Origin: a virus
Virus record (IMG/VR): IMGVR_UViG_3300049255_000405
Length of the DNA: 64,000 nt
Reading direction: 5' to 3' (one strand)
Shown here: piece by piece, positions 1-64,000 of the stretch
Layout: each line of letters begins with the position of its first letter
Position numbering within the stretch: position 1 is the stretch's first letter
The notes under the pieces: model-generated
What the model was told of the DNA's origin: nothing
Databases searched by the model: none
What the model saw: the letters and a program-made list of their open reading frames with translations, nothing else
Translations under genes and position numbers: made by a program

Positions 1-288
1 GTCGTGGACAAGAAGAACGTCAACTCTTGGTTCCGCAAGGCCAAGAAGATCTCGTGCTGCTCGCTCGAGGAAGACGTCATGCACGCCATCTACGGCACCG
101 TGCGGGTCGGCGCTGTCCACACGCTGGCCATCCTCTGCACCAAGAAGGAGCAGAAGCGGGCTCGCGACATCATCCAGCAGTTCCAGGCGGACAACCAGTT
201 GCGCCGTCCGGGTGCAGCGTTGTTGGCCATTCTCGAGGAGTGGGCTGCCATCAAGCACCGCGTGGCCAAGAGAAGGGCGGCCAGTTGA
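1..288 (+). CDS. Hypothetical protein, 3' part of a gene that begins upstream of the window
   Basis: Open frame from the window edge (track ORF 4..288); GC3-rich codons. Confidence 0.4.
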   Translation, partial: VVDKKNVNSWFRKAKKISCCSLEEDVMHAIYGTVRVGAVHTLAILCTKKEQKRARDIIQQFQADNQLRRPGAALLAILEEWAAIKHRVAKRRAAS

Positions 289-509
289 CCGGGCCAATAC
301 GGCTCGTCCTCGGCGGCATCCTTGCCATCATAGTCACCTGGCTGCTTCCAGGCTGGGTGTCCAAAATAGCGGTGACGTCGGTCGCCGCGCTGCTCGTCTA
401 TGTGCAGGGCAGTGAGTGCATTTCAATTGTCCGGCGCCGACGCCGAGACAGGCAACGCGCAAAGGAGATGGAGGATCTGAAGGTCGTCTTGTACGTTCAC
501 GAATCATGA
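285..509 (+). CDS. Small two-TM membrane protein, possible TTG start overlapping the upstream stop
   Basis: C-terminal part of track ORF 27..509 is hydrophobic (LVLGGILAIIVTWLLPGW...VAALLVYV); no in-frame ATG. Confidence 0.25.
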   Translation: MTGPIRLVLGGILAIIVTWLLPGWVSKIAVTSVAALLVYVQGSECISIVRRRRRDRQRAKEMEDLKVVLYVHES

Positions 510-868
510 GCGTCAGGTACAAGACCGTCGTCATCTCCAGCATGCTCGACTCGCGTGTTCATGGCGAGAAGCGTTCGACATTCGTGAGCGCCACCGTGGA
601 ACTCGGCGGAATCACCGATGAGCAGTTCCGGGTAGAGCAGCTCCGAGTCGGGAAAGAGGTCGCTATAGCGGCCATCCAGAATGCTTTGTGTCGCCAGGAG
701 ATGAGCGAGACGGAGGCTCGTACTCGCGTCGCGGAGATCAAAGAGAATTACGACGGCTTCATCCAGCGTCTGGAAGCCAAACAGCAAAAGCAGGTCGAGA
801 ACTTCCTCGAGAAATCGGAGGAAGGTCAGGGCCCACCGCCGCAGGACCCGCCGCAACAAGATCCTTGA
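506..868 (+). CDS. Hypothetical protein
   Basis: ATG at 506 overlaps the upstream stop (ATGA); internal start of track ORF 416..868. Confidence 0.5.
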   Translation: MSVRYKTVVISSMLDSRVHGEKRSTFVSATVELGGITDEQFRVEQLRVGKEVAIAAIQNALCRQEMSETEARTRVAEIKENYDGFIQRLEAKQQKQVENFLEKSEEGQGPPPQDPPQQDP

Positions 869-1077
869 TGTGGACCTGCGATTTTGGCTCGAACTGGAAG
901 ATTGTCCCGTGTCCGGGGCCGGTGACACTTTTCTATTGCGTCACAGGGCTAGATCCCGACAGACCGTGGCTGGTTACTAGGTGCGACCGGCACCCGCTCG
1001 AAGAGCTATACAAGAACACGGGGTTCCAGCAGCTTTCGGCTGATGAATTCCTGATCTTAGAGGTCCACGAAGCCTAG
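868..1077 (+). CDS. Hypothetical small protein (69 aa)
   Basis: TGATG overlap with the preceding stop; part of track ORF 688..1077. Confidence 0.35.
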   Translation: MWTCDFGSNWKIVPCPGPVTLFYCVTGLDPDRPWLVTRCDRHPLEELYKNTGFQQLSADEFLILEVHEA

Positions 1078-1092
1078 GCTGTAAGGTCCGGC

Positions 1093-1797
1093 ATGTGGAT
1101 CGCAGTGCTCTTGGGCGCGCTGCTGCTTTTCATCGTGGCGGCCCACAAATGGGAGCCGCCGGAGCACAAGCCTATTCCAAGGCAGCCGGAGCCCCAACAG
1201 AAGAAGTTCGAGAATCGCGCCGCGGTCCATGAAGCTGGCCACACGGTCGCTGCATGGTGCTGCACTCAAGTGCATGACTTGAGATCCGTAACCATCGAAC
1301 TCAAAGAGGGTGGTCTCACCTCATTCTGGTCGTACGACAACGACACGCCAGAAAGCCGCTGGTGCGACATCGTCATCAATCTCGCCGGGCTCGCCGCTGA
1401 GATTGCCGCTTACGGCAAGTTCCGTGGCGCTGAATGCGAGTCGGATCTGAACAAGGCCAGGCAGCAGGCCAAACACTTGGCCGCCGAAGGCTTGCTCACG
1501 CCTCCGTGGAAAGCTCCAAAACGCCGGCGAAAGTTCTCCTTCGACAAGGTCTTCCACGCGCTCGACCCCAACCAGGCGCGGATCTTGGCCGAAGCATACG
1601 ACATGGCGCATCAGATCCTGGAAGCCTACGGCAATAGCTTCCATCGATTGGTGTCCATGCTCCTTACCAGGAAGACGGCTTCGGCCACGGATCTCGAAGC
1701 TGTTCTCGGTCCGCGTGCTCACGTCAAACTCATCGGGATCCCGGTGGCCGTTGGCTGGGTGAAGCCGAACTTCATACTCCCAATAGTCCAGGCGTGA
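1093..1797 (+). CDS. Membrane-anchored FtsH-like (M41) zinc metallopeptidase domain protein without an AAA module
   Basis: N-terminal TM helix; AAVHEAGHTVAAW (HEXXH) followed by VTI..G..LG and LAGLAAE..AYG...GAE.DL, as in the FtsH protease domain. Confidence 0.7.
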   Translation: MWIAVLLGALLLFIVAAHKWEPPEHKPIPRQPEPQQKKFENRAAVHEAGHTVAAWCCTQVHDLRSVTIELKEGGLTSFWSYDNDTPESRWCDIVINLAGLAAEIAAYGKFRGAECESDLNKARQQAKHLAAEGLLTPPWKAPKRRRKFSFDKVFHALDPNQARILAEAYDMAHQILEAYGNSFHRLVSMLLTRKTASATDLEAVLGPRAHVKLIGIPVAVGWVKPNFILPIVQA

Positions 1798-1804
1798 CTG
1801 TATT

Positions 1805-2689
1805 GTGAGTCCGATGACCGGACTCGGACTCGCAAAAGAGCAGATGGATCAGATGCTCGAGGAAGTGGCCGGATACACGGTCCACCTCGAGGAAGACCCG
1901 ACGCTCCCGGAACTCGGTACGAGATACCTGCAGCGTGTCCTGGCTCAATGCCGCAACTACACGAACAGGGTGCAGCACTACCTGCAGCTCTGCATGCGGG
2001 CCGAGCGGGCACTGCTCACCGAAATCAAGCAGGCGGAACTCGACTTCGAGTTCAAGGTCAAGGAGAAGCTTGCTGACGACGCTATTGTGAGGCAGCAGCG
2101 CGCCCTGGACGACCGCAAGGCCCTAGCCGAGAGTCTCCTCAAGGTCGAGGCCGAGAACCTGATGCTGCTCCGGGTTCAGCTCATCGATGTCCAGGAGACG
2201 GTCAAGCTACTGAAGTTCAAGTATAGCGACCTGGCCAGAACGAGCCAGGACATCAAAATGCAGCGCGCCCTTGTCAAGGACGACAAGATGGCGCAGCTCG
2301 CCGGCGAAGAGGGCTACAACAAGCCCCAAACGAACCCGGACCGGTCGGTGCCGAACGGGATGCCTGCTCCCGTGGCTCCAGAATCGCTGGGCCCCAAAGA
2401 GCTTTTGGACCCGAACAAGCGCCCGGAAGAGCTTCCGGAACCCATCGACGAGGCGCACGCCCAACAGATGGCCGAGTTCCTCCGACGCAACCCGGAGAAG
2501 CGGTCGTCGGAGCCGCCTCCGGCCGAGAAGAAAAAGAACGGACTTCTTTGTTCGGTCTGCAAGAGCCCGCAGTACGACACTCCTTCCGGAACAGTCTGCG
2601 ACAACCATCATGGTGGGGCAGACGGGGTCCCGCCGGAGCCCGAGCCGGCCATCAATTCCGGGGTGGATTACGGGGATCTCCTGACCTGA
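1805..2689 (+). CDS. Hypothetical coiled-coil protein with C-terminal Cys pair
   Basis: 294 aa ORF with GTG start (ATG at 1814 is an alternative); heptad-rich middle; CSVCKSP...CDNHH. Confidence 0.55.
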   Translation: MSPMTGLGLAKEQMDQMLEEVAGYTVHLEEDPTLPELGTRYLQRVLAQCRNYTNRVQHYLQLCMRAERALLTEIKQAELDFEFKVKEKLADDAIVRQQRALDDRKALAESLLKVEAENLMLLRVQLIDVQETVKLLKFKYSDLARTSQDIKMQRALVKDDKMAQLAGEEGYNKPQTNPDRSVPNGMPAPVAPESLGPKELLDPNKRPEELPEPIDEAHAQQMAEFLRRNPEKRSSEPPPAEKKKNGLLCSVCKSPQYDTPSGTVCDNHHGGADGVPPEPEPAINSGVDYGDLLT

Positions 2690-2813
2690 GGCTGTTACAA
2701 CTCTAGCCTTCAAATGTAGAGTCTTTTTGCAAGCCGGGGTAACAGCTGGCTGCGTTCAAGGTTACGGTTAACGTTCAAGATGGCCGCCGGCCAAATTGTC
2801 AGGAGAAAGTCAG

Positions 2814-3707
2814 ATGTCAGAGGCAATGGAGTTTGGGTTCGACGACGCGAAGGTCATCAAGCACCAGGGGATCGACCAGTTCAAGCTGAGCAAGACGGGC
2901 GAGCGCGCCCGCATCAGCGTCATCTCCTTCAAGAAGTTCCAAGACAAGGTCATCGCCATGAAGGCGAAGGAGAAGGGTTCCCCGCTCTCGGACGCCGAGA
3001 AGGCGGACATCATCTCCAAGATCGACAAGAAGCTCGCTGACCAGCTGGGCAAGCCGGTCGAGCAGCTCACCGAGGTCGACAGGCTCGACATCAAGCAGCC
3101 GCGGTTCCTGCTCGCCTACACACACTACGACAAGACCGACATCAAGGACGGCGGCGTCGGCACCATCCGCTGCCTCTCCGGGTACGAGGGCAACACGCTC
3201 GTCAAGCCCGAGCTGTGCTGCAACAAGTTCGGTGACGCCGAGCAGACGGTCGGCACCGTGGTCATGAAGTACCCGGTCGACGACAACATGCAGGTGGAGA
3301 TGGACATCTTCAAGATGAAGAAGATGACCGAGTTCGCCGTCTGGCGCATGTCGGCCAAGAAGTTCAAGAACCTCGAGTCGACCTACATCGAGGCGCACAA
3401 CGAGAAGAAGTTCTGCATCGACCTGCGCGTCCAGCTCGAGGGCGACCCGAAGTTCAAGAACCTCAAGATCGAGGCCGGCGGCGGCGCGACGTGGGCACGT
3501 GAGGACGTCGACCCGGCGATCCGCGCGTGGGTTCTCGACCAGGGGCTGCGCGCGTGGAAGCACGTCGCCAACAACCTCGGGTTCGAGATGAACAAGGAGA
3601 AGCTCGCCGAGCGTCTCGGTGGCGCCAAGGCTTCACCGCAGATCGCGGCCGAGGCTCAGGCCGAACAGCCCAAGCTCGTCGAGAGCTACGAATCACTGCT
3701 GACCTGA
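2814..3707 (+). CDS. Hypothetical Lys-rich protein; strong RBS suggests an abundant product
   Basis: AGGAG 9 nt upstream of ATG 2814; 297 aa; no recognisable motif. Confidence 0.6.
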   Translation: MSEAMEFGFDDAKVIKHQGIDQFKLSKTGERARISVISFKKFQDKVIAMKAKEKGSPLSDAEKADIISKIDKKLADQLGKPVEQLTEVDRLDIKQPRFLLAYTHYDKTDIKDGGVGTIRCLSGYEGNTLVKPELCCNKFGDAEQTVGTVVMKYPVDDNMQVEMDIFKMKKMTEFAVWRMSAKKFKNLESTYIEAHNEKKFCIDLRVQLEGDPKFKNLKIEAGGGATWAREDVDPAIRAWVLDQGLRAWKHVANNLGFEMNKEKLAERLGGAKASPQIAAEAQAEQPKLVESYESLLT

Positions 3708-3717
3708 GGAACCATCA

Positions 3718-4056
3718 GTGCTACTCAGCGGCGAGGCTGTCCACCTCGACAAGGGCAACACCCATGTCAAGCTGGATGAAGAATCGGTACGCAGGCTGGG
3801 CAAGGATCCTACGGAAGTAGACGTCCTTGCCGGCTTCAATACCTCCCAAGCCAGATATGTCGAGGATGGAGACAAAGTCGATCTCCTCTACGAAGGTGTC
3901 TGGAAAATGGAGAAGGGCCTGAAGGGTCCATGCAACGGTGCTCCCCCGTCCTATCGGGGCATTCGTGCTGAGTATTTCTATCTTTTCGGCACTGTCCGAG
4001 AGGTGGTCTTGACTCAGCGGCGAGTGCGAGTCGAGCCGGAACCCTTCGTCATCTAG
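3718..4056 (+). CDS. Hypothetical protein
   Basis: Track ORF with GTG start. Confidence 0.35.
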   Translation: MLLSGEAVHLDKGNTHVKLDEESVRRLGKDPTEVDVLAGFNTSQARYVEDGDKVDLLYEGVWKMEKGLKGPCNGAPPSYRGIRAEYFYLFGTVREVVLTQRRVRVEPEPFVI

Positions 4057-4089
4057 GTCGCGTGTCGGGCGGTAGCGGTTGAGGTAGAG

Positions 4090-4746
4090 ATGCCGAAGCC
4101 CTACCGCCCGAAACGTATTGGAGACCCGCTCCGGAAGTTCAAGCAGCCACGCAAAGAGCAGACGTGGTGGACGGCACAGCGGAAGTTCCTCGAGAAAACG
4201 ATGGAGGAAGACCACCGGGCGGGCCTTCCTCTTCGCGCGTGCATGTACACGTCGCATGTCTCGGGGCTCCCTGACGGTTGGTTCTTCGACAAAGCGCGCG
4301 ACATCGGGTACAAGTTCGACGACCCACGAGAGTTCGCCAAAGAACAACTCGCGAAGTGTTTCAAAACTGCCGATCGTCTCGAGAGTTATGTCGACACCTT
4401 CGTGCACATGCTCCGGCTCCTCTTTTCGCCAAAGGACTTCGAGTCGCTTGGGCCTAACTTCAAGGCGGAAGTGCTCGCAACGATGCGGCGGGAGCAGGCC
4501 AAGGGTAAGCCAATCACATTCGGTATGGGGGATGGTAATACCCGGAATCCTCGGAAATCGGAGTATGTGGCGGGTAGCAAGGGCCGGCTAGTTACCTGGA
4601 ACCCACCGAATGAGCAAGAAAAATCGGCCGAGAGTGATCGGGGACCCGCTTCGGAAGTTCAAGCAGCCGCACAAGAAGAACGAGTGTCCGCCAGCGATGC
4701 GGAAGATGCTCGAGGAGATGATGGAGCTGGACCATCGAGAGGGTAG
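4090..4746 (+). CDS. Hypothetical protein, paralog A of a tandem pair (IGDPLRKFKQP N-terminal motif)
   Basis: Shares N-terminus with the next ORF: R(P/V)IGDPLRKFKQP...(H/D)R(A/E)G(L/R)PLRA...(L/M)PD(G/K)WFF(D/E)KAR(D/A)(I/L)GYKFD. Confidence 0.55.
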   Translation: MPKPYRPKRIGDPLRKFKQPRKEQTWWTAQRKFLEKTMEEDHRAGLPLRACMYTSHVSGLPDGWFFDKARDIGYKFDDPREFAKEQLAKCFKTADRLESYVDTFVHMLRLLFSPKDFESLGPNFKAEVLATMRREQAKGKPITFGMGDGNTRNPRKSEYVAGSKGRLVTWNPPNEQEKSAESDRGPASEVQAAAQEERVSASDAEDARGDDGAGPSRG

Positions 4747-5110
4747 ACCTCTCCGGGCCGCTCTGACGACTTCCTCGAAGTCGGGAATGCCCGACAAGTG
4801 GTTCTTCGAGAAGGCCCGCGCCCTCGGGTACAAGTTCGATAATGAGTTCGAGTTCTGGTCGGATCAGTGCAAGCAGGTTTTTGCTCTGCGCACGGACCAC
4901 GAGTCCGATCTCGACGCGAGCGTGATGCGCACAGAAGAGAAAATGCGCCGGCAATACGGCGACGAAGCCTTCGAGGCCGCGGTCTGTCACAAGTACGGCA
5001 CCGTCATCGCGTGGCGCGAAGAAGTCAAGAAGATCGGCGAGGAAGCCTATCAGCAAGGCATCGCCGGCGCAAAGCTGGCACTTGAAGACAAGAAAGCCCG
5101 CCTGCACTAG
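4610..5110 (+). CDS. Hypothetical protein, paralog B of the tandem pair
   Basis: As above; start lies inside the 3' end of paralog A in another frame. Confidence 0.55.
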   Translation: MSKKNRPRVIGDPLRKFKQPHKKNECPPAMRKMLEEMMELDHREGRPLRAALTTSSKSGMPDKWFFEKARALGYKFDNEFEFWSDQCKQVFALRTDHESDLDASVMRTEEKMRRQYGDEAFEAAVCHKYGTVIAWREEVKKIGEEAYQQGIAGAKLALEDKKARLH

Positions 5111-5132
5111 CCGTTGAGCGTATTGTGGTGGG

Positions 5133-5867
5133 GTGCGAGTCCTCGGTCTCGACCCCAGCCTGACGGCGTACGGCTGGGCTGTACACGACGACGCGGCGAC
5201 GGGGCAGAAGAGGCGCGTGGCGAGCGGCCACGAAGGGACTCTTCCGTCTACCGTGCCGGTCGTGCGGTTCATGCACTTCCGGGCGCTAGTTAGCGACCTG
5301 CTGCGCCGTTACAACGTAGAACTCGTCGGGCTCGAGAGCCCGGCGTATCAGGCGGGTCCTTTCCAGCGGATCCACTTCGGCCTGATGATGTTCTCGCTCG
5401 AGGCGGTCTTCGAGAAGAGGCTCGACCTCGTTCTGTTCGACCCGGCGACGCTCAAGATGCTCGCCAAGGGAGATCCAGCCAAGCACAAGGGAGCCATGTC
5501 CAAGATGGACATGCAGCGCCGAGTGCAGCTGGATACTATGGCCGCGGGCGTCATAGATAACAACGAGGCCGACGCTTACCTGGTCGGCAAGTATGCGGCC
5601 CGGTTCAAGAGCCTGCGTGACGGCACCATCGAACCATCCCAATTGGAACCCTCCGAGAGGTTAGTTTTCATAGAACGGACCCGCCGTGTCAAAACTATGG
5701 CCGGCGTTGTACGTAAACGGGTAGCTCACGCCTTTCGAGAAAATTCTCGGTTCTTCAGCTTCTCTCAGGTCCCGGCGGGCCAAGTGTCCCTTCCCGCCAA
5801 ATCTGTGATAAGGCCGGAGATCTTGGCGTTCCTGGACTCTCTCGAGGCTTCCGAAGACAAGAAATGA
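5133..5867 (+). CDS. ruvC: RuvC-like Holliday junction resolvase
   Basis: N-terminus MRVLGLDPSLTAYGWAV matches the RuvC catalytic start (ILGIDPG..T.GYGV); 244 aa. Confidence 0.7.
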   Translation: MRVLGLDPSLTAYGWAVHDDAATGQKRRVASGHEGTLPSTVPVVRFMHFRALVSDLLRRYNVELVGLESPAYQAGPFQRIHFGLMMFSLEAVFEKRLDLVLFDPATLKMLAKGDPAKHKGAMSKMDMQRRVQLDTMAAGVIDNNEADAYLVGKYAARFKSLRDGTIEPSQLEPSERLVFIERTRRVKTMAGVVRKRVAHAFRENSRFFSFSQVPAGQVSLPAKSVIRPEILAFLDSLEASEDKK

Positions 5868-5877
5868 GGATGGCGAG

Positions 5878-7185
5878 ATGGCGAAGAATGGTATGACCTG
5901 GCATCCGAAGCTCGACAAGTGGCGCAAGGTCATGGACAAGCGCGTCAATCTCAAGGACGTCATCGTCCAGCCGTCTTTTCGAGTCGCGTGCATCAACACG
6001 GGCTCGACCGTTCTGAATCTGCTCATCGGCGGCAGCCGGCTCGAGGACGGCGCGTTCGTTTGCCCCGGGTATCCCAAGGGCAAGATCATCGAAATCTTCG
6101 GTCGCGAGAGTTCGGGCAAATCCACAATCGCCATGATGGCGATGGGCCAAGCCTGCCAGCAGAACGACAACACGGGGTGCGGCCTCTACGTCGACCTCGA
6201 GCACGCCGTCATCGACACGTATGCTCTCAAGCTCGGGTGCGATTTCCGTCCGCCGGAGCTGGGAGGGAGTGGCCAAGCCATCCGAGTCGCACCTCACACG
6301 TTCGAGGAGACCGAGGCGCTCGTCGATGCCGCGGCACTCAACGGCGTGGACCTCATCGTCATCGACTCGGTGGCTGGTTTCGTGAGCAAGCGCGAATTCT
6401 CACGAGACATCACCAACGAGAAAGAGAAGCTCGGCGTCGCCGAGGTTCCGCGCTTGATGAGCGGCTGGATGCCGAAGCTTCAGGACATCATCGCGCGGAC
6501 GGGAACGACGGTCATCTTCCTGAATCAAACGCGCGACAAGATCGGTGGCGGCGCCAACATGGCCAAGACCGAAGAGGGCAAGAAGAGCACGACCGGTGGA
6601 AACGCCCTGAAGTTTTGGGCATCGCTCCGGTGGCTCCTCGTCCCCAAGCAGTCGGCGAAGGCCAGCGTATGGAATCCTCTCACCAAGCAGAAGGAAGACG
6701 TCCCCGTCGCCACCGACGTTCTGGTCAAGAACATCAAGAACAAGATCGATGCACGTCAGGGGCACACGGGCCTGGTCACCATTCGCTACGGAGTCGGCAT
6801 CGACGAGATGCGTACGATGATGAACGTCGCCGAGGCGTACAAGATCGTGCAGGTCAAGAAGGCCAAGGGTCAGCCGACCAAGTACCAGTTCAAGGACCCG
6901 GTTTCGAACAGCATCACGGAGGCCGCGGGCATCGAGCGGTTCCGCCTGGCTCTGCAGAGGGACGAGACCGCTTGGGCGAGTCTCAACAACCTCTGCATCG
7001 AGAAGATCATGGCGGGCTTCAAGGCCATCGACGACGAGCAGCTCGCTCAGCTCGCCGAAGACGCGGTCATCGTCAAGACTGACGACGATGACGAGTACGA
7101 GGACCAGAGCACGACCGAGGAAGTCACGCCCGAAGAGATGGACGTGGAAGTCAATGAGGGGCTCGACGCGGAGAGTCTCGCGTGA
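5878..7185 (+). CDS. RecA/UvsX/RadA-family recombinase
   Basis: GYPKGKIIEIFGRESSGKST Walker A in RecA context; acidic C-terminal tail; RBS before ATG. Confidence 0.85.
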   Translation: MAKNGMTWHPKLDKWRKVMDKRVNLKDVIVQPSFRVACINTGSTVLNLLIGGSRLEDGAFVCPGYPKGKIIEIFGRESSGKSTIAMMAMGQACQQNDNTGCGLYVDLEHAVIDTYALKLGCDFRPPELGGSGQAIRVAPHTFEETEALVDAAALNGVDLIVIDSVAGFVSKREFSRDITNEKEKLGVAEVPRLMSGWMPKLQDIIARTGTTVIFLNQTRDKIGGGANMAKTEEGKKSTTGGNALKFWASLRWLLVPKQSAKASVWNPLTKQKEDVPVATDVLVKNIKNKIDARQGHTGLVTIRYGVGIDEMRTMMNVAEAYKIVQVKKAKGQPTKYQFKDPVSNSITEAAGIERFRLALQRDETAWASLNNLCIEKIMAGFKAIDDEQLAQLAEDAVIVKTDDDDEYEDQSTTEEVTPEEMDVEVNEGLDAESLA

Positions 7186-8510
7186 AGCTTCACCCAGTCA
7201 AAATCCACATCCAGAACTTCCAGAGCATCGACGATCTGGAAATTGAGGTGCATGGGTTCACATGCATCACCGGACCGTCGAACGTCGGCAAGAGCGCCAT
7301 CGTGCGCGCCACGTCTTCGGCCATCCTCAACAACCCGGTCGTCGGCATGGTGCGCAAAGGCGCGCAGTTCTGCACGGTGGAAATCTCGTCCGAGGGCTGG
7401 GGCTTCAAGTGGGAGAAGAACGACAAGGGAGTCAACCGCGTGTGGCTCCCCGGCAAAGACAAGCCGCTGGACAAGATCGGACAAGTCCAGGTCAAAGAGA
7501 TCTCGCAGATGGGCTTCGGCTCCATCGAAGTCGGTGACGACGAAATCCAGCCCTGGTTCGCGCCGCAGTTCCAATCGAAGGGGTGTGGACCTCTCTTCTT
7601 GCTGGACCAGTCGGGGCCGAGAGTAACCGACTTCCTGTCTGAAGTGTCGCGGCTGACTATCCTTCAGGACGCCATCGTTCTTGCCGCTCGAGGCAAACGC
7701 GGAGCGACAGACCAGGCCAAGAACAAGCACGAAGAGGCGGCCAACCTCAGGACGCTTCTGGCCCGCATCGGCGCCCTCGACACCCTGGAGAAGCTCGGGC
7801 GCGACCTCGAGGAACAGGCATCGAGCATCGAGCAGTACGAAGAGCGCATCACTCTTGGGGAATCACTCATCGCCAAGAGGGTGGAGGCCGAGCGGATTAT
7901 TCGGATACTCGAAAAGGTCGATGACGTAAAGATTCCCAAGGACGTAGCGGCCGAGCCCATTCAGAAGTTCCGCGACGTCTACCGCATCTGCGCTCTGCTC
8001 GAGAAGAGCGCGGCAAAAGTCCGCGACGTCCGGGACGTCTCTAAGGTGAAGGTTCCGGACCTTCTGGACGAAGAGATAGGCAAACTCCGCGAGCTGCAAC
8101 GGTTCGCTCAGCTGGAACCGCTACGCCAGTCGGTCAAGCTCCTGGAAGACCTCACGAAGGTCAAGGTTCCAGACTCCAAGAAACTCCGGGCCGAGATGGA
8201 GAAACTCTCGACCATCGCCGGGTACGCCACGAAGATAGAGGCTGCCCGAGCTTCGGTCGCTCTGCTCGATCAGGATGTACCGACCCCGGAGGATATCGAG
8301 GAGGTCAAGAGGCTTCGGCAACTCCTGGAACTCGACCAGCGCCTCCAAGAGGCGGCAGCCGATGTCATGACCCTCGAAGCCCAGGTCAAGCAGAACGACG
8401 CCGACCTGGAGAAAATCGACAAGGCCATCGCCGCCATTCCGGCTTGCCCAACGTGTCACCGACCGTGGAGCCCCGAGCACACCGGACGGCACAAGAAGCT
8501 GTCGGCCTAG
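7182..8510 (+). CDS. SMC/Rad50/SbcC-like ATPase N-terminal half: head N-lobe plus coiled coil ending in a CxxC hook
   Basis: GTGA overlap with recA-like stop; GPSNVGKSA P-loop after beta-rich N-terminus; long coiled coil; C-terminal IPACPTCHRPW. Confidence 0.6.
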   Translation: MKLHPVKIHIQNFQSIDDLEIEVHGFTCITGPSNVGKSAIVRATSSAILNNPVVGMVRKGAQFCTVEISSEGWGFKWEKNDKGVNRVWLPGKDKPLDKIGQVQVKEISQMGFGSIEVGDDEIQPWFAPQFQSKGCGPLFLLDQSGPRVTDFLSEVSRLTILQDAIVLAARGKRGATDQAKNKHEEAANLRTLLARIGALDTLEKLGRDLEEQASSIEQYEERITLGESLIAKRVEAERIIRILEKVDDVKIPKDVAAEPIQKFRDVYRICALLEKSAAKVRDVRDVSKVKVPDLLDEEIGKLRELQRFAQLEPLRQSVKLLEDLTKVKVPDSKKLRAEMEKLSTIAGYATKIEAARASVALLDQDVPTPEDIEEVKRLRQLLELDQRLQEAAADVMTLEAQVKQNDADLEKIDKAIAAIPACPTCHRPWSPEHTGRHKKLSA

Positions 8511-8998
8511 CGCTTCGTCTTCTCCGACCAGCGCCGCAGGTCGTCCAGGTGGTGGGTGTCGAGGACGACCGTGTCCTCGGCAAAGACCCGGAGACCAACG
8601 TTCGCACCCGAGATTTCGGCGAGCTGCCTGCCGACCTCGATAGCTTCCAGCTCCATTGCCATGAGCACTTGCAGGAACCCGTCCAGGTTGGGCGGGCACG
8701 CGGGAATCTGAATATAGGTCTGCATGGGGTCGGCGCCCATGCCGATGACCTTCATGTTCAGCGCGTACGTGTTCTTGCGCTCGTCCTCGGCATGCTCGTA
8801 CCAGTGCTCGGCGAGGCCGTCGCGGTACGGGCCGAGGAGCCGGTCCGCGAAGTTCCGATACGCCATGTCGATGGCGTACTTGGCCGAAAGGAACTTCTGC
8901 AGGTGCGCGATCACCTGGCCTTCCGGGACTGCGAACTCGCCCTCTTTGGACGGCATCGTGGCCACGCGGCTGGCGATTCGTAGGCGTCGAGCGTCCAT
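8507..8998 (-). CDS. Ferritin-like/Dps-like four-helix-bundle protein (tentative)
   Basis: Internal start of track ORF 8507..9415; helical profile with H/E/D spacing loosely resembling Dps; function uncertain. Confidence 0.35.
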   Translation of the reverse strand: MDARRLRIASRVATMPSKEGEFAVPEGQVIAHLQKFLSAKYAIDMAYRNFADRLLGPYRDGLAEHWYEHAEDERKNTYALNMKVIGMGADPMQTYIQIPACPPNLDGFLQVLMAMELEAIEVGRQLAEISGANVGLRVFAEDTVVLDTHHLDDLRRWSEKTKR

Positions 8999-9037
8999 TC
9001 GATCGCGACGAGGGATAAAAAGTGGTACTATTGCTAA

Positions 9038-9331
9038 GTGAGACGCATCGACTGGGCCTTCGTGACCAAGGACAAGGGGCTCGCACTGATGACCGTCCCG
9101 GACCTCGCCGGCAATGGCGAAATGTATCTTGCTGATTTTCGGGATACGCAAGCGTTGGGTTACAGAGCGACCAAGCACTTCGTCGGACTTTCGAAGACTC
9201 GAGGACTCCGACTCGGCGGCCACCCATTGCGGATGATCGATGGGGTCTGGTATATCACCGAGGACACTCAGACGGGCGTCCAGGATCTTCAAGTTTCTGA
9301 TGAAGCGTTCTGCCTGCAACCCATAAGGTGA
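9038..9331 (+). CDS. Hypothetical protein
   Basis: Track ORF; lies antisense to the implausible N-terminal extension of the - strand ORF. Confidence 0.3.
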   Translation: MRRIDWAFVTKDKGLALMTVPDLAGNGEMYLADFRDTQALGYRATKHFVGLSKTRGLRLGGHPLRMIDGVWYITEDTQTGVQDLQVSDEAFCLQPIR

Positions 9332-9360
9332 GTCATTGTTTATGCGGGAGCACGAGAGAG

Positions 9361-9831
9361 ATGGCAAACGAGATTGACGGTCTCCACCTTGTCGTAGACG
9401 GACTGGTGGAGTCACCCAAGAAGGTCTTCAGCGAGAAGAACCTCCGGGCGCTGCTTCTTCAACTGGTCAAAGACCTCAAGATGCAGCTCATCTTCGGTCC
9501 CGTCTTTCACGAGGTCGAGATCGAACCGTCTCGGCTGACCGGCGACGTGTTCCAGGACGAGGGCGGTATCTCGGGATTCTGCATGATCGGGACGAGCCAC
9601 ATCTCGATTCACGTGTGGCCGCTCCGAAAGCACTTCTCGATGGACGTGTTCTCCTGCAAGCAGTTCGACAGGGAGCTTGCCCGAGAGACCATCGAAAAGA
9701 TGCTCGACCCCACCCAGGCTTCCTACGTCGCTGTTCAGAGGCGGCAGGGTGGGTTTGTGACCGAGCAGGAGCCCGAATCGGCTACGTACGCCCGTCCGGT
9801 GCACGAGCAATCCGTCGCTGCGGCCCCGTGA
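9361..9831 (+). CDS. speH: S-adenosylmethionine decarboxylase proenzyme, small pyruvoyl-dependent SpeH/SpeD type
   Basis: GLHLVVDG...GISGFCMIGTSHISIHVWP...MDVFSCKQFD aligns with SpeH (GRHLV...[20 protein letters not shown]...IDLFTCG). Confidence 0.8.
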   Translation: MANEIDGLHLVVDGLVESPKKVFSEKNLRALLLQLVKDLKMQLIFGPVFHEVEIEPSRLTGDVFQDEGGISGFCMIGTSHISIHVWPLRKHFSMDVFSCKQFDRELARETIEKMLDPTQASYVAVQRRQGGFVTEQEPESATYARPVHEQSVAAAP

Positions 9832-9868
9832 GCACGTAAATGTTTACCGGGCGACTGTATAGATTTCT

Positions 9869-10207
9869 ATGAGTAGCGGCATCACAGAAATCGGACGTTG
9901 CATCGGTTGCGACCAAGGGCCAAGACGGCTGGATCGTGGCGTCTGCCACGATTGCCTGTCACATCCCAAGCGGGGTCGGAGGTGGGCCGAGCACGCCAAG
10001 CGATGCCGCACCGAGCCCGAGTTCGCGCTGCGCACATGGAACGAAATCGGCGGCTTGAAGCCCGAGAAGGCGCTCGCCGGCAAGCTTCTGTTCATTCGAA
10101 TGTTCGGAGTCCCCAAGGGTGCCGAGGTTCCGCCCGAGCTGCAACGGTTCGTCGAAGACCGCACGGAAGAGCCGGAAGACCCACGACCTCTTCGTCTGGT
10201 GCGGTAG
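9869..10207 (+). CDS. Small CxxC...CxxC zinc-finger protein, hypothetical
   Basis: CIGCDQG...CHDC motif; ATG start. Confidence 0.5.
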   Translation: MSSGITEIGRCIGCDQGPRRLDRGVCHDCLSHPKRGRRWAEHAKRCRTEPEFALRTWNEIGGLKPEKALAGKLLFIRMFGVPKGAEVPPELQRFVEDRTEEPEDPRPLRLVR

Positions 10208-10216
10208 CGTCGGAGG

Positions 10217-10492
10217 GTGCGACCGGCAACCGGTCTTTGGATGTTGCTCTGGACGAGCGGGTTTGGTCTGCTCGTCCACGTCGCGCACCACGGACCACGG
10301 CCTGAGGCAATCGCGTTCGTCGTGTCCCAGGCCATATGCTTCCTGGCCTTGTGTTTCGAAGCCGGATATCACGAAGCCGGACGAGCGCGGCCAAAATTCG
10401 CTGTCCTGCTGAGGATAGCAGCCGTGATGGCCATCTCCGTGCACGCAATTATCGCAGTCGGCCCAGCTCTGCTGCCACAGCCCGCACCGTGA
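10217..10492 (+). CDS. Small three-TM membrane protein, hypothetical
   Basis: Hydrophobic helices; start uncertain (GTG 10217 or ATG 10240). Confidence 0.3.
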   Translation: MRPATGLWMLLWTSGFGLLVHVAHHGPRPEAIAFVVSQAICFLALCFEAGYHEAGRARPKFAVLLRIAAVMAISVHAIIAVGPALLPQPAP

Positions 10493-10928
10493 CCTCGAGA
10501 GGTTCCTGCGGGGACTTGCGAGCCTTCGTGAGCGCCGACTGCAGGTCCGAGATGCGAATACCGATGAGGTGCGCGCCGGCGTGCATCGCCGACACGAGAC
10601 GCATCGCCGACATTGACGCGGGCCTGTTCGCAAGGCTCTGGATGGCCTTGGTCGCCCTCGTGACCCTCCACTCGGCCTCTTCGCCGCGGGCCAGGACTGT
10701 GCACGACCCGTCCATCTCGATTCCCAGCCAAGACCCGTCCGGGACTTCCACCGGGTCTTTGAGCTGGACCCGGTGGAAGCTCGGCTTGTCCCGATTCTCG
10801 TACTCGGAGAGGAAGACGAGCCCGCCTTCCGTGGCCAAGCCGACCGGAATGCAGGGCGCCCAGTGCTCCGGCATTGGAGAGAATCCGGACGTCGGGGGTG
10901 GAGAGACGCAGTAGCCGACGACCTTCAT
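10449..10928 (-). CDS. Hypothetical protein (160 aa)
   Basis: ATGA overlap with the upstream - strand gene; the rest of the 331 aa track ORF looks like a high-GC artefact. Confidence 0.45.
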   Translation of the reverse strand: MKVVGYCVSPPPTSGFSPMPEHWAPCIPVGLATEGGLVFLSEYENRDKPSFHRVQLKDPVEVPDGSWLGIEMDGSCTVLARGEEAEWRVTRATKAIQSLANRPASMSAMRLVSAMHAGAHLIGIRISDLQSALTKARKSPQEPLEVTVRAVAAELGRLR

Positions 10929-11302
10929 CCGTGCGCCTTCATCACCGCCAACACTACGCACCAAATGATGACGGCGAGGATGGTCACGAAGGTCAGGATC
11001 CCGCACCACATAGCGAGAGAGCACGTCAGCATGAAGAACCGCCACAGCAGCGATTCCTTGCTCGGCTGAGGCTCGGGCTCGTCCGACAGTGCGTCGACCA
11101 GGCCCTCGACGTCGATGTTCAGGACGTTGTTCTGCACCATGCCGCAGTTGTCGCTGAAGATGGGCGACATCACCTTCACCCGGCCGGAATCGACCGTCTG
11201 GCCGCAGTGCAGGCATCTGGGCGACGCCATCGGGCTCGGCAGACCGCACGTGCGGCACCAGCGGCGAAGTCCAGCAGTCGGGGGGAGTTGAATCGCTTGC
11301 AT
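10925..11302 (-). CDS. Zinc-ribbon protein with C-terminal transmembrane anchor
   Basis: CRTCG...CLHCG then LLWRFFMLTCSLAMWCGILTFVTILAVIIWCVVLAV; AGGA upstream of the ATG. Confidence 0.5.
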   Translation of the reverse strand: MQAIQLPPTAGLRRWCRTCGLPSPMASPRCLHCGQTVDSGRVKVMSPIFSDNCGMVQNNVLNIDVEGLVDALSDEPEPQPSKESLLWRFFMLTCSLAMWCGILTFVTILAVIIWCVVLAVMKAHG

Positions 11303-11331
11303 AGCTTGTCCTACCATCCTGACTTATGAAC

Positions 11332-11946
11332 TTACGCCGCCAGTGCGCGCAGGCCCTCACGCAGCAGCGAGTGAAGGTCCTCGGACCGCGTACGGTCGCC
11401 CAGCTCCGCAACGAACTTGCGGACCTCGGTCTTCTTGAAGCCAAGTCCCACGAGGGCTGAGGTCAGCTTGTCGGACTGATCCTCGCCGTCGACCTGCGGC
11501 AGGACCGGGGACTCGACGGCAACCGTGGTCTCCGGCTGCATGCCGGCGAACACGTCGTGCGGGGCCGTCTGCACGGCGCGCAGCTTGAGCAGCGCCACCT
11601 GGCGATCCTCGGGTGACAGTGCGTTCTTGAAGCATTCGGCCGCGACTCCGTGCAGCCGGTCGACGTCGGCGATGTCGATCATGAAGTCCACGAACGGGAC
11701 CTCCTGAGTCCGATCCGAACGGGTCCCGACATTGCGGTAATCGCGGACCACCTGCAGAAGCTCGCAGTTGTCCGAGACTCGGCCCTGCTCCACGAGCAGG
11801 TGCTCGATGCACAGCACCGCCCACGGGTTGGTGGCCTCGACTGACAGGAGCCCCTCGCCGAGCGCGAACAGGAACAGTGCCCTCTGCGTCCCGAACGACG
11901 GGTGGCCCTGCGGGAGAATCTGCTCGAACGCTTCCTGGAGTTCCAT
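11332..11946 (-). CDS. Hypothetical protein with RuvA domain III-like (UBA-like) C-terminus
   Basis: C-terminal LTSALVGLGFKKTEVRKFVAELG...LLREGLRALA resembles RuvA domain III (ALVALGYK..EA...V..I.....LIREAL); N-terminus is not RuvA-like. Confidence 0.5.
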   Translation of the reverse strand: MELQEAFEQILPQGHPSFGTQRALFLFALGEGLLSVEATNPWAVLCIEHLLVEQGRVSDNCELLQVVRDYRNVGTRSDRTQEVPFVDFMIDIADVDRLHGVAAECFKNALSPEDRQVALLKLRAVQTAPHDVFAGMQPETTVAVESPVLPQVDGEDQSDKLTSALVGLGFKKTEVRKFVAELGDRTRSEDLHSLLREGLRALAA

Positions 11947-11954
11947 AACCCCGG

Positions 11955-12281
11955 CTACGCGCCGGGATTACGAACTTTCGGCTTACCCACCCGAGGGTCG
12001 TGGGCATGGATGTCGTCACGCATCTGACGCAGACCGTCGAGCATGGCGATATAGTTCCGGTGTTCGTACTTCTCCTCGTCGCCCATCTCCGACGAGATAC
12101 ATTCCATGTCCCGGACCATGTTCTGGACGGCCTCGAACGGATGGCTCCGAGGGTCCAAACAGAGCTGCTCCATCATCCGTTCGGCCGGCATCCGGGACGC
12201 CGCGACCAAACGTGCACGACCTTCAGGACTGCTCAGGTATTTCGTGAAGAGCTGCTCTTGAAGAGCGGTCCGAACGGGCAT
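11955..12281 (-). CDS. Hypothetical protein
   Basis: Track ORF, co-oriented with neighbouring - strand genes. Confidence 0.45.
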   Translation of the reverse strand: MPVRTALQEQLFTKYLSSPEGRARLVAASRMPAERMMEQLCLDPRSHPFEAVQNMVRDMECISSEMGDEEKYEHRNYIAMLDGLRQMRDDIHAHDPRVGKPKVRNPGA

Positions 12282-12296
12282 ACCCCAACAGTACGC

Positions 12297-12644
12297 TCAG
12301 ATGTCGATGCTGGCCAGTTCCTTGATCTGCTCGGAAAGCCCAGCCTTGAGCTTCTGCAAATTGGCCACGGAATGCTCGAGAGCGGCCTTCGCCTCGCTCT
12401 GCGGATTGAGCGACTTGGCGGCCTTGGTGAGCTTCTCGACGAGAGCGTCCAAGCCGTGCGTCGCTTGAGCGACGTCCGAGTCGACGAACTTCGTGACACG
12501 GCCCGCCTGCATCTCTCGCATCGCCCGCTGCAGCCCCGCTACGATCGCCCGGCGACTGGGGGAGGGGGTTTCCTCGATGTACGCGGCGACCGACTGGAGG
12601 TATTTGGTCAGTTGCTGGGGGCCCATGCTACCTTGGACAGCCAA
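12297..12644 (-). CDS. Hypothetical alpha-helical protein
   Basis: Track ORF. Confidence 0.45.
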   Translation of the reverse strand: MAVQGSMGPQQLTKYLQSVAAYIEETPSPSRRAIVAGLQRAMREMQAGRVTKFVDSDVAQATHGLDALVEKLTKAAKSLNPQSEAKAALEHSVANLQKLKAGLSEQIKELASIDI

Positions 12645-12672
12645 TCAAACTTCTATTCTGTACTGGTAGTAG

Positions 12673-13374
12673 ATGCGCATCCTGATTACTGGGTTCGACC
12701 CGCAGTGGGGCATCAAGAAGACCCCTTCCGGGGAAGTGGCCAAGTTGTGGGCCTCGGGCGATATTCAGGTGCCCGGAATCGAGACGCATGCCATTGTGCT
12801 GCCGCAGATCTTCGGCAAGAGCGCCGAGATCGCCTGCGCCGAGATCCAGACGTTCGACCCGCAGGCGGTACTGATGTTCGGCGCCACAATGCACAACGAC
12901 CCCGTGCGCCTCGAGCGCTTCGCTATCAATTGCGAAGCGTCAGTGATGGGTGACAACACTCGCATTCCAGTCGTGCCCGACCGCAACATCGTCCAGGGCG
13001 GACCTGCCGCCTACGAGTCCACTCTGCCCGTGTACTGGCTGATGGACCACCTCAACGCCCAGGGCATCGACTGCAAGGTCTCGTATCACGCCGGGACGCA
13101 CACGTGCAACTCTCTCATGTACAACGTGCTGCACTTCCTGGCAAGCAAGCCGCACCCGATGCCTGTCATCGCGGGCTTCATTCACGTACCGTTTCCTAAC
13201 GAATTCGGGGTGATTGAAGACTCGCTATGGACGACGGCAACGTTCGAGGGGATAGTGCAAGCCTCAGTTGGCTTGGTGCAGAAGGTACGGGACTGGTACC
13301 AAGACAAGTACGGACCCGTGCCGATCAACACTTCTGCTCCATCGAATACTTCGACCACGAAGGCGAAAAAGTAA
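12673..13374 (+). CDS. pcp: Pyroglutamyl-peptidase I (pyrrolidone-carboxylate peptidase, C15)
   Basis: MRILITGFDP...QGGPAAYEST...VSYHAGTHTCNSLMY...GFIHVPF aligns along the whole Pcp length with the Glu/Cys/His triad. Confidence 0.9.
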   Translation: MRILITGFDPQWGIKKTPSGEVAKLWASGDIQVPGIETHAIVLPQIFGKSAEIACAEIQTFDPQAVLMFGATMHNDPVRLERFAINCEASVMGDNTRIPVVPDRNIVQGGPAAYESTLPVYWLMDHLNAQGIDCKVSYHAGTHTCNSLMYNVLHFLASKPHPMPVIAGFIHVPFPNEFGVIEDSLWTTATFEGIVQASVGLVQKVRDWYQDKYGPVPINTSAPSNTSTTKAKK

Positions 13375-13489
13375 TTCGGCACGCCTTTTTGAGCGTCGAA
13401 GAGCAGAAATTCCTCATCGAGGAGTGCGCCCGCCGCGGCCTCGAGGCCAAGGTCCACGACCTTCATCCTCCGGCTGTAAGCTCGGACCA

Positions 13490-14113
13490 ATGAAGGAGCC
13501 GAGAGACTGGACCAACGTCATCGACGCTATCTCCGGAGACGTGCGTCGGTTGAGCTACGTCGTGCGCTACAGTAGCATTCCGATAAGCGTTCCGGAGAAC
13601 GTCGCCGAGCACTCGTACTGGGTGGCTCTCTTCGCGGCCGTCATACACAAGACGCTGCATCCCGGAGACTACGAAGGCGTTGGGCCTGTAGTCTTGGGCG
13701 CCATTCTGCACGACACGGCCGAATGCGTGACCGGCGATCTGGTGCGCACATTCAAATACTCTTCCGACAAGCTCCGTCAGGCCATCGACGAGGCCGAGCA
13801 GGTGGCGGTGGCCAAGTTCCCGTCGCCCATCTTGAACGTGTACGATTTGCAGCAGCAGATTCAGTTCAAGAAGAAGGACTACGTCAAGCAGGTCGTCAAA
13901 GCGGCCGACTTCATGAGCCTCATGCAGTACATGGTCCGAGAAGTCCGTCGCGGCAATCGCGAGATCATCAATCCGTTCTACCTCCGCATGGAGGAGGACC
14001 TGAGCCAAATGCGCCGCATCTTGGCCGAGCAGCAGGACACGGAGTGGGGACAGCTCGAGAGCTTGTACCGTGACATGAACAATCACGCCAGAGCGGCTAG
14101 GATGGGCGGATGA
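13490..14113 (+). CDS. HD-domain phosphohydrolase, YfbR-like 5'-deoxynucleotidase
   Basis: VAEHSYWVALFA...ILHDTAECVTGDL motif; internal ATG 13490 of track ORF 13268..14113. Confidence 0.8.
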   Translation: MKEPRDWTNVIDAISGDVRRLSYVVRYSSIPISVPENVAEHSYWVALFAAVIHKTLHPGDYEGVGPVVLGAILHDTAECVTGDLVRTFKYSSDKLRQAIDEAEQVAVAKFPSPILNVYDLQQQIQFKKKDYVKQVVKAADFMSLMQYMVREVRRGNREIINPFYLRMEEDLSQMRRILAEQQDTEWGQLESLYRDMNNHARAARMGG

Positions 14114-14643
14114 ACGGGAACATCGAGACCAAGAGCGAGATCCGCGCCAGAATAGACGAGCTGCAAAAGCTCCGCGAGATGTTCTGGAGCAGCAAGACTG
14201 CTATCCTTGTCGAGGACCAGATCGACAAGCGCCTGCAGGAGCTGCACCGTGATCTCTCCTCGGCCGAAGAAGACCTTTCGTCCTCCATCATCCGTTCCCA
14301 CAAGGCCATCTGCAAGGCCAAGCAGATGGACGAGAAAGCGGCGTACGGCAACGATCCCGCGGTCTATTACACCCTCGGCATCTGCGGCGAAGCCGGAGAG
14401 ATGGCCAATGCCATCGTCAAGGCGCAGCGCAACGGCGCAGACCAAGCGAAGGTGCTCGAGGCCATAAAGGGAGAGCTGCCCGATGTGGTCATTTATTCGT
14501 ACGTTCTTGCGTACGTTCTGGACATCGATCTTTCGAAGCTTGTCAACGAGAAGGTCGAAGTCGTCATCGACCGAGCTAACAAGGGTTACTATGGACGCCC
14601 CCTATCGCACCCCAGCGGAAGTTCCGGAACAACCGGCACCTAA
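14110..14643 (+). CDS. mazG: MazG-like nucleoside triphosphate pyrophosphohydrolase
   Basis: ATGA overlap with the HD gene; LGICGEAGEMANAIVK EExxE core typical of MazG family. Confidence 0.75.
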   Translation: MNGNIETKSEIRARIDELQKLREMFWSSKTAILVEDQIDKRLQELHRDLSSAEEDLSSSIIRSHKAICKAKQMDEKAAYGNDPAVYYTLGICGEAGEMANAIVKAQRNGADQAKVLEAIKGELPDVVIYSYVLAYVLDIDLSKLVNEKVEVVIDRANKGYYGRPLSHPSGSSGTTGT

Positions 14644-14914
14644 GCCGGAGCCGTCTCCCAAGACGGGTCACCTTTGGGACAAGGTCGGCGAGTCCGAAGT
14701 GCGGACGCACGACGCGGCCACCGGAATATGGACAAAGAAAACGCAGAGTCTTTGGGTCTGCGAGAAGTGCGGAGCCGAGACCATGATCGACGGTTCTGAT
14801 CACCCGGACTCCAAAGACGTCCTCTATGCGATGGAGCCTCTCGAGCTGGACGGGACGATCATCGCGGATCCAGAAATTCCGCACTGCGACGTCGTCCAGG
14901 CCAAGAAGAGCTAG
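14591..14914 (+). CDS. Hypothetical zinc-ribbon protein (CEKCG...HC)
   Basis: Internal ATG of track ORF 14483..14914; overlaps the MazG 3' end. Confidence 0.4.
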   Translation: MDAPYRTPAEVPEQPAPKPEPSPKTGHLWDKVGESEVRTHDAATGIWTKKTQSLWVCEKCGAETMIDGSDHPDSKDVLYAMEPLELDGTIIADPEIPHCDVVQAKKS

Positions 14915-15162
14915 CTCTCGTGGATGTAGCGGGCGACGACGTCGATACACTGGGCGTCGCGTTCTTCGGGACCGCCAACGCTGCACGAGATCTTGCAGAC
15001 CGTGCAGTAGTACCAGGGACCTCCCCAGCCTCACTCCTTGTGCTGGTAAGCTCCCTTCGGTAGGGCCGCGTTGAACTTCGGGGGCTCAGGCTGCGAATAA
15101 TTTGCGCGTCCAGTGATGACCGCCGGCCGGGAAGGGCACGCGTATCTTGCGCACCCGGGATC

Positions 15163-15669
15163 CTACTGCCCGCGCGGTCTGCCCGTGATGCTCCCGTCGA
15201 GGTTCCCGAAGAACTGCTTGTAGACGGGCAGCGTATTGCCGTTGATGCGACGAGTGGCCACCGCGTCCGAATCGAGCGGGTCCTGGATGAGCGACGACTG
15301 GTTGGCGAGCGCCACGAGATCCACGTCGTTCGTGATGCGCAGAAGGTCTTTCTTGGCGTCCGGGTTGCGGACGAGAACCGTGTAGACCTCTCCGAACGTC
15401 AGCTCGTCGAGGATGCAGCGACCGACTCCCTGCGTGAATCCTGGCGGAGGCGGAGTGAACCAGACGTTGGGTGTCTGGATGTCGCCCGAACACGTCGTGC
15501 AGCAGTTCTTGTCCGGGTTGACCATGTTGTGCATCTGCAGGCGACCCTGGCCACAGATGCACGGACGACGCTGGCAGGCGCAAGGAGGCGCCGGCGGACA
15601 GGGCGGGAGGCGGTTTCCGACGACCGGACCGAAGCACCGACAGGGGTTGCAGTTGCACGAGCAAGTCAT
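15163..15669 (-). CDS. Cys-rich protein with metallothionein-like N-terminus, translationally coupled to the CN-hydrolase
   Basis: ATGA overlap with the nitrilase stop; MTCSCNCNPCRCFGP...PPCPPAPPCACQRRPCICGQG...NCCTTCSG. Confidence 0.55.
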   Translation of the reverse strand: MTCSCNCNPCRCFGPVVGNRLPPCPPAPPCACQRRPCICGQGRLQMHNMVNPDKNCCTTCSGDIQTPNVWFTPPPPGFTQGVGRCILDELTFGEVYTVLVRNPDAKKDLLRITNDVDLVALANQSSLIQDPLDSDAVATRRINGNTLPVYKQFFGNLDGSITGRPRGQ

Positions 15670-16445
15670 TGGGCACCCGTAGTGGCGGTCACGACGCAGT
15701 CTTTGCTGAACTCCACGCCGCCGGTGTGGCACGTCCAGTCAGGTTCGATGATGATGGATCCGCCCTGACCGAATTCACCCTTGAAGCCGTGCGAGCCAAG
15801 CTCTTCCCCCCACCGGTTGGCGATGATGAGGGTGCACTTCTCGTCGGTGGCAAAGTCCATCCACGACGTCGACGGGTAGCCTCCCTTGCCCCAGTTCACG
15901 CTCGCGGCTACGAGGTCGAGCTTCTGGCCGCTGAATAGTGGAATGCTCTTCGCGGCCACGCGAGGAATGTTCTGCGGGATCTTGTTACGCAGATCCCGGC
16001 ACACGACGATAGAAGTCGATCCGAAATCGGTCTCGACCACAGGAGCGCTCGCGATACCCGGCGTGGCCCACAGAAAGTCGTTGCCCCAAAGGTTGACTTT
16101 GCGGTAGCTCGTCAGAAGCTTGCCGTCCGGACCAACCAAGGAGGCCGAGTTGTAGAGGTGGGTTCCATCGGTCTCGACGTAGCCCCAAGAGACGTACGCC
16201 TTCAGCTCGAGAGCGACTCCCCGCATGAATCGGAAGGTCGGTCCGTCCGAAGCCTCACAGACCCGGGATGCCTCGTCCTTGTTCAGGAAAGAGTACCCAG
16301 TGAAGCAAAGCTCCGGGAAGGCGATGAACTGCGACCCGAGCTGGGCCGCTTGATGGATGAGAGACTCCACCCGGCGGTAGTTGTTGCCCACCTCGGCCAT
16401 ACTGGCGGCCAAACGCGGGCGGAACTGCACAGCCGACAGAATCAC
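15666..16445 (-). CDS. Carbon-nitrogen hydrolase (nitrilase superfamily) protein
   Basis: AVQF N-terminus; FPELCFTGY (Glu), YRKVNLWG (Lys), VVCRDLR (Cys) catalytic-triad pattern. Confidence 0.8.
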   Translation of the reverse strand: MILSAVQFRPRLAASMAEVGNNYRRVESLIHQAAQLGSQFIAFPELCFTGYSFLNKDEASRVCEASDGPTFRFMRGVALELKAYVSWGYVETDGTHLYNSASLVGPDGKLLTSYRKVNLWGNDFLWATPGIASAPVVETDFGSTSIVVCRDLRNKIPQNIPRVAAKSIPLFSGQKLDLVAASVNWGKGGYPSTSWMDFATDEKCTLIIANRWGEELGSHGFKGEFGQGGSIIIEPDWTCHTGGVEFSKDCVVTATTGAQ

Positions 16446-16469
16446 AGCTTTCTATTCAGTTCTGAAGAC

Positions 16470-17054
16470 ATGAACTGCTCCTGTGGGAATCCTACTCGAA
16501 GTTATGAGAAAAGTTCGAGATGTGCTGACTGTGAAAATCAAGCACGAAGACAACTCCACTTCAGACAGAGGATGATTTGTCTTTCGCATTACAGTGATGG
16601 AAAGTTTGAATGTGATTGTTGTCAGGAGAACAGAGTGGAATTCCTAGCACTCGATCACATTAACGGGGGAGGCCGTCAAGACAGGAAGAGACAAGGCAAC
16701 GGATATTCCCTTTTCCGCAATCTCATTCGTAGAAGATTCCCATCCGGATTTCGAGTGCTTTGTCACAATTGCAACTTCTCGCATGGAATATTGGGTTATT
16801 GCCCGCATCAGACAGGAACAAAGATCCTTCGAGAAATACCGGCCGCCGCAGCATATCCTCATTACGCTGAGAATGGGCGGAAGTTTCATGGAATTCAGAA
16901 GACCGGTTCCAAACTCACGGATGAAGTTGTTCGAGAGATAAAAGCGAGTTCAGAGACTCATGCCCATCTCTCCAGAAAGTTCGGTGTGAGCGCCATGGCC
17001 ATCCGCAAGATCAGGAATGGCATGTTGTGGGCACACATTACTTCTCGAACTTGA
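16470..17054 (+). CDS. HNH-type endonuclease / zinc-finger protein (possible homing endonuclease)
   Basis: CSCG...CADCEN...CDCC...HINGG...N..LCHNCN; sits in a locally AT-rich island. Confidence 0.55.
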   Translation: MNCSCGNPTRSYEKSSRCADCENQARRQLHFRQRMICLSHYSDGKFECDCCQENRVEFLALDHINGGGRQDRKRQGNGYSLFRNLIRRRFPSGFRVLCHNCNFSHGILGYCPHQTGTKILREIPAAAAYPHYAENGRKFHGIQKTGSKLTDEVVREIKASSETHAHLSRKFGVSAMAIRKIRNGMLWAHITSRT

Positions 17055-17355
17055 TAAAAGGACGCTTTGACGTCTCTTCAGCGGTGTCCATCTCAGCCAT
17101 CTTCTGAGCGAATACCTCGGTCTCGCGCTCAATGGTCTCCAGCGCCTCCTTGACCCGCTTGAATTTCTCAGGGTCCCCACCCCGGTCCGGGTGATGGGCA
17201 GCCAGAAGCCTCTTGGCGGATTTCCTGGCCGCCTCGAGTTCCTGCCGGGCAGCGTCCACCCGCTGGCTCCGAGGCAACCGGGAGAGCTTCGAGACTACTT
17301 CCTGTGCGTCGAACCCGAGGGTCGTCCAGGCGATCCCAACCGACATGGTAGTCAA
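17038..17355 (-). CDS. J-domain-only co-chaperone (DnaJ-like)
   Basis: KRLLAAHHPDRGGDPEKFKRVKEA (HPD motif) in a ~100 aa protein. Confidence 0.65.
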   Translation of the reverse strand: MTTMSVGIAWTTLGFDAQEVVSKLSRLPRSQRVDAARQELEAARKSAKRLLAAHHPDRGGDPEKFKRVKEALETIERETEVFAQKMAEMDTAEETSKRPFIKFEK

Positions 17356-17556
17356 AACAGTCCCCTCACCGACTTGAGACCCTTCGTCCTGGGTTTGATA
17401 ACCCGAGCCTCTGTGAAAGCTATGAGTTCGTCCAAGGTAGGGTCCCTGCCTCGAGCCTTCTTGAATTCGGCCCGAGTTTGGCGCAGCTTGGTGAGGAACT
17501 CGTCGTATTTCATCTAGTTTCAGAATACGCTACAAATTGTCGGAGTAAGGTAAACC

Positions 17557-17808
17557 ATGCGCCCGTATCGGATGCCAGTCAGAGCGCCCAACCGGGTTCT
17601 CCAAGCCGCTCGACCGAATTTCCAGGTACTGTGGAATCTCCTGGTCGGGGTCGCCGAGAAAACCGGCAATGCACGGTTCAAAGCAATTTTGGCCAACCAT
17701 GCCAACCGGCAGGAGTATATCTGCCGGAGACTGGGCGTCATTTGTCAGGCCGACGTCGACCGGTATGCTAAGAAATTTCAGAGGCCAACTGTTGCAACCA
17801 GGGCGTAA
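17557..17808 (+). CDS. Hypothetical small protein
   Basis: Track ORF with weak RBS. Confidence 0.35.
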   Translation: MRPYRMPVRAPNRVLQAARPNFQVLWNLLVGVAEKTGNARFKAILANHANRQEYICRRLGVICQADVDRYAKKFQRPTVATRA

Positions 17809-17873
17809 ATCTCCTTGCCCCTCAGTGTAAGGGGTGTTAGATTGCGCCTATTGGCGTTCCACACGGAGGATTC

Positions 17874-18581
17874 ATGAAGACGCAGACCAAGACCGAAATC
17901 CGCAACAACACGGCCAAGGCCACCAAGTTGCTGCGGGGCATCGACAACGAGGCGGCAGCGATCGCCAAGGACCAGGCGAAGCTCAACCAGCGCGTCGAGA
18001 ACGTGAAGAAGAGCGTGACCGTGGTCGCGTCCCTGCTCGGCGGCATCTCGAATACGGCCCTGGCGGCTCCCGTGGCTCCGGCCAAGCCCGCTCCGGCTGC
18101 CAAGAAGACGGCGGCGAAGCCCGCCAAGCCGGCCAAGCCCGCGAAGAAGGCGGCGGCCAAGCTCGCGAAGGCGGCGGCCAAGAAGGCAGCCAAGACGGCC
18201 AAGAAGGCAGCGGCCAAGGCAGCCCCGGCGAAGAAGGCGGCGAAGCCGGCGGTCGCCGCGAAGCCGGGCGAGCGTCCGCCGCTCAAGTCCCTCATCAACG
18301 GCACGCTCGACGCCGTGTCCAACGAGTGGACCCCCGCGGCCGAGATCTACAAGCAGGTGTGCGCCAAGGCCGGCTACTTCTCGCGCCAGTCGCTCTACAA
18401 CGCGCTCAAGGACGAGAAGTCGTACGAGAAGCAGGGCGAGGGCGCTGCGGCGAAGTTCCGCCGGGTCGCGGGAGCCTCGGCTTCGGCCAAGGCCGCTCCG
18501 GCGACCAAGACAACCGACGAGGAGGCCGACAAGTTCGTCGAGAAGTCGACGACCAACCCGGCCACCGCGGCGGCGACCTGA
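17874..18581 (+). CDS. Histone H1-like / AlgP-like Lys-Ala-Pro repeat DNA-binding protein
   Basis: GGAGGA RBS; central AKPAPAAKKTAAKPAKPAKPAKKAAAKLAKAAAKKAAK... repeats flanked by structured ends. Confidence 0.65.
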   Translation: MKTQTKTEIRNNTAKATKLLRGIDNEAAAIAKDQAKLNQRVENVKKSVTVVASLLGGISNTALAAPVAPAKPAPAAKKTAAKPAKPAKPAKKAAAKLAKAAAKKAAKTAKKAAAKAAPAKKAAKPAVAAKPGERPPLKSLINGTLDAVSNEWTPAAEIYKQVCAKAGYFSRQSLYNALKDEKSYEKQGEGAAAKFRRVAGASASAKAAPATKTTDEEADKFVEKSTTNPATAAAT

Positions 18582-18585
18582 GACT

Positions 18586-18660
18586 CGGGAACTGGAGTTC
18601 CCACCAGGCTAATAACCTGGGGCTTCGCAGCCATCGCAGGTTCGATTCCTGCCGGTTCGC
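18586..18660 (+). other. tRNA-like cloverleaf element (possible tRNA pseudogene, tRNA-like ncRNA or terminator cluster)
   Basis: Canonical T-arm GCAGG-TTCGATT-CCTGC, anticodon-like arm CCAGG-CTAATAA-CCTGG, D-like arm GGGA-ACTGGAGT-TCCC with U8/A14/GG, extra hairpin GGCT-TCGC-AGCC; no base-paired acceptor stem. Confidence 0.3.
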
Positions 18661-18756
18661 CGGAAGGCGAACTGCACGAGATGCTCTTCTGCTCGGCTTC
18701 TAAACACGAGGCCGAGCGAAGGCATACTTCGTAAAGCTCGAACCGCGTTACGTAAC

Positions 18757-19146
18757 ATGGGCGTGCTCGTTAGACCTTGCGTTGTACGCTCGCTCATGAA
18801 CGTGGCGTCTGACTACGCGTACGATTTCGGAGGCATCGACGTTCTGCACACATACGCCTGCCGAGTCGCTCGTCGCCTACTTCTCAAGAGTTCGTGCGAT
18901 GAGGACCACCCGGTCTTGGCCATAGAGGAACACCTCATCGAAATGGCCAAGTCGAGGCTCCAGGAGTTCCTTCTGGCGTCGTTCCCGGAGGACCCCTCCA
19001 TCATGCGTTTGAGTGCGATAGTCGCCGTCAAACGGGTGGCAGCTTCCAAAATCCAGGCCGCCGACATCGACCTTGCAGTCAAGAAGGAGCTGCTGGGTCA
19101 ACTCGACGAAATGCCCATGGACGACCTCATCCCTCAAGTGCACTAA
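18757..19146 (+). CDS. Hypothetical protein
   Basis: Track ORF; start uncertain (ATG 18796 possible). Confidence 0.4.
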   Translation: MGVLVRPCVVRSLMNVASDYAYDFGGIDVLHTYACRVARRLLLKSSCDEDHPVLAIEEHLIEMAKSRLQEFLLASFPEDPSIMRLSAIVAVKRVAASKIQAADIDLAVKKELLGQLDEMPMDDLIPQVH

Positions 19147-19147
19147 G

Positions 19148-19477
19148 ATGGAAGTCGAGTTTTTCAAGTGGGAAGAGTTCAAGATGGAGACGCTGCACCA
19201 GCAGATCGCGGCTGGCTGCGTCAGCATCGGATTCCAGGTCGAGCGGACCGTAGGTAGCGGTCCGGGCGCGCAGCTCGAGACCACGACCGTGCGCATCCAC
19301 GGCAGGCTCGGAGAGGACAAGGACCGCCCGCACCACTGGAAGATCTTTGCCGTCTTCGAGCAGAACGGGAACAAGAGGACCATGTCCCGCATCTGCGGAC
19401 CGAACGACGTCAAGGAAGAACTCGAGCGGAGCGTCAACACGGCTCGTTCGATGATGTCTGCACGGCGGCCCGCCTGA
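19148..19477 (+). CDS. Hypothetical protein
   Basis: ATG 2 nt after the preceding stop; internal start of track ORF 19073..19477. Confidence 0.45.
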   Translation: MEVEFFKWEEFKMETLHQQIAAGCVSIGFQVERTVGSGPGAQLETTTVRIHGRLGEDKDRPHHWKIFAVFEQNGNKRTMSRICGPNDVKEELERSVNTARSMMSARRPA

Positions 19478-19965
19478 TGGGAACCGAGATCGAACGAAGG
19501 TTCCTCGTCCAGGTCAACAAGCTCCCGGATCTGAAAGAGTACGACGCCGACATCATCGAGCAGGCGTACTTCTCCACAGATCCGTGGGTACGGGTCCGCG
19601 TGTACCAGCGCAACCAACCCAAGGCTGTCCTGGCCATCAAAGGCAAGGGCACAGTCAAAAGGCCGGAAGTCAACTGCGAGATTCCGGTCGCCAAGGCGCG
19701 CGAAATGTGGCCGCTCGCCAAGCACGAGATCCACAAGATTCGGCACTACGTCGACAAGTGGGAACTCGACGAATTCACCGGTGCGCACACCGGGCTATGG
19801 CTCGCAGAGCTGGAGCTGGAGCTGGAGTCGGAAGATACCGCATTCGAACATCCGGAATGGCTCGGTGAGGAAGTCACTGAGGACATCCGCTACACGAACG
19901 CCTTCTTGGCAGAGCACGGTCTGCCTAGTAATCTCCGGCTTGGGACTGCGCACTACATCCGATGA
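19477..19965 (+). CDS. CYTH-domain protein (triphosphate tunnel metalloenzyme family)
   Basis: N-terminal EIERRFLV (ExExK-type) motif and size typical of CYTH; TGATG overlap with the upstream gene. Confidence 0.6.
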   Translation: MGTEIERRFLVQVNKLPDLKEYDADIIEQAYFSTDPWVRVRVYQRNQPKAVLAIKGKGTVKRPEVNCEIPVAKAREMWPLAKHEIHKIRHYVDKWELDEFTGAHTGLWLAELELELESEDTAFEHPEWLGEEVTEDIRYTNAFLAEHGLPSNLRLGTAHYIR

Positions 19966-20264
19966 CGAAGCTCAACCCTCCTGTCACCATCTTCACAGGC
20001 GAAGCCGCCCAAGAGGTTGCCGAGGGTAGGGCCAAGCTCCATCATCTCTATCGAGACCAGCTCGCTGAACGACTCGGGGTGGCCCCCAAAGATCGGGTAT
20101 CGCTCGCGGTCGTGCAAGACGGGGAGAAGGTCTTCATTTCTTGTCTGGTCGACGGCGGGGATTTGACGCCAGGACAAGAAGAGATATTCCGCCAATTCCT
20201 GCTCGAGTGCAAGGGGATTGCGGGGATCATCGGGAGCCTTCCCGAGAAGCCCATCACTTCGTAG
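19962..20264 (+). CDS. Hypothetical protein
   Basis: ATGA overlap with the CYTH stop. Confidence 0.5.
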   Translation: MTKLNPPVTIFTGEAAQEVAEGRAKLHHLYRDQLAERLGVAPKDRVSLAVVQDGEKVFISCLVDGGDLTPGQEEIFRQFLLECKGIAGIIGSLPEKPITS

Positions 20265-20273
20265 TGTCCCGAA

Positions 20274-20801
20274 GTGGACTTCAATCTCGCGAATGCCCTC
20301 ACGCAAGTGAAGGTGGCAATGAAGGAGGCTTCGGACCGTGCCGGCGTTCGAAGGCTCCAGCTCTACAGCGAGAAGATCAAGTGCAAGCCCGGGTGCGCAA
20401 GCTGTTGCGCCCGGCAGATCTACATCACCGTCGCCGAAGCTCTCGTCCTGCAAGAGCATCTCGAGAAGAGCGGCCAGTGGCCGTACGTGCAGCAGCGGGC
20501 CTTCGCCAAGCTCTGCACGGCCTACGAAGTTCGGCCCGCACCGTGCTCTACTCACTTCGTCACTTCGGATCCGTCACAGTGCGATCCCTGGGTGACGAAG
20601 TCGACGCTTTACAAGTCAGTCGAATTCAAGGATATGCACGACCACTTCCAGAAGCGTCTTGAGAGGTGTGTCGACGGTCACGGCATCTTGGCGCTCAAGT
20701 TCCCTATGCCGATTGCTTTGATCTTCGCCTCGAGGATCAAAGTGCAGTCCGGACTTGGACCCAATGAGATTATGACTCTCATCTTCAACGAGCTGCAATG
20801 A
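20274..20801 (+). CDS. Hypothetical Cys-containing protein
   Basis: Track ORF; CKPGCASCC motif. Confidence 0.5.
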   Translation: MDFNLANALTQVKVAMKEASDRAGVRRLQLYSEKIKCKPGCASCCARQIYITVAEALVLQEHLEKSGQWPYVQQRAFAKLCTAYEVRPAPCSTHFVTSDPSQCDPWVTKSTLYKSVEFKDMHDHFQKRLERCVDGHGILALKFPMPIALIFASRIKVQSGLGPNEIMTLIFNELQ

Positions 20802-21022
20802 GTTACTGCCAGTTCTGCTCCAAGCCTGCGGAAGCCCTGGAGGAGACTGAGGCAGCAGTGTGCCCCAACTGCTGGGAACTCTTGAAGGAGCCGAGTACGG
20901 CTCTACCTCTCATCCGCGGGCATCTGACGCTCACCTTGCGCGGCACGATGCCGGAAGAGGCACTCAAGCGCAAGATCGATGCGTTTATGCAGATGATAGC
21001 CAGCTGGAAGAGGCCAGGCTAG
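20798..21022 (+). CDS. Small zinc-ribbon protein (CQFC...CPNC)
   Basis: ATGA overlap with the upstream gene. Confidence 0.45.
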   Translation: MSYCQFCSKPAEALEETEAAVCPNCWELLKEPSTALPLIRGHLTLTLRGTMPEEALKRKIDAFMQMIASWKRPG

Positions 21023-21694
21023 TCAGAGCGACGCAGGGACCGCACTGCGCAGAAGATTCTGAACCTGCGCGCGGATGTCGCGAATGGTCTTGCTCGAGAC
21101 CTTGCGACCGCCCCACGAAAGGGCTTCACGAATGACGTCGGGGTTGGCCCCGGAACGAGCGGCGCGGAGATAGCGCGCGATTTCCCACATGCCCTGCTTG
21201 CGCAGCGTGGCCTCGACCTCTTCCATGTGCTCGGTGAGAGAGTCGGTGGCCTGGGGATCGGGCGCGGCGACGTCGATGGTGTCGAGCATCGTGCGACTGT
21301 CGTCCGAGCTGTGCGGGGCGTCGATGGAATCGCGCTCCTTGTCGTAGCGGCGCTTGCGGTGCACGAGGTTAATGCACACGTTGTTGGCCACCATGTAGAC
21401 GTAGTGGCCGAAGCTGGATTTGCGCGGGTCGTGCGCCGACCGCGTGTAGTTCTTGTGGATGATGGCGACGTAGACCTCTTGGATCAACTCCTCCATCGGC
21501 ACGTCTTCCACCTTGAAGAACTTGTGCACGATGCGGATGATGTCCTTCTCCTTCGCGACGACGTCGACCCCGAGAGGAGTCTTGCGATCGTCATCGGCGA
21601 GGCGAGGCCAAGGTAGCCTATCGGGCGTCTTCTTGAGGGACTTTCCAGGAACTTGAATGGTCTTTGACCGTTGGCCACCGCTGACAACGCCCAT
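21023..21694 (-). CDS. Sigma-70 family (ECF-like) RNA polymerase sigma factor
   Basis: Region 2-like ELIQEVYVAIIHKNYTRS...FGHYVYMVANNVCINLVHRKRRYDKE and region 4-like C-terminus; GGAGG 8 nt upstream of ATG 21694; the remaining N-terminal half of the 485 aa track ORF looks non-coding. Confidence 0.7.
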   Translation of the reverse strand: MGVVSGGQRSKTIQVPGKSLKKTPDRLPWPRLADDDRKTPLGVDVVAKEKDIIRIVHKFFKVEDVPMEELIQEVYVAIIHKNYTRSAHDPRKSSFGHYVYMVANNVCINLVHRKRRYDKERDSIDAPHSSDDSRTMLDTIDVAAPDPQATDSLTEHMEEVEATLRKQGMWEIARYLRAARSGANPDVIREALSWGGRKVSSKTIRDIRAQVQNLLRSAVPASL

Positions 21695-21792
21695 GTTCGC
21701 GACCTCCGAAATGCGAAATGCGGAAGGCGTTAACCCCCGCCGATCTATCGCCTGTCCGAGCGCACTTTTCGGACGATCGTTGCAGTTTACCA

Positions 21793-21804
21793 CGCCAATT
21801 GGCG
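21793..21804. promoter_or_regulatory. Perfect 12-bp palindrome CGCCAATTGGCG in the divergent intergenic region, candidate operator
   Basis: Seen directly; about 35 bp upstream of ATG 21839 and about 100 bp upstream of the sigma gene start. Confidence 0.3.
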
Positions 21805-21838
21805 GCGTGCAAGCTGTTTTGTAAGGTCCAAGTATCCT

Positions 21839-22438
21839 ATGGGAACCGACGAGAAAGCCGACTACCTGCGCGAATGCATGTCCGACCCGGCGCTCGTGAA
21901 CCAGCCAATCCCAATCGACCAGTTTAGCCGTGCGTTCTGCGTGGTGTGTGGATACAAGCCCTGCGTTCGAAGCCGGGCCAACACCATGGTTTTTACGGAA
22001 CGAGTGGCTACCTGGCAACCTCGGCTGTTCACGAATGTCCCGAGAGCGGACGACAACGACCCGAACTATGCCCGGATACGGGCGAAGAACTTCCAGAGCG
22101 TGGACGAGCCTCTGGTGGTCAATACTCAAGCGGTCGCAGCTCCCGCGCCCACTCAGGCGCCAGCTCCGCAACCGCCGGACCCGCCGGTACATTCCACACC
22201 CGATCGACCTACGGAATCTCCTGTTCAGCAGGTTCAGACACCGCCGGCGCCCGTCCCCTTGGTCGCACAGCCTGCTCCTATGACGCAGGCCGCTAGCGTT
22301 AGCGCACCGCATCAGGAACCGACGCTCGATAATACTCCATTCGCCGGTGGGATTGTGCTGCCAGGCAAACCAGTCGACAAGAAAGAAGACAAATTCGTGG
22401 AGCCCGGCTCCACCTTCACTTTCGGCGACGATGACTGA
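21839..22438 (+). CDS. Hypothetical protein with Pro/Ala-rich linker
   Basis: Track ORF. Confidence 0.5.
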   Translation: MGTDEKADYLRECMSDPALVNQPIPIDQFSRAFCVVCGYKPCVRSRANTMVFTERVATWQPRLFTNVPRADDNDPNYARIRAKNFQSVDEPLVVNTQAVAAPAPTQAPAPQPPDPPVHSTPDRPTESPVQQVQTPPAPVPLVAQPAPMTQAASVSAPHQEPTLDNTPFAGGIVLPGKPVDKKEDKFVEPGSTFTFGDDD

Positions 22439-23297
22439 CAAGAAAGAAGGACCGCCGACCTGGGGTGAGGACATTTTCACCCTGGTGACCGCCCGCCAGT
22501 TGGGCTCGCAGCAGCTCGTCGAGCATGCCGAAGCTCAAATTGAGCGCCGCTACAGGCTCGAGATGCGCGAGAAGTTCCAGCGCGACCCGCGCGTCCGGCA
22601 GGCGCTGATAGAGTCGGCCGAGTGCTTGCTATCCGAAGGGACGTACGACTCCGTCCGCGGCCTGATGGTCGATGTGCTCCGCGCCGGCACCGAAGAAGTC
22701 TTCAACAGGATTCTGCACGAGCTGCTCGAAGAACTCGACGTGATGCACAAGCGCGAGCCTTCGGCGTATCTCGTAAGCCATCAGGACGGCAAAGTCCTGA
22801 TGCCGATCACGGACAAAGACGTCTACACGCCTCCTCCTTATGTTGGAGAGGACGGCATCACTCGGCCTGCGAAGCCGATCCTGCATCCGGCCATCTCAGC
22901 GCCGCTCACAATGCTGGCATTCGAGCAGGGTCGGAAGAACGAGGCCATCACTCGCGCCGTTGCCGCCGGCGCTCCGGCTGCAGTCGAACACCTCGTCATG
23001 GGGCCGGACGCCATACTCGAGCGCGCGAGGGTGCTCTTGCGAACTCAAGGGGTGACAGTTGAGCCATTAGAGAATGGCACCCCAGCAACTATCGAGGTCG
23101 GCAGGGAGCATGTCGACGACATGCTTCAAGCTCCGAATTACAATTTCCACCGCTCGCAAATGTACGGCTCACTTCTCGCCAAGAAGGTGCTGAATCTCTT
23201 GCGCGGGCAGGGCCGCTGCGACTTGAAGTCCGCGATCCTGAAGAAGGGCTCCAAGGAGCAGTGGTACGAAATCACGCTCGACTGGGCAGCGACTTAG
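22431..23297 (+). CDS. Hypothetical protein (288 aa)
   Basis: ATGACTGA overlap with the preceding gene; internal ATG of track ORF 22347..23297. Confidence 0.55.
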   Translation: MTDKKEGPPTWGEDIFTLVTARQLGSQQLVEHAEAQIERRYRLEMREKFQRDPRVRQALIESAECLLSEGTYDSVRGLMVDVLRAGTEEVFNRILHELLEELDVMHKREPSAYLVSHQDGKVLMPITDKDVYTPPPYVGEDGITRPAKPILHPAISAPLTMLAFEQGRKNEAITRAVAAGAPAAVEHLVMGPDAILERARVLLRTQGVTVEPLENGTPATIEVGREHVDDMLQAPNYNFHRSQMYGSLLAKKVLNLLRGQGRCDLKSAILKKGSKEQWYEITLDWAAT

Positions 23298-23835
23298 CAC
23301 GTTTCGATTCCCAGGCCGCGTAGTCCTCGAGTACGCACTGCAGGACGCACGCGAGCGCCCACTGGAATTCGGGCACGCCTGCGACGTGCACTTGCGCCTG
23401 GACGCCCTCTATGACGTCGAGGATGTCCGCGATGCGGCACCGCCACCGGAAGTCGACATAGACCCCGAGAGGTAGCATCGGGATGATGTCCGAGGGCTCC
23501 TTGATGAACGTCGAGAGCCGCTCGAAGATGTTGAGGAGCTGCTGCGTCCAGGCGCGCACCGCCACATTGACCTGGTCGGCACCGGACTGCGTGCCGCCGA
23601 ACACGTTCATCCGCTCCTGGGTTACTTGCGGTAGCCATACCGCGATCGGTTGATGGATGCGCGGATGATCGATGTAACCCGCTGCGAGTAGTTGCGGGAC
23701 AACCGTCTGAAAAAGGCAGCACGGCATCGTGATACCCAGCGCTGCTGTGCCAGAAGGAAAGTCGCGAGCGGTGAACGTGACTTGGCCATGTTCGAAGAAT
23801 CGTGTCTCGTCCCGAGGTTCAGGCTTTGTGTCCAT
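23272..23835 (-). CDS. Hypothetical protein
   Basis: Internal ATG 23835, 13 nt downstream of the dcd stop. Confidence 0.45.
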   Translation of the reverse strand: MDTKPEPRDETRFFEHGQVTFTARDFPSGTAALGITMPCCLFQTVVPQLLAAGYIDHPRIHQPIAVWLPQVTQERMNVFGGTQSGADQVNVAVRAWTQQLLNIFERLSTFIKEPSDIIPMLPLGVYVDFRWRCRIADILDVIEGVQAQVHVAGVPEFQWALACVLQCVLEDYAAWESKRAKSLPSRA

Positions 23836-24529
23836 CGAACATCTTCCAAGATCGAGACGGAACCGGGCCCTCGGCCAGCTCGCCCTTGTAGTTGCCTTTT
23901 TCTTTGTAGCTGTCGACCTCACCCACGATGGTGTGGAAGCGGATCTGGCAGAACCTCATGCCCGGGTAGACGATGAGGGGCTGCAGCACTGCGACCTCGA
24001 GCGTGTACTGCCCATCGAATCCGGGGTCGCCGTATCCAGCCGTCACGTGCACGAAGCAGAAAAGACGACCGATGGATGACTTGCCGTCGATGATGGGCAC
24101 ATACCGGTCGGTGCTGATGCGCTCCTGCGTGTGCATCAGATAGCCCACGCCCGGCATGAGGACGAATCCTTCATCCTGCATGGTGAACCGGGCGACCTCA
24201 TTCTCCTTGGCAGCATCGAGACATCCGCGCTTGAGTAGCGAGAACTTGGCTGCGGCGTCTTCTTTGGGTCGCACCTTCCAGCCCGGGAGACCCGTGACGA
24301 GATTCTTCAGCTCTGTACCATCGAACTCCTCGTAGTATGGGTCCGGGGAGAAGTTCGGCACGGTCGTGTCGGTATAGACGGCGATCTCGCGCCCGAGCGT
24401 CAGATCGTAGCTCGCGGGATTGAGCCTCTTGAGGCACTCAGGGTCCTTGGCGTCGAAGGGGGTGATTTTGATGTCTCCCTCTTGGAGGGCTCGCAGGATA
24501 GAGCGGCCCGACAGAATTCCTGATTGCAT
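23819..24529 (-). CDS. dcd: dCTP deaminase (dUTPase superfamily)
   Basis: LSGRSILRALQEG.I.I.P...ASYDLTLG...VHVTAGYGDPGFDGQYTLEV...PGMRFCQIRF aligns with Dcd. Confidence 0.85.
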   Translation of the reverse strand: MQSGILSGRSILRALQEGDIKITPFDAKDPECLKRLNPASYDLTLGREIAVYTDTTVPNFSPDPYYEEFDGTELKNLVTGLPGWKVRPKEDAAAKFSLLKRGCLDAAKENEVARFTMQDEGFVLMPGVGYLMHTQERISTDRYVPIIDGKSSIGRLFCFVHVTAGYGDPGFDGQYTLEVAVLQPLIVYPGMRFCQIRFHTIVGEVDSYKEKGNYKGELAEGPVPSRSWKMFDGHKA

Positions 24530-24561
24530 AGCGCACCTTTACGATACTGGTAGTGTGACTG

Positions 24562-24810
24562 GTGATCCTGACAACTGAAGAGATTGCCGGAATCAAAATG
24601 TCTGCATCCCGGCTATCCGTAGATGAGGTAGTCGGTCAGTTGCAGGTTTTCCTATCCCGGGAGCGGGCGCTGTTCGAGCTAATGCCGGAAGACGCCGAAC
24701 AGAAAATGGTGATGTTGCACGGCATGGCCTGTCTGGTCGCGGCAGCAGCGATGCTGATGCCTAACCAAGACCAAACAACTTCGTCAGGGCCTGGAACTCC
24801 ACCGGGTTGA
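24562..24810 (+). CDS. Hypothetical small protein
   Basis: Track ORF convergent with polA; weak. Confidence 0.2.
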   Translation: MILTTEEIAGIKMSASRLSVDEVVGQLQVFLSRERALFELMPEDAEQKMVMLHGMACLVAAAAMLMPNQDQTTSSGPGTPPG

Positions 24811-33735: not shown

Positions 33736-35262
33736 TCATGAGCCAGTCATCAGCATGTCGTCCATCGTGAGCGTCGTCGCCCGAAGGAGTGCCTGGTCCG
33801 TATTCTTGTCCAGAAGACCCGACTCGATGTGGCGCATGCGCTTGGACTGCCAGATGATCTTACCTATCATCCTGTCGAAGATGGCGTTGTCACGGTTCTT
33901 CATGCAGCCGAGGTAGAACTTGCCATCTTTACGGAGCTGCGGGTTCAAGTATGTGTACGTGATGACGTCGGCGTCCTGCTCGATGCGGTTGGCGTACGAA
34001 ATGGCCTCGAACCCGTAGCGACCGTCTTCTTTGTCCGCTTTGACCTTGCCTTGACGGTTGATCTGGTAGAGACCGAAGACCGGCACCGTGCGGCCTCGAG
34101 CGAAGGACAGTGCCATCATGCGGCACTCGGACACGACGTTGTTGACGGCGTCGACCGTGCTCGTGGTCCGCACCTTCGACCTGAGCCAGCCCATGTGGTC
34201 GAGGACGATGCCATCGCAGCCCCACTTGTTGTGGAACATCTCGGCGCGGCGGTAGACATCTTCGACCGGGGTGCCTGTGATGGCTGACGCCGGTCTCCAG
34301 ATGTAGAGCCTGCCGGGACACGTGGCCTTGAAGTCCTGCGCGACTATCTTGAGGCGCTGCTCGCCGAGTTCGTCCAGCTCGTAGTCTCGGACCTTCTGGT
34401 AGTCGAGTCCGACGTAGCATTGATCCGGGGGCAGCCCGCGGCGCCTGTCCTGCTCGTACCAATCGGTGACGAACTTGCCGTGGGACGAGTGCACAACGAA
34501 CAGCTGCCGGCGAAGCTGCTTATACGGCATTTCGAAGATGCCGTAGAAGATGTTGCGGCCGAACAAATACGCGTTGTTGTAGGCGTAGTTGAGCGCGAGA
34601 GTTGTCTTCAGTTCACCCGGGGCGGCGCAGTGGACCCAAAACTCGCCTGACCGGTGACCCTTACACACGGCGTCGACAGGCTCGAGCCCGATGATGTTGC
34701 GTCCCGCGAACTTGCTGGTGAGCTTGCCTTTGTCGTACTCCTCGAGGAATTCCTCGGCGTCCTCCGTGACGATGCCCTCGAGCTTCTCGCCGGACTCGAC
34801 GCGCGAGAAGTCCGACATCTTTTCGTAGATGAAGTTGATGGCGTCGTTGACGCCTTTGAGGACTTTCTTGCCGTTGATCGGCTTCTCGAGATTGCGGCCG
34901 TGCTCGGCAATCGCTGAAGCGTCGCGCGCTGCAAGGATGAACGACTTGACCTGCTGTTGCTCTTGCTCGGAGCGGACGACTGACAGGAAGTTGGTGCGGA
35001 TGTAGGGCTGGGCTTTCTTGAGTTCCTCCAGCCTCGTGCAGACCTCGACCTCATCCTGCTTCTCGAAGTAGTCGCGCACCAGGGTGAAATCTGGCGGCGC
35101 CGACATTTGGTTGAAGAAGGTCTTGAGGTACTGGTAGATCTTGCGGTCTTCCTCGTGCGGGTACTCAAGCTCATACTCTTGCAGGCGCATCCAGTTCTGG
35201 AGCGCTTCATCCACCTCGGGATGACCACCCACCTGCATGAGACTGCGGAGTATTCTATCCAC
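33736..35262 (-). CDS. DnaB-family replicative DNA helicase
   Basis: RecA-like core with P-loop-like AAPGELKTT and Walker B-like GIVLDHMG; size and layout of DnaB/gp41. Confidence 0.75.
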   Translation of the reverse strand: MDRILRSLMQVGGHPEVDEALQNWMRLQEYELEYPHEEDRKIYQYLKTFFNQMSAPPDFTLVRDYFEKQDEVEVCTRLEELKKAQPYIRTNFLSVVRSEQEQQQVKSFILAARDASAIAEHGRNLEKPINGKKVLKGVNDAINFIYEKMSDFSRVESGEKLEGIVTEDAEEFLEEYDKGKLTSKFAGRNIIGLEPVDAVCKGHRSGEFWVHCAAPGELKTTLALNYAYNNAYLFGRNIFYGIFEMPYKQLRRQLFVVHSSHGKFVTDWYEQDRRRGLPPDQCYVGLDYQKVRDYELDELGEQRLKIVAQDFKATCPGRLYIWRPASAITGTPVEDVYRRAEMFHNKWGCDGIVLDHMGWLRSKVRTTSTVDAVNNVVSECRMMALSFARGRTVPVFGLYQINRQGKVKADKEDGRYGFEAISYANRIEQDADVITYTYLNPQLRKDGKFYLGCMKNRDNAIFDRMIGKIIWQSKRMRHIESGLLDKNTDQALLRATTLTMDDMLMTGS

Positions 35263-36110
35263 TAGAACCTCTTGCTCGGCTTGACGCCCTTACCGAAGTT
35301 TTCGAACCCTGACGGCATTTCATCGGGCGCATCGGGCACAGACCGGATTTGCCTGACTGGAGCCTTCGGCTTAGGCGAAGGAGACGCTACCGGTTCCTTT
35401 CTTGGGGTAGGGGCTGGACTCGGACTGGCATGTACAGGCTCTGGAGCGAGCGGGCTGCTCTCGAGCGATGTTGGCGGCGGAGGTACGTAATTGTCCGGCA
35501 GAATCGCTTCGACCCGGACTTGAACGAGGGAGCGCAGGATGGCGCCAATGGTCTCGGACCAAGCGAAACTGCTATCGTGGAAAGGCTCGCGTTTGTCCGA
35601 CACCATCCACAGGGGTTGCTTGCGGTCGAGCCTGTAGCACATCGCCTCTTCGAGAGCACCAGAGGCGGCCCGGTTCTTGGACTTGAGTTCGTTGAGCTTG
35701 ATGAGGAGAAGGTCCGGGGATTTGACCAAGTCCTCGATGTTGTTGTAGACAGGCTCTTTGCTGAACTCACCACGAGCCTTGGACGACGTCGACCCGACGT
35801 AAACGTCGCGGATTTCGCGGTCAGACGTGATGCGGACGAACTTGTTGCTATACTTGATCATGACGAGCTTGATGAAAGCTCGCATGTCAGCCTGGTAGGC
35901 CGTGATGTGCAGCGATCTGTTGATGGCGTCCATCAGGCGCGTCTTGCCGTCCGGAAGAAGCGCCCTGATATGGCCCTCGAGGACCGGGGCCGTGCGGATG
36001 AAGGCGGGCATGGCCGCAGCGATGCGCCGAAGCTCGGCGCACTCGCATTCGTAGAGCTTTCCCTCGCGCTCTACGACGCCTTGTCCTCCGCAAATCGCAC
36101 AGGCAGCCAC
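35262..36110 (-). CDS. Hypothetical zinc-ribbon protein (possible helicase loader or primase accessory)
   Basis: CAICGGQG...CEC N-terminus; Pro/Ser-rich C-terminus; 1-nt stop/start overlap with the helicase gene. Confidence 0.5.
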   Translation of the reverse strand: MAACAICGGQGVVEREGKLYECECAELRRIAAAMPAFIRTAPVLEGHIRALLPDGKTRLMDAINRSLHITAYQADMRAFIKLVMIKYSNKFVRITSDREIRDVYVGSTSSKARGEFSKEPVYNNIEDLVKSPDLLLIKLNELKSKNRAASGALEEAMCYRLDRKQPLWMVSDKREPFHDSSFAWSETIGAILRSLVQVRVEAILPDNYVPPPPTSLESSPLAPEPVHASPSPAPTPRKEPVASPSPKPKAPVRQIRSVPDAPDEMPSGFENFGKGVKPSKRF

Positions 36111-36121
36111 GGGCCGGGACC

Positions 36122-38191
36122 TTACACGTCCGAAAAGTCAATCGCGATGTCGGCGATCTTGTAGTTATCCTCAGCAACAGTTGTAAATGACTGCTTGGCG
36201 GTTGACTTCTTGACTTTCTTGGCTTTGACGGGCGTCTTGGACTTGTCGGTGAGCAGACCCTGGAGAACGTCCTGCAGAGCGTTCTGCTCCACGAACTTGA
36301 GGCCATCCTTGAGATTCTCGCCGGCGACTTTGTCCGCGAGCTTCTTCTTGGTCCGCAGGGCTTTGAGTACCTGGTGGTCGATGGTCTTGCTTTCATCACG
36401 CTTGCGGCCGAGGAAGTGATGGGCGACCACCATCTTGTGCAGCGAGCCGATGCGAAGCGCGCGTCCGATGAGCTGCAAGTAATCGCCCCAGCTCCACGGC
36501 AGGTCGAGCAAGCCGAAGTGCTCGGCTGAGTGCAGGTTGAGGCTTTCCGAGCCGGCGGTCGTGATGAGGATGACGTTCACGCCGGAGTTCATGTCCTGGA
36601 ACATCGCACGGTTCTTGTCGCGAACCTGTGCGTTGTTCTCTTTGCCCGTAATGCGCGTGCAGGCGATGTCCTTGTCCTTCAGGGCCTTCTCGACGAGCGA
36701 AATCATGCGCTCGAACTTCGAGAACACGATGACCTTCTGATCGGCCGCCTCGGTCTGCAGAAGCTCGATGAGTGCATCGATCTTGGACGACGGGCCCTTG
36801 TACGGCTCGCCGTTCTCGTCCATCAGCAGCTCGGGCGAATCGCACGCCTGCTGGCACATCACCATCGCCGACAGAAGCTCGGAGTCGGACGTGTCCGGGT
36901 CGTTGTTCTTGTTGATGAGCCCGTTCTCGGCCAGGTCATACAGCTCTTCCTGCAGCTCGGTCAGCTCGCACTCGATCTCCATCGAGACAAGCTCCGGAAG
37001 CTCCTTGGCCACGTCGTGCTTTTTGCGCGACAGGTAGTAGGGCTCGATTATCTCGACAAACTTCTCGAGGTTCTTGTACCCGACGACCAGCAGGACGTTG
37101 CGCCCTCCGCCGATGGACTGCAATCTCGTGACGCAGAACTGCTCGTGGAAATGCGAGATCTTGGGGAAGAGCGACGGTTGCAGAATCCGGAAGAGGCTCC
37201 AGAATTCCATGAGTCGGTTCTTGACTGGCGTCGCCGTCAGGCCGTAGGCGCGCTGGGCCACCTTCGCCAGCATTGCCGTCTTCTCGTGGAACTGGCTCTT
37301 GTGATTCTTGAGTTTGTGCATCTCATCCATGACGAGAAGGAACTTCAGATGCGGATGAGCCTTTCGCATCTTCTGCACGTAGTCGATGATCCCCGGAACC
37401 TTCTTCGGGGGAGCGAACTCGTCGCGCAGCGCCTTGAGCTTGGCCTCCGCGTCTACGGCTGACTGCCTCCGCTCGAGGTAAGCTGTGAAGACCTGCGCGT
37501 CCGCTTCCGTGAACATGCTGGGCGGCTGCGGCTTCGTCTCGTAATTGACGAAATCCGCCAGGTATTGGTGCACCTGCCACGGGTGCTCACGGAAGTAGGC
37601 GTCGAACTTCTCCTTCTCAGCTTCGAAAAGGGTCGCCGCTTCTTTGCTCGCCGCTCGAGCGGCGTCCAATTCCTTCTGGAAGCCCTTGCGCGGTGACTTG
37701 CCCTTCTCCTTGATCACCGCCTCGTGCATGTCGTACATGATCATGTCGTACGACAAGATCAGCAGGCGTTTCTTGTCCGGGTCGTACGTGGAAAAGAACT
37801 GCTCGTAGATTTCGTGCCGGCGAAAGGGTGAGCCGTGGACTGTGACGGCCTCCATGCCCTGCATGAAGCGCTTCGTCTCGCCTTCCCACTGGAAGAGTGC
37901 CGACTTTGTGGTGATGATGATAGGAACGTATTCCGGCTCCTTCATCCAAATGTAGCCGATGGTCGACAGGACCTCGAGCGTCTTGCCGAGGCCGGTGTCG
38001 TCTCCGAGGAGCATGCGCTCGACTTGGAGCATGTTGAGGACGCCCTGCGCCTGGTAGACGCGCAGCTTGACGTCCCTCTCGTCGCCGTACTCATCCGTGT
38101 ACTTTTCCCTAAGATAGGGAGACGGCTTGAGCGCCAGATCCGGCTTGGTCCGAATCTGTCGGATTTTGGCGAGAAGATCGGGTGAGATCAT
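36122..38191 (-). CDS. SNF2/RAD54-family helicase (DEAH-box ATPase)
   Basis: GLGKT P-loop, LVMDEMHKLKN motif II, helicase-C motifs (TTAGSESLNL, QLIGRALRIGS). Confidence 0.85.
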   Translation of the reverse strand: MISPDLLAKIRQIRTKPDLALKPSPYLREKYTDEYGDERDVKLRVYQAQGVLNMLQVERMLLGDDTGLGKTLEVLSTIGYIWMKEPEYVPIIITTKSALFQWEGETKRFMQGMEAVTVHGSPFRRHEIYEQFFSTYDPDKKRLLILSYDMIMYDMHEAVIKEKGKSPRKGFQKELDAARAASKEAATLFEAEKEKFDAYFREHPWQVHQYLADFVNYETKPQPPSMFTEADAQVFTAYLERRQSAVDAEAKLKALRDEFAPPKKVPGIIDYVQKMRKAHPHLKFLLVMDEMHKLKNHKSQFHEKTAMLAKVAQRAYGLTATPVKNRLMEFWSLFRILQPSLFPKISHFHEQFCVTRLQSIGGGRNVLLVVGYKNLEKFVEIIEPYYLSRKKHDVAKELPELVSMEIECELTELQEELYDLAENGLINKNNDPDTSDSELLSAMVMCQQACDSPELLMDENGEPYKGPSSKIDALIELLQTEAADQKVIVFSKFERMISLVEKALKDKDIACTRITGKENNAQVRDKNRAMFQDMNSGVNVILITTAGSESLNLHSAEHFGLLDLPWSWGDYLQLIGRALRIGSLHKMVVAHHFLGRKRDESKTIDHQVLKALRTKKKLADKVAGENLKDGLKFVEQNALQDVLQGLLTDKSKTPVKAKKVKKSTAKQSFTTVAEDNYKIADIAIDFSDV

Positions 38192-38217
38192 CACCCGATC
38201 TTACAACTATCGAAGCG

Positions 38218-38658
38218 TCAGTGCTTGGAAGCGCCGCCGCAGTTCCAGCCCATTGCCTGCACGTCAGCCGAGGTCTTGGCACCGAGCAGATCGTTGCAGG
38301 TGAGGCCCTGCTGGGTCTTGGGGTTGCGGATGACGCGGTTGGCCTGCGCGAGCGACAGAACCTTGGCGCAATCCGCCTGCTGGGCGCAGCCCATGGCGGC
38401 CATCTGAGCGCATGCCTTGGCGCACGGATCCGTGGGAGCCGGAGGAGCTGCATCCTGCGCCGGAGTCGGAGCGGGAGCTGCATCGACCGCAGGCGTCGGC
38501 GTGGGGGCCGAATCCATGGTCGGGACAGGCGGCGGAGGGCTTCCGTCGGGTCCTCCGTCCGGTGCCGGTGGGTTGGGCGGGGTCGGAGGGCACCCCGCCA
38601 TGCCGAGCGTCGACACGGCCAGGAAGAGCCCGAGAAGGGGGATCGCTGTCTTCTTCAT
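38218..38658 (-). CDS. Proline-rich lipoprotein (possible outer-membrane spanin-like component)
   Basis: MKKTAIPLLGLFLAVSTLGMAGC signal with lipobox; PPNPPAPDGGPDGSPPPPVP; C-terminal Cys pairs. Confidence 0.55.
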   Translation of the reverse strand: MKKTAIPLLGLFLAVSTLGMAGCPPTPPNPPAPDGGPDGSPPPPVPTMDSAPTPTPAVDAAPAPTPAQDAAPPAPTDPCAKACAQMAAMGCAQQADCAKVLSLAQANRVIRNPKTQQGLTCNDLLGAKTSADVQAMGWNCGGASKH

Positions 38659-39527
38659 CACGCAGCCGCCTTCTGGACCTGGACGTCCATCACGTAAAGC
38701 TCCCAGGCCGCCTTGACCCACGCCTCGGAAACGAGGCAGCGACCGTTGTCACACCAGCCGGTACCCCAGCTGTTGGTGAGGATGAAGGTGCGGGTTCCGT
38801 CCGCGTTGGTGGTGTAGCCCGACAGGTAGATGGCGTGGCCACCGCCGTTCGGGTCGTTCGTGTTCGGAGGCTGCGCCACCTGGCCCGGCTGCAGCTGCTC
38901 GAACGCCGTGTCGACGAACGCCGCGACGTAGACCGGGAAACCGGCGGCGAGAGCCGCAGCCACCTGATCCGAAACGTTCGCTGCACTCGGGTCGATGGCG
39001 TACTCGCCCGTGACGATGGTGGTGCCAGCTGCCTGGAGCTGGTTGGCGTCCACCTCGTTGTTGACGTTCGCCGGCTGAGCCGTCGTGTCAGCATCCGACC
39101 AGATGTCGGAGTTGCGGCCGTCCGGAGTCGGGCCCTGCATCGGAGCAACGCCGAACTGCGCGCATGCCGTGAACACGTCCGCGGGCTCGGCGCCCGAGTC
39201 GGTGAGAAGCGGCAGGGGCTGACCCGCCGGCGTCTGCGCCGCGCGCTCGATTCCTCGAGTAGCGGCGTACGTCTCGCGCGGCGAAGGCTCGAACCCGATC
39301 TGGATGCCCGCCTTGCGGCAAGCTGTGGAGGTGCTGCCCGACAGCGAGTGCGCCGTGCAGGAGCCCGTCTGGCCCTGATCGAGCCGCGGGGGCTCCCACT
39401 GGGACAGGTCGACGGACGCCGGAACGGTGGCCGCAAGGAGTGCGGCAATCGCCGGGTGGGTGGCCGCCGCTTTCTTGGAGGCGACCTTCGACGGATGACT
39501 GCGCTTTGCACCCTTTGCGAACGGCAT
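38658..39527 (-). CDS. Papain-like (C1 family) cysteine peptidase, secreted
   Basis: QGQTGSCTAHS (catalytic Cys context), GGHAIYLSGY (His), NSWGTGWCDNG (Asn/Trp); weak N-terminal signal. Confidence 0.7.
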   Translation of the reverse strand: MPFAKGAKRSHPSKVASKKAAATHPAIAALLAATVPASVDLSQWEPPRLDQGQTGSCTAHSLSGSTSTACRKAGIQIGFEPSPRETYAATRGIERAAQTPAGQPLPLLTDSGAEPADVFTACAQFGVAPMQGPTPDGRNSDIWSDADTTAQPANVNNEVDANQLQAAGTTIVTGEYAIDPSAANVSDQVAAALAAGFPVYVAAFVDTAFEQLQPGQVAQPPNTNDPNGGGHAIYLSGYTTNADGTRTFILTNSWGTGWCDNGRCLVSEAWVKAAWELYVMDVQVQKAAA

Positions 39528-39950
39528 TTACTTGGCTCCCGCTGCCTTCTGGGCTCGGACGTTGGACTGCAGCGTCTTGAAGTTCGCGAGGAGAGAGACC
39601 GACACGCAATTGGGCAGGCCGTACGCCGGCTTGCCGGAACCACATTTCATGTCGCTCGCCGCCACGGCCGCGCCAGCTTCCTGCGGCTGGTCGTAGTAAT
39701 TGATGATGCTGGCGATGATCTGCTCGACATCAGCCAGGGTCGAGCCGATGCACGCGCCGGTGATCTTGAGCGGGTCGGTCACGCCTTGGAACATCTCGGC
39801 GATGACGCAGCTGGCGATCTGGCCAACGTCCGTCGTCACCTGGCCGCTATTGCTGGCCCACCAGCCACAGCCAGTCTGCGTTGCTGTGGTGCCGCCGATA
39901 GCGACACCCATACCCACGATGATTGCGATTGGAGCCAGTTTGCGAATCAC
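39528..39950 (-). CDS. N-terminal-TM / secreted Cys-containing protein (possible inner-membrane spanin-like)
   Basis: MIRKLAPIAIIVGMGVAIGG TM; TAA/ATG junction with the peptidase gene. Confidence 0.45.
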   Translation of the reverse strand: MIRKLAPIAIIVGMGVAIGGTTATQTGCGWWASNSGQVTTDVGQIASCVIAEMFQGVTDPLKITGACIGSTLADVEQIIASIINYYDQPQEAGAAVAASDMKCGSGKPAYGLPNCVSVSLLANFKTLQSNVRAQKAAGAK

Positions 39951-40399
39951 TTGCCACCTCCATCAGCCGCCGGCGCAGCAGGTGCCGGGGTGGGCGTTTT
40001 GCCCTGGGAAGACTTGTGCGCGATGAGGTGGGCATGGCACGCAGCGCCCGCGCCAGCTGACGACAGCGCCATGACGCCAGCGATGATGGCGTTCAGAATG
40101 GACGAGCCGTTGACACCGGAAGCGCCCTGCAGCGACAGACCGAAGGCCGTCAGGAATGAACCAGCCAGAGTCAGGTAGGGGATCCACGCCTTAGGCGTGG
40201 TCGCGACCCCGAAGAGACTGCCAGTGTTGACGGCCTGTCCAATGAAGCCCGCGAGCAGAGCGACGATGGTCACGATCGCCGTCTGTGTCGAAATCGTGAC
40301 AGCCGCAGCGGGGGCCGCAGTCTGCGCGAAAGCGAGGCTCGCGAAGGACATGACGACGCCGAAAGTGAGGGCGAACGTCAGGGTAGATCGGAACTTCAT
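39947..40399 (-). CDS. Multi-TM membrane protein with signal peptide (holin-like candidate)
   Basis: MKFRSTLTFALTFGVVMSFASLAFAQ plus 3 hydrophobic helices; ATGA overlap with the downstream gene. Confidence 0.45.
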   Translation of the reverse strand: MKFRSTLTFALTFGVVMSFASLAFAQTAAPAAAVTISTQTAIVTIVALLAGFIGQAVNTGSLFGVATTPKAWIPYLTLAGSFLTAFGLSLQGASGVNGSSILNAIIAGVMALSSAGAGAACHAHLIAHKSSQGKTPTPAPAAPAADGGGK

Positions 40400-40504
40400 G
40401 GGAAATACCTCGCCCCAGGAGGCCCATGAAAGTTCTAGCCGCTTACGGGGTACAGCCGTAAATCCAGAAGGGGATTATGTAGCCAATTGGAGGAGATAGA
40501 ACAA

Positions 40505-41113
40505 ATGAAGTCGCTGAAGGTTGTCTCGGTCAGTCTGGTGTTCGTTGCAGCGCTCGTGGGCTGCACTTCCGACGCGTTCACGTCGGGCGACCTGCCGGAC
40601 TCGGGAACCGACTCCGGAGACCCGACCGAAGGTTCGGTCGGAAACGACTCCGGCGGCGACAGCGCCAAGGTGGGAGATCCCGATACTGGCGTGGATGCGG
40701 GCCCAGGGATCGACACCGGCACGACGGACACCGGGACGCCCGACTCCGGCACCGACACGGGGACGACAGACTCCGGGACAGTGGATTCCGGCACCGACAC
40801 GGGGACGACAGACTCCGGCGCCGACGCCGCCGACGCCGCCGACGCGAGCTGTTTCACGGTCCCCTCTGGCTCCACCGGAGTCACCTGCGACTCCTGCATG
40901 AAGTCGTCGCCGTGCGCCAGTCAGCGAGACATCTGCATCGCTCAGTGCGGTCCCTCGGGATGCGCCGACGCCTGGGAGGGTTTCCTCGCCTGCATCGACC
41001 TGAACCCGGATGCCGGCGGGACTCTCTGCGCCAGCACCTGGCTCTCGGACAGCCCCGTGGAGGCCAACCTAGCCTCCTGCGGCAACACCTTCTGCAGCAG
41101 CCAGTGTCAGTAG
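40505..41113 (+). CDS. Lipoprotein with (D/T)(S/T)GT tandem repeats and Cys-rich C-terminal domain, on the opposite strand to its neighbours (moron-like)
   Basis: GGAGG RBS; MKSLKVVSVSLVFVAALVGC lipobox; 12 Cys in the last 80 aa. Confidence 0.65.
   Translation: MKSLKVVSVSLVFVAALVGCTSDAFTSGDLPDSGTDSGDPTEGSVGNDSGGDSAKVGDPDTGVDAGPGIDTGTTDTGTPDSGTDTGTTDSGTVDSGTDTGTTDSGADAADAADASCFTVPSGSTGVTCDSCMKSSPCASQRDICIAQCGPSGCADAWEGFLACIDLNPDAGGTLCASTWLSDSPVEANLASCGNTFCSSQCQ
40696..40848 (+). repeat. Tandem ~45-nt coding repeat (TCCGGCACCGACACGGGGACGACAGACTCCGG twice) plus GCCGACGCC triplets
   Basis: Near-identical copies at 40744-40776 and 40787-40818. Confidence 0.6.
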
Positions 41114-41114
41114 G

Positions 41115-41741
41115 TCACTTGGGCTTCTGAACGAGGCCCATGCGCTCGGCAAGAGAGCGCATGACAGCATCACGCTCCTGGTCGTCCAGTTCATCCCAAG
41201 TCTTGCCGGCAGCGGAAGCCTTCGGCGAGGCGAGCTTCGCCTCGAGGCGAGCTTTACCGATCTGAGCCGCCGGGTGATGCTGGATAGCCGGAACGATGGT
41301 CACCGTAGGCTGGGCGGGCACCGTATCCGCAGGGGCGACCCCAGGAACGATGGAGCGATTCACCAGCAATTGGTTGCCGGACACGTTTGTCTTGGTGGCG
41401 ACTTCGTACACGTGAGTGACGGTTTCGAAAACGACGGCGACACGCTTGCCGTAGTCGGCATACCAAAGATCACGAGTGGCCTGGTCCATGGCGTGGCTGA
41501 TGTAAGCCGAGGGGAGCGCTGCCATCACCAAGGGCTGAGACGGGTCCTTGGACCAAAGACTACCCTGGATGGCATCTCCGAAATCGGAGAACGACACATC
41601 ATTCGGGAGCGTGTACTTGACGCCCGCCACGTAGAACACGCCGGCGCGAAGTATGTATTGCTGGCCAACAATATCGATGCGGTAGTTCAGATCCAACTGA
41701 CCGGCCGCGCCGACACCGTTATGGTAGTAGATCCCGAACAT
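41115..41741 (-). CDS. Hypothetical structural-module protein
   Basis: Track ORF, contiguous with structural genes. Confidence 0.5.
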   Translation of the reverse strand: MFGIYYHNGVGAAGQLDLNYRIDIVGQQYILRAGVFYVAGVKYTLPNDVSFSDFGDAIQGSLWSKDPSQPLVMAALPSAYISHAMDQATRDLWYADYGKRVAVVFETVTHVYEVATKTNVSGNQLLVNRSIVPGVAPADTVPAQPTVTIVPAIQHHPAAQIGKARLEAKLASPKASAAGKTWDELDDQERDAVMRSLAERMGLVQKPK

Positions 41742-44700
41742 TATTGTCTACCCGTAATGATGAAGGTGAAACCGCCGGACTGATTCGCGTTGTTGAAGTT
41801 AATGGACGTTGAGCTGATACCGCTCGATAGAACTGCCTGAGCCTGACTGAACGAAGACGTGTACATCGAGGCGAGCTGCAGGGACGGCCCCAGACCAGAC
41901 ACGAAGAAGAGCGGAGTGATTGCACAGGCAATCGATCCCTGACCGGCTCCAGTATCTGTGTTCGACGGGTTGGCATAGAAGTTAATAAGGATCTGTCCGC
42001 CAAACCCTCCGCCACCGTTGAAAATGGCATAGCTGTGCACGTTCCAGGAGTCGTACTCCTGGAACGTGGGGTGTCCACCACTGTCAGTAGTGACAAAGAT
42101 CGTGCCCCACGCCTTGATGACGTTTGCGCCGTTGACGGTGTTCTGAAGCGCCGCGGCGTTGTATGTGTCACCCAGGTGGGTGAGAGCGATGCCGTTGTCG
42201 CTGAATCCCTGGATGCAGGTCCAGCTCCCGTCCGACCAGTTTCCCCCGGGCTGGAAAACTGAGAAGTTGTACATGTACCCGGCCCCGTAGTTGCTACTCC
42301 CGAAGAGGAAGTTGCTTCCAGACCAGACGGTCATGAAGGCGTTCTGTCCAGGAACGTCAGGAACCCACACGCTTCCGTTCCAACTGGCGTTAGTTGTGAT
42401 GGCATACCAGTCGTTGTTGCCGGGCCCGTATCCGCCGTTGCCGGAAAAATTCCAGCCTCGGTAGTGGCGAATACAGACTCCTTGGCCTTGACCACCGAGA
42501 GCCCACGTGATGTGACCGTTATTCCCATCCGGAGCGACGGCGGCTGCGTTAGCAATTTGCACCGAAGTCCCAGAGATCACGTTGACGATCTGGAAATGCC
42601 CGTTGTTGTTGCCGTTGGCAGCTCCAGTGAAATACAGGTACATGCCCTGCATGTTGTTCGTCATACTGGCGAGGCCCGTGATCGTGGCGAGCCCGGCAGA
42701 CACAGCCGAAATGGTGCAACCTCCGTTGCGGCCAGCAGCGAACAAATAATCCGAGCCCTGCGGCCCAGTGCCGTACTCCGCTACCAGGATGCGCATTCCG
42801 CTGTCCGGGTGTGCCGGAACTGAGATGCGCGCGGCCAACTCAGAGGCGAGAGTCGCGGGAGCCAGCTCTCCGAGACGGAGATTGTTCGCCGTAACGATCC
42901 CGGCGTTGCCCTGGTTTCCGTTGATGGAGAACGGGAGAATGCTGTTCGGAGCGCTCGCGGGACCGTTTGGGGCCCACGTCGCCCACGGCGTGTTGTCGGC
43001 GGCTCCGCGGTGCCAATGGAGGAATTGGCTGCCGAAACCGCCGCCCGCGAGCATTTGAACAGCGTTGGCAGCCACGCCGTTGACGTCTTTCGCCCACGCA
43101 ACACCATTCCAGGCCGCGTTGATCGTGAACCAATAGTCCGTCTCGTTGGACGGATTCATCTGTGCGTAGATGCGGATGCTGGGGCTCGCGGTGGGGCTCT
43201 GAGCCTCCCAAATCAGAGTGAAGGTACTCGGCGCGGTCTGCGCGAGAAACCGCGGGATGAGATTCTCGTTGCTGGCGGTCGATTGCGTGCCGGCCAGGAT
43301 GAAGGCCAGCGCTCCGTTGAGCGCTCCGGACGGGTCGAAACCAACGGGCGGCGTGCCCGTACCGAGCGGAGAACCAGCAAACGTGAACGGGCTGGCGACC
43401 GCGGGGCCCGCGTAGAGAAACTCCATTTTGGGCTGGCCCGTGACGGTGCTCTGCCCGATGTAAACGGCGGACGCCGATTGCCCGGCCGTATCTTTCCTCC
43501 AGTTGATGGGGAACCCGACAGGACCGTTCCAATACGCGTTGCAGGTGACCCACAGTCCAGCTTGCGAGTCAGCGAAGAGCCGCATGATCTGCTGAGCATT
43601 GGAGCCGGTCAGACCAGCGACCGACACTCCCTCCCACAGGAGGGTCATGCCACTGCCTTGCGAACTCGAGAACGGCGTAACGATGCGCGGCGTCTGGTTC
43701 GCCTGCAGGTACCCGAGGTTACGCGCTCCGAGTGTGAGCGAGTCGATGCTCAGCACGTCGACGATCTTGCGCAGCAAGTCTGGATTGATCTTGCCGTCCG
43801 GACCGAGAAGCGCCGAGATGCCAAGATTTTCCGTGCCCGCCCCAGGCTGTGCCAGCTGCGGGTCGTCGGTGGCAAGGAACTTCTCGGTGGTGGTCTCGAT
43901 GTTCTCCGGCACCTCCCCGAACTCCATCATCTCGGGGATCATCGCGTGCACGACGGGAGGCGTGACCGCCTCGATGCCGATTGCCGTAGTACCCGTGACG
44001 CTGGTGCCTGACAGACCGAGCTTCGCCATCACGGCAGAAGAACCCGAGACCGTGATGCTCGCCGGAGTTCCGTACGGATCGTCGGTGGTGTGGTCGGGGC
44101 AAACGAAGGCGATTTCTTCGACCGTCGTCGCATTGCCGAATGGCTTGGCCACCACGGAGCCCGAATAAACTCCAGGCACAAGGCCGAGTTTGTCGAGGGT
44201 AGTCGTGAAGTTGTTGGTCGGCAGCGGGCTGGCGCCGAAGAGGTCACCCGCCATGATCTGCACGGTGGAACTCGGACCGCTCGTCAGATGGCTGGTGATT
44301 TGGAGAGTCCCGAAATTCGAAACCGCAGCCGATCCCTGGGCAGCCTGTCCGGCCGTGCTGATGGCGGCGTTGATGAAGTTCACTAGGTCGGATGTCGAGT
44401 AGACGCCCGTGGTCGGATAGATCTGAATCGGCGTGTTGCCGTTCAGAACGATGAAGAACATGTCCTGGCCAGTGATGAACTGCCAGGGCCCAGCAACAGC
44501 ACCGATGACGCCGCCACGACCGGCCTCGGTCCCCGCCGGGAATCCAGCTCCAGCGGCTGCCGCGTTCCAGGCCGCATTCACGGCGCTGATGACGTCTTGC
44601 GCACCGGTCGGCGCCACGCCAAACGTGATAGTGAGGACGTAGGTCTGGATGCTGAAGTTGTGGGACGGATTCGGATAGAGCGCCGGATTGACCGTATTGA

Positions 44701-45607
44701 CCGTGACCGTGAAGCTGTCGCTCGTGGTCAGCGAAGAAAAGTTGCCGCCACTCGTGATGACCTTGCCGGGTACGGAGCCCTGACGGACGTACGACACCAC
44801 GAACTTCGGATTGTTCGAGATGCCCGGGATTTGCTGCAGCCGTCCGTAGATGGACTGGCCAGGCGGATAGAGCGGTATGTTTCCGAGGCCGCTGACGTTG
44901 ATCTGAATGGGGGTCTGCGTGATCGCCGGCGACGAGTCCGGGTTGCGGAGCTGGATGAATCCGCCGAAACCATCCGTCGACTGCGTGATGATGCCGCGCA
45001 CCGGCGAAGAAATGCCCGTGACAGTGGCCGTGTTTCCTGGCGCCAATCCGAGCGCAGTGCACACGCCGACCGTGACGTCATTGACCGTCAGGAAGGCAGA
45101 AGAGCCAGTCGTGTAGCCCGAGGGACCCGCAGACTGGAGAACGAGCTGGCCGTTGATGTTTTGCGCGACCGGAGATGACGGGTTGACTCCGGCGACAGTG
45201 AGGGCCGCGTTGATACGCGCTGCCACCTTGGACGTCGTGATGTACGGATTGCCGCCGATGTTGACGACGTCGCTCGGTTGGAACGTGATGAGGACAGGGT
45301 TGCTCGAGTTGACGTTCGGGAGCGTGATGGTGAAAGACGCGCCCGCGACGACGGGCGACACGAACGGACCCTGCGCGCCGATGATGAACGCCGACGCATC
45401 CGACTCCGCGCCGCCGGGCGTCTGCGTGATGGTCTGCTGCAGGAATTCGTTGTAGTAGTTTTCCGAGATCGTGTTCTGGATGGTCTGAACAGTGCCGCCA
45501 GGAACGTCCGGCGTGCCGAACGGAATGGGCGTCGCCACACCGATCGTGTCGATCCGGGTGAAGTACGACCGCTGGTCCTTGATCTGTTCTTTGCGCGGCT
45601 GAGTCAT
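41741..45607 (-). CDS. Large virion structural protein (1288 aa), beta-rich, tail/baseplate-like
   Basis: Long S/T/G/N-rich ORF with 1-nt overlap to the downstream gene. Confidence 0.7.
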   Translation of the reverse strand: MTQPRKEQIKDQRSYFTRIDTIGVATPIPFGTPDVPGGTVQTIQNTISENYYNEFLQQTITQTPGGAESDASAFIIGAQGPFVSPVVAGASFTITLPNVNSSNPVLITFQPSDVVNIGGNPYITTSKVAARINAALTVAGVNPSSPVAQNINGQLVLQSAGPSGYTTGSSAFLTVNDVTVGVCTALGLAPGNTATVTGISSPVRGIITQSTDGFGGFIQLRNPDSSPAITQTPIQINVSGLGNIPLYPPGQSIYGRLQQIPGISNNPKFVVSYVRQGSVPGKVITSGGNFSSLTTSDSFTVTVNTVNPALYPNPSHNFSIQTYVLTITFGVAPTGAQDVISAVNAAWNAAAAGAGFPAGTEAGRGGVIGAVAGPWQFITGQDMFFIVLNGNTPIQIYPTTGVYSTSDLVNFINAAISTAGQAAQGSAAVSNFGTLQITSHLTSGPSSTVQIMAGDLFGASPLPTNNFTTTLDKLGLVPGVYSGSVVAKPFGNATTVEEIAFVCPDHTTDDPYGTPASITVSGSSAVMAKLGLSGTSVTGTTAIGIEAVTPPVVHAMIPEMMEFGEVPENIETTTEKFLATDDPQLAQPGAGTENLGISALLGPDGKINPDLLRKIVDVLSIDSLTLGARNLGYLQANQTPRIVTPFSSSQGSGMTLLWEGVSVAGLTGSNAQQIMRLFADSQAGLWVTCNAYWNGPVGFPINWRKDTAGQSASAVYIGQSTVTGQPKMEFLYAGPAVASPFTFAGSPLGTGTPPVGFDPSGALNGALAFILAGTQSTASNENLIPRFLAQTAPSTFTLIWEAQSPTASPSIRIYAQMNPSNETDYWFTINAAWNGVAWAKDVNGVAANAVQMLAGGGFGSQFLHWHRGAADNTPWATWAPNGPASAPNSILPFSINGNQGNAGIVTANNLRLGELAPATLASELAARISVPAHPDSGMRILVAEYGTGPQGSDYLFAAGRNGGCTISAVSAGLATITGLASMTNNMQGMYLYFTGAANGNNNGHFQIVNVISGTSVQIANAAAVAPDGNNGHITWALGGQGQGVCIRHYRGWNFSGNGGYGPGNNDWYAITTNASWNGSVWVPDVPGQNAFMTVWSGSNFLFGSSNYGAGYMYNFSVFQPGGNWSDGSWTCIQGFSDNGIALTHLGDTYNAAALQNTVNGANVIKAWGTIFVTTDSGGHPTFQEYDSWNVHSYAIFNGGGGFGGQILINFYANPSNTDTGAGQGSIACAITPLFFVSGLGPSLQLASMYTSSFSQAQAVLSSGISSTSINFNNANQSGGFTFIITGRQ

Positions 45608-45619
45608 CGAATGTCCCTA

Positions 45620-48600
45620 TCAGAACAAGAGGTACCAGAATTCGACGATGTCGGTCGTCAGAAGAGCTGGATTGCTCCCGGAGACGATGTATGTGACGGT
45701 TTGGTTGGTGGTGCCGCCAACTGTGTAGTTGAGCCCGTACTGGAGTTTGACGCCGTTGAGGAACATCTGCACGGCGGTCGGATCGAGCGGGCGGTTCGGA
45801 AGGGTGAAGGTGAGCTGCCCGTCCGAGGTGACCGGAAGGGTGATCTGCTCCTGCGAGTTGAGGGACACGTCCGACGACCCGAAGAACAGGGGGTTGTCGA
45901 AGATGTTCGTAACGAAAAGGGCCGGCGGAACCGGGAGAATGCCGGTGTTGACGTAGCCACGGCGCTTCTCCAAGGGCTTACCCAGGAGACGGTACCTGTC
46001 GACAGCGGTGAACCCTTCGTTGGTACCGGCAGCCGAGTGCGACACGTTCGTATCGCGGAAATAGGCCGGCACCGCCTGGGTGACGACGAACATCTGCAGC
46101 TCGTTGCCCATGTGGATCTCGGTGGAGCCCACAGACTCCGGCTGAGAACGCACAAGGAATGCGGAGCCGACGAGAAGCGACCCGGCGTTGATGTTCGGGC
46201 GGACTTTCGGGAACCTCGAGGAGATCGGACCACCGACCCAAGGTGGCGTGACCGACCAGGCCGCACCTCCACGCGTCGTCTTGAACACCGTCGTACTGGC
46301 AGGATTCGCGGTGCCGTCGACTCGAATGACGGCTTCGGAACCAACGCCAGTCGTGCCCGATGTGTTGCCGCAGATGAACTCCGTGCCCTCCCAGGTCGAT
46401 TCGCCAGGCGCGCTCGGGGCGAGCGACGCCTCGTAGTTCTGGAAGGTGAACGTGCCGACTGCGTTGGCGCCGACACCCGTGGAGTTGATCTGCTGGTAGA
46501 GGGTCTTGCCGACGAAGTCCTTGTCTCGGAAGTAGATGCCCATCGGCAGTTGCGAAGTGGCACCTGCGAATTCCGGCGGGACGAAGTTGTCGTAGACCGG
46601 ATCCAAGCCACCGATCTTGGTCGGTGGGCGAGTCGCGACACCTGTGGGCGGAGTCGGTGAGTTAACGACCGGAAAGAGCTGGTCCGACCAGTCCTCGTAA
46701 CCAACACGGTTCGCCGAGAAGCGACGTGCGAGATCGAGCAGGGTCCCGGCGTAATCCGGCGGGTTGTTCGGTGCCTCAAACGTGTCGAGGAGGGGTAGCG
46801 GCTGCGAACCCGAGAGACGACCCGTCCCGAGCGACATCACGAAGCTCGTGGACGCGAGCACCTCGAAACCGGTCTCGTTCGGGAGAGCCAGGCTCGAGAT
46901 GGGACCCAGCGGGCTCGTGAAGATCGACGTGGCTTCTCCGACCGTCAGCGGTCCGAGCCTGTAGAGGTCGTCCGAATAGGCGTTCTGAGTTCCGAATGGA
47001 TCGCCTTGGTACGGCTGGCGGCTGTAGTAGATCGTCAGCTCGTTGTTCGAAGCATTGCTCGAGAGCGGCGCCGGCGCGATGATGCCGATGGTGCCGTCCT
47101 GCGAGGTCGAGAACTGATCCTGCAGGATGACTCCGCCGCCCGTGTTCTTGGCGACGCAAACGCGTCCGTTGGTCTGCAGGAAGCCTCGATCGAATCCGAA
47201 CAGGACGCACTCGACAACGAACTGGGCATTGTTGAAGTTCGTACCCGAAGGTGCCTTCGTGAAGTCCAGGCAATCGGCCGAGAGGATGAAGTATGGGTCT
47301 CCGTTGGCGTCCACGTTGAGCAGGACGGTCGGGCCGTCGTAGCTGTCGTGCAGGAGGTTGACGTCTGCTCCCGGCTGGCCAACGAACTGGCGATTGTTAT
47401 TGAACGGGCTCGAGATGGGCTGCACCGCCGATCCCTGACGGAGATAGACGCCGGTGATGCGCGCCGGCGCGAGGAACGGCGGGAACTGAATGCCCTGGAA
47501 GGGGCCGCCGTTGGCCGACTGGAGAGAGTTGTTCGTGTACTTGGTACCGAAGATGGAGAGAATACCCGCCTGCGTGCCGTAGGTCTCGCCAACATTTGGC
47601 GTGACGATGTAGTAGCCCGGCGCGCTCGGATACGAGACGATATTCTCGTTGTAGCTCGAGTTGTTCAGGTTCGGGCCTTCTTGCGCCACGAACATGAAAT
47701 TCAGGCCGCTGGGAAACACGGCGTTGGTCGTCGCCTGCAGAGGGATGTGATGCAGACCCGGCCGCGGCAGATACTCCCACGGGATCTCGAAGTAGAGGCT
47801 GTTGACACCGTGGTAGAACAGGTTGAGGGCGTCGATGGTCGTCTGAGGCACGACCGGGTGCACGATATTGACGCCGTTCTGGTCCAGGCTCGGCATCGCG
47901 CCCTGGTACTGGATCGTCGGATTGAAGTACCAGTTGAGCTGCTGGCCGTTGCGCGCGAGAAGCTGCGGGACACGGACTTCGCGGTACGGAGCCGCGTAGA
48001 CGGTCTTGCTGCCCGGGTCGACCATCACCTCGGAAGTCCGCGCGAGATTCCGGTTTACACCGGTCTGCACGTACGGCGAGTCGCCAAGATACGTCGGGAT
48101 CATGCGCGAAATGCCGGACAGGCCGCCGCGCAGAAGGGTCTGCGTCGTGTTGGACGCCGACCCGCGGTACCAAACCGTGTGGATGTAGTCCGGCTTGTGA
48201 GACAAGCCGCGACCAGCTCCGTAGACGACGGCGAAGTCGATGTGCATCACGACATTCGTGACGTAAGGAATCGCCGTGTTGCCCTGGAGAGCGTCCTTGA
48301 ACTCCTGCAGTTCGGTGTCGACGCCACCGCTTTGGAAGCGGATGACGAGGTTTCCGTTCACATCGGTGGTGACGCTCAGGCCTTGACCGCTCTTGAGGAC
48401 CTTGTTTCCCTGCGTCGGGAAGAGAAGATCCGGGTTGGAAGTCGTAGGCGCGGTCGTACCGGCCGACGTGACGACCTCGCCAGTCGTCATCGTGCCCGAA
48501 CCGCCTGTGCACCCCGTGAAGCTCGAGCCGGAGATGGAGGTGTAGTTGACCGTCGAGCCGTTGATGTTGATGGTTCCGCCGCTCGAGGAGAAGCCCGAGG

Positions 48601-50470
48601 TCGAAGCCACGAAGATGGTTGCCTGAGGCAACGTCTGGCCGTTCGAACCTGCGGCGATCGTCGTCGATGGCAGCGATCCGTTGGGGTCCGACGTCATTCC
48701 TTCGAATCGGATGACGACGGCGTCCGGGTCCTCGGAAGGCAACACGAACCTGACTTGATCCGAGTCCGAGCCCGGCATACCCGCGGCGAATGGGGAGAGC
48801 TGGATGGTGATGGAGTCGCCGTTCCACCACGATGGGTAGAGGCCGCCCGACAGTCGGTTACCGGGCACGTGGATGGGCGGGGTGCCTGTCCACAGAACCT
48901 CGACGTTGTAAGGGGCGACCGTGAACTGCAGCGGCGTGTCGATGAGCTGCGAGTTCGAAGGAACGACCACCGGGACGTTGAAGCGCTGCGTGGTCACCGC
49001 ATCCGAGAACATGCGGCGGTTTCCATCCGGAGCATCGAGTCTCGTCAGCCCTCCGACGAACACTGAAGAATCGGTGATGCGGTCGCCGTAGAAGGTAACG
49101 GGTCCTGCCGAGTTCGTGCTTCCGAAACGCTTCCAGGTCGAGCGCAGGTTGCCCTTGAGAAGCTCGATGAAGTTCGTCTTGAGGATGCTGTCGTAGTCGA
49201 ACTTGTCCGCCACCGAGTGGCGCATGTCGAGAATGTCAGTCGCCGCGATTTGGTCGGCGAACAGCCCGTCCGGGCGAATCGTGTACTCGATGAGGGGAGT
49301 ACCCGAGTTGTGCGCGCGGATCGTCGTCTGGAGCTGGCCGCGGTCGATGGTGCAGGTGAACGACGTCGGCGAGTTCTGCACGACGTTGTTGATGCGGATG
49401 ATCTCGTCGTTGAGGTAAAAATACGCCTCGCCAAACGAGTTCATCGTCTGCAGCACGGTGCCGGCGATGCTGTTGATGGTGAAAGACGTGTCGGTCAGCC
49501 CCATTGCGGATTGGAGCGCGAGAGAGGCCGTGTACATCGTCGCGTCGGAACGGGAGATGGCGACGCTATTGCGATTGAACGCGCCGGCGAGGTTGCCCGT
49601 GTCGGAAAACCCTGCTCCGTTGCGACGGAAAACGGTGCAGATGGGGATGGCATAAACGTAGCCGTCTGAGGTTCCGAAAGTCGCCGGGTCGCCGGTCCCC
49701 GCACGCCAAAGGCCCGGGTCGCCGAGCGTCTGGCGCATGTTGGTGAAGGGGACGCTCGAGGGCTGCAGCAGGAGGCCCTGCGCGAACACGAGACTCGGGT
49801 CGAACCCTTCTGGATACTGCGCGATGTTGATTCCCTGGACGACGCGGATGCGGTACTGGACCTGCACGCGCTTCGTGGTCGGGAAGTTCATGTCCGGATC
49901 GATGAGGTCGTCCGGGATGTAGCTGAAACCGCCTTCGACGTTGCCGAATCTATAGATGAACCCGCGCTGCGGCTTGCCTGGTGCGACACCCGGAGGGGCG
50001 GGATCCACGTCGATGACTGCCTGCCACACCTCGAGGAACACGAACTCGGCGATGTTGCCGCCCGTCGAGGTCGACGGAGGATTGAGCAGGATTTTGTTCC
50101 AGGTGTCGACGTCGTCGGCTGCCAGCGGGGGCTCGCCGGTCTCCGTCCCTGCCACAGGGATAGGCCACCCGTTGACGACAGCCCACGTGAGGTTACGGAC
50201 CTCGCCCGGAGTGTTGCGACCGAAATAGAACAGGTTCGAGTTGTTGACGTTCGTGAAGAAGTCGGCCTTTGGATTGGCCTCGTTCATCAGCCATCCGGAA
50301 GGCATCTCGGCGCGGAGAGCCTCTGCACGCGATTCCCAGTCGACAAGCGAAACGAGGTTCAGCTCGGAGTCGAGCGGTGGCTTGTTCGCCTGGAATACAA
50401 CGACAGCAAATTGCTTGTCGCGGTCGTCCGTGTACCGGGAGACTCCGGGGCCTAGGGGATTAGTCGGCAT
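45620..50470 (-). CDS. Giant structural protein (1616 aa), paralog of the 913 aa protein at 59782..62523
   Basis: Shared blocks: LEVW..; RVQ(V/I)QYR(I/Y)RV(V/I); (S/V)DGY(V/M)YA(I/V)PIC(T/A)VFRRN. Confidence 0.8.
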   Translation of the reverse strand: MPTNPLGPGVSRYTDDRDKQFAVVVFQANKPPLDSELNLVSLVDWESRAEALRAEMPSGWLMNEANPKADFFTNVNNSNLFYFGRNTPGEVRNLTWAVVNGWPIPVAGTETGEPPLAADDVDTWNKILLNPPSTSTGGNIAEFVFLEVWQAVIDVDPAPPGVAPGKPQRGFIYRFGNVEGGFSYIPDDLIDPDMNFPTTKRVQVQYRIRVVQGINIAQYPEGFDPSLVFAQGLLLQPSSVPFTNMRQTLGDPGLWRAGTGDPATFGTSDGYVYAIPICTVFRRNGAGFSDTGNLAGAFNRNSVAISRSDATMYTASLALQSAMGLTDTSFTINSIAGTVLQTMNSFGEAYFYLNDEIIRINNVVQNSPTSFTCTIDRGQLQTTIRAHNSGTPLIEYTIRPDGLFADQIAATDILDMRHSVADKFDYDSILKTNFIELLKGNLRSTWKRFGSTNSAGPVTFYGDRITDSSVFVGGLTRLDAPDGNRRMFSDAVTTQRFNVPVVVPSNSQLIDTPLQFTVAPYNVEVLWTGTPPIHVPGNRLSGGLYPSWWNGDSITIQLSPFAAGMPGSDSDQVRFVLPSEDPDAVVIRFEGMTSDPNGSLPSTTIAAGSNGQTLPQATIFVASTSGFSSSGGTININGSTVNYTSISGSSFTGCTGGSGTMTTGEVVTSAGTTAPTTSNPDLLFPTQGNKVLKSGQGLSVTTDVNGNLVIRFQSGGVDTELQEFKDALQGNTAIPYVTNVVMHIDFAVVYGAGRGLSHKPDYIHTVWYRGSASNTTQTLLRGGLSGISRMIPTYLGDSPYVQTGVNRNLARTSEVMVDPGSKTVYAAPYREVRVPQLLARNGQQLNWYFNPTIQYQGAMPSLDQNGVNIVHPVVPQTTIDALNLFYHGVNSLYFEIPWEYLPRPGLHHIPLQATTNAVFPSGLNFMFVAQEGPNLNNSSYNENIVSYPSAPGYYIVTPNVGETYGTQAGILSIFGTKYTNNSLQSANGGPFQGIQFPPFLAPARITGVYLRQGSAVQPISSPFNNNRQFVGQPGADVNLLHDSYDGPTVLLNVDANGDPYFILSADCLDFTKAPSGTNFNNAQFVVECVLFGFDRGFLQTNGRVCVAKNTGGGVILQDQFSTSQDGTIGIIAPAPLSSNASNNELTIYYSRQPYQGDPFGTQNAYSDDLYRLGPLTVGEATSIFTSPLGPISSLALPNETGFEVLASTSFVMSLGTGRLSGSQPLPLLDTFEAPNNPPDYAGTLLDLARRFSANRVGYEDWSDQLFPVVNSPTPPTGVATRPPTKIGGLDPVYDNFVPPEFAGATSQLPMGIYFRDKDFVGKTLYQQINSTGVGANAVGTFTFQNYEASLAPSAPGESTWEGTEFICGNTSGTTGVGSEAVIRVDGTANPASTTVFKTTRGGAAWSVTPPWVGGPISSRFPKVRPNINAGSLLVGSAFLVRSQPESVGSTEIHMGNELQMFVVTQAVPAYFRDTNVSHSAAGTNEGFTAVDRYRLLGKPLEKRRGYVNTGILPVPPALFVTNIFDNPLFFGSSDVSLNSQEQITLPVTSDGQLTFTLPNRPLDPTAVQMFLNGVKLQYGLNYTVGGTTNQTVTYIVSGSNPALLTTDIVEFWYLLF

Positions 50471-50545
50471 GTCCTAGCAGATCTCCGCTTCGAACCTTCA
50501 GGGTCTATGACCCCGGCAGCATAAGCGTCCTAGCCACACTACCGC

Positions 50546-51217
50546 CTATCCGTAGATCAGGTACCAGTCCGAGACGTGGTACGGGATGGTGGAGTTGTTG
50601 ATGAACTTGAGCCGGAAAGTCGCGGGATATGTGATGTTTGTCGGCACCGCGGAATCCGGCGTCGGAGTCGCGATGTCTGCGAAAGGCCCGGTCGACTGGC
50701 AAACGCTGACCGAAAACGTCGCGTTGTCGAAGTTCTCGAATGAACTGGTGCTAGGGTTGTACCCATAGAGGAGCTTGCTGATCGGCGTCGGGGACGTCGG
50801 ATTCTGAACATCAACCGGAGAACGGAAGAGGCTGAATCCGCCGTAGTGGAGGCACGTTTGGTGCGCACCTGCCGCAATGGAGATCGGGTTCGTGAGGAGG
50901 GTGCCTCCAGGATAGATAACCGTCCGCTTGTTCGGTCCTAGCTCGATACCTGAAGAATTCACCGAGTCGACGTTGGGACTCGAGATGAGTTCGTCGGAGA
51001 TGACGTTCGGGAAAGGGATGTTCTGCGACGTGAAAAAGACCGCCCACGCGTTCGATTTCTGCGTGATGAGGTCCGAAATGCTGTTGTCCGTGTTCGGAGA
51101 AACGGTCCCTATCTGCGGAGGGATGTCGATGACGTAGTGGCCACTGATGTCGAACAGCAGCGGCTCTTCGTAGACGCCGTGGATCGTATTCGTGGCGGGG
51201 TCGATAAGGACCTTCAT
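50546..51217 (-). CDS. Hypothetical structural protein, S/T/N/P-rich
   Basis: Track ORF. Confidence 0.5.
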   Translation of the reverse strand: MKVLIDPATNTIHGVYEEPLLFDISGHYVIDIPPQIGTVSPNTDNSISDLITQKSNAWAVFFTSQNIPFPNVISDELISSPNVDSVNSSGIELGPNKRTVIYPGGTLLTNPISIAAGAHQTCLHYGGFSLFRSPVDVQNPTSPTPISKLLYGYNPSTSSFENFDNATFSVSVCQSTGPFADIATPTPDSAVPTNITYPATFRLKFINNSTIPYHVSDWYLIYG

Positions 51218-51282
51218 TGAGACCTCAGCAACTGGTGTTCAGACACTACCAGCCCACGAGGTCCGACCGATGAAGCTCCTAA

Positions 51283-51702
51283 CTACCCGCTGGATGCGAC
51301 GTCGTGAACAGTGAAGATTCCCTGATAAAAATAGACCGTGAGCGGGTAGACTGCGCTCAAAGGAGACACCTGCACCGAAATGCTTCCCGTGGAATTTATG
51401 ACCCTGTGAATCCTGATGCTTCCGTGACCTGAAATGGTCTGGACCACTCCTCCGCCAGAGATGGGTTCCCCACCGAGAGCGAACTGGACGAGCAACTGTA
51501 TCGGCTGTTCGACGAACACACTCAGTGCAACATGGGCGAGAAACGTGTTTCCAAGACTAGGCGAAATCCCAATCCCGTTGGTAGTGGCGTTGGAGAAGTC
51601 ACCCTGGTTTTCCCATGCGATATTCTGAGGGGTCCCGTTCGTCCAGATGTACGCGGCGTCCGGATCAGTGAGTCGGAACAGGTTGGAAAGCTCGCCGTAC
51701 AT
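51283..51702 (-). CDS. Small beta-rich protein, member 1 of three tandem ~140 aa paralogs (possible C1q/TNF-like tip domain)
   Basis: N-terminal MYG(E/Q)L and C-terminal YF(Y/F)QG(I/A)F(T/S)V shared by the 3 ORFs. Confidence 0.5.
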   Translation of the reverse strand: MYGELSNLFRLTDPDAAYIWTNGTPQNIAWENQGDFSNATTNGIGISPSLGNTFLAHVALSVFVEQPIQLLVQFALGGEPISGGGVVQTISGHGSIRIHRVINSTGSISVQVSPLSAVYPLTVYFYQGIFTVHDVASSG

Positions 51703-51708
51703 GCTGCC

Positions 51709-52134
51709 TCACGTATCGAGGTCTTGGATGGTGAAGGCGCCTTGATAGAAAGACGCCGTGCACGGAAGCGAGGGCAGAGACACCAAGTTCACCCCGAGTC
51801 TCACGGAATCGCCAGTCCTTAGGGCCACCATCTTTTGCAGGCTCACCACTCGAGACCCGCCGAAAACTGAGCATGTGATCCCAGCGATATTCCCTCCCGC
51901 TGTGGAGAGAAACTGGAAAAAGAGTTGTATCGGCTGGCCCGTGTAAACAGACACGCTGGCCTTGAGCAGAAACTCACCGGCACCGGACACAACGAATCCA
52001 TTGTTCGACACAGTGACACCCGACAGGTCACTGCTTGACGTCCACGGGACTGCTTGTGTCTTGTATCTTGTCCAGGTGAGAGTTACCTCGGCGGGGTACA
52101 TCAAGCTGACGTCGTTGTAGAGCTGGCCGTACAT
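51709..52134 (-). CDS. Small beta-rich protein, paralog 2
   Basis: As above. Confidence 0.5.
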   Translation of the reverse strand: MYGQLYNDVSLMYPAEVTLTWTRYKTQAVPWTSSSDLSGVTVSNNGFVVSGAGEFLLKASVSVYTGQPIQLFFQFLSTAGGNIAGITCSVFGGSRVVSLQKMVALRTGDSVRLGVNLVSLPSLPCTASFYQGAFTIQDLDT

Positions 52135-52571
52135 CAGTTTATTCCTTCGACAGAAAAAGCTCCCTGGAAGAAATAGACTGTAATCGGACTAGGAATCGGA
52201 TTCGCAATGTTCACTTGCACAATGGCGGTGTCTTCCCCCGCAAGATAGCCCAGTTGCTGCAAGGAGACAGTCGTGACGCCCGGAAAAGCGTTTACGGTCA
52301 CACCTGCAACGGGCAGGACCACACCGTCCGTCTGAAATGAGAACACCAGTTCGACGGGCGTCGGCGAGTAGAAACTAATGCTCGCAGTGAGCGAATATTC
52401 GATCGTGGGACCGATTTGGAGACCGTTCCCATTCCGGTTTATCCCGTTGAACGAGCCGGAATTTCGCCACGGCACGATCTGAACCGCCGGAAGCGATACC
52501 CACGCGAGAGCTGCTCCCGGGTCGGTCATCGACCAGTCGCTGTACAACTCACCGAAAGTTCCGGGGTCCAC
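52134..52571 (-). CDS. Small beta-rich protein, paralog 3
   Basis: As above; GELYSDWSM...YFFQGAFSV. Confidence 0.5.
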   Translation of the reverse strand: MDPGTFGELYSDWSMTDPGAALAWVSLPAVQIVPWRNSGSFNGINRNGNGLQIGPTIEYSLTASISFYSPTPVELVFSFQTDGVVLPVAGVTVNAFPGVTTVSLQQLGYLAGEDTAIVQVNIANPIPSPITVYFFQGAFSVEGIN

Positions 52572-52600
52572 GCCCGGATGAGCGATAGGAGCGCTAGAGA

Positions 52601-54166
52601 CTAGAAGCCGGTGATCTGATACTGCAGCGTCTCGGACCCGACCGTGTGCGAGTACACGTTAATGTAGCTCTGGAACGGTGAATTCTGGAACGCAGCCGCC
52701 CAAAGAGTTCCGGCAGCAGTCGATGATTTGACGGCGTTGATTTGTCCGGTGACGCCGGTGTAAATGGTCGAAACTAGCGTGGCCGAGGAGTTGTATCGAG
52801 CCACCCACTGATAGGTCGACAGTCCCGGCCCATTGATCTGCACGAACATCGTGTTGTCGATGGGATCGTAGTCCAACCGGCCCGTGATGAGAGTCGTCGC
52901 ATACGGGGCTGGCGAAGTAGGCAGTGTGATGTATGGAGACCCGTCGGCAAAGATCTGAGCGGTTGATCCTCCGAAAGTCTGGTACGGGGAATTCGGATTT
53001 CCGCCAATAGACCACATGACGTGGCCAAAAATGTAGTCCACCCAATAAGTAGTCGGGTACGTGTTGGCGCTGTTGTATTGAGTGGACGAAACCGTGGCTA
53101 GGGTTGAGGCATTCACCTCGAATAGCACTTCATAGTCACCAAAGAAGAAGCTGATGTTGTCAGCTGTGCCTCCCCAAAGGTGACCAGTGCTGGAGTTGTA
53201 CCCCATATGGCGGAGGTTCCAGTTGAACCCCGTGTACGTGTCGGTATTGGCTGCAACTGGAGTGACTGCAGTCGGAAACGCCGTGATAGCAGCTGCCGTA
53301 TTGAACTGCAGGATGTTCGCGCCGGAAGTGGGGTGGATGTTTATGTCGCTGACGCAAGTATAGAGAGAGCCACCCGTGGCGACTGCTGAGTCCGGAAAAA
53401 TGACAGCATATTGAACGCCACCATAGAGTGGATTCATGTACCCAACGACATTGAGCGTCGACTTGTCGATGACTAGGATGTACACGGTGCTACCCTGGCC
53501 AGATGGTAGCGCATACACATAGTTCGCATCGGCTGCGAAGGCTGCCGCTCCGCGATTCGAACCAGTCCAACCGGCGGATACGGGCACGTTGATCACCGCA
53601 TGGGTGGCGCCCGTCGTCCCATCCAAAACTGGAATGACGGCAGTCGTTTGCTCGACATCAGCGACGTACATCAAGTTGTTGACTGAGTCGTAGTACAAGT
53701 CCTGGATGAATTTGAACGGCGTAAGTGGGAATGGCGTCGGTTGAACAGCCTTTGTGATGAAAACGTCTGCGGTGACGTTCACGACAGCCTGAGTGCTGCC
53801 GGTGTTGAACACCATCTGCAGGCGGTCAGGACTGGATGCTGCAGTCACTGTGAAGGTCCAGGAGGACGCGGAAGAACTTCCGAACTGATCAACAGTATCC
53901 GAGGCACTAACTACCGTGACGCCGGCGATTCGACTTACCGCGAACCTCTGGACGAAGGACTGAGAGGCTGTCGAAGTGAGGATGTAACCGTTTGCGCTCA
54001 CGCGGATTTCAATGGTTCCGCTGTAGCCACTCGGCAGGACAAAGTACGTGTTGATCGGCCCGACAGCACCAGAGGGACCGGCGTTGACCAGTGCAATAGA
54101 CTCTCCGACCGCGTTGCCGGGTGTGGACCCGGTGAGAGTGACGTCGGGGAGAGGCTGGAAAGTCAT
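52601..54166 (-). CDS. Tail fibre / receptor-binding protein paralog 1: shared N-terminal anchor domain, beta-propeller (YVTN-like) C-terminus
   Basis: MTFQPLPDVTLTGSTPG N-terminus shared with the next two ORFs; repeats of the form NYVYALPSGQGSTVYILVID. Confidence 0.7.
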   Translation of the reverse strand: MTFQPLPDVTLTGSTPGNAVGESIALVNAGPSGAVGPINTYFVLPSGYSGTIEIRVSANGYILTSTASQSFVQRFAVSRIAGVTVVSASDTVDQFGSSSASSWTFTVTAASSPDRLQMVFNTGSTQAVVNVTADVFITKAVQPTPFPLTPFKFIQDLYYDSVNNLMYVADVEQTTAVIPVLDGTTGATHAVINVPVSAGWTGSNRGAAAFAADANYVYALPSGQGSTVYILVIDKSTLNVVGYMNPLYGGVQYAVIFPDSAVATGGSLYTCVSDINIHPTSGANILQFNTAAAITAFPTAVTPVAANTDTYTGFNWNLRHMGYNSSTGHLWGGTADNISFFFGDYEVLFEVNASTLATVSSTQYNSANTYPTTYWVDYIFGHVMWSIGGNPNSPYQTFGGSTAQIFADGSPYITLPTSPAPYATTLITGRLDYDPIDNTMFVQINGPGLSTYQWVARYNSSATLVSTIYTGVTGQINAVKSSTAAGTLWAAAFQNSPFQSYINVYSHTVGSETLQYQITGF

Positions 54167-54168
54167 GG

Positions 54169-55626
54169 TCAGTATTGGGTGATGGTTGCCAGGAAGGATT
54201 CTGTCCCTATGCCTGTTGAATAGATATCGATGTGTCCTTTGGCGGGCGAAAAGTCGTACTGCCCGACCCAGAGCCCCAGGGGCTCAGCCGCAGCGACGTA
54301 AGCGCGGCCGTTCACGCCTGCATTACCGAAGATGGAGGCTTGCGTGTTGGAGCTTGCAGCAATGCGCCAGATGTTCTGAGCACCGTAGCTGTTACCATTG
54401 AGCATGGCTGCAAGCACGGTGTCATGGTATGGGTCGTACGAGATCGCCGTTGGTGCGGGAAGACCGGAGGCAGGTGCAGGAGCACTCGCGCTCAAGAAGA
54501 TGAAAGTTGATAGGTCACGAAGCACCGAGCCTGGCGTGCTGTCGAAGTTGTAGTTCGGAGCGTTGAAATTACCGTGACCGATGCAGAACCAAACCGACGA
54601 GTCCGCGAAACAGCCGTGGTAGGTGAACACGCCTTCGGTTGTCGGATTGGTGTCGATCGAGTACGTGGTGACGGAGCTTTCAGACAGAGCACTTGTGAGC
54701 TGCACCAAAACAGCCTGTGACGACGAGACGTAACATCCTGCCCACAGAAGGCTGTCGTTCGGGTCCCAAACAATCCCGCGGAAATCGCGGCTCACAGTCG
54801 TATTGGCATCCGGCGACGCGGGTGTCGGGTATGACGAGATGACCGACGAGATGGTAAACCGGTAGATGATGTTCCCGGACAACGAGATCGCGTACAAGTG
54901 CGTTCCGTCCGAAGCCAGGTCGTAACCACCGAACCCCGTGGAAAGGTTGGCGATGCCGATGATGGAGCAGTGCACAGGGTCGATGATGAGAATGTGCTTC
55001 TGGAACCAATTGCTAGCGTAGATGTACGTGCCGTCACCAATGATCCGTGTGGCACCGGTCGTCCAGCTGGCACTGGTGGCGTTGACAACCGCTTTCGGGC
55101 TGCGAGTCGCGGCCTGGAAAACCGGGATATCTGGATTCGAGAGATTCGGGTCTCCAATCCACATATTGTCGTTGGTGGAATCGTAGAACAGATCCCAAAC
55201 CTGAACGAACGAGCGGACCGGCGGAGCAGTCCCAGGCTTGATGGACCTCGTGACCTGTATGTCGGCTCGCACGGATGTGTAAGCCTGGGTACTGCCGGTC
55301 GTGAATGTGAGGGCGAATCTGTCCGGACTCGAGCCCACTGAAGCGGTCACCGTCCACGACGAGGCACCTGCATCGCCAAGCTGATCCAGCGTATTGGACG
55401 CGACGATTGTCGTCACACCTGAATCTCGGCGGACACAAAACCTACGAATGAAAGACTGGGAAACAAACGCTCCCGAGATGATGCCGCTGGCAGCTACCCG
55501 AACTTGGAGTGTGAAGCTCTCGTTGTCGGTTAGGGTGAAGTGAGGCAGCAACTCCACAGACTCGCCCGTCGCGAATCCAGGTGTGGACCCGGTGAGAGTG
55601 ATGTCGGGAAGCGGTAGAAAGCTCAT
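54169..55626 (-). CDS. Tail fibre / receptor-binding protein paralog 2: shared N-terminal domain, different beta-propeller C-terminus
   Basis: MSFLPLPDITLTGSTPG...SSWTVTASVGSSPDRFALTFTTGSTQ; THLYAISLSGNIIYRF repeats. Confidence 0.7.
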   Translation of the reverse strand: MSFLPLPDITLTGSTPGFATGESVELLPHFTLTDNESFTLQVRVAASGIISGAFVSQSFIRRFCVRRDSGVTTIVASNTLDQLGDAGASSWTVTASVGSSPDRFALTFTTGSTQAYTSVRADIQVTRSIKPGTAPPVRSFVQVWDLFYDSTNDNMWIGDPNLSNPDIPVFQAATRSPKAVVNATSASWTTGATRIIGDGTYIYASNWFQKHILIIDPVHCSIIGIANLSTGFGGYDLASDGTHLYAISLSGNIIYRFTISSVISSYPTPASPDANTTVSRDFRGIVWDPNDSLLWAGCYVSSSQAVLVQLTSALSESSVTTYSIDTNPTTEGVFTYHGCFADSSVWFCIGHGNFNAPNYNFDSTPGSVLRDLSTFIFLSASAPAPASGLPAPTAISYDPYHDTVLAAMLNGNSYGAQNIWRIAASSNTQASIFGNAGVNGRAYVAAAEPLGLWVGQYDFSPAKGHIDIYSTGIGTESFLATITQY

Positions 55627-55628
55627 GA

Positions 55629-56681
55629 TTAGAACAACGCAATCTTGTAACGGGCGCTCGCGTAATTCATGTATTGCGCGATTTCAGCTGCATTGATGAC
55701 ACGAGGCCACAGGATTTGCTCGGCGACATAAGACTGGTTGCTGCCAAGATTTTGATCGAGACTTGATGTGATGGTGGTTGGGGTCGTACCACTCCCCGTC
55801 GCTCGAACAGCTGTCCCGTTCACGTAGAGACTGACCGCACCACCCGAGGTGAATGTGCCAATGATGATACCCGGCACAGCTCCGAGGGTCACTCCAGTAT
55901 ACTCGACGACGCTACCTTCGTAGATGTATGGGTAGCAAGGAGACGACGAAACGCCTGTGCTTGGACCTGTGGTCTGCCAGACGAAGGTCCCTCCCGCCAG
56001 TCCGCCCCTATAAACCGAGGCAATCGTCCAGCCAACGGCTGAATTCAGGGAGAGCGCACCTGAGAACAGCTCTCCGAGAACGGCGGCCGGGGATCCGATT
56101 GAAGCTTGATGGTTGAATGTTGAATCGGACGCGTTCCATAGCGGCTGTTGCGAAGGCGTCGACTGTGACAGGTCTGTGTGGAAACTGGTCTGATCGGCCC
56201 AAAACGACACGTTGCCGGCGTTCAGAGTCACACCAAGATCGGCTCTGTGAGCTTCGATGGGGCCGACCGGGATCGAGAGCAGGAAGTTGTTCGGTTCGAC
56301 GGTGACCCGAATGTCGGCCGTGACGTTGACGATGGACCTCGTGCTTCCAGTCGTAAACGTGAGTTTGAATCTGTCAGGGCTCGTCCCAACAGTCGCAGCC
56401 AACGTCCATGAGGAACCACCGGAATCTCCGAAAGCATCCTGGGAATCGCTGGCGACAATAGTAATCACCCCCAAGCTGCGTCTCACGGAGAACCTCTGCA
56501 CGAAGGATCGGATCGTCCTCGTGGCAGGATAGACATAGCCTGCAGCCACCACGCGCACTTCGAACGTCAAGCTATGATTGTCAGCGGGCGTGAAGTGCGG
56601 CAAAAGTTCGACAGATTCGCCCGTGACAGAACCCGGAGTGCTGCCCTTGAGAGAAATGTCGGGTAGCGGCAGGTAGCTCAT
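55629..56681 (-). CDS. Tail fibre / receptor-binding protein paralog 3: shared N-terminal domain, LamG/ConA-like lectin C-terminus
   Basis: MSYLPLPDISLKGSTPG; C-terminal SLYVNGTAVRATG...QILWPRVINAAEIAQY (LamG-like); ATGA overlap with the upstream gene. Confidence 0.7.
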   Translation of the reverse strand: MSYLPLPDISLKGSTPGSVTGESVELLPHFTPADNHSLTFEVRVVAAGYVYPATRTIRSFVQRFSVRRSLGVITIVASDSQDAFGDSGGSSWTLAATVGTSPDRFKLTFTTGSTRSIVNVTADIRVTVEPNNFLLSIPVGPIEAHRADLGVTLNAGNVSFWADQTSFHTDLSQSTPSQQPLWNASDSTFNHQASIGSPAAVLGELFSGALSLNSAVGWTIASVYRGGLAGGTFVWQTTGPSTGVSSSPCYPYIYEGSVVEYTGVTLGAVPGIIIGTFTSGGAVSLYVNGTAVRATGSGTTPTTITSSLDQNLGSNQSYVAEQILWPRVINAAEIAQYMNYASARYKIALF

Positions 56682-57619
56682 CAGACGATCTTGTAGTGAC
56701 TGCCCGTCCATTGCCAGTCGATAGACTGGCTGTTCACGGAGATTTGGACTGACGTCGCGAAATTCCCTTGATTGTTCGGATCCTCGATGGGACGGCTGGC
56801 TTGACTCTGGACCGTGATCGGATAGGTCGCAGCGAATCCTGTGTCATCAGTCACTCGGAAGAGCTGCTGGGTTGTGGGCAGGGTGAGGTCCGGAGCGTTG
56901 ACTGTCGTGGTAGCCACGCTCGTGTCTACGATGGCCTGCAAGTGAGAGGAGTCGAGAGTGCCGGTCGATGGGTTGGCGTTCCCAACATTGATGAAGCCGA
57001 CCGGAACACCGATAACAGTTCCTCCTCCACCAGAGGCATTGGAAGAGATGACCTTCCACTGGTCATAAGATTCCACGAACTCCCACGTAACGACTTGCGA
57101 ATTCGTGTGGATGGTAACGCTGGACGAATAGGTTCCAGGACTGTTCGGGTCCTCGATCTGGAATCCGTTGCCGTAGACCGTGATGTTGTTGGTTGCAGCG
57201 TTATTGTTTGCGTCAGCAACCGTGCAAACCCAGTCGATGGTCCCGTAAGTCGTCGCATCTATCAGGTTGACTGTCACCGGTCCTGACAGAGTGTCCACCA
57301 TCGCTGTCAGCGACGTTGGCGTCAGCGTGATGGTGCTGGAGCTGAGAGTCTGACCTGCTTGACGGCCTCCATTCGAGAATCCGAGAGGCCGGTTCATATA
57401 GCGAATGCTATTGAAATTCCTGTCTTCCCATGCGCCAGTGTAGAGGGCAATGGTGTTGATACCGAGGCCCGACTGGTAAATCGGGACAACGACAGTTCCG
57501 GAACTGTCAACTGCTATTCCTCGAGGAGATGCACCCAATCCCGGAGACTGTGTAGTAAACAGAATCTCCCCCGTCTCGGGATGTATGCGATAGACTGTCG
57601 AGGGGCTTGCGGCAGGCAT
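56681..57619 (-). CDS. Fibre-associated beta-rich protein with an internal duplication
   Basis: Two ~45 aa repeats (...IEDPNSPGTYSSSVTIHTNSQVVTWEF.. / ..IEDPNNQGNFATSVQISVNSQSIDWQW..). Confidence 0.55.
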   Translation of the reverse strand: MPAASPSTVYRIHPETGEILFTTQSPGLGASPRGIAVDSSGTVVVPIYQSGLGINTIALYTGAWEDRNFNSIRYMNRPLGFSNGGRQAGQTLSSSTITLTPTSLTAMVDTLSGPVTVNLIDATTYGTIDWVCTVADANNNAATNNITVYGNGFQIEDPNSPGTYSSSVTIHTNSQVVTWEFVESYDQWKVISSNASGGGGTVIGVPVGFINVGNANPSTGTLDSSHLQAIVDTSVATTTVNAPDLTLPTTQQLFRVTDDTGFAATYPITVQSQASRPIEDPNNQGNFATSVQISVNSQSIDWQWTGSHYKIV

Positions 57620-57622
57620 GGT

Positions 57623-59782
57623 TTATGGATTCCCGATAGATGCGTAAATGGAAACCCCGTCCCACACCAATCGACCGCCGAACGGTGCAGGAATCGTCAC
57701 TGACGAGATCTCAGATCCGATCTGAGTCTCCGTACCCACTCCTGTCGTGTAGCGGAATAGACCTCGAGTCGGGAAATCAGCGACGGTAACCCAAATGGCT
57801 GTGGGAGTTATGACCGCGGAACTGTTTCCACCAATAGGTGGAACCCACGTCGACACTTCAAGATTAGTCGATGTGCTAACGCGACTGACGCTCTCGCTCT
57901 CATCACCAACCAGAATAGTGCCGAACGTGGCATCGTAGCTCAAGGCGCTTGATGTGCTTGTAGAAGTGACGATGTTCGTGAATGCACCGCCAGCGGGGAA
58001 CGCGGTCGGATCGACTCGGAAAAGATTCCCCGAGTACCCGCTAAAGACGGAGCCCGTGGACGCCCAGATAGACCCGGCCGCCGCAAGAACGAACTGGATG
58101 CACGGGTAGGCACTTCCTGTTCCCGGGAAATCGAAGTGAGAAATTTCGACCAGAGTGCTCGTGTTTAGCTTCACGAGTGACTCGGTGACTCCAGTTTCGT
58201 TTTGAGTACCTGCGAAAACGGTCCCCGTCACTGGGTCATAGGCACAAGCGTGGTATCCACGCTGTACGGGCGAAGTGACCGATGGTCCGATAGCCGACGG
58301 ATATGAGGACAACGCCGTGGCAATGGAATACTTCTGGATGTTGCTGCTTGTGAGGCTCGAGTAGTTACTCGCAACGATGTAGATGTTGCCAGCCCCGTCG
58401 AGGGTTTGGTCCTGCACGGTAAGACCGGCACCGGCATCCAGCATCCCAACGATAGCACCTGTCGTCTTGTTGACGATGATCAGGTACCTATCGAATCCGA
58501 ACCCGTTAGAGATGTAGACGTAGTTGGAGTCACCGATGACTCGACTGGCGCCGTTTCCAATGGCAGTAAGATCAACCGCTAGGTCTCCAGCTTGAGTAGC
58601 TGCCTTTATCGAGACGGCCGTGCCGAGCTTCTGGTCGGCCACCCACACATTGTCGTTGGGAGCGTCGTAGAACAGATCTCTGGGGCTAGAGAAACTGACT
58701 GTATCGCCAGACGCCGGCAGTGGAATCACTGGACCAGCGTTTCCAGACGTCAGGTCCCACGCGTAGATCGTCGGAATACCAGAATTGCTCGCAAGAATAC
58801 GAGCAAACCGTCCATCCGAGATCATATCCAGGGCCGTCACACCGGTCGCGATTGTACTCACTTGAGTAAGCGAGTAGGTAGAGAAATTGATAGAGAATTT
58901 GACTAGACTTTGGCTAGTGTTATATGCGACCCAAAGGAATCCGGCGTCATCGAGAAACATCGCGTTTGGCGCGTCGCCTGTTGTAAACGCATCGTGAATG
59001 GTGCCAACAGAATCCACGATGTAGATGTGCCCGTTGGTCGCGCTGAAAGCGAATTGCGGGGTGGTGCTTAGAACTGGGTCACCACCACCGCCTCCAATGA
59101 AGCACGCACGCACGGGTGCTGACGTCGTCGCAGTGTGGTAACTCTGGACGTAATACATGTTCGGGGGCGTGCCATTGATTGTTCCGCATTCTACGAACAA
59201 CCCGTTGGGAAAAGCCCCGAAAATGTTATCCTGAGGAGACGGGAACACCGTTCCCGTCTGGCCACGAATGCCGATCAAGTCGACCGGCGTGTCCCCATAA
59301 TTGGTCAGCGAGCCACTCATCACTGATTGCGGAACGAACAGGTCGATACCAACGAGAGCACCCGGTGTTTTGGAATATCCAACATAGAAAAACTTGTCAC
59401 CGATGAAACATGTGGCGATTCCAGCCACCTGAGTTAGATAGTCGGTGAGTACGCTGATCCCGAGGTTGGCTGGAAAAATGTAGCCGGGGGATATTGGCGT
59501 ATTGGAAGCGAGCAAATCGTTCCTTCGCAGGAATGGCTGCTTCCTTGTGCGCAGAGTAGTCGCGTTATCCGTGAACCCACCGCCGCCTGTGATGTTGATC
59601 GTAGCCACACCGCTGCCGGCGTCCGCCGCGGTCACACTCCCAGTGAGATTGAGGATGGTATGCGGGTTATTCGGGATGGGAGTGCCAGCCTGCTCGATGC
59701 TGACACCCGGAGTCCCACCACCAGCTCCCGATTCAACGGGAACGACGGGCTCTGGAGTAAGCTGTACGAACGGCCTGGGCAT
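57623..59782 (-). CDS. Tail fibre-like protein with beta-propeller repeats (719 aa)
   Basis: Repeats of the form DSNYVYISNGFGFDRYLIIVNKTTGAIVG and GNIYIVASNYSS; TAATG junction with the upstream gene. Confidence 0.65.
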   Translation of the reverse strand: MPRPFVQLTPEPVVPVESGAGGGTPGVSIEQAGTPIPNNPHTILNLTGSVTAADAGSGVATINITGGGGFTDNATTLRTRKQPFLRRNDLLASNTPISPGYIFPANLGISVLTDYLTQVAGIATCFIGDKFFYVGYSKTPGALVGIDLFVPQSVMSGSLTNYGDTPVDLIGIRGQTGTVFPSPQDNIFGAFPNGLFVECGTINGTPPNMYYVQSYHTATTSAPVRACFIGGGGGDPVLSTTPQFAFSATNGHIYIVDSVGTIHDAFTTGDAPNAMFLDDAGFLWVAYNTSQSLVKFSINFSTYSLTQVSTIATGVTALDMISDGRFARILASNSGIPTIYAWDLTSGNAGPVIPLPASGDTVSFSSPRDLFYDAPNDNVWVADQKLGTAVSIKAATQAGDLAVDLTAIGNGASRVIGDSNYVYISNGFGFDRYLIIVNKTTGAIVGMLDAGAGLTVQDQTLDGAGNIYIVASNYSSLTSSNIQKYSIATALSSYPSAIGPSVTSPVQRGYHACAYDPVTGTVFAGTQNETGVTESLVKLNTSTLVEISHFDFPGTGSAYPCIQFVLAAAGSIWASTGSVFSGYSGNLFRVDPTAFPAGGAFTNIVTSTSTSSALSYDATFGTILVGDESESVSRVSTSTNLEVSTWVPPIGGNSSAVITPTAIWVTVADFPTRGLFRYTTGVGTETQIGSEISSVTIPAPFGGRLVWDGVSIYASIGNP

Positions 59783-62523
59783 TAGTGCGCCACCCTTCTC
59801 GGATTGAGCATGTTCCCGGGAACTCGATAGACCGCAGCAGCGCTGTCACTGAGACCGGGCTGCAATCCGATGTTCACGTTCTGGTCGAACTCACCCCAGC
59901 GACTAAAGACGACCATAACGAGAGTGCCCTTCCTCCCGATGCTTCCTACACCGATGCCTCCATTGAAATCGGCTCGCAGTTCCATGAGAACGGGGAACGC
60001 CACTTTGTGCTGCTGCGCCAAAGACATCGACTGACCCCAAATGACGGGCGAGTAAATCGGAGGACTCCCGGAATCGGATCGCGGCCAGAAGTTCCGGTTG
60101 TCACCATCGATTGTCGTGTCTGGCGCGAGCTTGTAGAGCTGCACCTGGCCGGGATCGGGAGAGTATGGGATCATCGCCTGCAACTGCAGATAGCCGGCGT
60201 TGATGCCGAATCCGACAACCGAAATTGCACTCGGGGAATCGAGCCGTGCCTCCGGGTAATCCGATGGTGGTAGCAAACCGATCGGAATTTGAGCGCTGGG
60301 AGAGACATACGGGAACGAATCGTCCGGGCTACCCGATCCTTGAGTGAGCAGGTGAATGGCTTTGGGGATCGCGCGAGCGTAGAGCGGCAACGTGATCGGA
60401 CCACCCGACGGGACCGGAATGGACTGAATCGCTGCAGTGTTGTACCAGATCTGGTACGAATCGTCCGGCGCGGCACCGACCGTAGGAAGAGGACGAAGCG
60501 CTACGAAGGTCGCCTGCACTGGCGTGTTGGCCGAGACAGCGGGGCTCAAAGTTACCTGCGTGTAGTTCGCGTTCACCACGTACGCAGTCGTCGTATACGG
60601 CGGGTTGATACCGTCGTTGATGGATACGGTTCCGGAGAGCTTCTCCGGGATCCAGATAGCCGCACCGGTGGAATCCGCGTAGTACATGTTCGGCCCCTGC
60701 GCAGTCGTGCGAAGACGCGCCGCGACCTCACGATGCCCTGGATTGGCCCACCAGAGGTTGGTCGTGTCAGTCGGAGACCCGGGATTCGTGAGTGCGAACC
60801 GTCCGCCGTCACTCGTTGGCGAAAGCTGAGTGGCGTCTACCCACACCGGTAGACTGGCTGCCGGTGGAGTCCAGAACGCCACCGAATTGAGCATGTTGCG
60901 TTTGGTGCCGTTGTCATTCAAGTATTCTATCCACAGCTCTGCTTGGATCGTGAAGCTCGAGCCAGGGGCTGTGTTGAGGTTGACTGTAACCGTGTCTATT
61001 GGGCCACCGAGCGTGCTGGCAGTCAGAACGACCGACTGCGCGAAGACCGTGTTGGTCAGATCCGTCAGGTCGAGGTCTGTACTCGAGACGAGCATCCGCA
61101 AGGATCCAACACCAGAGATGTTCGTCCCGGCGGGGGCCAAAGCGGCGAGATTCACAGTGCCGGGCGCCAGGTACACAGGTGACAACGCATTGAGGTGAAA
61201 CACCACGGTAGTCGTGGAACCCGTCTGCGACCCGCTCGTGACAGCAATCGACTCGGTAATCGATCTGTCGCTGAAGTTGATACGAACGCCGTCAGAAGTC
61301 CCAATGTGACCAGGCGGGCTCGTGATGTCGTCCTTGTAAAGGAACGAGGTTCCGCCGATGACGTTCGAGATGCCGAAGTCTTGATTGTACTCGAGTTCGG
61401 TAGCGAGTGTGTTGTCGAGAAGGCGTTGGAACGTCTTGTCGAGGACTTCCGTCAGATCCCACGCCACGCCCTTGCGCAGATCGAGAACATCCGACACGAC
61501 GATCTGATCGGCGTACAGGTTGTCGGGTCGACCGGAAACCGCCGATCCCATGAGCCCGGCACCATTGACGTTGGTCATCCTGTCGAACGGTGCGCTATTA
61601 CGACGGAAGACCGCACAAATCGGAACGGCGTACATGTAGCCGTCGACTGTCCCGAGCAGCGCCGCAGAAGGAGAGTCTCCCGTACCAGCTATCCAGAGCC
61701 CAGCGTCTCCGGGCGAAGGCATGTACTGAAACCCCGTGGGAGATCCATCGGGACCCGGAGAAGGGTAAGCGGGGATAGTGTTGGCGACTGCGACAGGGCA
61801 GTCGAGTCCGTCCGGAAAAGCCTGCAGCCATTTGTCCGGAAGATTCGAGATGACTCGATATCTGTACTGGATCTGGACTCGCCTCGCAGTTTCCTCAGCA
61901 AAGGTCGGATCCACGAGGTCGTCCGACAAATTCTGGTTGGGACTGACGTCGGGACTTTTGACGTTGCCGTAGCGCAAAATCTGCCCGGCCTGGCTTTTGT
62001 TCGTCGAGTCCGGGGCCGGCGACACCAAAGCCCTCCAGACCTCGAGAATGACCAGATCGGTGCGTTCTCCGCCAAGAGGCGGAGCCGGAAGAACAACGTA
62101 GTTCGTTCCTTGCACGCCGTAATTGGGCAGCGTCGTGTTGGCTTCGATGGCCGTGAGGTTGAAGTTCACGAGCCAGCCGTTGACGTTCACCGTCGAGGCG
62201 GATAGAGCGAACGTGTTGGCCGTGGTCGAAGACGTCGTGTCAGGCGCTAGAAACGTGTAGTCTCCCGTGACGTTCGAGCGCTCGAGGAAATCTGCGTTGA
62301 GCCATCCCGAAGGGAGAAACTGCTGACTCAGGAGCCGAATGCCGGCCGCCCCAAGGATCGACTGCAGGAGGTTGATCTCCCAGTCGGCGGACGGCTTGTT
62401 CTGCTGGATGACAAGCTGCTCCCACGAGTGGTCCTGGGACGTGTATGCGCCACTCCCGTTCGCAGGTTCCTGGACCTTCTGCGGGTTCTGACTGACGTTC
62501 GGTCCGAGGTTCTCGAATCCCAT
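59782..62523 (-). CDS. Large structural protein (913 aa), paralog of the 1616 aa protein
   Basis: See 45620..50470. Confidence 0.8.
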   Translation of the reverse strand: MGFENLGPNVSQNPQKVQEPANGSGAYTSQDHSWEQLVIQQNKPSADWEINLLQSILGAAGIRLLSQQFLPSGWLNADFLERSNVTGDYTFLAPDTTSSTTANTFALSASTVNVNGWLVNFNLTAIEANTTLPNYGVQGTNYVVLPAPPLGGERTDLVILEVWRALVSPAPDSTNKSQAGQILRYGNVKSPDVSPNQNLSDDLVDPTFAEETARRVQIQYRYRVISNLPDKWLQAFPDGLDCPVAVANTIPAYPSPGPDGSPTGFQYMPSPGDAGLWIAGTGDSPSAALLGTVDGYMYAVPICAVFRRNSAPFDRMTNVNGAGLMGSAVSGRPDNLYADQIVVSDVLDLRKGVAWDLTEVLDKTFQRLLDNTLATELEYNQDFGISNVIGGTSFLYKDDITSPPGHIGTSDGVRINFSDRSITESIAVTSGSQTGSTTTVVFHLNALSPVYLAPGTVNLAALAPAGTNISGVGSLRMLVSSTDLDLTDLTNTVFAQSVVLTASTLGGPIDTVTVNLNTAPGSSFTIQAELWIEYLNDNGTKRNMLNSVAFWTPPAASLPVWVDATQLSPTSDGGRFALTNPGSPTDTTNLWWANPGHREVAARLRTTAQGPNMYYADSTGAAIWIPEKLSGTVSINDGINPPYTTTAYVVNANYTQVTLSPAVSANTPVQATFVALRPLPTVGAAPDDSYQIWYNTAAIQSIPVPSGGPITLPLYARAIPKAIHLLTQGSGSPDDSFPYVSPSAQIPIGLLPPSDYPEARLDSPSAISVVGFGINAGYLQLQAMIPYSPDPGQVQLYKLAPDTTIDGDNRNFWPRSDSGSPPIYSPVIWGQSMSLAQQHKVAFPVLMELRADFNGGIGVGSIGRKGTLVMVVFSRWGEFDQNVNIGLQPGLSDSAAAVYRVPGNMLNPRRVAH

Positions 62524-62559
62524 TCAGGCGCCTACCGTTCAGAGGGAGTGACAAGGAAC

Positions 62560-63177
62560 CTATCGCCGGTACCCTGTCACCGGCATGTTGATGACATCAC
62601 TTTGCTTGTCAGATGTGGCCATGTCGACGAAGAAGACTTGAGCTTCGGTATCCATCGCTCGGGCGATCATCAGCCGGTCGTCCCCGGACACGAGATGTGG
62701 TGTTCCGTCGCCTAGGATAAGAACAATAGGAGCTGCCACAGTCTGCCCCGTAGCGATGGTGTCGAGAGTCGGCTGCAAGTCCATGTCTCGCAGCGCGGCA
62801 CGCTTTTCGGCCTCTTCCATTGACTCGATAGTCCAGGATTCCGAATTGGCGAGCATCGACCAAATCTGCGGCGACAGCTGGCACATGTGTCCGCGCCCAG
62901 CTTTCGACTGGATGTCGGACACGTCGAGTCCGAGGCTCTCGGCCACTTTCTGGAATTTCTCCTGCTCGGCCTCGAGGTCAGGAGTCTTCCACTTGATAGT
63001 CGTCGCACGCTTCTCTTCCCAAATCTTGGCGTAGACGTCGGAGGGGATGTCCTCACGCCAGTATTTCGGTGCCTCTTCCGGAGGCGGCGGTTCGCGACCC
63101 GGCCACCACTGCAGCTCGCGTTTGATCTGCGTGGCAGCAACTCGAGCCGCAATCCTGAGAAGGCGGCTGAGTTCCAT
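62560..63177 (-). CDS. Hypothetical structural-module protein
   Basis: Track ORF; 1-nt overlap with the upstream gene. Confidence 0.5.
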   Translation of the reverse strand: MELSRLLRIAARVAATQIKRELQWWPGREPPPPEEAPKYWREDIPSDVYAKIWEEKRATTIKWKTPDLEAEQEKFQKVAESLGLDVSDIQSKAGRGHMCQLSPQIWSMLANSESWTIESMEEAEKRAALRDMDLQPTLDTIATGQTVAAPIVLILGDGTPHLVSGDDRLMIARAMDTEAQVFFVDMATSDKQSDVINMPVTGYRR

Positions 63178-63833
63178 CAGAAAGTGAGCCTCCAGGTCCA
63201 GGCAAGAGTGCTGGTCGCGGGCTTGTTGATGACAGGAAAGGTCAGGTAGTTGACCAGCGTGTCGAGACCCACGAGGTCGACGGTCGGATCGTAAAGCCCG
63301 TTCGGCGGGAGCACCGGGTTACGGATCGACATGTTCGTCGAAATGTCGCCGCCGAGGAGGCCCATCTCGACGATGGGGCCTACGGCCTCCGACTCGGCAA
63401 ACGTAGTGGTGAAGTCCACGACGTTTGTCGGGACTCCGGCGATCGTTCCGTCCTGGTTGATGAAGTTCGTGTTCTGAATCGCCTTACGAGCCAGCTCGTT
63501 CCAGAGCGACCGCTGTGTGTTGTTGGCTGGCGGCGGGTTCATCGGATTCCAGGAAAGATCTCCTGTTCCGACAGCGAGCGCGAACACGCCGAACGAAGGT
63601 TCCGACTGATGGGCGATGGGAGTGCCGGTGCCCTTCATCAGGCGCGCGATGAGGACGGAGGCGTCCATCGTCACCACGTTCTTGAAATGACCCTTCGTCA
63701 CTTCCCCGGTCTGGGTGTTGCGAAGCTCCCAAAACACCTCGCCGCGGACGCCGCGATATTGGTCGTGTGCGCGGCCCTGGAGCGCGAACCTGGGCAGCGC
63801 ATCCACGGCCTTTTTGACGATATCTCGAAGCAT
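63177..63833 (-). CDS. Hypothetical structural-module protein (start at internal ATG with AAGGAG RBS)
   Basis: AAGGAG 6 nt upstream of ATG 63833; the N-terminal extension in the track is Arg/Gly-rich artefact. Confidence 0.5.
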   Translation of the reverse strand: MLRDIVKKAVDALPRFALQGRAHDQYRGVRGEVFWELRNTQTGEVTKGHFKNVVTMDASVLIARLMKGTGTPIAHQSEPSFGVFALAVGTGDLSWNPMNPPPANNTQRSLWNELARKAIQNTNFINQDGTIAGVPTNVVDFTTTFAESEAVGPIVEMGLLGGDISTNMSIRNPVLPPNGLYDPTVDLVGLDTLVNYLTFPVINKPATSTLAWTWRLTF

Positions 63834-63865
63834 TCCGGGCTCCTTGAACTTGGTGATCGTACCGG

Positions 63866-64000
63866 TCAGTAAAGGATGATTGTTTGCTTCCCGGTCGGCA
63901 CGTCGGTGAGCACCCCCGTGGCGTCTGCCTGAGTCGTCTTGAGCTGAACGAAAGGTGCCTGCGAAGGGCCGGCGTTCCACGAATTCCAGACAGGGAGGTA
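63866..64000 (-). CDS. 3' end of a gene continuing beyond the window (...VPTGKQTIILY*)
   Basis: Open frame to the window edge ending at TGA 63866; not in the track because under 60 aa. Confidence 0.25.
   Translation of the reverse strand, partial: YLPVWNSWNAGPSQAPFVQLKTTQADATGVLTDVPTGKQTIILY

Follow-up and report, generated by a model that had tools for sequence, protein, structure and literature searches.

A Rad50/SbcC-type ATPase probably made as two polypeptides by a lineage of huge phages

The viral DNA analysed here (the window: 64 kb out of an 85.6-kb contig) raises the question of why a phage recombination cassette, otherwise ordinary in its gene content, should include what looks like half of an ABC ATPase. 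The open reading frame at 7182..8510 (on the + strand, like all features of the window described here) encodes a 442-aa protein, for which a sequence-only reading had proposed three explanations: a split gene, a remnant, or a novel single-armed hook protein. Our data argue for the first of these. The product of the frame is very probably the N-terminal subunit (Rad50-N) of an ABC ATPase of the Rad50/SbcC type, which a lineage of huge phages, a large group with genomes of ~200-530 kb, makes as two polypeptides, here termed N-half and C-half. Both the split and the unequal arms of the two halves appear not to have been described previously.

The RuvC-like, RecA/UvsX-like and SMC-type ATPase genes are consecutive, as had been read from the sequence alone, but the reported overlap holds only for the RecA gene and the third gene, which share the GTGA at 7182-7185; between the RuvC-like and RecA genes there is a 10-nt gap. 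The RuvC-like Holliday junction resolvase (5133..5867, 244 aa) is recognised by PHROG 159 (E = 1.3e-16), shows the motifs LGLDPS, GLESP and NNEADAY as read from its sequence, and is 37.5% identical to its counterpart in a related locus (L004:7895-8602); its score against the NCBIfam RuvC model (20.2 bits, E = 4e-4) is below the curated cut-off of 163, and a Pfam scan gave no match. The RecA/UvsX-like recombinase (5878..7185, 435 aa) has a RecA core ATPase domain that clears the Pfam gathering score (PF00154, 131.9 bits against a cut-off of 27), and also matches PHROG 97 (UvsX-like, E = 1.5e-45) and TIGR02012 (E = 1.6e-41, under the equivalog cut-off). Further upstream, a five-gene recombination block begins with a conserved 294-aa protein (p294, 1805..2689), which is without a match in Pfam or PHROG and 29% identical to L004:5892-6944; a homolog lies 5' of RuvC, RecA and N-half in most of 64 related loci. 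The second member is a conserved 303-aa protein (p303, 2796..3707) with a very high GC3 of 0.92 and no family match in Pfam, PHROG or NCBIfam. Its position is kept in related loci and is the one at which phage Tunturi_5 has the annotated single-stranded DNA-binding protein (SSB) gp185, to which p303 is weakly similar (E = 0.08). The RuvC-like gene lies 5' of the RecA and N-half genes in 57 of the 64 loci, and the order RuvC, RecA, N-half with RecA directly 5' of the N-half is found in 52, most of which have the p294 and p303 genes to complete the block.

The ABC-ATPase head N-lobe of Rad50-N comprises residues 1-155 (7182..7646), as judged from motifs, Pfam, an AF2 model and Foldseek. Its Walker A motif GPSNVGKSA, on which the sequence-only reading had based the identification of the lobe, corresponds to residues 31-39 (nt 7272-7298) and the Q-loop Gln129 to nt 7566-7568, and the Pfam families AAA_23 (27.7 bits, cut-off 27), AAA_15 and AAA_29 all match residues 7-50 only. 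In an alignment of 103 homologs, which are 22-90% identical to the window's protein, the Walker A motif is invariant, the residues conserved in every sequence being G31, N34, G36, K37, S38, R42, W77, Q129, F139, L140, C422 and C425. The architecture of N-lobe, helical arm and terminal CxxC is not a product of chance, because it is the same in all 103. Nearly all of 109 homolog clusters have lengths of 380-458 aa. At 50% identity and E <= 1e-30 the family contains at least 1,281 clusters, almost all of 380-460 aa and alike in architecture, and every one of the best 150 of these is <= 465 aa, so that there are no fused forms among those 150. The AF2 model of the N-half (pLDDT 83.8, the N-lobe mostly > 85) finds its best PDB matches in the Rad50 N-terminal fragment chains 9a9j_A, 1f2u_A, 3qkr_A and 1ii8_A; Foldseek likewise matches the N-lobe to the N-lobes of RecN and SMC proteins.

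A C-lobe (signature, Walker B, D-loop and H-loop) is absent from the 442-aa polypeptide, as is an intramolecular antiparallel coiled coil between two lobes. The earlier observation that neither a C-lobe nor an SbcD/Mre11 partner lies nearby extends to the whole window: motif regex, tblastn, phmmer, family HMMs and Pfam scans of large ORFs revealed no ABC C-lobe, no Mre11/SbcD and no conventional SbcC/Rad50 in the 64 kb. We thus encountered neither a full-length SbcCD in the window nor an indication that the ORF encodes an unrelated coiled-coil protein.

Related genomes possess both missing components. The operon of a sister clade consists of RuvC, RecA, N-half, an Mre11-like nuclease, a PD-(D/E)XK nuclease, a small coiled-coil protein (a conserved helical hairpin of 95 aa), a ~400-aa protein and the C-half. 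In 50 of ~51 loci of the sister clade, the very next gene after the N-half is the Mre11-like Metallophos gene, which keeps the motifs GD, GNHD and GHxH, and the C-half gene follows 3.5-5 kb downstream on the same strand. In the clade of the window, all 16 loci lack the partners within +/-10 kb: here the operon breaks off behind Rad50-N, and the module from Mre11 to Rad50-C sits on the same contig at a distance of 26-220 kb. Five contigs of this clade contain both modules (L012/L076, L013/L073, L014/L087, L007/L099 and L006/L131), and a locus with an N-half 33% identical to that of the window (L017) bridges the two clades and has both partners nearby. The window lacks a partner because such distances separate the module from the N-half in related genomes, and we infer that the genome to which it belongs has the partner genes too, beyond the 64 kb. 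Of the explanations offered by the sequence-only reading, it is therefore the split gene that the relatives bear out.

The C-half, or Rad50-C, is a protein of ~225 aa (206-241) with a single 78-residue helix followed by a C-lobe that contains a signature-like [FY]GGG, the Walker B motif LLxLDE and the H-loop VTH. Its model (pLDDT 89.9, helix at residues 3-80) is best matched by the Rad50 C-terminal fragment chains 9a9j_B, 1f2u_D and 1ii8_B, so the AF model of each half pairs off with the corresponding fragment, N- or C-terminal, of P. furiosus Rad50. At the level of sequence profiles, the C-half aligns to positions 798-884 of the 895 of Rad50 and, as its best match, to the signature-to-H-loop region of SMC heads.

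The arm of Rad50-N comprises a proximal part, one 87-residue helix (residues 158-244, 7653..7913, from the AF2 helix boundaries), and a distal part with helices at residues 257-288, 296-322, 332-363 and 373-417 (7914..8432, DSSP of the AF2 model). The coiled coil of about 300 aa proposed earlier is thus retained as a long helical arm, but it measures ~260 aa (158-417) and is a series of five Pro-separated helices, not a continuous coiled coil. The breaks between the distal helices are conserved and contain proline (VKIPK, VKVPD, VKVPD and DVPTPE), and the distal arm (~160 residues) is built of ~40-aa units, with self-similarity at offsets of 38, 78 and 115. Its length varies among homologs, the alignment showing indels of whole units, and the arm lengths of the two halves do not track each other (N-half proteins are 330-499 aa long, against the 206-241 aa of the C-half). 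Since ~260 helical residues face only 78, the arms cannot form the antiparallel coiled coil with a hook at its apex that is canonical for Rad50.

At its end the arm carries the motif C422-P-T-C425 (nt 8445-8456), which together with a tail containing His432 and His436 constitutes a putative zinc site (8445..8507). The details noticed in the sequence are accurate here: the arm ends in CPTCH (residues 422-426), the protein stops 16 residues later, and the model has an outgoing arm only, with no returning coiled coil. The CxxC is present in 103/103 members, where the last helix ends and 8-27 residues from the C-terminus. We infer from these sequence features that the terminal CxxC would bind zinc, in a site that could be either hook-like or an intrachain C2H2. 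The latter is possible because at least two His follow the CxxC in 84 of the 103 members (consensus CPTCxRPxxxxHxH), and it leads to a reading to which we give real weight while holding it short of probable, in which the CxxC and His form a C2H2-type zinc knuckle docking on DNA or on another subunit and the arm serves as spacer or scaffold. The lack of a returning helix for a canonical hook hairpin agrees with such a knuckle, as does Magritte gp155, a relative that has the arm and no CxxC. However, the His are missing in P0099, P0102, P0104 and Tunturi_5 gp181 and are thus not invariant as the CxxC is, and there is a profile similarity to Rad50 hook structures, albeit weak (6zff_A, E = 0.015; 1l8d_A, E = 0.06).

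Three further explanations of the half ATPase have to be weighed. The protein could be a decaying remnant, a truncated and non-functional leftover of a full-length sbcC/rad50, as the absent C-lobe and the lack of a partner in the 64-kb window might suggest. This second proposal of the sequence-only reading is contradicted by the conservation of the family and can effectively be ruled out: more than 1,200 clusters are of constant length, the Walker A, Q-loop and CxxC residues are invariant even among the most divergent of the aligned sequences, the gene is translationally coupled to recA in a conserved synteny, and its GC3 of 0.78 is high like that of the neighbouring genes. An origin in a different ABC/SMC-type system (RecN-, RecF-, OLD/Gabija- or SMC-like) with a role in recombination mediation, genome segregation or anti-defence is improbable, but has more in its favour. 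The best profile match of the N-lobe is RecN 4ad8_A (E = 5e-6), followed by Rad50 and OLD, the C-half is by sequence closest to SMC heads, and members of the family are variously annotated at source as RecN, 'chromosome segregation ATPase' and SbcC. Because the N-lobe alone also resembles RecN, SMC, OLD and GajA, the assignment to Rad50 draws mainly on the linkage to Mre11 and on the way in which the fold matches of the two halves complement each other. Several results speak against a different system: in ~50 loci an Mre11-like metallophosphoesterase with its motifs is directly linked in the operon, Rad50 fragments are the best fold matches of both halves, a CxxC closes a long helix, which is a hallmark of Rad50/SbcC, and the SbcC-like PHROG 77 matches the arm (E = 4.6e-9).

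It is also conceivable, if unlikely, that in the clade of the window the N-half has become a stand-alone single-armed protein independent of C-half and Mre11, for example a DNA tether that binds ATP without hydrolysing it, or an accessory factor of RecA. Such independence would explain why the break-up of the operon left the N-half beside RuvC and RecA, in tight linkage and translational coupling to the latter, with the Mre11/C-half module moving 26-220 kb away; moreover, the distal arm and the putative zinc motif belong to the N-half subunit alone. On the other hand, every long-enough contig of the clade that was examined retains the C-half and the Mre11-like gene with catalytic motifs intact, Walker A and Q-loop are invariant, though without a C-lobe they would have no hydrolytic role, and the proximal helix (87 aa) still fits the C-half helix (78 aa) in length. 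The single-armed hook protein of the sequence-only reading is apt in part, for it captures the shape of a protein whose arm, over most of its length, meets no returning C-half helix.

For the two-polypeptide Rad50, we envisage that the proximal helix of Rad50-N would pair in antiparallel orientation with the helix of Rad50-C, bringing the two lobes together into one ATPase head, by analogy to the two-fragment constructs of the P. furiosus Rad50 catalytic domain in crystal structures. ATP would bring two such heads together, gating the Mre11-like nuclease. The complex would in this way prepare DNA ends for replication and repair that depend on recombination by RecA, in the role that T4 gp46/47 plays with UvsX. 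The distal arm, without a returning Rad50-C helix, might join two complexes via zinc at the terminal CxxC. More tentatively, and on balance doubtfully, the split may represent a new SMC-like architecture: a multi-subunit Rad50 ring in which the hook is a chain terminus instead of a hairpin apex. The two-chain antiparallel coiled coil would then be limited to the proximal arm (~80 residues), and the distal arm with its 40-aa units would consist of Rad50-N alone, steadied by a second Rad50-N in parallel or by the 95-aa helical-hairpin protein, its free C-terminus clasped by the Cys2(His2) zinc site.

The phage system shares with Mre11-Rad50, SbcCD and T4 gp46-gp47 a head with Walker A and Q-loop in the N-lobe and signature, Walker B and H-loop in the C-lobe, a helical arm that emerges between the lobes with a putative zinc motif (CxxC) at its far end, an Mre11/SbcD-type metallophosphoesterase partner (in the relatives), and genomic surroundings that include a RecA/UvsX recombinase and a junction resolvase. 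In contrast to these complexes, the ATPase is encoded by two genes, its arms are unequal, its signature is [FY]GGG and not S-G-G, and in the clade of the window the halves and the nuclease lie far apart; because the split falls after the CxxC, the putative zinc motif occupies a free C-terminus instead of the tip of a helical hairpin. The division of the head between two chains recalls the engineered Rad50 catalytic domains (PDB 1f2u, 1ii8 and 9a9j), in which separate N- and C-terminal fragments assemble into an active-type head. However, these are laboratory truncations without coiled coil and hook, whereas the phage split is natural and its N-subunit keeps the long arm and the putative zinc motif. 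RecN, SMC and OLD/GajA proteins are similar in the fold of the head N-lobe and in the P-loop, and the C-half aligns to the C-lobes of SMC heads, but they have both lobes on one chain and no Mre11-type nuclease partner. With the exception of Rad50/SbcC, we know of none whose arm ends in a CxxC zinc motif.

A cultured relative is available in the Tunturiibacter phage Tunturi_5 (complete, 308,711 bp), which shares with the window the order SSB, RuvC, UvsX, N-half, the SSB being putative in the window. Its N-half gp181, annotated as 'exonuclease', matches the family HMM over the full length (E = 1.5e-34) and ends in CGKCG; over the N-lobe it is ~31% identical to the window's protein. Unlike in the window's clade, the SbcD-like gene (gp177) comes after the N-half and stays near it; the C-lobe gene gp14 ('ATPase') is ~108 kb away. 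The published description of Tunturi_5 makes no mention of the split.

A Rad50 head assembled from two polypeptides would thus be something that nature has built too, and not crystallographers alone. That probably obligate partners can be encoded over 200 kb from each other in a single phage genome is a warning for annotation based on gene neighbourhood. Unequal arms and a putative zinc motif at the chain end clash with the textbook picture, in which an antiparallel coiled coil carries the hook at its apex. Because the family does not fit this model, it offers a natural, minimal setting in which to ask what Rad50 needs its arm and hook for, with Tunturi_5 and its host as a cultured pair for testing the split Rad50. 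For over a thousand clusters of N-half proteins and several hundred of C-half proteins from huge phages, the present labels ('hypothetical', 'exonuclease', 'RecN', 'chromosome segregation ATPase' or 'ABC transporter ATPase') could give way to an annotation as parts of a single machine of the Mre11-Rad50 type.

The window looks like a piece of a large phage genome: it has genes for a DNA polymerase of family A, helicases of the DnaB-like and SNF2 types, a primase zinc finger, sigma-like factors and DnaJ, as well as tail/baseplate-like genes and an MVP-like protein of 894 aa (30642-33326, -), which lies among replication genes and carries a Major Vault Protein shoulder domain (E = 1.3e-25) and Vault_3 repeats. 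The RuvC-like, RecA/UvsX-like and SMC-type ATPase genes named by the sequence-only reading are all present. The RuvC-like gene (5133-5867, +) matches PHROG 159 (E = 1.3e-16) and the NCBIfam RuvC model at E = 4e-4, under its curated cut-off; the RecA/UvsX-type recombinase (5878-7185, +) matches Pfam RecA with 131.9 bits and PHROG 97 (E = 1.5e-45); Rad50-N (7182-8510, +) matches Pfam AAA_23, AAA_15 and AAA_29 over residues 7-50 only, while its arm matches PHROG 77 'SbcC-like'. The three genes had been read as consecutive and overlapping, which holds for RecA and Rad50-N, sharing GTGA at 7182-7185, but not for RuvC and RecA, which are 10 nt apart. GPSNVGKSA occupies residues 31-39 of Rad50-N and CPTCH residues 422-426, and the chain ends at residue 442. 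The reported absence of a C-lobe and of an SbcD/Mre11 partner near Rad50-N extends across the 64 kb (regex, tblastn, phmmer, family HMMs and Pfam), as does the absence of a conventional SbcC by the same searches. Regexes for signature, Walker B and H-loop and for the Mre11 DxH/GNHD motifs found no match in six frames of the window, and the C-half, Metallophos and PD-(D/E)XK proteins of L004, a related viral locus, gave nothing significant against it (tblastn, phmmer, HMM). Given the presence of the ORFs and motifs and these absences from the 64 kb, the original observation is confirmed with small corrections. The recombination cassette itself is ordinary phage machinery; promoter and terminator scans of window 2600-9500 were uninformative.

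Rad50-N is a conserved protein consisting of an N-lobe, an arm and a CxxC motif. A search of 5.8 billion proteins recovered 109 clusters of homologs, nearly all 380-458 aa long; when 1.84 billion representatives were searched exhaustively with a profile, 1,281 clusters had E <= 1e-30. The best 150 of these 1,281 are all at most 465 aa long, so there are no fused full-length forms among those 150. In an alignment of 103 sequences, G31, N34, G36, K37, S38, R42, W77, Q129, F139, L140, C422 and C425 are invariant, the CxxC stands 8-27 residues before the chain end in every member, and at least two His follow it in 84 of the 103. Length differences in the middle region amount to whole units of about 40 aa, bounded by conserved prolines. 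That Rad50-N is a remnant, as had been offered in explanation, is ruled out by a large family with so fixed an architecture.

The linkage of the N-half to recombination genes is stable: of the 64 IMG/VR loci that the N-half alignment retrieved, 52 have RecA directly 5' of the N-half and RuvC 5' of RecA, and in most of those 52 the genes for two conserved proteins, p294 (window 1805..2689, +) and p303 (2796..3707, +), fill out a five-gene block. A 234-aa protein (1093-1797, +), hydrophobic at its N-terminus and containing part of an FtsH-type M41 peptidase domain (E = 3.3e-11), is kept 5' of the recombination block in relatives. Just 5' of the RuvC-like gene are two tandem, partly overlapping ORFs (4090-4746 and 4610-5110, +) without a family match, whose N-terminal halves are clearly paralogous (RPKRIGDPLRKFKQPRK... 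and RPRVIGDPLRKFKQPHK...).

The complementary C-terminal half and the Mre11-like nuclease, which the sequence-only reading had proposed to look for, were both found in relatives, encoded as separate genes. In L004, a distant family member, the order is RuvC-like, RecA, N-half, Metallophos (313 aa), PD-(D/E)XK (293 aa), and proteins of 90, 415 and 241 aa, the last being the C-half, which combines a short coiled coil at the N-terminus with a C-lobe of SMC type bearing the motifs 'SFGGGP', 'LLVLDEA' and 'LLVTHK'. HMMs of the C-half and Mre11-like proteins, run on the 64 loci, place the Mre11-like gene immediately 3' of the N-half in 50 of about 51 loci of the sister clade, with the C-half following on that strand after another 3.5-5 kb. 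The C-half family (385 and 241 clusters in separate searches; about 207-241 aa) conserves [FY]GGG, LLxLDE and VTH; the Mre11-like family keeps the phosphoesterase motifs GD, GNHD and GHxH and is matched weakly by archaeal Mre11 models.

Two further proteins accompany this module. In 149 loci of both clades, a small conserved protein (about 90-101 aa) is encoded between the PD-(D/E)XK gene and the gene preceding the C-half (L076:4863-5162; L004:13224-13496; L017:14830-15135). It is a helical hairpin, two helices joined by an 'AGYDP' turn, and lacks Cys; the window has no copy. It may serve the split Rad50 machine as an accessory subunit. Directly 5' of the C-half gene, and overlapping it, is the gene of another conserved protein, about 380-415 aa long and without a family match (L076:5162-6301; L004:13505-14752), which may be a sliding-clamp-like candidate, since a 'DNA polymerase processivity factor' gene lies near the C-half gene in the Tunturiibacter phage Tunturi_5.

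In the window's own clade the arrangement is different: among 16 loci whose N-half is 34% or more identical, neither a C-half nor an Mre11-like gene occurs in the 10 kb to either side. Viral contigs were scanned with the Mre11-like alignment A4, and the C-half was then located with a local C-lobe HMM. Five contigs of this clade carry the Mre11-like gene elsewhere, each time with the C-half 2.2-2.4 kb downstream: 3300012980_000004 (393 kb; N-half, 48% identical, at ~86 kb, L012; Mre11 module at ~278 kb, L076), 3300028920_000001 (427 kb; ~52 kb, L013; ~273 kb, L073), 3300032233_002382 (308 kb; ~133 kb, L014; ~292 kb, L087), 3300032782_000001 (436 kb; ~162 kb, L007; ~384 kb, L099) and 3300032053_000004 (202 kb; ~49 kb, L006; ~75 kb, L131). 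Two more candidate genomes with both modules measure 439,200 and 382,860 bp. The order in L076 (RecD2-like helicase, Mre11-like, PD-(D/E)XK, 99-aa hairpin protein, 379-aa protein, C-half) is that of the L004 operon without its RuvC-RecA-N-half block, and L017, whose N-half is 33% identical and still has both partners nearby, bridges the whole and the broken arrangements. The most economical reading is a single ancestral operon, which in the window's clade came apart between N-half and Mre11. We infer that the partner genes lie elsewhere in the window's own genome, from which the source contig spans 85.6 kb; when metagenome contigs were scanned with A6, an alignment of C-halves from the window's clade, the 242-kb contig Ga0556619_0000064 of the 90%-identical relative was not among the hits.

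Structure prediction, likewise proposed earlier, gave a Rad50-type fold, and the two models correspond to complementary fragments of Rad50. The N-half model (pLDDT 83.8; N-lobe, residues 1-155, confident) has its best PDB matches in N-terminal fragment chains of P. furiosus Rad50 (9a9j_A, 1f2u_A, 3qkr_A, 1ii8_A), followed by RecN and SMC heads; a C-half of the window's clade (P0230; pLDDT 89.9), modelled as one 78-residue helix and an alpha/beta lobe, best matches C-terminal fragment chains of the same Rad50 entries (9a9j_B, 1f2u_D, 1ii8_B). The top profile match in the PDB, the leucine-rich-repeat protein 4u08_A, was rejected as an artefact of periodicity and composition in the repetitive arm. 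The coiled coil described earlier as about 300 aa corresponds to a helical arm of about 260 aa followed by CPTC, which the model divides into one 87-residue helix (158-244) and four shorter ones over 257-417. At 87 and 78 residues, the long helix of the N-half and that of the C-half match, which suggests that they pair as a two-chain antiparallel neck. The rest of the N-half arm, about 160 residues, is without counterpart in the C-half, and in 51 genomes with both genes the N-half measures 330-499 aa against only 206-241 aa for the C-half.

Joined by the proximal coiled coil, Rad50-N and the C-half (Rad50-C) would make up a single ATPase head, and ATP-driven engagement of heads would control the Mre11-like nuclease. 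The complex would process DNA ends so that RecA can carry out recombination and recombination-dependent replication, in parallel to what is established for T4 gp46/47 with UvsX. Intermediates would be resolved by the RuvC-, RuvA_C- and, in the related locus L005, RuvB-like proteins. The terminal CxxC, a putative zinc site, would bind zinc and so join two arms. A serious alternative is that the site is an intrachain Cys2His2 and not a hook, given the frequent His in the N-half tail and the absence of the hairpin for a canonical hook; Rad50 hook structures match the N-half C-terminus weakly (6zff_A, E = 0.015; 1l8d_A, E = 0.06).

Several observations concern the surroundings of the cassette. The Rad50-N gene and a convergent ferritin-like gene (-) overlap in their stop codons as CTAG (8507-8510), which leaves no room for a terminator between them. 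Relatives have the ferritin-like gene called at 163-182 aa, far below the 302 aa of the longest ORF here, whose true start is therefore probably internal. A syntenic run of auxiliary metabolic-type genes follows Rad50-N across the clade (window 8507-9415, -; 9328-9831, +; 12673-13374, +; 13268-14113, +; 14110-14643, +; 15666-16445, -); it includes ferritin-like, S-adenosylmethionine decarboxylase and YfbR-like HD 5'-deoxynucleotidase genes, and, matched by position only, a 233-aa ORF where relatives have a pyroglutamyl peptidase (C15) gene and further ORFs where they have MazG-like and CN-hydrolase genes. A 204-aa protein (11332-11946, -), conserved in relatives, matches the RuvA C-terminal domain of Pfam (E = 5.9e-7), and near the cassette one relative also encodes an AAA+ protein of RuvB-like type (L005:4313-5260); the clade may thus hold a RuvA/B/C-like set besides RecA.

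The phage system would work like Mre11-Rad50/SbcCD, but Rad50-N differs from Rad50/SbcC in lacking two features of the single chain, the C-lobe and the intramolecular antiparallel coiled coil. Cultured phages supply examples, unrecognised as split Rad50. Tunturi_5 (complete, 308,711 bp) has gp181 ('exonuclease'), gp177 ('SbcD-like') and, about 108 kb away, gp14 ('ATPase'), the real C-lobe; gp179, considered as C-half for its size and position, is not one and looks like a secreted or PEP-CTERM-like protein. None of these genes is discussed in the Tunturi paper. A second set is gp155 (an arm, no CxxC) and gp2 of Microbacterium phage Magritte. A split Rad50/SbcC was described nowhere in full-text literature searches whose coverage excluded most subscription journals, and this negative is accordingly absence of evidence only. 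The interest of the system lies in its natural split, its unequal arms, a putative zinc motif at the chain terminus, and obligate partners encoded far apart.

What the first reader, a model, noticed from the sequence alone, without database searches (positions are those of the whole stretch)
9361..9831. Phage-encoded S-adenosylmethionine decarboxylase (polyamine auxiliary metabolism)
This is a small SpeH-type pyruvoyl-enzyme proenzyme with a good match around the self-cleavage/active site (GTSHISIHVWP vs [11 protein letters not shown]). The usual Glu-Ser cleavage site is Thr-Ser here. With the CN-hydrolase at 15666..16445 (the family that includes N-carbamoylputrescine amidase) it suggests viral manipulation of spermidine/putrescine pools, which matter for DNA packaging.
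Basis: partly seen in the sequence, partly recalled or inferred. Interest (0 to 1): 0.6.

Follow-up and report, generated by a model that had tools for sequence, protein, structure and literature searches.

The report
Phage pyruvoyl decarboxylase, atypical SpeD clade
A large phage carries a small self-cleaving decarboxylase of the S-adenosylmethionine-decarboxylase fold, but it belongs to an untested branch whose changed active-site residues suggest it may not act on S-adenosylmethionine, more likely on arginine or ornithine; phage genes of this general kind are already known.

Summary
Window 9361..9831 (+) encodes a 156-aa protein matching Pfam AdoMet_dc (E 6.9e-19). Its AlphaFold model (pLDDT 89.9) superposes on Thermotoga AdoMetDC (TM 0.81). 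The pyruvoyl serine, His and Cys (S79, H84, C99) are invariant in 72 homologues, and the cleavage site is Thr-Ser.

The protein falls below NCBI's AdoMetDC equivalog cut-off (50.9 vs 75.65 bits). It belongs to a large uncharacterised clade with the motif DEGG..TSH..WPLR..FSCK.FD. That clade occurs in IMG/VR phage contigs up to 435 kb and chromosomally in Myxococcota. Among 191 members the residue before the serine is never Glu, and the Glu after the conserved Pro is Leu. All validated AdoMetDCs examined keep both acidic residues.

The nearest relatives are a clade sitting next to agmatinase (21/28 loci) or SpeY, the published signature of SpeD-derived arginine decarboxylases. No spermidine synthase, agmatinase or SpeY was found in the window or in 68 related phage loci.

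The CN-hydrolase at 15666..16445 is not an N-carbamoylputrescine amidase (48 vs 410 bits).

Best reading: a self-processing decarboxylase probably acting on a basic amino acid. The substrate is untested. Phage SpeD homologues, including neofunctionalised ones, were described in 2023.

The parts
9361..9831 (+). ORF of 156 aa (17.5 kDa): proenzyme with the class-1b AdoMetDC/SpeD fold, from the 'DEGG-TSH-WPLR' clade
9592..9597 (+). Predicted self-cleavage site, Thr78|Ser79. Ser79 would become the pyruvoyl group. Products would be a beta chain (1-78, 8.6 kDa) and an alpha chain (79-156, 8.9 kDa).
   Evidence: Alignment to Tm S63. S79 is invariant in 72 sequences. The site lies in the turn between strands 67-76 and 79-86 of the model. 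Molecular weights.
9610..9612 (+). His84, equivalent to T. maritima His68 (processing and catalysis)
9655..9657 (+). Cys99, equivalent to T. maritima Cys83 (proton donor)
9556..9567 (+). Invariant Asp66-Glu67-Gly68-Gly69 loop. The acidic pair is shared with the agmatinase-linked sister clade and is absent from canonical AdoMetDCs (which have F-x-P-x-G here). It is a candidate binder of a basic substrate side chain; this is inference.
9616..9627 (+). Invariant Trp86-Pro87-Leu88-Arg89. Leu88 replaces the Glu of the canonical 'WPE' (Tm Glu72).
9745..9828 (+). C-terminal tail (about residues 129-156). It is modelled with low confidence and varies in length and sequence among homologues, so it is probably disordered.
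15666..16445 (-). It is not an AguB/NCPAH orthologue, and I do not count it as part of the same pathway.

Best explanation
The gene encodes a self-processing, pyruvoyl-dependent decarboxylase of the class-1b AdoMetDC/SpeD fold. After translation the proenzyme should cleave itself between Thr78 and Ser79. This turns Ser79 into an N-terminal pyruvoyl group on the alpha chain, with help from His84. The enzyme would work as an (alpha-beta)2 dimer. It would bind the alpha-amino group of its substrate as a Schiff base and release CO2, with Cys99 protonating the carbanion.

The protein belongs to an uncharacterised clade (DEGG..TSH..WPLR..FSCK.FD) that is common in large and jumbo phages and in Myxococcota. 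I infer that this clade, like its closest relatives, has left AdoMet as substrate. It most likely decarboxylates a basic amino acid (ornithine or arginine) and so feeds putrescine or agmatine into host polyamine synthesis during infection.

Shown: fold, family, conservation of the catalytic residues, clade signature, phylogenetic neighbourhood, and absence of partner genes. Inferred: autoprocessing, substrate, and physiological role.
For: Fold and catalytic apparatus.

Thr-Ser cleavage sites are proven functional in this fold. The HTVC201P arginine decarboxylase has ETSH. The SpeDC ornithine decarboxylase domain of D. phosphitoxidans has ETS, with S229A mutagenesis and processing shown on gels.

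Not a canonical AdoMetDC:
- TIGR03330 gives 50.9 bits, below the 75.65 cut-off.
- Among 191 clade members the residue at -1 is Thr in 181 and Lys in 10, never Glu. His+4 is Leu in 176 and Glu in 2.
- Validated AdoMetDCs (T. maritima, S-PM2, phiYS40, P2559S and the two SpeD1 fusion domains) all have Glu-Ser and an acidic residue at His+4 or +5.

Affinity:
- The clade profile scores the 'EDWG..AESH..FPE..FSCK.FD' clade at 60-82 bits, canonical AdoMetDCs at 35-42 bits, and HTVC201P at 30 bits.
- That sister clade lies next to an agmatinase in 21 of 28 loci and next to SpeY/DS in 9 of 28. It also occurs fused to DS. This is the published speDA-speB-speY signature.
- In an NJ tree the split {this clade + sister + HTVC201P ADC} versus all validated AdoMetDCs has 78% bootstrap support.

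Shared derived features with the neofunctionalised enzymes are the acidic pair before the GxS strand, 'SC(K/N)x(F/Y)D' instead of 'TCG', and Asp instead of Glu at residue 13.

No SpeE was found in the window or in 1.2 Mb of related phage loci.
Against: - No member of this clade has been assayed, so substrate assignment from sequence is weak.
- Li et al. report one validated AdoMetDC (Sinorhizobium phage phiN3) inside the ODC clade, so clade position does not fix function. I could not see its sequence.
- The protein keeps the Pro that Li et al. found fully conserved in bona fide AdoMetDCs and not conserved in ADCs.
- It also keeps a Phe (F64) that aligns with Tm F49. I equate Tm F49 with the adenine-stacking Phe223 of the human enzyme by spacing, from my own knowledge rather than a test.
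- It has only 1 of the 4 ODC-diagnostic residues (Thr; it lacks Gln, Phe and Tyr).
- The sister ADC-type clade retains both Glu residues, so losing them does not by itself point to arginine.
- Only 1 of 27 cellular loci of this clade has an agmatinase nearby, and there are no polyamine genes around it in 9 Myxococcota loci.
- Bootstrap support inside the non-canonical group is low (41-53%).
Confidence: 0.45

Rival explanations
1. It is a bona fide S-adenosylmethionine decarboxylase. It would make decarboxylated AdoMet for the host's spermidine synthase, or simply drain the host's AdoMet.
For: It matches the Pfam and PHROG families named AdoMetDC. Pro87, the residue reported as fully conserved in true AdoMetDCs, is retained, as are Trp86 and Phe64. 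Orphan phage speD genes that rely on host SpeE have been validated, for example in S-PM2, phiYS40 and P2559S. phiN3 shows that an AdoMetDC can sit in a non-canonical clade.
Against: - It scores below the TIGR03330 equivalog cut-off.
- Glu(-1) and Glu(His+4) are replaced in essentially all 191 clade members. By homology with human Glu67 and Glu247 these contact the adenine and ribose of AdoMet; that equivalence is my inference.
- It is closer to the agmatinase/SpeY-linked clade than to validated AdoMetDCs.
- No SpeE was found in the window or in 68 related phage loci.
Confidence: 0.25
2. It is a pyruvoyl decarboxylase with a new specificity that is none of AdoMet, arginine or ornithine. Candidates include lysine, 2,4-diaminobutyrate, aspartate (giving beta-alanine for CoA) or a carboxylated polyamine.
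For: - The active-site signature is unique. No acidic residue occurs at -1/-2 or at His+4, Arg89 is invariant, and there is a 12-16 residue insertion before the DEGG loop.
- The protein fits neither the ODC nor the AdoMetDC diagnostic residues.
- The clade lacks polyamine-gene neighbours in Myxococcota.
- In close relatives the same genomic region carries CoaB, CoaC, TANGO2 and a CN-hydrolase whose best PDB relatives include an entry named beta-ureidopropionase.
Against: This is pure inference with no positive evidence for any particular substrate. All SpeD homologues assayed so far use AdoMet, Arg or Orn, and none uses Lys. One clade member (L023) does sit beside an agmatinase.
Confidence: 0.22
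3. It is a catalytically dead or purely regulatory homologue, analogous to the trypanosome prozyme or to degraded SpeDC domains.
For: Degraded SpeD-like domains do exist, for example in the Victivallis fusion.
Against: Ser79, His84 and Cys99 are invariant, and the surrounding motif is conserved across 72 and 191 sequences. The degraded domains have lost these residues.
Confidence: 0.04

Closest known systems
SpeDA: AdoMetDC-derived pyruvoyl L-arginine decarboxylases (Li et al., JBC 2023, PMC10407285; the clade found with speB and speY)
   Same: - Same class-1b fold and the same Ser/His/Cys.
- An acidic pair precedes the GxS strand, the motif is 'FSCK.FD', and the N-terminus reads H-L-x-x-D-G.
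- These are the best non-self matches to the clade profile (60-82 bits).
- Such genes are also found in huge phages (LR756501, and MaAM05 speH_1).
   Different: - The sister clade keeps Glu-Ser and Pro-Glu, where this protein has Thr-Ser and Pro-Leu-Arg.
- The sister genes are clustered with agmatinase or SpeY (21/28 and 9/28 loci). This clade is not (1/27 cellular loci, 0/68 phage loci).
- I linked the sister clade to validated SpeDA enzymes by gene context and the literature description, not by matching an assayed sequence.
Pelagiphage HTVC201P pyruvoyl arginine decarboxylase (AXH71538; Li et al., PNAS 2023, PMC9992855)
   Same: It is a phage-encoded orphan SpeD homologue with a Thr-Ser cleavage site. 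Its relatives (HTVC103P, HTVC115P) gave among the lowest E-values of the annotated phage hits to the window protein (2e-6 to 6e-6).
   Different: Identity to its relatives is only about 25-30%. HTVC201P has ETSH...HSWDEDE, so the Pro is lost and the acidic residues are kept. It has 2 extra residues before the Cys and lacks the DEGG loop and the insertion.
SpeDC: AdoMetDC-derived pyruvoyl L-ornithine decarboxylases
   Same: Both have Thr before the pyruvoyl Ser, no Glu at His+4, the 'FSC' motif, and an acidic cluster before the GxS strand.
   Different: The window protein lacks 3 of the 4 diagnostic residues. At the Gln position it has Cys74, at the Phe position Val85, and at the Tyr position Ser93. 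It has HVWP instead of GHFAN.
Canonical class-1b AdoMetDC (SpeH/SpeD: T. maritima 1TLU, B. subtilis, cyanophage S-PM2 SpeD)
   Same: It shares the fold (TM 0.81), the Ser/His/Cys, the Trp-Pro after the His, and its size.
   Different: It has Thr instead of Glu before the Ser, Leu-Arg instead of Glu-x after the Pro, DEGG instead of xPxG, SCK instead of TCG, and a 12-16 residue insertion. It scores below the NCBIfam equivalog cut-off.

Membership tests
AdoMetDC/SpeD class-1b superfamily (Pfam PF02675) | Match to the family HMM above the curated threshold | tested here: met
   68.6 bits against a cut-off of 25, covering nearly the full profile
AdoMetDC/SpeD class-1b superfamily (Pfam PF02675) | Alpha-beta sandwich fold of the prokaryotic AdoMetDC proenzyme | tested here: met
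   AF2 pLDDT 89.9. Foldseek to 1vr7/1tlu gives E 3e-8, TM 0.81-0.82 and rmsd 2.6-3.0.
AdoMetDC/SpeD class-1b superfamily (Pfam PF02675) | Pyruvoyl-precursor Ser plus His and Cys (Tm S63, H68, C83) | tested here: met
   S79, H84 and C99 align to these residues and are invariant in 72 homologues
AdoMetDC/SpeD class-1b superfamily (Pfam PF02675) | Autocatalytic serinolysis into beta and alpha chains | not testable with these tools
   Needs expression and SDS-PAGE or mass spectrometry
Bona fide S-adenosylmethionine decarboxylase (EC 4.1.1.50; NCBIfam TIGR03330 equivalog) | Score at or above the equivalog cut-off | tested here: not met
   50.9 bits against 75.65, and only residues 60-127 match
Bona fide S-adenosylmethionine decarboxylase (EC 4.1.1.50; NCBIfam TIGR03330 equivalog) | Glu-Ser cleavage site, and an acidic residue after the conserved Pro (..ESH..H.WPE..) | tested here: not met
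   The window protein has TSH and WPLR. In the clade, -1 is Thr in 181 and Lys in 10 of 191, and His+4 is Leu in 176 of 191. That these residues define the family is my generalisation from 7 validated sequences plus the human structure.
Bona fide S-adenosylmethionine decarboxylase (EC 4.1.1.50; NCBIfam TIGR03330 equivalog) | The Pro that is fully conserved in true AdoMetDCs (marked gamma in Li et al. 2023, Fig. 8) | tested here: met
   Pro87 is invariant. I assume gamma is the Pro of 'WPE'.
Bona fide S-adenosylmethionine decarboxylase (EC 4.1.1.50; NCBIfam TIGR03330 equivalog) | A partner aminopropyltransferase (SpeE) in the same genome or cluster | tested here: not met
   tblastn with E. coli SpeE (query checked against 3O4F) found nothing in the 64-kb window or in 68 related phage loci. 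No Spermine_synth hit appeared in the Pfam scans. A host SpeE could substitute, so this is weak evidence.
Bona fide S-adenosylmethionine decarboxylase (EC 4.1.1.50; NCBIfam TIGR03330 equivalog) | Decarboxylates AdoMet and complements a delta-speD strain | not testable with these tools
   Requires an experiment
SpeDC (pyruvoyl ornithine decarboxylase) | Four diagnostic residues: Gln(-5), Thr(-1), Phe(His+1), Tyr(Cys-6) | tested here: not met
   The window protein has Cys74, Thr78, Val85 and Ser93, so 1 of 4. I inferred the positions from the supplementary alignment of two SpeDC domains.
SpeDA (pyruvoyl arginine decarboxylase) | Gene clustered with speB or aguA/aguB and speY, or placement in a validated SpeDA clade | tested here: inconclusive
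   The nearest clade is linked to agmatinase and SpeY. This clade itself is not: 1 of 27 cellular loci and 0 of 68 phage loci. The NJ grouping with the sister clade has only 41% support, and the wider non-canonical group has 78%.
N-carbamoylputrescine amidase (AguB, TIGR03381), tested for the CN-hydrolase at 15666..16445 | Score at or above the equivalog cut-off, with agmatine deiminase present | tested here: not met
   48.3 bits against 410.25. PDB NCPAH scores 30.7 bits against 77 for Pyrococcus PH0642. No PAD_porph/AguA hit appeared among the scanned ORFs.

The most novel reading that the evidence does not exclude
The DEGG-TSH-WPLR clade is a further, independently neofunctionalised branch of the AdoMetDC fold. 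Its substrate would be none of AdoMet, arginine or ornithine, or it would be a second, convergent origin of ornithine decarboxylase. In this reading jumbo phages and Myxococcota exchange the gene and use it for a metabolic step not yet assigned to this fold.
Probability: 0.22. Interest if true: 0.6.

Novelty: new variant of a known kind. Interest (0 to 1): 0.4.

Why it matters
Phages need polyamines for replication and packaging. SpeD homologues are among the commonest polyamine-related auxiliary genes in phages, and databases name them all 'S-adenosylmethionine decarboxylase'. Work from 2023 showed that many of them are really arginine or ornithine decarboxylases.

This gene represents a large branch that has not been assayed. 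The clade profile finds 24 clusters (at 50% identity) below E 1e-30 and 747 below 1e-10; the second count also includes neighbouring clades. The branch occurs in jumbo phages and in Myxococcota, and its active-site signature fits none of the three known specificities.

Assaying one member would correct the annotation of hundreds of viral and bacterial genes. It would show which step of polyamine (or other amine) metabolism these large phages take over. It would also add a data point on how often this small fold changes substrate.

It is not a new kind of system, and the practical consequence is mostly better annotation.

Tried and rejected
1. A polyamine operon made of the decarboxylase and the CN-hydrolase. 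Rejected: the CN-hydrolase is not an AguB orthologue, lies 6 kb away on the other strand, and co-occurs only in the closest relatives.
2. A search for SpeE, agmatinase and SpeY in the window and in 68 phage loci found nothing.
3. A search for a recurrent neighbour gene across 29 distinct phage loci found only lineage synteny, at most 7 of 29 loci.
4. The gene neighbourhood in 9 Myxococcota loci contains no polyamine genes.
5. Domain fusions as functional hints. In this clade the fusions are to GIY-YIG homing endonucleases, which is a phage hallmark and not metabolic. The DS/SpeY fusion belongs to the sister clade.
6. Finding an assayed sequence inside the sister clade through a second large protein search. 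This gave 7638 hits and one 'arginine decarboxylase proenzyme' name, but no accession I could tie to an assayed protein.
7. Retrieving the Sinorhizobium phage phiN3 SpeD as a calibrator. It was not hit by any of my queries and was not found in the first 50 kb of the record. I gave up on this.
8. The structural papers on T. maritima AdoMetDC ligand complexes are not held in the library. The ribose and adenine roles of Glu72 and Glu62 therefore rest on my knowledge of the human enzyme.
9. One of my tblastn queries ('Agmatinase_L056') was mislabelled. It is a DprA homologue, and its hits were discarded.

Full report
**1. What is there**

The + strand ORF 9361..9831 (ATG start, TGA stop) encodes 156 aa. 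An in-frame GTG at 9328 exists, but the homologues start MANEIDGLH, so 9361 is the start.

- The protein matches Pfam AdoMet_dc (PF02675) at E 6.9e-19 and 68.6 bits, against a cut-off of 25, over nearly the whole profile.
- It matches PHROG 3125, 'S-adenosylmethionine decarboxylase', at 5.6e-19.
- Against PDB sequences the only real hits are the T. maritima and Aquifex AdoMetDC proenzymes (E about 4e-5). The alignment puts GTSHISIHVWP..DVFSC on [12 protein letters not shown]..DLFTC.
- This makes Ser79, His84 and Cys99 the equivalents of Tm Ser63, His68 and Cys83. Those are the residues required for self-processing and catalysis (PMC10407285).
- An AlphaFold2 model built on 72 homologues has mean pLDDT 89.9. 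Residues 77-78 form the turn between two strands, as expected for the cleavage site, and the C-terminal tail (about 129-156) is modelled with low confidence.
- Foldseek finds 1vr7/1tlu at E 3e-8, with TM 0.81-0.82 normalised on the target.

**2. Genomic setting**

The window has about 60% GC and no near DNA match among 50,697 phage records. Its gene content is phage-like:

- Replication and recombination: RecA-like, SbcC-like ATPase, RuvA-like, family-A DNA polymerase, DnaB helicase, primase zinc ribbon, SNF2 helicase.
- Nucleotide metabolism: dCTP deaminase, YfbR-like nucleotidase, MazG.
- Other: DnaJ and a sigma-factor-like protein.

A 79%-identical homologue lies in a syntenic 93-kb contig with the order RecA, SbcC, ferritin-like, AdoMet_dc, then RuvA and further genes. 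More distant homologues lie in phage-like contigs of 150-445 kb. IMG/VR holds at least 38 viral loci with the same clade, on contigs up to 435 kb.

**3. The protein belongs to a distinct clade**

In 72 aligned homologues the invariant residues are D13, M41, P47, D66-E67-G68-G69, S79, H80, H84, W86-P87-L88-R89, D95, S98, C99, A107 and R127. T78 is more than 90% conserved. The motif is DEGG(I/V)(S/T)G.C.I.TSH..IH.WPLR...D.FSCK.FD.

A profile search of 1.84 billion representative proteins gives 24 clusters below 1e-30 and 747 below 1e-10. Most of the top 150 carry this motif.

In GTDB genomes the motif is chromosomal in Myxococcota (Polyangiaceae, Labilithrix, Nannocystis), on contigs up to 847 kb.

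Across 191 distinct clade members:

| Position | Residues |
|---|---|
| before the Ser (-1) | Thr 181, Lys 10, never Glu |
| His+3 | Pro 185 |
| His+4 | Leu 176, Glu 2 |
| His+5 | Arg 170 |

**4. Comparison with assayed enzymes**

Phage SpeD homologues are known. Li et al. showed bona fide AdoMetDC activity for S-PM2, phiYS40, phiN3 and P2559S. They showed arginine decarboxylase activity for pelagiphage HTVC201P, and ornithine decarboxylase activity for several uncultured phages (PMC9992855). They also found widespread SpeDA (ADC) and SpeDC (ODC) enzymes in bacteria and archaea (PMC10407285).

I retrieved the sequences of the S-PM2, phiYS40, P2559S and HTVC201P enzymes. I took two SpeD1 (AdoMetDC) domains and two SpeDC (ODC) domains from the paper's supplementary alignment. 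The alignment shows the following.

| Group | Cleavage site and downstream motif |
|---|---|
| Validated AdoMetDCs | Glu-Ser, with an acidic residue at His+4 or +5 (WPE, FPE, WIDE) |
| HTVC201P ADC | ETSH..HSWDEDE |
| ODC domains (SpeDC) | QLIETSL.SGHFAN..Y.D.FSC |
| Window protein | GTSH..HVWPLR |

The window protein shares the Thr with the two neofunctionalised groups. It has only 1 of the 4 ODC-diagnostic residues. It keeps the Pro that Li et al. found fully conserved in true AdoMetDCs. It has no acidic residue at -1, -2 or His+4. It also carries a 12-16 residue insertion before the DEGG loop.

By homology with human AdoMetDC, Tm Glu62 and Glu72 would be the adenine- and ribose-contacting residues. 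The human equivalents are Glu67 preceding Ser68, and Glu247 four residues after His243. This equivalence comes from my knowledge of the human structures and was not tested here, because the T. maritima complex papers are not in the library.

NCBI's AdoMetDC equivalog model scores the protein at 50.9 bits, below the 75.65 cut-off.

**5. Nearest relatives and what they do**

The clade profile gives these scores:

| Group | Bits |
|---|---|
| Own clade | at least 115 |
| 'EDWG..AESH..FPE(K/H)..FSCK.FD' clade (Chloroflexota, Aquificota, DPANN archaea, and the 735-kb phage LR756501) | 60-82 |
| Canonical AdoMetDCs | 35-42 |
| HTVC201P | 30 |

In the second clade an Arginase-family gene (Pfam E 3.9e-61) lies next to the SpeD-like gene. 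This holds for 11 of 15 loci by Pfam and 21 of 28 by tblastn. A deoxyhypusine-synthase/SpeY gene lies nearby in 4 of 15 loci by Pfam and 9 of 28 by tblastn. One representative is a SpeD-like::DS fusion.

This is exactly the speDA-speB-speY arrangement described for assayed SpeDA arginine decarboxylases, including one from Woesearchaeota. One member of this clade is named 'arginine decarboxylase proenzyme' in NCBI.

A rough NJ tree (50 sequences, 130 columns, 200 bootstraps) separates {this clade + that sister clade + HTVC201P} from all validated AdoMetDCs with 78% support. Resolution inside the non-canonical group is poor, at 41-53%.

**6. Context gives no partner**

- tblastn with E. coli SpeE (query verified against PDB 3O4F), an agmatinase and a DS found nothing in the window or in 68 related phage loci, 1.2 Mb in total.
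- Pfam scans of the larger window ORFs show no spermidine synthase, agmatine deiminase, arginase or DS.
- No neighbour recurs across 29 distinct phage loci beyond lineage synteny.
- Nine Myxococcota loci have unrelated, variable neighbours.
- Only 1 of 27 cellular loci of the clade has an agmatinase nearby: L023, on the opposite strand in convergent orientation, 374 nt from the SpeD-like gene.

**7. The CN-hydrolase**

ORF 15666..16445 (-) is a genuine CN_hydrolase (3.8e-21). On the AguB model it scores 48.3 bits against a cut-off of 410. Its best PDB relatives are Pyrococcus PH0642 and nitrilase (75-77 bits) and Nta1 (52 bits). N-carbamoylputrescine amidohydrolase scores 30.7 bits.

In the syntenic relative the CN-hydrolase sits in a run of genes that includes DFP (CoaB), Flavoprotein (CoaC) and TANGO2. 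It accompanies the decarboxylase only in the three closest loci. I see no basis for a joint putrescine pathway.

**8. Verdict**

Four things are shown:

- The gene is a conserved, phage-borne class-1b SpeD-fold proenzyme with an intact catalytic apparatus and a Thr-Ser site.
- It belongs to a large uncharacterised clade with its own active-site signature.
- The clade's closest relatives are ADC-type homologues, not true AdoMetDCs.
- There are no partner genes.

Three things are inferred, with these probabilities:

- About 0.45: the enzyme self-processes and decarboxylates a basic amino acid, ornithine or arginine. This would raise putrescine or agmatine for host polyamine synthesis.
- About 0.25: it is a true AdoMetDC.
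- About 0.22: it has a new specificity.

The kind of feature is known: a phage auxiliary SpeD homologue, possibly neofunctionalised. This branch is not, so I rate it a new variant of a known kind, of moderate interest. A simple substrate panel would settle the question.

Noticed in passing
window 30645-33326 (-): An 894-aa ORF matches the Major Vault Protein shoulder domain (PF11978, 1.3e-25) and a vault repeat (PF17795, 7e-11), with no PHROG or NCBIfam hit. A vault-protein-like gene between the primase and helicase genes of a phage is unusual.
   Followed up: no
L004 16947-20216 (relative phage contig, 93 kb); window 15163-16445: In the syntenic relative the CN-hydrolase is the last gene of a same-strand run: TANGO2, Flavoprotein (CoaC-like), DFP (CoaB-like), a 193-aa ORF, then the CN-hydrolase. 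This suggests a CoA/pantothenate-related module rather than polyamines. The window keeps only the 189-aa ORF and the CN-hydrolase.
   Followed up: partly
window 8510-8962 (-) and 9038-9331 (+): A ferritin/Dps-like gene (PF00210, 4.4e-7) lies just upstream of the decarboxylase gene, on the opposite strand. A 97-aa ORF with no family hit lies between the two. The ferritin-like gene keeps this position in relatives.
   Followed up: no
window 27703-28815 (+): A full-length DnaJ (J domain, CXXCXGXG zinc domain and C-terminal domain) is encoded beside the DNA polymerase gene.
   Followed up: no
window 12673-14643 (+), 23822-24529 (-): The window also encodes a pyroglutamyl peptidase I homologue (C15, 4e-32), a YfbR-like 5'-deoxynucleotidase, a MazG-like pyrophosphatase and a dCTP deaminase. 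Together these look like a nucleotide-pool toolkit plus an odd peptidase.
   Followed up: no
window 18574-18661 (+): ARAGORN calls a single tRNA-Ile with anticodon AAT, 88 nt long, which is unusually long.
   Followed up: no
window 41741-62523 (-): A run of very large ORFs (1288, 1616, 521, 485, 360, 312 and 913 aa) gave no convincing family hit in the searches run. Six were scanned against Pfam and/or PHROGs; the 1616-aa ORF was not scanned. They are presumably novel structural proteins. The only hints are weak Laminin_G_3 and baseplate-wedge matches.
   Followed up: no
window 38200-41100: This stretch has the highest GC in the window (about 66%) and many overlapping ORFs on both strands. My GC3-based gene picker found few clear genes there.
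   Followed up: no
L019 (Microcystis phage MaAM05, MW495066.1 248177-249093): This jumbo phage has two adjacent 'speH' genes. One is canonical (58.6% identical to T. maritima). The other is of the agmatinase-linked sister type (47.5% identical to the Hydrogenothermaceae MAG sequence (L053) used as sister-clade query). This looks like a likely AdoMetDC plus ADC pair annotated as two AdoMetDCs.
   Followed up: partly
P0116, P0118, P0123 (representative proteins): Some clade members are called as fusions with GIY-YIG/NUMOD3 homing endonucleases. The SpeD-like gene therefore appears to be a homing-endonuclease target or neighbour in some phages.
   Followed up: no
L023 6011-7715 (uncultured Myxococcia MAG contig, 12.8 kb): This is the only cellular locus of the TSH clade with an agmatinase homologue beside the SpeD-like gene (36.6% identity over 303 aa, convergent, 374 nt away). 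It is a weak hint towards arginine as the substrate.
   Followed up: partly

Follow-up and report, generated by a model that had tools for sequence, protein, structure and literature searches.

What might explain the presence in a phage of a protein whose lysine/alanine/proline-rich (K/A/P) tract recalls the tail of a eukaryotic linker histone, and is such a protein a linker histone at all? The gene in question lies within the window, by which we mean the whole 64-kb stretch of DNA analyzed here, from an uncultivated huge bacteriophage, and the original prediction described its product as an H1-like KAP-repeat protein that could compact phage DNA or silence host DNA. The analysis presented below suggests, with a probability of about one half, that the KAP protein is an abundant, oligomeric DNA-architectural protein of one clade of huge phages, a functional analogue of nucleoid-associated proteins (NAPs) or linker histones. 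Oligomerization, DNA binding and abundance are properties that we infer, as are the condensation or bridging of DNA and the choice of phage or host DNA as the target.

The KAP gene and its reading frame

The ORF starts with ATG, encodes 235 amino acids and translates exactly into the sequence originally quoted (features in Table 1). Homologues of the gene number 33 (192-271 aa, E-values down to 1e-98), and both flanks of the K/A/P tract are kept in these close homologues and in about 125 cluster representatives, which validates the reading frame; judged by its sequence, the ORF is a real gene. The GC-rich repeat most likely accounts for two overlapping ORFs, 17834..18703 (+) and 17837..18322 (-), as its by-products. 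The GC3 of the KAP gene is 0.93 against a background of 0.76, is evenly high in its three modules (0.94, 0.90 and 0.94) and is the highest in the window, and all 39 lysine codons are AAG, with none AAA. This codon bias, in combination with the strong Shine-Dalgarno sequence, indicates that the KAP protein is probably abundant, GC3 being a mere proxy for expression level.

Table 1. Coordinates of the KAP gene, its modules and its conserved neighbors in the window
Feature	Position	Strand	Basis
KAP / winged-helix gene, complete, stop included	17874..18581	+	ORF list, sequence, homologues
Shine-Dalgarno GGAGG, 4 nt 5' of the ATG	17865..17869	+	read from sequence
N-terminal module, aa 6-63: single long helix, predicted coiled-coil oligomerization rod	17889..18062	+	AF2, heptads
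K/A/P-rich disordered polycationic segment, aa 67-129	18072..18260	+	composition, uniqueness, low pLDDT
Winged helix-turn-helix domain, aa 134-197, putatively HARE-HTH-related	18273..18464	+	
Recognition helix (helix 3), S170-R171-Q172-S173-L-Y175-N-A-L178	18381..18407	+	most conserved stretch of the family
Acidic C-terminal helix, D215-E-E-A218-D-K-F221-V-E-K	18516..18554	+	conservation, AF2
83-aa ORF directly upstream, candidate operon partner	17557..17808	+	tblastn synteny, HTH-like motif
53-aa ORF, conserved, flanked by the J-domain gene and the divergent intergenic region	17352..17513	-	tblastn synteny, called in L001
J-domain-like protein, 105 aa, HPD in AAHHPDRGGD; divergent neighbor	17038..17355	-	sub-threshold match to Pfam DnaJ (E 0.0013)
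Downstream gene, 129 aa, no family	18757..19146	+	synteny in 13/21 loci

A basic linker that is typical of the family

Residues 67-129 (VAPAKPAPAAKKTAAKPAKPAKPAKKAAAKLAKAAAKKAAKTAKKAAAKAAPAKKAAKPAVAA) comprise 31 alanines, 19 lysines and 8 prolines, i.e., 92% K/A/P, without any aspartate or glutamate and with a net charge of +19. The probability of at least 58 K/A/P residues in 63 is about 6e-37, relative to the 18.4% K+A+P frequency of the 11 large genes of the window, and when the whole 64 kb was scanned in six frames for 60-aa windows free of stops, with 42 or more K/A/P residues and 10 or more lysines, the KAP locus was the sole segment found. At the DNA level the segment is a degenerate, cryptic, codon-phased repeat and not a clean tandem array, in which TRF finds periods of 9, 12, 15, 18 and 21 (scores 33-82, matches 64-90%). 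In AlphaFold2 (AF2) the segment is disordered, with pLDDT values of 41-63 over two models. Among variants with identical flanks its length ranges from 56 to 82 aa while the frame and K/A/P richness are retained, a variation that could in part be a short-read assembly artefact.

Across the family, it is the composition of the linker that is kept and not its sequence. The median linker has 58 aa (interquartile range 49-71 aa), 65% K/A/P and a net charge of +12, and in three quarters of members the net charge is at least +8, with 22-40% lysine. The K/A/P fraction falls below 60% in about one third of members, and P0110, P0102 and P0060 have short linkers with a net charge of +1 or less. The KAP character is therefore typical of the family, not obligatory, and the polycationic tract would be dispensable to the family's core function.

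A predicted coiled coil, a winged helix and an acidic helix

The placement of the K/A/P array between structured N- and C-terminal parts, as originally proposed, agrees with the AF2 models, in which both flanks are folded. The N-terminal helix (residues 6-63, pLDDT ~96) carries an unbroken a/d heptad pattern over about eight heptads, with the registers I-A-I-I-L-V-V-I-A and T-L-A-Q-V-V-L-A, and is a predicted oligomerization domain; its comparison with PDB sequences gave weak coiled-coil matches only. Two motifs stand out in this module, LLRGIDN (aa 19-25) and GISNTALA (aa 57-64), and G22 and N25 hardly vary across 118 members. A transmembrane or TonB-like reading of the hydrophobic-looking end of this helix was set aside, as relatives have conserved polar and charged residues there; the name "TonB" on one JGI member record reflects the K/A/P tract alone.

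After an RPPLK lead-in, the C-terminal domain consists of helices 137-147, 155-166 and 171-178 and strands 184-187 and 194-197. AF2 models residues 137-197 with a pLDDT of 93-97 as a three-helix winged-helix fold, as in the globular domain of H1/H5. In helix 3, assigned from the AF2 secondary structure, S170, Q172 and Y175 do not vary among 33 sequences and reach at least 90% conservation among 118; for R171 and S173 the figure is at least 90% among the 33. Beyond residue 200 the family's median net charge is -3, and this region contains the motif [ST]-D-x-E-A-[DE]-x-F-V, with D215, A218 and F221 nearly invariant; the helix at 215-227 reaches a pLDDT of up to 72-82 with a deeper alignment. With 118 sequences the whole model has a mean pLDDT of 80, residues 64-136 being disordered (pLDDT 52-63).

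Genomic neighborhood

Synteny around the KAP gene is fixed in 21 loci (L001-L021), in the order CN_hydrolase(-), J-domain(-), the 53-aa ORF(-), the 83-aa ORF(+), KAP(+), the 129-aa gene(+), CxxCxxCC(+), sigma-like(-) and PolA(-). The genes from the 83-aa ORF to CxxCxxCC run divergently from the 53-aa ORF, with a divergent intergenic region between them, and the KAP gene holds the same position in this replication/transcription block, apart from the tail and structural genes at 41-64 kb. The 83-aa ORF adjoins the KAP gene upstream in 21 of 21 loci (tblastn, E-values 1e-5 to 1e-53). It contains the HTH-like motif E-x-I-C-R-x-L-G-V-x-S-x-x-D-V-x-R, its alignment shows N47, E53, C56, R57, D66 and R69 to be invariant, and it has no match among Pfam, PHROG or PDB sequences. 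The J-domain neighbor is syntenic in 16 of the 21 loci by tblastn, with "DnaJ (weak)" as its label in orthologous loci. On the other side, the 129-aa gene is likely to belong to the same transcription unit as the KAP gene, and its product matches nothing in Pfam or PHROG. The sigma-like gene is found at 21023-22480 in the window (Sigma70_r2 3.1e-5, phrog_1740). A tRNA-like element at the 3' end was considered as part of the system and rejected, because it is absent from orthologous loci. The original prediction had also placed the KAP protein, with an SNF2 ATPase, J-proteins and MVP, in an unusually eukaryote-like protein set; this was overstated, since SNF2 helicases, J-domains and HARE-HTH domains all occur widely in bacteria and phages.

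A family confined to huge-phage contigs

About 125 sequence clusters have the four-part architecture in common: a 58-residue heptad coiled coil, a variable basic linker, a winged helix with S-R-Q-S-x-Y, and an acidic helix. They were found on huge-phage contigs only (36-445 kb), and the genomes carrying the family measure 180-445 kb. Among 50,697 records of deposited phage genomes, tblastn with the window protein and the divergent P0110 and P0112 gave no match, nor did a 20-kb part of the window in megablast against deposited phage genomes. In 185,579 bacterial and archaeal species genomes (GTDB), 18 stretches matched the family pattern and none was confirmed. Two further candidates, P0036 (1771 aa) and P0152 (501 aa), proved spurious when their sequences were read; they are repetitive mammalian-type proteins with weak repeated matches.

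Searches with the window protein against Pfam, PHROGs and NCBIfam gave noise only and no named model. Full-length and C-terminal profiles found nothing significant among PDB sequences beyond coiled-coil and low-complexity noise, where the helix-plus-basic N-terminal region of the alphavirus capsid protein was a weak profile match (E 0.009). Foldseek found no match in the BFVD viral structures at E≤1e-3. In the literature we found no paper on the KAP family or on a phage H1-like KAP protein.

Relationship to HARE-HTH, Rok and KPAA-type proteins

Two family members exceed the 25.9-bit gathering score of HARE-HTH (PF05066), P0122 with 31.0 bits (E 3.5e-7) and P0115 with 30.1 bits, in matches that cover profile positions 2-36 of 71 only. 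At E≤1, 5 of 118 members match HARE-HTH; the window protein itself does not. P0122 is a full-length syntenic orthologue and P0115 is also syntenic, and the winged helix is thus, on sequence grounds, probably HARE-HTH-related, the link to the window protein being transitive via these two orthologues. A phmmer search of the family with RpoE-delta, ASXL1 and Rok sequences gave nothing significant. HARE-HTH proteins (ASXL1-3, HB1, the N-terminal domains of restriction enzymes, RNA polymerase delta) are the closest named sequence family. In ASXL1 the HARE-HTH, which binds (6mA) DNA, adjoins a short stretch rich in lysine, and in RNA polymerase delta the domain is coupled to a long charged disordered tail, which is acidic in delta but basic in the KAP protein. 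Unlike HARE-HTH proteins, the KAP protein has no fused nuclease, methylase or chromatin-enzyme domain, and we know of no HARE-HTH architecture that includes a coiled coil. The N-terminal domain of delta is itself a HARE-HTH, and in Gram-positive bacteria it binds RNA polymerase and not DNA, so the HARE-HTH fold is no guarantee of DNA binding.

The order of a disordered stretch followed by a winged helix is that of H-NS/Rok-type proteins (PMC6936261), and at the level of the model the overall design matches these DNA bridgers. WH_Rok (PF23159) was matched by 5 of 118 members at E-values of 0.012-0.038, below threshold (at best 16.1 bits, where 27.6 are required), and H-NS, MvaT and Lsr2 by none of the 118. 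The linker of Bacillus Rok/sRok is a neutral Q-linker, whereas that of the KAP protein is basic; the recognition motif is N-T-R in Rok but S-R-Q-S-x-Y in the KAP family; and in contrast to H-NS-like proteins the KAP protein has no AT-hook or AT-pincer. K/A/P polycationic disordered regions are also found in AlgP, PhaF, BpH1, Hc1 of chlamydiae, the tail of mycobacterial HupB/MDP1 and DdbA of Streptomyces. As in the KAP protein, the region in AlgP/PhaF-type proteins is fused to another functional module and its repeat number varies between strains or species, but their partner modules, where they have one, are HU, phasin or DksA-like, and they share no folded domain with the KAP protein. NCBIfam hist_H1_lk_Burk is weakly matched by 2 of 118 members (3.3e-4), the window protein not among them. 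The KPAA/PAKKA "H1-like" proteins are united by composition and do not form a homologous family. Nucleic-acid binding by KPAA-type tails is described for H1, PhaF and AlgP (PMC12818456).

The likeness to linker histones

The resemblance to H1 that was originally noted holds for composition and fold class, and homology is not supported. Neither the window protein nor any of the 33 or 118 members matches Pfam Linker_histone (PF00538) at E≤1, and when the family's C-terminal profile was aligned by hhalign with a profile of H1/H5 globular domains, the probability was 2.5% over 16 aligned columns; of the five sequences in the latter profile, GH5 was checked against 1HST, to which it is 100% identical. 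As fold neighbors, ASFV I73R, FOXN1, FOXP4, Fur and Rv1846c score at least as high as H1, and forkhead, MarR and Z-alpha domains likewise score as well or better, so that in the modeled structure the H1/H5 globular domains are some among many equally good winged-helix neighbors. In linker histones the K/A/P tail is C-terminal to the globular domain, whereas the tract of the KAP protein is N-terminal to its winged helix; the phage protein adds the 58-residue coiled coil and a short acidic C-terminal helix, and, unlike H1/H5, would have no nucleosomes to bind.

Proposed mechanism and alternatives

How might the four parts work together in a DNA-architectural protein? The ~58-residue N-terminal coiled coil would join at least two chains, each contributing one C-terminal HARE-HTH-type winged helix, whose S-R-Q-S-x-Y helix may dock on a sequence, a shape or a modified base. 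The ~60-aa K/A/P segment (+19) would neutralize nearby backbone phosphates, like the C-tail of H1. The oligomer could bridge or condense DNA because the coiled coil holds the DNA-binding ends together, and it would coat, bridge or condense DNA in the manner of H-NS/Rok-type proteins. The acidic C-terminal helix may fold back on the basic segment as an autoinhibitory element, or recruit a partner protein.

The alternative that survives best, although we consider it unlikely, is a transcription cofactor, delta- or GcrA-like, that docks on RNA polymerase or on a phage sigma-like factor, with the basic tract tethering the complex to DNA. GcrA is a methylation-reading sigma-70 cofactor, and NCBIfam sig70cofacGcrA gives weak matches in three members (best E 2.8e-3), but these are perhaps driven by low complexity. 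The HARE-HTH relationship, the sigma-like gene that always lies within 1-3 kb of the KAP gene, and the resemblance of the conserved acidic C-terminal helix to a docking peptide all speak for such a cofactor; the strong codon bias and the +19 tract, however, are better suited to a stoichiometric DNA coat, and no adjacent RNA polymerase subunit is known. A cofactor role is compatible with a DNA-architectural one, as NAPs regulate transcription.

It is improbable that the K/A/P region serves to bind RNA or polyphosphate, so as to act on mRNA or its translation, as PhaF does, or to organize polyphosphate or condensates, as AlgP does. The KPAA repeats of PhaF bind specific mRNAs and activate their translation (PMC12818456), and AlgP associates with polyphosphate granules (PMC9239181). 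PhaF, too, joins an N-terminal helical, oligomerizing part to its KPAA tail. Such a role would leave the strictly conserved recognition helix of the winged helix unexplained; members with short non-KAP linkers retain the winged helix and the coiled coil, and the gene lies in a setting of replication and transcription, not of translation.

Comparably improbable is a virion-packaged internal protein that neutralizes and condenses the genome in the capsid and is ejected along with it, as in adenovirus protein VII and the basic internal proteins of large phages. The protein is polycationic and probably abundant, charge neutralization would be costly for genomes of 180-445 kb, and besides the weak similarity to the alphavirus capsid N-terminal profile there are weak NCBIfam MCP_Sipho matches in fourteen members (best 3.9e-4). 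Those matches, however, fall in low-complexity and coiled-coil regions, no PHROG structural family matches, and the gene sits by a divergent promoter region, far from the structural genes.

The tract could also be a flexible spacer with no role in polyanion binding, in an otherwise ordinary sequence-specific dimeric repressor. Linker length drifts freely, the composition is not kept in all members, some linkers being short and nearly neutral, and Fur, MarR, PadR and ArsR, classical repressors, are among the fold neighbors; yet the charge density of the linkers at +8 or above, in three quarters of members, would inevitably bind polyanions, and the codon bias speaks against a low-copy repressor, which makes this reading very improbable. 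Least credible of all is a true divergent H1/H5 homologue, whose GH1 winged helix and K/A/P tail would derive from eukaryotic H1 or be its ancestor, in view of the profile results above, the permuted domain order with its extra coiled coil, fold neighbors that match as well or better, and orthologues that match HARE-HTH instead.

Implications for huge-phage biology

Huge phages must arrange, protect and transcribe genomes of 200-450 kb, and to our knowledge very little is known of the means they use outside the nucleus-forming Chimalliviridae. With its predicted rod, H1-like tail and HARE-HTH-type reader, the KAP protein is a concrete candidate chromatin protein of phages and would be a convergent counterpart of both linker histones and H-NS/Rok. 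HARE-HTH domains are linked to the reading of DNA adenine methylation, and the family could therefore connect phage DNA modification with packaging or gene control. In a more speculative and rather improbable extension of the DNA-architectural reading, the family would be the "linker histone" of huge-phage chromatin: the recognition helix would read a phage DNA mark (6mA or a hypermodified base) and so tell phage from host DNA, and the coiled coil and polycationic tail would condense or phase-separate the 200-450-kb genome into a replication/transcription compartment, which could work with the co-conserved small HTH-like, J-domain and sigma-like proteins. About 125 clusters that are without annotation in current databases gain a name and a testable hypothesis.

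Results

The KAP gene, whose translation is the sequence quoted in the original prediction, starts with ATG and encodes a 235-aa protein with a lysine-, alanine- and proline-rich (KAP) tract. Residues 67-129 comprise 31 A, 19 K, 8 P, 2 V, 2 T and 1 L, with a net charge of +19 and no acidic residues. The K/A/P array that had been claimed for this gene is therefore borne out: 58 of 63 residues are K, A or P (~6e-37 given the background K+A+P content of 18.4% in 11 large window genes), and no other locus qualified when the whole 64 kb was scanned in six frames for 60-aa stretches without a stop that hold 42 or more K/A/P and 10 or more K. The tract DNA is a degenerate, codon-phased cryptic repeat and not a clean array, with TRF periods of 9, 12, 15, 18 and 21 and scores of 33-82.

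In 5.8 billion proteins, a word-indexed search picked up 33 homologues (192-271 aa, E 1e-128 to 5e-5). Each of them either lacks a name or is labelled "hypothetical", and the contigs carrying some of them reach 445 kb. Their alignment falls into four modules: an N-terminal region under strong conservation (MKTQTKTEIRNNTAKATKLLRGIDNE...GISNTALA); a segment rich in K/A/P whose composition and approximate length are kept, but not its sequence; a conserved domain starting G-E-R-P-P-L-K and containing the motif SRQSLYNALK, within which S170, Q172 and Y175 are invariant; and, at the C-terminus, the motif [ST]-D-x-E-A-[DE]-x-F-V. When the profile of the C-terminal part was run exhaustively with HMMER against 1.84 billion cluster representatives, 127 proteins came up at E<=1e-3, from which two repetitive mammalian-type proteins (P0036 and P0152) were dropped as spurious. 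The 125 genuine members are 61-290 aa long, the shortest being fragments, and wherever enough sequence exists the domain is C-terminal, behind the same N-terminal helix and linker. Among the 118 members of sufficient length to align, the linker has a median length of 58 aa (interquartile range 49-71), K/A/P fraction of 65% (55-75%), lysine fraction of 25% (22-29%) and net charge of +12 (+8 to +16); it falls below 60% K/A/P in 41 of the 118, and P0110, P0102 and P0060 are among the few members with short, almost neutral linkers. Where the N- and C-terminal domains are 100% identical, variants differ in tract length alone (56, 69, 74 and 82 aa in one group, 63-73 aa in another), so the tract expands and contracts in frame, although part of this variation may come from short-read assembly. 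Weak matches to NCBIfam NF033847, "major capsid protein (Sipho)", in 14 of the 118 members (best E 3.9e-4) are probably due to the coiled-coil or low-complexity part.

Features of the window and predicted structural elements of the KAP protein (AlphaFold2, 118 sequences)
Feature	Position	Strand	Remarks
303-aa ORF	2796-3707	+	no PHROG match
Low-GC island	16450-17054		GC 0.44-0.49 vs 0.60
ORF with HNH-like motif	inside 16158-17054	+	CDCCQENRVEFLALDHINGGG...CHNCN
83-aa ORF	17557-17808	+	directly upstream of KAP gene in 21/21 related loci (tblastn)
Spacer	17809-17873	+	65 nt; GC-rich hairpin (CCCCTCAGTGTAAGGGG), then T-containing stretch
Shine-Dalgarno GGAGG	17865-17869	+	4 nt before ATG of KAP gene
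KAP gene	17874-18581	+	235 aa
tRNA-like element	18573-18661	+	88 nt; begins a few nt before KAP stop codon
Sigma-like protein	21023-22480	-	485 aa; marginal Sigma70_r2 (E 3.1e-5); phrog_1740 sigma-factor match
Family-A DNA polymerase (PolA)	24761-27676	-	971 aa
MVP-shoulder protein	30642-33326	-	894 aa; PF11978 E 1.3e-25; vault repeat PF17795 E 7e-11
Single long helix	residues 6-63		pLDDT ~96
Disordered segment	residues 64-136		pLDDT 52-63
Winged helix	residues 137-197		pLDDT 93-97; helices 137-147, 155-166, 171-178; strands 184-187, 194-197
C-terminal helix	residues 215-227		pLDDT 72-82

The mean pLDDT of the AlphaFold2 model rose from 67 with the 33-sequence alignment to 80 with 118 sequences. 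The N-terminal helix has about eight unbroken a/d heptads (I-A-I-I-L-V-V-I-A / T-L-A-Q-V-V-L-A), and a lone helix this long would be expected to hold its fold only in a coiled-coil oligomer. Fold comparison of the predicted structure gave 7.7 for ASFV I73R, 7.2 for FOXN1, 7.0 for FOXP4, 6.9 for H1.1, 6.8 for H5, H1.8 and H1x, and 6.4 for Hho1p, and the same range holds Fur, PerR, MarR, PadR, ArsR, F-93, TubR and the Z-alpha/Z-beta domains of ADAR1. Foldseek against PDB and BFVD returned nothing better than E 1e-2, listing mostly DNA-binding winged-helix domains (Fur, forkhead, AspA, F-93). In the model the winged-helix fold class is clear, and fold comparison picks out no single family.

Is the protein a linker histone? 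The "H1-like" label of the original prediction holds for composition and fold class but not for homology, which fails at the sequence level: none of the 118 members matched Linker_histone at E<=1, and hhalign gave a 2.5% probability between the family C-terminal profile and an H1/H5 globular-domain profile (built from a GH5 sequence checked as identical to 1HST and four other H1 sequences). A true H1 homologue is accordingly the least probable of the readings considered. WH_Rok gave sub-threshold matches only. Two divergent members, P0122 (31.0 bits, E 3.5e-7) and P0115 (30.1 bits, E 6.5e-7), exceed the HARE-HTH Pfam gathering score of 25.9, in matches that span positions 2-36 of the 71 in the profile; the reach of this model does not extend to the window protein itself. 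P0122 can be aligned to the window protein along each of the four modules (35% identical, E 3e-22), sits in the same syntenic position and carries the precomputed annotation "HARE-HTH (weak)". Judged by sequence, a divergent relative of HARE-HTH is therefore the best description of the winged helix. Prokaryotic HARE-HTH domains are fused to restriction nucleases and N6-adenine methylases, and discrimination of modified DNA was predicted for them (PMC4738411); the purified ASXL1 HARE-HTH, which a lysine-rich segment adjoins, binds 6mA-containing duplex DNA (PMC6591016).

Every related locus examined, 21 in all, has one and the same gene order: CN_hydrolase(-), J-domain-like(-), a 53-aa ORF(-), then the divergent 83-aa ORF(+), the KAP gene(+), a 129-aa ORF(+), a CxxCxxCC protein(+), the sigma-like gene(-) and, a few kb on, PolA(-). 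The KAP gene lies within a replication/transcription block, away from structural genes. The 83-aa ORF, which gene calling had passed over in the identical Logan contig, bears the HTH-like motif E-x-I-C-R-x-L-G-V-x-S-x-x-D-V-x-R and has six invariant residues. Neither Pfam and PHROGs nor the PDB sequences hold a match for it, and it may work together with the KAP gene or regulate it. The hairpin in the spacer between them may be an attenuator, terminator or RNA processing site separating expression of the two genes. Sigma-like relatives are often only about 216-224 aa, the window copy having a long N-terminal extension. The tRNA-like element was called by ARAGORN as tRNA-Ile with anticodon AAT, unusual for bacteria; its D-stem is 6 bp and its variable arm long. 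In Rfam it comes closest to tRNA-Sec, with 34 bits where the gathering score is 47. The identical contig L001 has the element, and it is missing 3' of the orthologous gene in seven other loci (L002-L008). It may represent an odd or degenerate phage tRNA, or else serve in processing the 3' end of an mRNA. The low-GC island lies between the CN_hydrolase and J-domain genes, and its ORF with the HNH-like motif is probably a free-standing homing endonuclease; a 194-aa version had no Pfam match at E<=1, and the ORF is uncalled in the identical public contig.

Several functions in replication, recombination and transcription are encoded in the window, which besides the proteins named above has a DnaB-like helicase, a UvsX-like recombinase, an SbcC-like protein, an SNF2 helicase and a 1616-aa protein that matches a phage-tail PHROG. 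By coverage and summed score, its closest polymerase is that of a 485-kb uncultured phage (LR745208.1), where the match falls in three pieces across ~3.2 kb, so that the gene of this relative may hold an intein, intron or insertion. The gene set had been called eukaryote-like, which goes too far, since SNF2 helicases, J-domains and HARE-HTH occur widely in prokaryotes and phages. More unusual within that set is the MVP-shoulder protein, the shoulder domain of eukaryotic major vault protein being uncommon in a phage. In IMG/VR, 13 loci on contigs of 36-436 kb have a relative of the KAP protein. A pattern-plus-tblastn scan of 185,579 bacterial and archaeal species, one genome each, found no relative, nor did a search of the deposited phage genomes of INPHARED, so that the family is, as far as these searches reach, confined to an uncultivated huge-phage clade.

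Discussion

What might a protein of this design do? Nowhere is the family more conserved than in helix 3 of its winged helix (S-R-Q-S-x-Y), which is the canonical recognition helix, and this points to a conserved ligand. GC3 is 0.94, 0.90 and 0.94 in three modules of the KAP gene versus 0.76 in other genes, and all 39 of its lysine codons are AAG versus 82% elsewhere; together with the strong Shine-Dalgarno sequence, this codon usage, extreme and uniform along the gene, suggests high expression, as expected of a stoichiometric DNA-coating protein and not of a low-copy regulator. The only other window ORF as biased, the 303-aa ORF (GC3 0.92), may encode another highly expressed protein. We give a probability of about 0.5 to the KAP protein being an abundant, oligomeric DNA-architectural protein that would coat, bridge or condense DNA; DNA binding, oligomerisation, abundance and a phage or host DNA target are what we infer.

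The N-terminal domain of the delta subunit of Gram-positive RNA polymerase is a HARE-HTH that binds polymerase rather than DNA. This HARE-HTH link, the sigma-like gene invariably nearby (1-3 kb away in almost every related locus) and weak GcrA matches favor a delta- or GcrA-like RNA polymerase/sigma cofactor, which we consider rather unlikely next to codon usage of the kind described. A protein that binds RNA or polyphosphate, as PhaF and AlgP do (PMC12818456, PMC9239181), is improbable, and equally so is a virion-packaged genome-condensing protein, for a gene that sits apart from the structural genes. An ordinary repressor with the KAP tract as an inert spacer would be a low-copy regulator and is more improbable still.

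The DNA-architectural reading can be set against known systems. In composition and fold class the KAP protein is like H1, its linker equalling the H1 C-tail in charge density and composition; it resembles H-NS and Rok in modular logic, sharing the design of the DNA-bridging proteins H-NS, MvaT, Lsr2 and Rok, the last of which also has a winged helix as its DNA-binding domain (PMC6936261); and by sequence it is closest to HARE-HTH. Membership in the H1, Rok or KPAA-protein families is not demonstrable. The original interpretation is partly supported. No Pfam, PHROG or NCBIfam model covers the protein, the sole name for the family from any source is one "TonB" mis-label, and our literature search found no description of it. 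In kind, these would be phage- or MGE-encoded nucleoid-associated-type proteins of an architecture undescribed before, and the KAP gene is a position-conserved gene of a huge-phage clade.

What the first reader, a model, noticed from the sequence alone, without database searches (positions are those of the whole stretch)
18586..18680. tRNA-like cloverleaf without an acceptor stem, directly after the H1-like gene
Within about 90 nt there are five consecutive hairpins. One is a textbook T-arm (GCAGG TTCGATT CCTGC = G53 T54 T55 C56 R57 A58 ... C61). Others are an anticodon-like arm with U33 and purine 37 (loop CTAATAA), a D-like arm with U8/A14/G18G19, and a variable-arm-like hairpin. The 5' and 3' flanks (CTGAGAC / CGGTTCG) cannot pair as an acceptor stem, and the 5' flank is the stop codon of the H1-like gene. 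Possible explanations: a tRNA pseudogene truncated by gene insertion; a recombination (att-like) remnant; a tRNA-like regulatory RNA; or a terminator cluster (a second hairpin CGGTTCGCC-GGAA-GGCGAACTG follows).
Basis: seen in the sequence. Interest (0 to 1): 0.55.

Follow-up and report, generated by a model that had tools for sequence, protein, structure and literature searches.

The report
tRNA-like element after phage H1-like gene
A tRNA-shaped RNA fold sits right after the stop codon of a probably highly expressed DNA-binding gene in a giant-phage genome; related phages keep its hairpins but not a working anticodon or acceptor end, so it is most likely a tRNA-derived structural RNA, not a decoding tRNA.

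Summary
The hairpins are real. Positions 18587-18652 fold into D-like, anticodon-like, variable and T hairpins, and a fifth hairpin lies at 18653-18674. An 8-bp pairing exists (18573-80 with 18653-60, overlapping the TGA). ARAGORN uses its 7-bp version to call tRNA-Ile(AAU), and Rfam's best match is tRNA-Sec at 34 bits, below the threshold of 47. However, this pairing is no better than shuffled flanks, is about isoenergetic with the 3' hairpin, and is not conserved.

The window is a jumbo-phage-type genome. In one clade of relatives, seven sequence variants of the element occupy the same spot after the orthologous gene. Nine of 16 stem pairs covary. The "anticodon" loops differ, and the variable region ranges from absent to about 100 structured nt. 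ARAGORN (default) and Rfam recognise none of the relatives' copies. Other relatives have a plain hairpin there.

No host tRNA or att-like match was found. AUU decoding is not needed.

Best reading: a tRNA-derived, Sec/allo-tRNA-like structured 3'-UTR element that keeps the tRNA "elbow". It probably acts as a processing or stability signal, or as a tRNA mimic. Its function is inferred, not shown.

The parts
17742..17769 (+). sigma-70-like promoter candidate upstream of the H1-like gene (TTGTCA-16-TATGCT)
   Evidence: Consensus scan: 2 sites found against 0.1 expected in shuffles. This is a consensus match only.
17874..18581 (+). H1-like gene (235 aa): N-terminal long helix, Ala/Lys/Pro-rich disordered middle, C-terminal winged-helix domain. 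Its 3' UTR carries the element.
   Evidence: Translation. It has 33 homologs. AF2 model. Foldseek hits to winged-helix DNA binders have prob about 1 but weak E-values of 0.02 or more. GC3 is 0.93, the highest in the window.
18573..18580 (+). Acceptor-like 5' strand GCGACCUG. It overlaps the last two sense codons and the first two bases of the stop codon TGA (18579-81).
   Evidence: It pairs with 18653-18660 in the Rfam tRNA-Sec alignment and in the MFE fold. ARAGORN uses the 7-bp version 18574-80. The pairing is not better than shuffled flanks.
18582..18586 (+). Linker GACUC between the stop codon and the D-like hairpin. It is conserved in sequence across variants (GACUC, GACUU, GAUUC). It can alternatively pair with GAGUU (18595-99) to give the conventional D-stem that ARAGORN draws.
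   Evidence: Its role is unexplained.
18587..18602 (+). D-like hairpin: 6-bp stem GGGAAC/GUUCCC with tetraloop UGGA (tRNA-Sec or allo-tRNA type D-arm)
   Evidence: In relatives, 5 of its 6 pairs change on both sides. The loop contains GG in 6 of 7 variants.
18604..18620 (+). Anticodon-like hairpin CCAGG-CUAAUAA-CCUGG. The 'anticodon' AAU is at 18611-18613.
   Evidence: The stem covaries at 3 of 5 pairs. The loop is not conserved: UAUAAG, CUUCUAU, AAGUAAA and CUCAUAA in other variants, and this arm is absent in L053.
18621..18632 (+). Variable-arm hairpin GGCU-UCGC-AGCC
   Evidence: It is present in L036, absent in L033 and L035, and replaced by about 100 nt of structured RNA in L054 and L056.
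18636..18652 (+). T-arm GCAGG-UUCGAUU-CCUGC with a canonical T-loop. It is the most conserved module of the family.
18653..18674 (+). 3' hairpin CGGUUCGCC-GGAA-GGCGAACUG (9 bp) directly abutting the T-stem. Its proximal strand (18653-60) is also the acceptor-like 3' strand, so the two pairings are mutually exclusive.
   Evidence: The cloverleaf with acceptor scores -43.1 kcal/mol and the arms with the 3' hairpin score -44.3 kcal/mol.
18686..18721 (+). Conserved long hairpin downstream of the element. It is the probable 3' hairpin of the H1-like transcript and is also present in the element-less relative L034.
   Evidence: Compensatory changes across window, L033, L034, L035 and L036. No U tract follows and the terminator scan makes no call there.
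18757..19146 (+). Conserved small downstream gene (129 aa). It marks the far side of the intergenic spacer that holds the element.
   Evidence: Homologous ORFs follow the H1-like gene in L001-L003 and L033-L036.

Best explanation
The element (core 18582-18674) is a tRNA-derived, tRNA-like structured RNA in the 3' UTR of a probably highly expressed winged-helix 'H1-like' gene of a jumbo-phage-type genome. It is most likely not a decoding tRNA.

Shown:
- It is single-copy.
- It lies between the stop codon and the conserved 3' hairpin of the transcript.
- It is inherited at that exact position in one clade of related phages.
- Selection keeps the D-like hairpin (usually with GG in the loop), the anticodon-like stem and a canonical T-arm. 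These are the parts that build the tRNA 'elbow' and L-shape.
- The anticodon loop, the variable region and the acceptor pairing drift, get deleted or expand.

Inferred mechanism: the element is co-transcribed with the H1-like mRNA and folds into an L-shaped tRNA mimic. Factors that read the tRNA elbow then recognise it. The most likely are tRNA-processing endonucleases (RNase P or RNase Z). That would define or protect the mRNA 3' end and release a stable tRNA-like RNA, as plant-mitochondrial t-elements do.

The window's copy is the most tRNA-like member. It has a possible 8/5 Sec-type cloverleaf with anticodon AAU, which is why ARAGORN calls it tRNA-Ile.
For: - Structure in the window: the MFE fold is a cloverleaf with z = -2.4. 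ARAGORN calls it at default settings and makes 0.03 false calls per shuffled window. Rfam tRNA-Sec gives 34 bits, E = 3e-5.
- Position: synteny of pol, dcd, sigma, the H1-like gene and the CN-hydrolase holds in relatives. The element sits right after the H1-like stop codon in window/L032, L033, L035, L036 (=L072-76, L197), L053, L054 and L056.
- Phylogeny: these loci form one clade of H1-like proteins that also contains three element-less members.
- Covariation: 96.9% of cells are paired, 9 of 16 pairs change on both sides, 0 of 500 shuffles reach this, and slid controls give 32-55% paired.
- Not a decoder at family level: the loops are CUAAUAA, UAUAAG (6 nt), CUUCUAU, AAGUAAA (no U33) and CUCAUAA, and L053 has no anticodon arm. 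L054 and L056 carry about 100 nt of structured insert. ARAGORN at default settings and Rfam (E up to 1) recognise none of the relatives' copies.
- Acceptor pairing is not above chance and is absent in L033 and L056.
- No demand for the anticodon: AUU is 19% of Ile codons, 10.6 per 1000.
- Same niche as a 3' hairpin: element-less relatives carry one strong hairpin there.
- High expression is plausible: GC3 is 0.93 and a promoter-like site lies upstream.
- Precedent: t-elements direct RNase P or Z cleavage at mRNA ends, even upstream of the stop codon (PMC1920247). Inactive, destabilised allo-tRNAs are suggested to be noncoding RNAs (PMC5389517).
Against: - No expression or RNA-end data exist, so processing by RNase P or Z is pure inference.
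- If RNase P used the window's acceptor pairing it would cut upstream of the stop codon and create a non-stop mRNA. That looks costly in bacteria.
- There are only seven variants (six complete). The covariation alignment was hand-curated, with the variable region removed and N padding. Any set of unrelated tRNAs would also 'covary' on a cloverleaf.
- My covariance model scores ordinary phage tRNAs (20-39 bits) as high as the relatives' copies (21-39 bits). Homology therefore rests on position, the GACUC linker and the Sec-like D-arm.
- Four of seven variants keep a canonical 7-nt loop with U33 and a purine at 37, so some copies, including the window's, could still decode.
- Signs of decay in L033 and L053, and losses in L034, L042 and L044, show the element is dispensable.
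Confidence: 0.5

Rival explanations
1. The window's copy is a functional, non-canonical phage tRNA. It would have an 8/5 (or 7/5 plus extra loop) cloverleaf with a Sec-type D-arm, a long variable arm and anticodon AAU. It would be co-transcribed with the H1-like gene, cut out by RNase P and RNase Z, given CCA and charged. It would read AUU as Ile, or as another amino acid as a missense suppressor, like the allo-tRNAs.
For: ARAGORN calls it at default settings with a low false-positive rate. It has a canonical 7-nt loop with U33 and A37, a canonical T-loop, GG in the D-loop and an 8-bp closing helix. Allo-tRNAs with Sec-like D-arms, odd anticodons and an extra loop between the acceptor and D-stem exist, and some are active in translation (PMC5389517; PMC7609411). 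Phage tRNAs are often co-transcribed with genes (established knowledge).
Against: It scores below Rfam's thresholds for tRNA and tRNA-Sec. The acceptor has a C.U mismatch, is not above chance, and competes with an isoenergetic hairpin. The linker is 6 nt where tRNAs have 2. The discriminator is C and no CCA is encoded. A34 tRNA-Ile is unusual in bacteria and AUU is already read by tRNA-Ile(GAU) (established knowledge), and AUU is a minor codon here. The orthologous copies in relatives have different or defective anticodon loops and no acceptor. Mature 5' processing would remove the stop codon of the upstream gene.
Confidence: 0.17
2. The element is a decaying tRNA pseudogene with no present function. 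An ancestral phage tRNA gene was lodged after the H1-like gene, and each lineage now retains a different wreck of it.
For: Parts are lost piecemeal. L033 has lost the 3' strand and V-arm and has a 6-nt loop. L053 has lost a whole arm. L034, L042 and L044 have lost everything. Only one of seven variants is still called a tRNA.
Against: Stems are kept by changes on both sides in 9 of 16 pairs, with 97% pairing, across lineages whose flanking protein is only about 45-70% identical. The T-loop sequence and the D-loop GG are retained. L054 and L056 have gained structured domains whose stems also differ by paired changes. That is elaboration, not decay.
Confidence: 0.15
3. The element is an abundant, non-chargeable tRNA mimic that acts in trans as a decoy or partner for a tRNA-binding factor. 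Candidates are a host anticodon nuclease or other tRNA-targeting defence, a tRNA-modifying enzyme, or a Ro/TROVE-type RNP. The variable anticodon-like loops would reflect an arms race.
For: The elbow modules are conserved while the anticodon loops are hypervariable. It lies downstream of the most codon-biased gene in the window. The 3' hairpin can cap the acceptor end. Jumbo phages carry tRNA-repair systems and some have Ro/TROVE proteins with tRNA-like partners (PMC7824862). RtcB sits next to the locus in relative L070.
Against: There is no direct evidence. No TROVE, RtcB or nuclease-related gene was found among the about 40 window ORFs scanned. Rfam shows no Y-RNA/YrlA match. A variant without an anticodon arm (L053) argues against anticodon-nuclease decoys in that lineage.
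Confidence: 0.12
4. The element is an attachment-site (attP-like) remnant, or a recently captured piece of a host tRNA gene.
For: tRNA genes, selC included, are classic integration targets (established knowledge). The element is flanked by an imperfect 9-nt direct repeat, GGCGACCTG (18571-79) and GGCGAACTG (18667-75), and the closest element-less relative L034 has one copy.
Against: Neither the 3' half nor the 5' half has an exact match in 185,579 representative bacterial and archaeal genomes. GenBank phages match only generic T-arm sequence. The orthologous copies differ in sequence between phages, whereas an att core should track a host tRNA. No integrase was found among the scanned ORFs. 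The direct repeat is also what the two alternative pairings of the 3' strand require, so it is not independent evidence.
Confidence: 0.03
5. The element is simply a cluster of terminator or stabiliser hairpins that resembles a tRNA by chance.
For: Element-less relatives have a plain hairpin at the same position. The T-arm motif alone is expected 0.84 times per window by chance. The acceptor is not above chance.
Against: The combination is specific. The ARAGORN false-positive rate is 0.03 per window and Rfam gives E = 3e-5. A canonical T-loop and a GG D-loop recur in six divergent variants. There is no U tract and the terminator scan makes no call.
Confidence: 0.03

Closest known systems
Plant-mitochondrial t-elements (tRNA-like processing signals at mRNA ends; Forner et al. 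2007, PMC1920247)
   Same: Both are non-canonical cloverleaves with a well-conserved T-arm (GGTTCRANYCC). Both sit directly at, or overlapping, the 3' end of an ORF inside the transcript. Neither is used for decoding. Some t-elements overlap the coding end, so RNase P cleavage falls upstream of the stop codon (nad6, ccmC), as would happen here if the acceptor pairing were used.
   Different: This element is in a dsDNA jumbo-phage-type genome, not an organelle. Cleavage is untested. The acceptor pairing that RNase P needs is weak and not conserved. The D-arm is of the Sec type. A competing 3' hairpin is present.
Allo-tRNAs and irregular 'E-loop' tRNAs of soil bacteria (Mukai et al. 2017, PMC5389517; review PMC7609411)
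   Same: Both were found as sub-threshold tRNA-Sec covariance-model hits. Both have a long D-stem with a tetraloop, a long variable arm and non-cognate or diverse anticodons, including an abundant Ile-anticodon (UAU) group. Some have destabilised stems, five-stem junctions or an extra loop between the acceptor and D-stem. Some are inactive in translation and have been suggested to be regulatory noncoding RNAs. Some occur in phages.
   Different: Allo-tRNAs are defined by a 12-bp acceptor branch (8/4 or 9/3) and mostly a G73 or U73 discriminator. This copy is 8/5 (13 bp) with C. Allo-tRNAs are stand-alone genes or polycistrons near toxin-antitoxin or transposon genes, not 3'-UTR elements overlapping a stop codon.
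Bacterial tRNA-Sec (selC, Rfam RF01852)
   Same: Both have the 8/5 acceptor/T geometry, a 6-bp D-stem with a 4-nt loop, an extended anticodon stem (5 bp plus an A.G mismatch) and a variable-arm hairpin. tRNA-Sec is the best Rfam match. The D-arm rule is given in PMC7609411.
   Different: The anticodon is AAU, not UCA. The score is 34 bits against a gathering score of 47. The linker is 6 nt, not 2. The discriminator is C, not G. There is a mismatch in the acceptor. Relatives' copies do not hit the model.
Viral and cellular tRNA-like structures that recruit tRNA enzymes (plant-virus 3' TLS; MALAT1 mascRNA), from my own knowledge plus PMC5723415 (listed, not read)
   Same: Each is a tRNA-shaped module at the 3' end of a longer transcript, and its value lies in being recognised by tRNA-processing or tRNA-binding machinery, not in decoding.
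   Different: Those elements have a functional acceptor end that is aminoacylated or cleaved by RNase P. Here the acceptor is the least supported part.

Membership tests
Canonical elongator tRNA (Rfam RF00005, ARAGORN) | Score at or above the curated covariance-model threshold | tested here: not met
   No Rfam family reaches its gathering score in the window. In E-value mode the tRNA-clan hit that is kept is tRNA-Sec at 34 bits, and a lower-scoring clan member was dropped.
Canonical elongator tRNA (Rfam RF00005, ARAGORN) | Heuristic cloverleaf detection at default settings | tested here: met
   ARAGORN calls tRNA-Ile(aat) at 18574-18661. It makes 2 calls in 60 shuffled windows.
Canonical elongator tRNA (Rfam RF00005, ARAGORN) | 7-bp acceptor stem joined to the D-stem by 2 nt, with a free discriminator and CCA end | tested here: inconclusive
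   A 7/8-bp pairing with a C.U mismatch exists. It is not above shuffled flanks (p 0.2-0.5). With the covarying D-stem the linker is 6 nt. No CCA is encoded. A 3' hairpin competes at equal energy.
Canonical elongator tRNA (Rfam RF00005, ARAGORN) | Anticodon loop conserved among orthologues (7 nt, U33, same anticodon) | tested here: not met
   The window's loop is canonical, but orthologous copies have UAUAAG, CUUCUAU, AAGUAAA or CUCAUAA, and L053 has no arm.
Canonical elongator tRNA (Rfam RF00005, ARAGORN) | Mature, CCA-tailed, aminoacylated RNA in vivo | not testable with these tools
   No transcript data are available.
tRNA-Sec (RF01852) | UCA anticodon, G73, and a score at or above 47 bits | tested here: not met
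   The anticodon is AAU, the discriminator is C and the score is 34 bits.
tRNA-Sec (RF01852) | 13-bp acceptor/T branch (8/5) and a 6-bp D-stem with a 4-nt loop | tested here: met
   Rfam alignment and MFE fold. The rule is given in PMC7609411.
Allo-tRNA (Mukai et al. 2017) | 12-bp acceptor branch in 8/4 or 9/3 configuration | tested here: not met
   The window copy is 8/5, or 9/4 with a terminal mismatch, which makes 13 bp. The definition is in PMC5389517.
Allo-tRNA (Mukai et al. 2017) | Sec-like long D-stem with a tetraloop, and a long V-arm | tested here: met
   GGGAAC-UGGA-GUUCCC, and a 4-bp V hairpin. The D-stem is conserved with covariation.
Allo-tRNA (Mukai et al. 2017) | G73 or U73 discriminator (Ser identity) in most members | tested here: not met
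   The discriminator is C18660 or C18661.
t-element-type processing signal | tRNA-like fold with a conserved T-arm, placed at an mRNA end and not used for decoding | tested here: met
   It lies directly after the stop codon. The T-arm is the most conserved module. The anticodon loops are not conserved.
t-element-type processing signal | Transcript ends that coincide with the element's ends (RNase P or RNase Z cleavage) | not testable with these tools
   This needs 5'/3' end mapping.
attP / tRNA-gene fragment | Sequence identity to the 3' part of a host tRNA gene, plus an integrase | tested here: not met
   There are 0 exact matches for either half in genome contigs. No integrase was found among the scanned ORFs. 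Only representative genomes and exact 22-24-mers were tested.
tmRNA / bacterial Y RNA (YrlA) | Detection by ARAGORN tmRNA mode or by Rfam models | tested here: not met
   ARAGORN -m finds nothing. Rfam shows no Y-RNA or tmRNA hit at E up to 10.

The most novel reading that the evidence does not exclude
A clade of soil and sediment jumbo phages makes, from the 3' UTR of its most codon-optimised gene, an abundant L-shaped tRNA mimic that cannot decode. Its 3' strand can switch between two pairings. In one it closes a cloverleaf over the stop codon, which is possible only when no ribosome is terminating there. In the other it caps itself with a hairpin. The mimic would act either as a translation-sensing RNase P switch for the mRNA, or in trans as a decoy for host tRNA-targeting immunity, with the hypervariable anticodon-like loop tracking that conflict.
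Probability: 0.12. Interest if true: 0.8.

Novelty: new variant of a known kind. Interest (0 to 1): 0.5.

Why it matters
tRNA-like elements that serve as processing or recognition signals are well documented in plant organelles, RNA viruses and mammalian lncRNAs. I found no description of one conserved in the 3' UTR of a gene of large dsDNA phages in the searchable literature.

If it is real, it shows phages re-using the tRNA elbow as a cis or trans RNA device. It would give a concrete, testable case linking the poorly understood Sec-like and allo-tRNA-like "irregular tRNAs" of soil metagenomes to a defined genomic role.

There is also a practical point. ARAGORN annotates this locus as tRNA-Ile(AAU). 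That is probably misleading for codon-usage and host-prediction analyses of such phages.

Tried and rejected
- Exact-pattern scan of the D and anticodon arms in viral contigs: 0 hits.
- H1-like protein as a single query in viral contigs: no relatives. The alignment-based scan worked.
- The four polymerase-based relatives L001-L004 have no tRNA and no element. I first read this as "not conserved", until closer relatives were fetched.
- MAFFT could not align the arms. I seeded a covariance model from two gapless sequences.
- The scan GACTC..T-arm over viral contigs returned only ordinary tRNAs. It showed that my model cannot separate this family from generic tRNAs.
- Host-tRNA or att search in representative genomes: nothing for either half. 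GenBank phages give T-arm similarity only.
- Relaxed ARAGORN: only the L036 copy gives a same-strand call on the element, tRNA-Tyr(GUA) with two A.C mismatches. The other calls fall on the wrong strand or are shifted. tmRNA mode finds nothing.
- I had built an attractive [quoted passage not shown] idea. Shuffle tests did not support the acceptor pairing. I keep it only as a speculative reading.
- I searched for tRNA- or RNA-repair genes in the window to support a decoy or Ro-type role. None was found among about 40 ORFs.
- PDB sequence search for the H1-like protein was uninformative.
Full report
**1. What is in the sequence**

The ORF 17874-18581 ends in ...GCG GCG ACC TGA. After it come, in order:
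- GACUC (18582-86)
- GGGAAC-UGGA-GUUCCC (18587-18602)
- one A
- CCAGG-CUAAUAA-CCUGG (18604-20)
- GGCU-UCGC-AGCC (18621-32)
- AUC
- GCAGG-UUCGAUU-CCUGC (18636-52)
- CGGUUCGCC-GGAA-GGCGAACUG (18653-74)

The isolated stretch 18573-18661 has the cloverleaf as its minimum-free-energy fold (-36.8 kcal/mol, z = -2.4; 2 of 200 shuffles fold as well).

**2. Detectors**

ARAGORN at default settings calls one tRNA in the whole 64-kb window: tRNA-Ile(AAU) at 18574-18661. On 60 dinucleotide shuffles of the window it makes 2 calls, or 0.03 per window.

Rfam at gathering thresholds finds nothing in the window. In E-value mode on 18450-18800 the best match is tRNA-Sec (RF01852) at 34 bits against a gathering score of 47, with E = 3.4e-5. 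That alignment shows a 9/4 or 8/5 acceptor/T branch, a perfect 6-bp D-stem with a 4-nt loop, and AAU where UCA should be.

The T-arm motif GGTTCRANYCC occurs once in the window. That alone is what chance predicts (0.84 expected).

**3. The acceptor question**

However, GCGACCUG (18573-80), which starts six nucleotides before the stop codon and covers its first two bases, pairs with CGGUUCGC (18653-60). The pairing has one C.U mismatch and one U.G, and it can extend to 10 bp. ARAGORN draws the 7-bp version and a weak conventional D-stem, GACU/GUUC, with an 11-nt loop.

Controls weaken the acceptor:
- The duplex energy between the 14 nt after the T-stem and the stop-codon region is not better than with shuffled upstream sequence (p about 0.22).
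- A register-constrained test gives p about 0.5.
- The full cloverleaf with the acceptor (-43.1 kcal/mol) is about isoenergetic with the four arms plus the 3' hairpin (-44.3), which uses the same 3' strand.

So an acceptor stem is possible in this copy. It is the least supported part of the structure.

**4. Context**

The window is a jumbo-phage-type genome. It encodes:
- a family-A-type DNA polymerase, a helicase, a sigma-70-like factor, dCTP deaminase and a MazG-like protein
- RecA, a RuvA_C-domain protein, DnaB, a primase zinc ribbon, DnaJ, peptidases and long structural ORFs

The polymerase's closest relatives lie on IMG/VR contigs of 127-436 kb.

The upstream gene encodes a 235-aa protein with three parts:
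- a long N-terminal helix
- a disordered Ala/Lys/Pro-rich middle
- a C-terminal winged-helix domain (AF2 pLDDT about 80-86 there; Foldseek hits to Fur, Forkhead, KAT6A-WH and F-93 with prob about 1 but E of 0.02 or more)

"H1-like" is therefore a fair label. Its GC3 is 0.93, the highest in the window, which suggests very high expression. A sigma-70-like promoter match lies at 17742-69.

The true downstream gene is the + strand ORF 18757-19146. It is conserved in relatives.

**5. Comparative evidence**

Gene order (pol, dcd, two ORFs, sigma, the H1-like gene, CN-hydrolase) is conserved.

In distant relatives the H1-like stop codon is followed by 13-75 nt, usually one strong hairpin, and then the small gene. 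There is no tRNA.

Closer relatives were found through the H1-like protein. They carry an element at exactly this position:
- L032: identical to the window
- L033
- L035
- L036: identical in L072-76 and L197, contigs up to 445 kb
- L053: cut by the contig end
- L054 and L056

On a rough NJ tree of the H1-like proteins, all element-bearing loci fall in one clade that also contains three element-less members (L034, L042, L044). That fits one gain and later losses. The tree is not bootstrapped.

| Locus | D-like hairpin | Anticodon-like hairpin | Variable region | T-arm |
|---|---|---|---|---|
| window | GGGAAC-UGGA-GUUCCC | CCAGG-CUAAUAA-CCUGG | 4-bp hairpin | GCAGG-UUCGAUU-CCUGC |
| L036 | GUGGGA-GCGG-UCCCAC | CCUGG-AAGUAAA-CCAGG | 4-bp hairpin | GCGGG-UUCGAUU-CCCGC |
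| L035 | GGGAGA-CGG-UCUCCC | UCCGG-CUUCUAU-CCGGA | none | GCGGG-AUCGACU-CCCGC |
| L033 | GGAGA-CCAAAA-UCUCU | CCAGG-UAUAAG-CCUGG | none | GCAGG-UUUGAUU-CCUGC |
| L054, L056 | GGGAC-UGGU-GUCCC | CCUAG-CUCAUAA-CUAGG | about 100 nt in two structured domains | GCRGG-UUCAAUU-CCYGC |
| L053 | CCUGG-GGAA-CCAGG (its only hairpin before the T-arm) | absent | absent | GCGGG-UUCGAUU, then cut |

L033 has also lost the 3' strand.

I made a 51-column alignment of the three shared arms, with the variable region removed and N used as padding. This alignment is hand-curated, so it leans towards the structure.
- 96.9% of cells are paired.
- 9 of 16 pairs change on both sides.
- 0 of 500 shuffles reach this.
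- Sliding the partners drops pairing to 32-55%.

ARAGORN at default settings calls none of the relatives' copies. Rfam at E up to 1 finds no tRNA in them. With relaxed ARAGORN, only L036 gives a same-strand call on the element, tRNA-Tyr(GUA) with two A.C mismatches in the acceptor.

A covariance model seeded from the window and L036 finds exactly one copy per phage and none elsewhere in the window.

An important caveat: ordinary phage tRNAs score 20-39 bits on that model, the same range as the relatives' copies. The argument for common descent therefore rests on three things: the fixed position, the conserved GACUC-type linker and the Sec-like D-arm. It does not rest on model scores.

**6. What is and is not conserved**

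Conserved:
- the position right after the stop codon
- the linker GACUC (or GACUU, GAUUC)
- a D-like hairpin whose loop contains GG in 6 of 7 variants
- a canonical T-arm
- a small hairpin 0-6 nt after the T-stem
- a downstream long hairpin at 18686-18721, which covaries and is also present in the element-less L034

Not conserved:
- the anticodon loop, in sequence, length and U33
- the variable region
- the acceptor pairing (best 6 of 7 pairs in four variants, 4 of 7 in two, none significant)

The constant core is therefore the pair of loops that form the tRNA elbow.

**7. Tests of specific ideas**

- Decoding need: in 11,679 codons of 20 ORFs, AUU is 10.6 per 1000 (19% of Ile) and AUC is 42.9 per 1000. 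Bacterial tRNA-Ile(GAU) reads both codons (established knowledge). There is no evident demand for an AAU tRNA.
- att or host capture: neither CAGGTTCGATTCCTGCCGGTTCGC nor GGGAACTGGAGTTCCCACCAGG occurs in 185,579 representative genomes. GenBank phages share only 27-29 nt of generic T-arm.
- Terminator: no canonical intrinsic terminator follows the gene.
- tmRNA or Y RNA: no match.
- RNA-repair or Ro partners: none among about 40 ORFs of this window. RtcB lies next to the locus in L070.

**8. Interpretation**

The best-supported reading is a tRNA-derived, tRNA-like structured element in the 3' UTR of a probably highly expressed gene. It is maintained for its fold and not for decoding.

How it works is inferred. 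By analogy with plant-mitochondrial t-elements, it could be recognised by RNase P and/or RNase Z, or it could act as a 3' protective structure and the source of a stable tRNA-like RNA. Those t-elements are non-canonical cloverleaves with a conserved T-arm at mRNA ends. They are cleaved by RNase P or Z, sometimes upstream of the stop codon (PMC1920247).

Structurally the closest relatives are tRNA-Sec and the allo-tRNA and "E-loop" irregular tRNAs of soil metagenomes. Those were found as sub-threshold tRNA-Sec hits. They have Sec-like D-arms, odd anticodons, destabilised stems and extra loops. Some are inactive in translation and have been proposed to be regulatory RNAs (PMC5389517; PMC7609411).

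The element fails the defining tests of both families:
- Allo-tRNAs need a 12-bp acceptor branch. This copy has 13 bp.
- tRNA-Sec needs a UCA anticodon, G73 and the score threshold.

The window's own copy could still be a working non-canonical tRNA (about 0.17). A functionless remnant (about 0.15) and a trans-acting decoy (about 0.12) are not excluded.

**9. Unexplained**

- Why the GACUC linker is conserved in sequence.
- Why two mutually exclusive D-arm pairings exist in most variants: linker with the D-loop and 3' strand, against the 6-bp hairpin. L033 shows a matching double change, GAUU with AAUC.
- Why the element is flanked by the imperfect repeat GGCGACCTG / GGCGAACTG.
- What the about-100-nt structured insertions in L054 and L056 do.

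**10. Verdict**

The "no acceptor" claim is half right: an acceptor is possible here but is weak and not conserved. The element is neither an ordinary tRNA gene nor an att remnant. It is a conserved, modular tRNA-like 3'-UTR element of a jumbo-phage clade, a new variant of a known kind. Interest is moderate and depends on transcript-end data.

Noticed in passing
window 30642-33326 (-): An 894-aa ORF matches the Major Vault Protein shoulder domain (Pfam PF11978, 1.3e-25) and a vault repeat (PF17795, 7e-11). An MVP-like protein in a jumbo-phage-type genome is unusual.
   Followed up: no
window 18686-18721 (+): A long hairpin, CUUC(U)GCUCGGC...GCCGAGCGAAG, is conserved with compensatory changes in L033, L034, L035 and L036, and is followed by GCAUA. 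It has no U tract. It is probably the actual 3' hairpin of the H1-like transcript, and it is also present where the tRNA-like element is absent.
   Followed up: partly
window 18747-18756 (+): A perfect 10-bp palindrome, GTTACGTAAC, directly abuts the ATG (18757) of the conserved small gene. It is identical in L034 and has one base change in L033, and it looks like an operator site.
   Followed up: no
window 18571-18579 and 18667-18675 (+): An imperfect 9-nt direct repeat, GGCGACCTG / GGCGAACTG, brackets the element. The closest element-less relative, L034, has a single copy (GGCGACTTG). This could be a target-site-duplication-like footprint, a deletion substrate, or simply a consequence of both repeats pairing with the same 3' strand.
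   Followed up: partly
window 17874-18581 (+): The H1-like protein has a long N-terminal helix, a disordered AKP-rich middle and a C-terminal winged helix. Its GC3 is 0.93, the highest in the window. The family is widespread in large soil and sediment phage contigs, and the low-complexity middle varies in length while the flanking DNA stays identical (P0005, P0006, P0008 and P0009 share an identical downstream element).
   Followed up: partly
window 18877-19788 (-): The 303-aa minus-strand ORF listed mechanically is probably spurious. Gene calls on the identical contig L032 and on relatives, together with conservation, support + strand genes at 18757-19146, 19148-19477, 19477-19965 (CYTH domain) and 19962-20264.
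   Followed up: partly
L054 1810-1908 and L056 939-1037: In these two relatives the variable region of the element is replaced by about 100 nt that fold into a branched domain plus a hairpin. Paired differences between the two loci keep the stems intact.
   Followed up: partly
L065-L068 (about 1.9 kb downstream of the H1-like gene); L070 3903-4698: A TnpB/Cas12f-like ORF (weak Pfam PF07282) lies near the locus in one group of relatives. An RtcB RNA ligase gene lies next to it in another.
   Followed up: no
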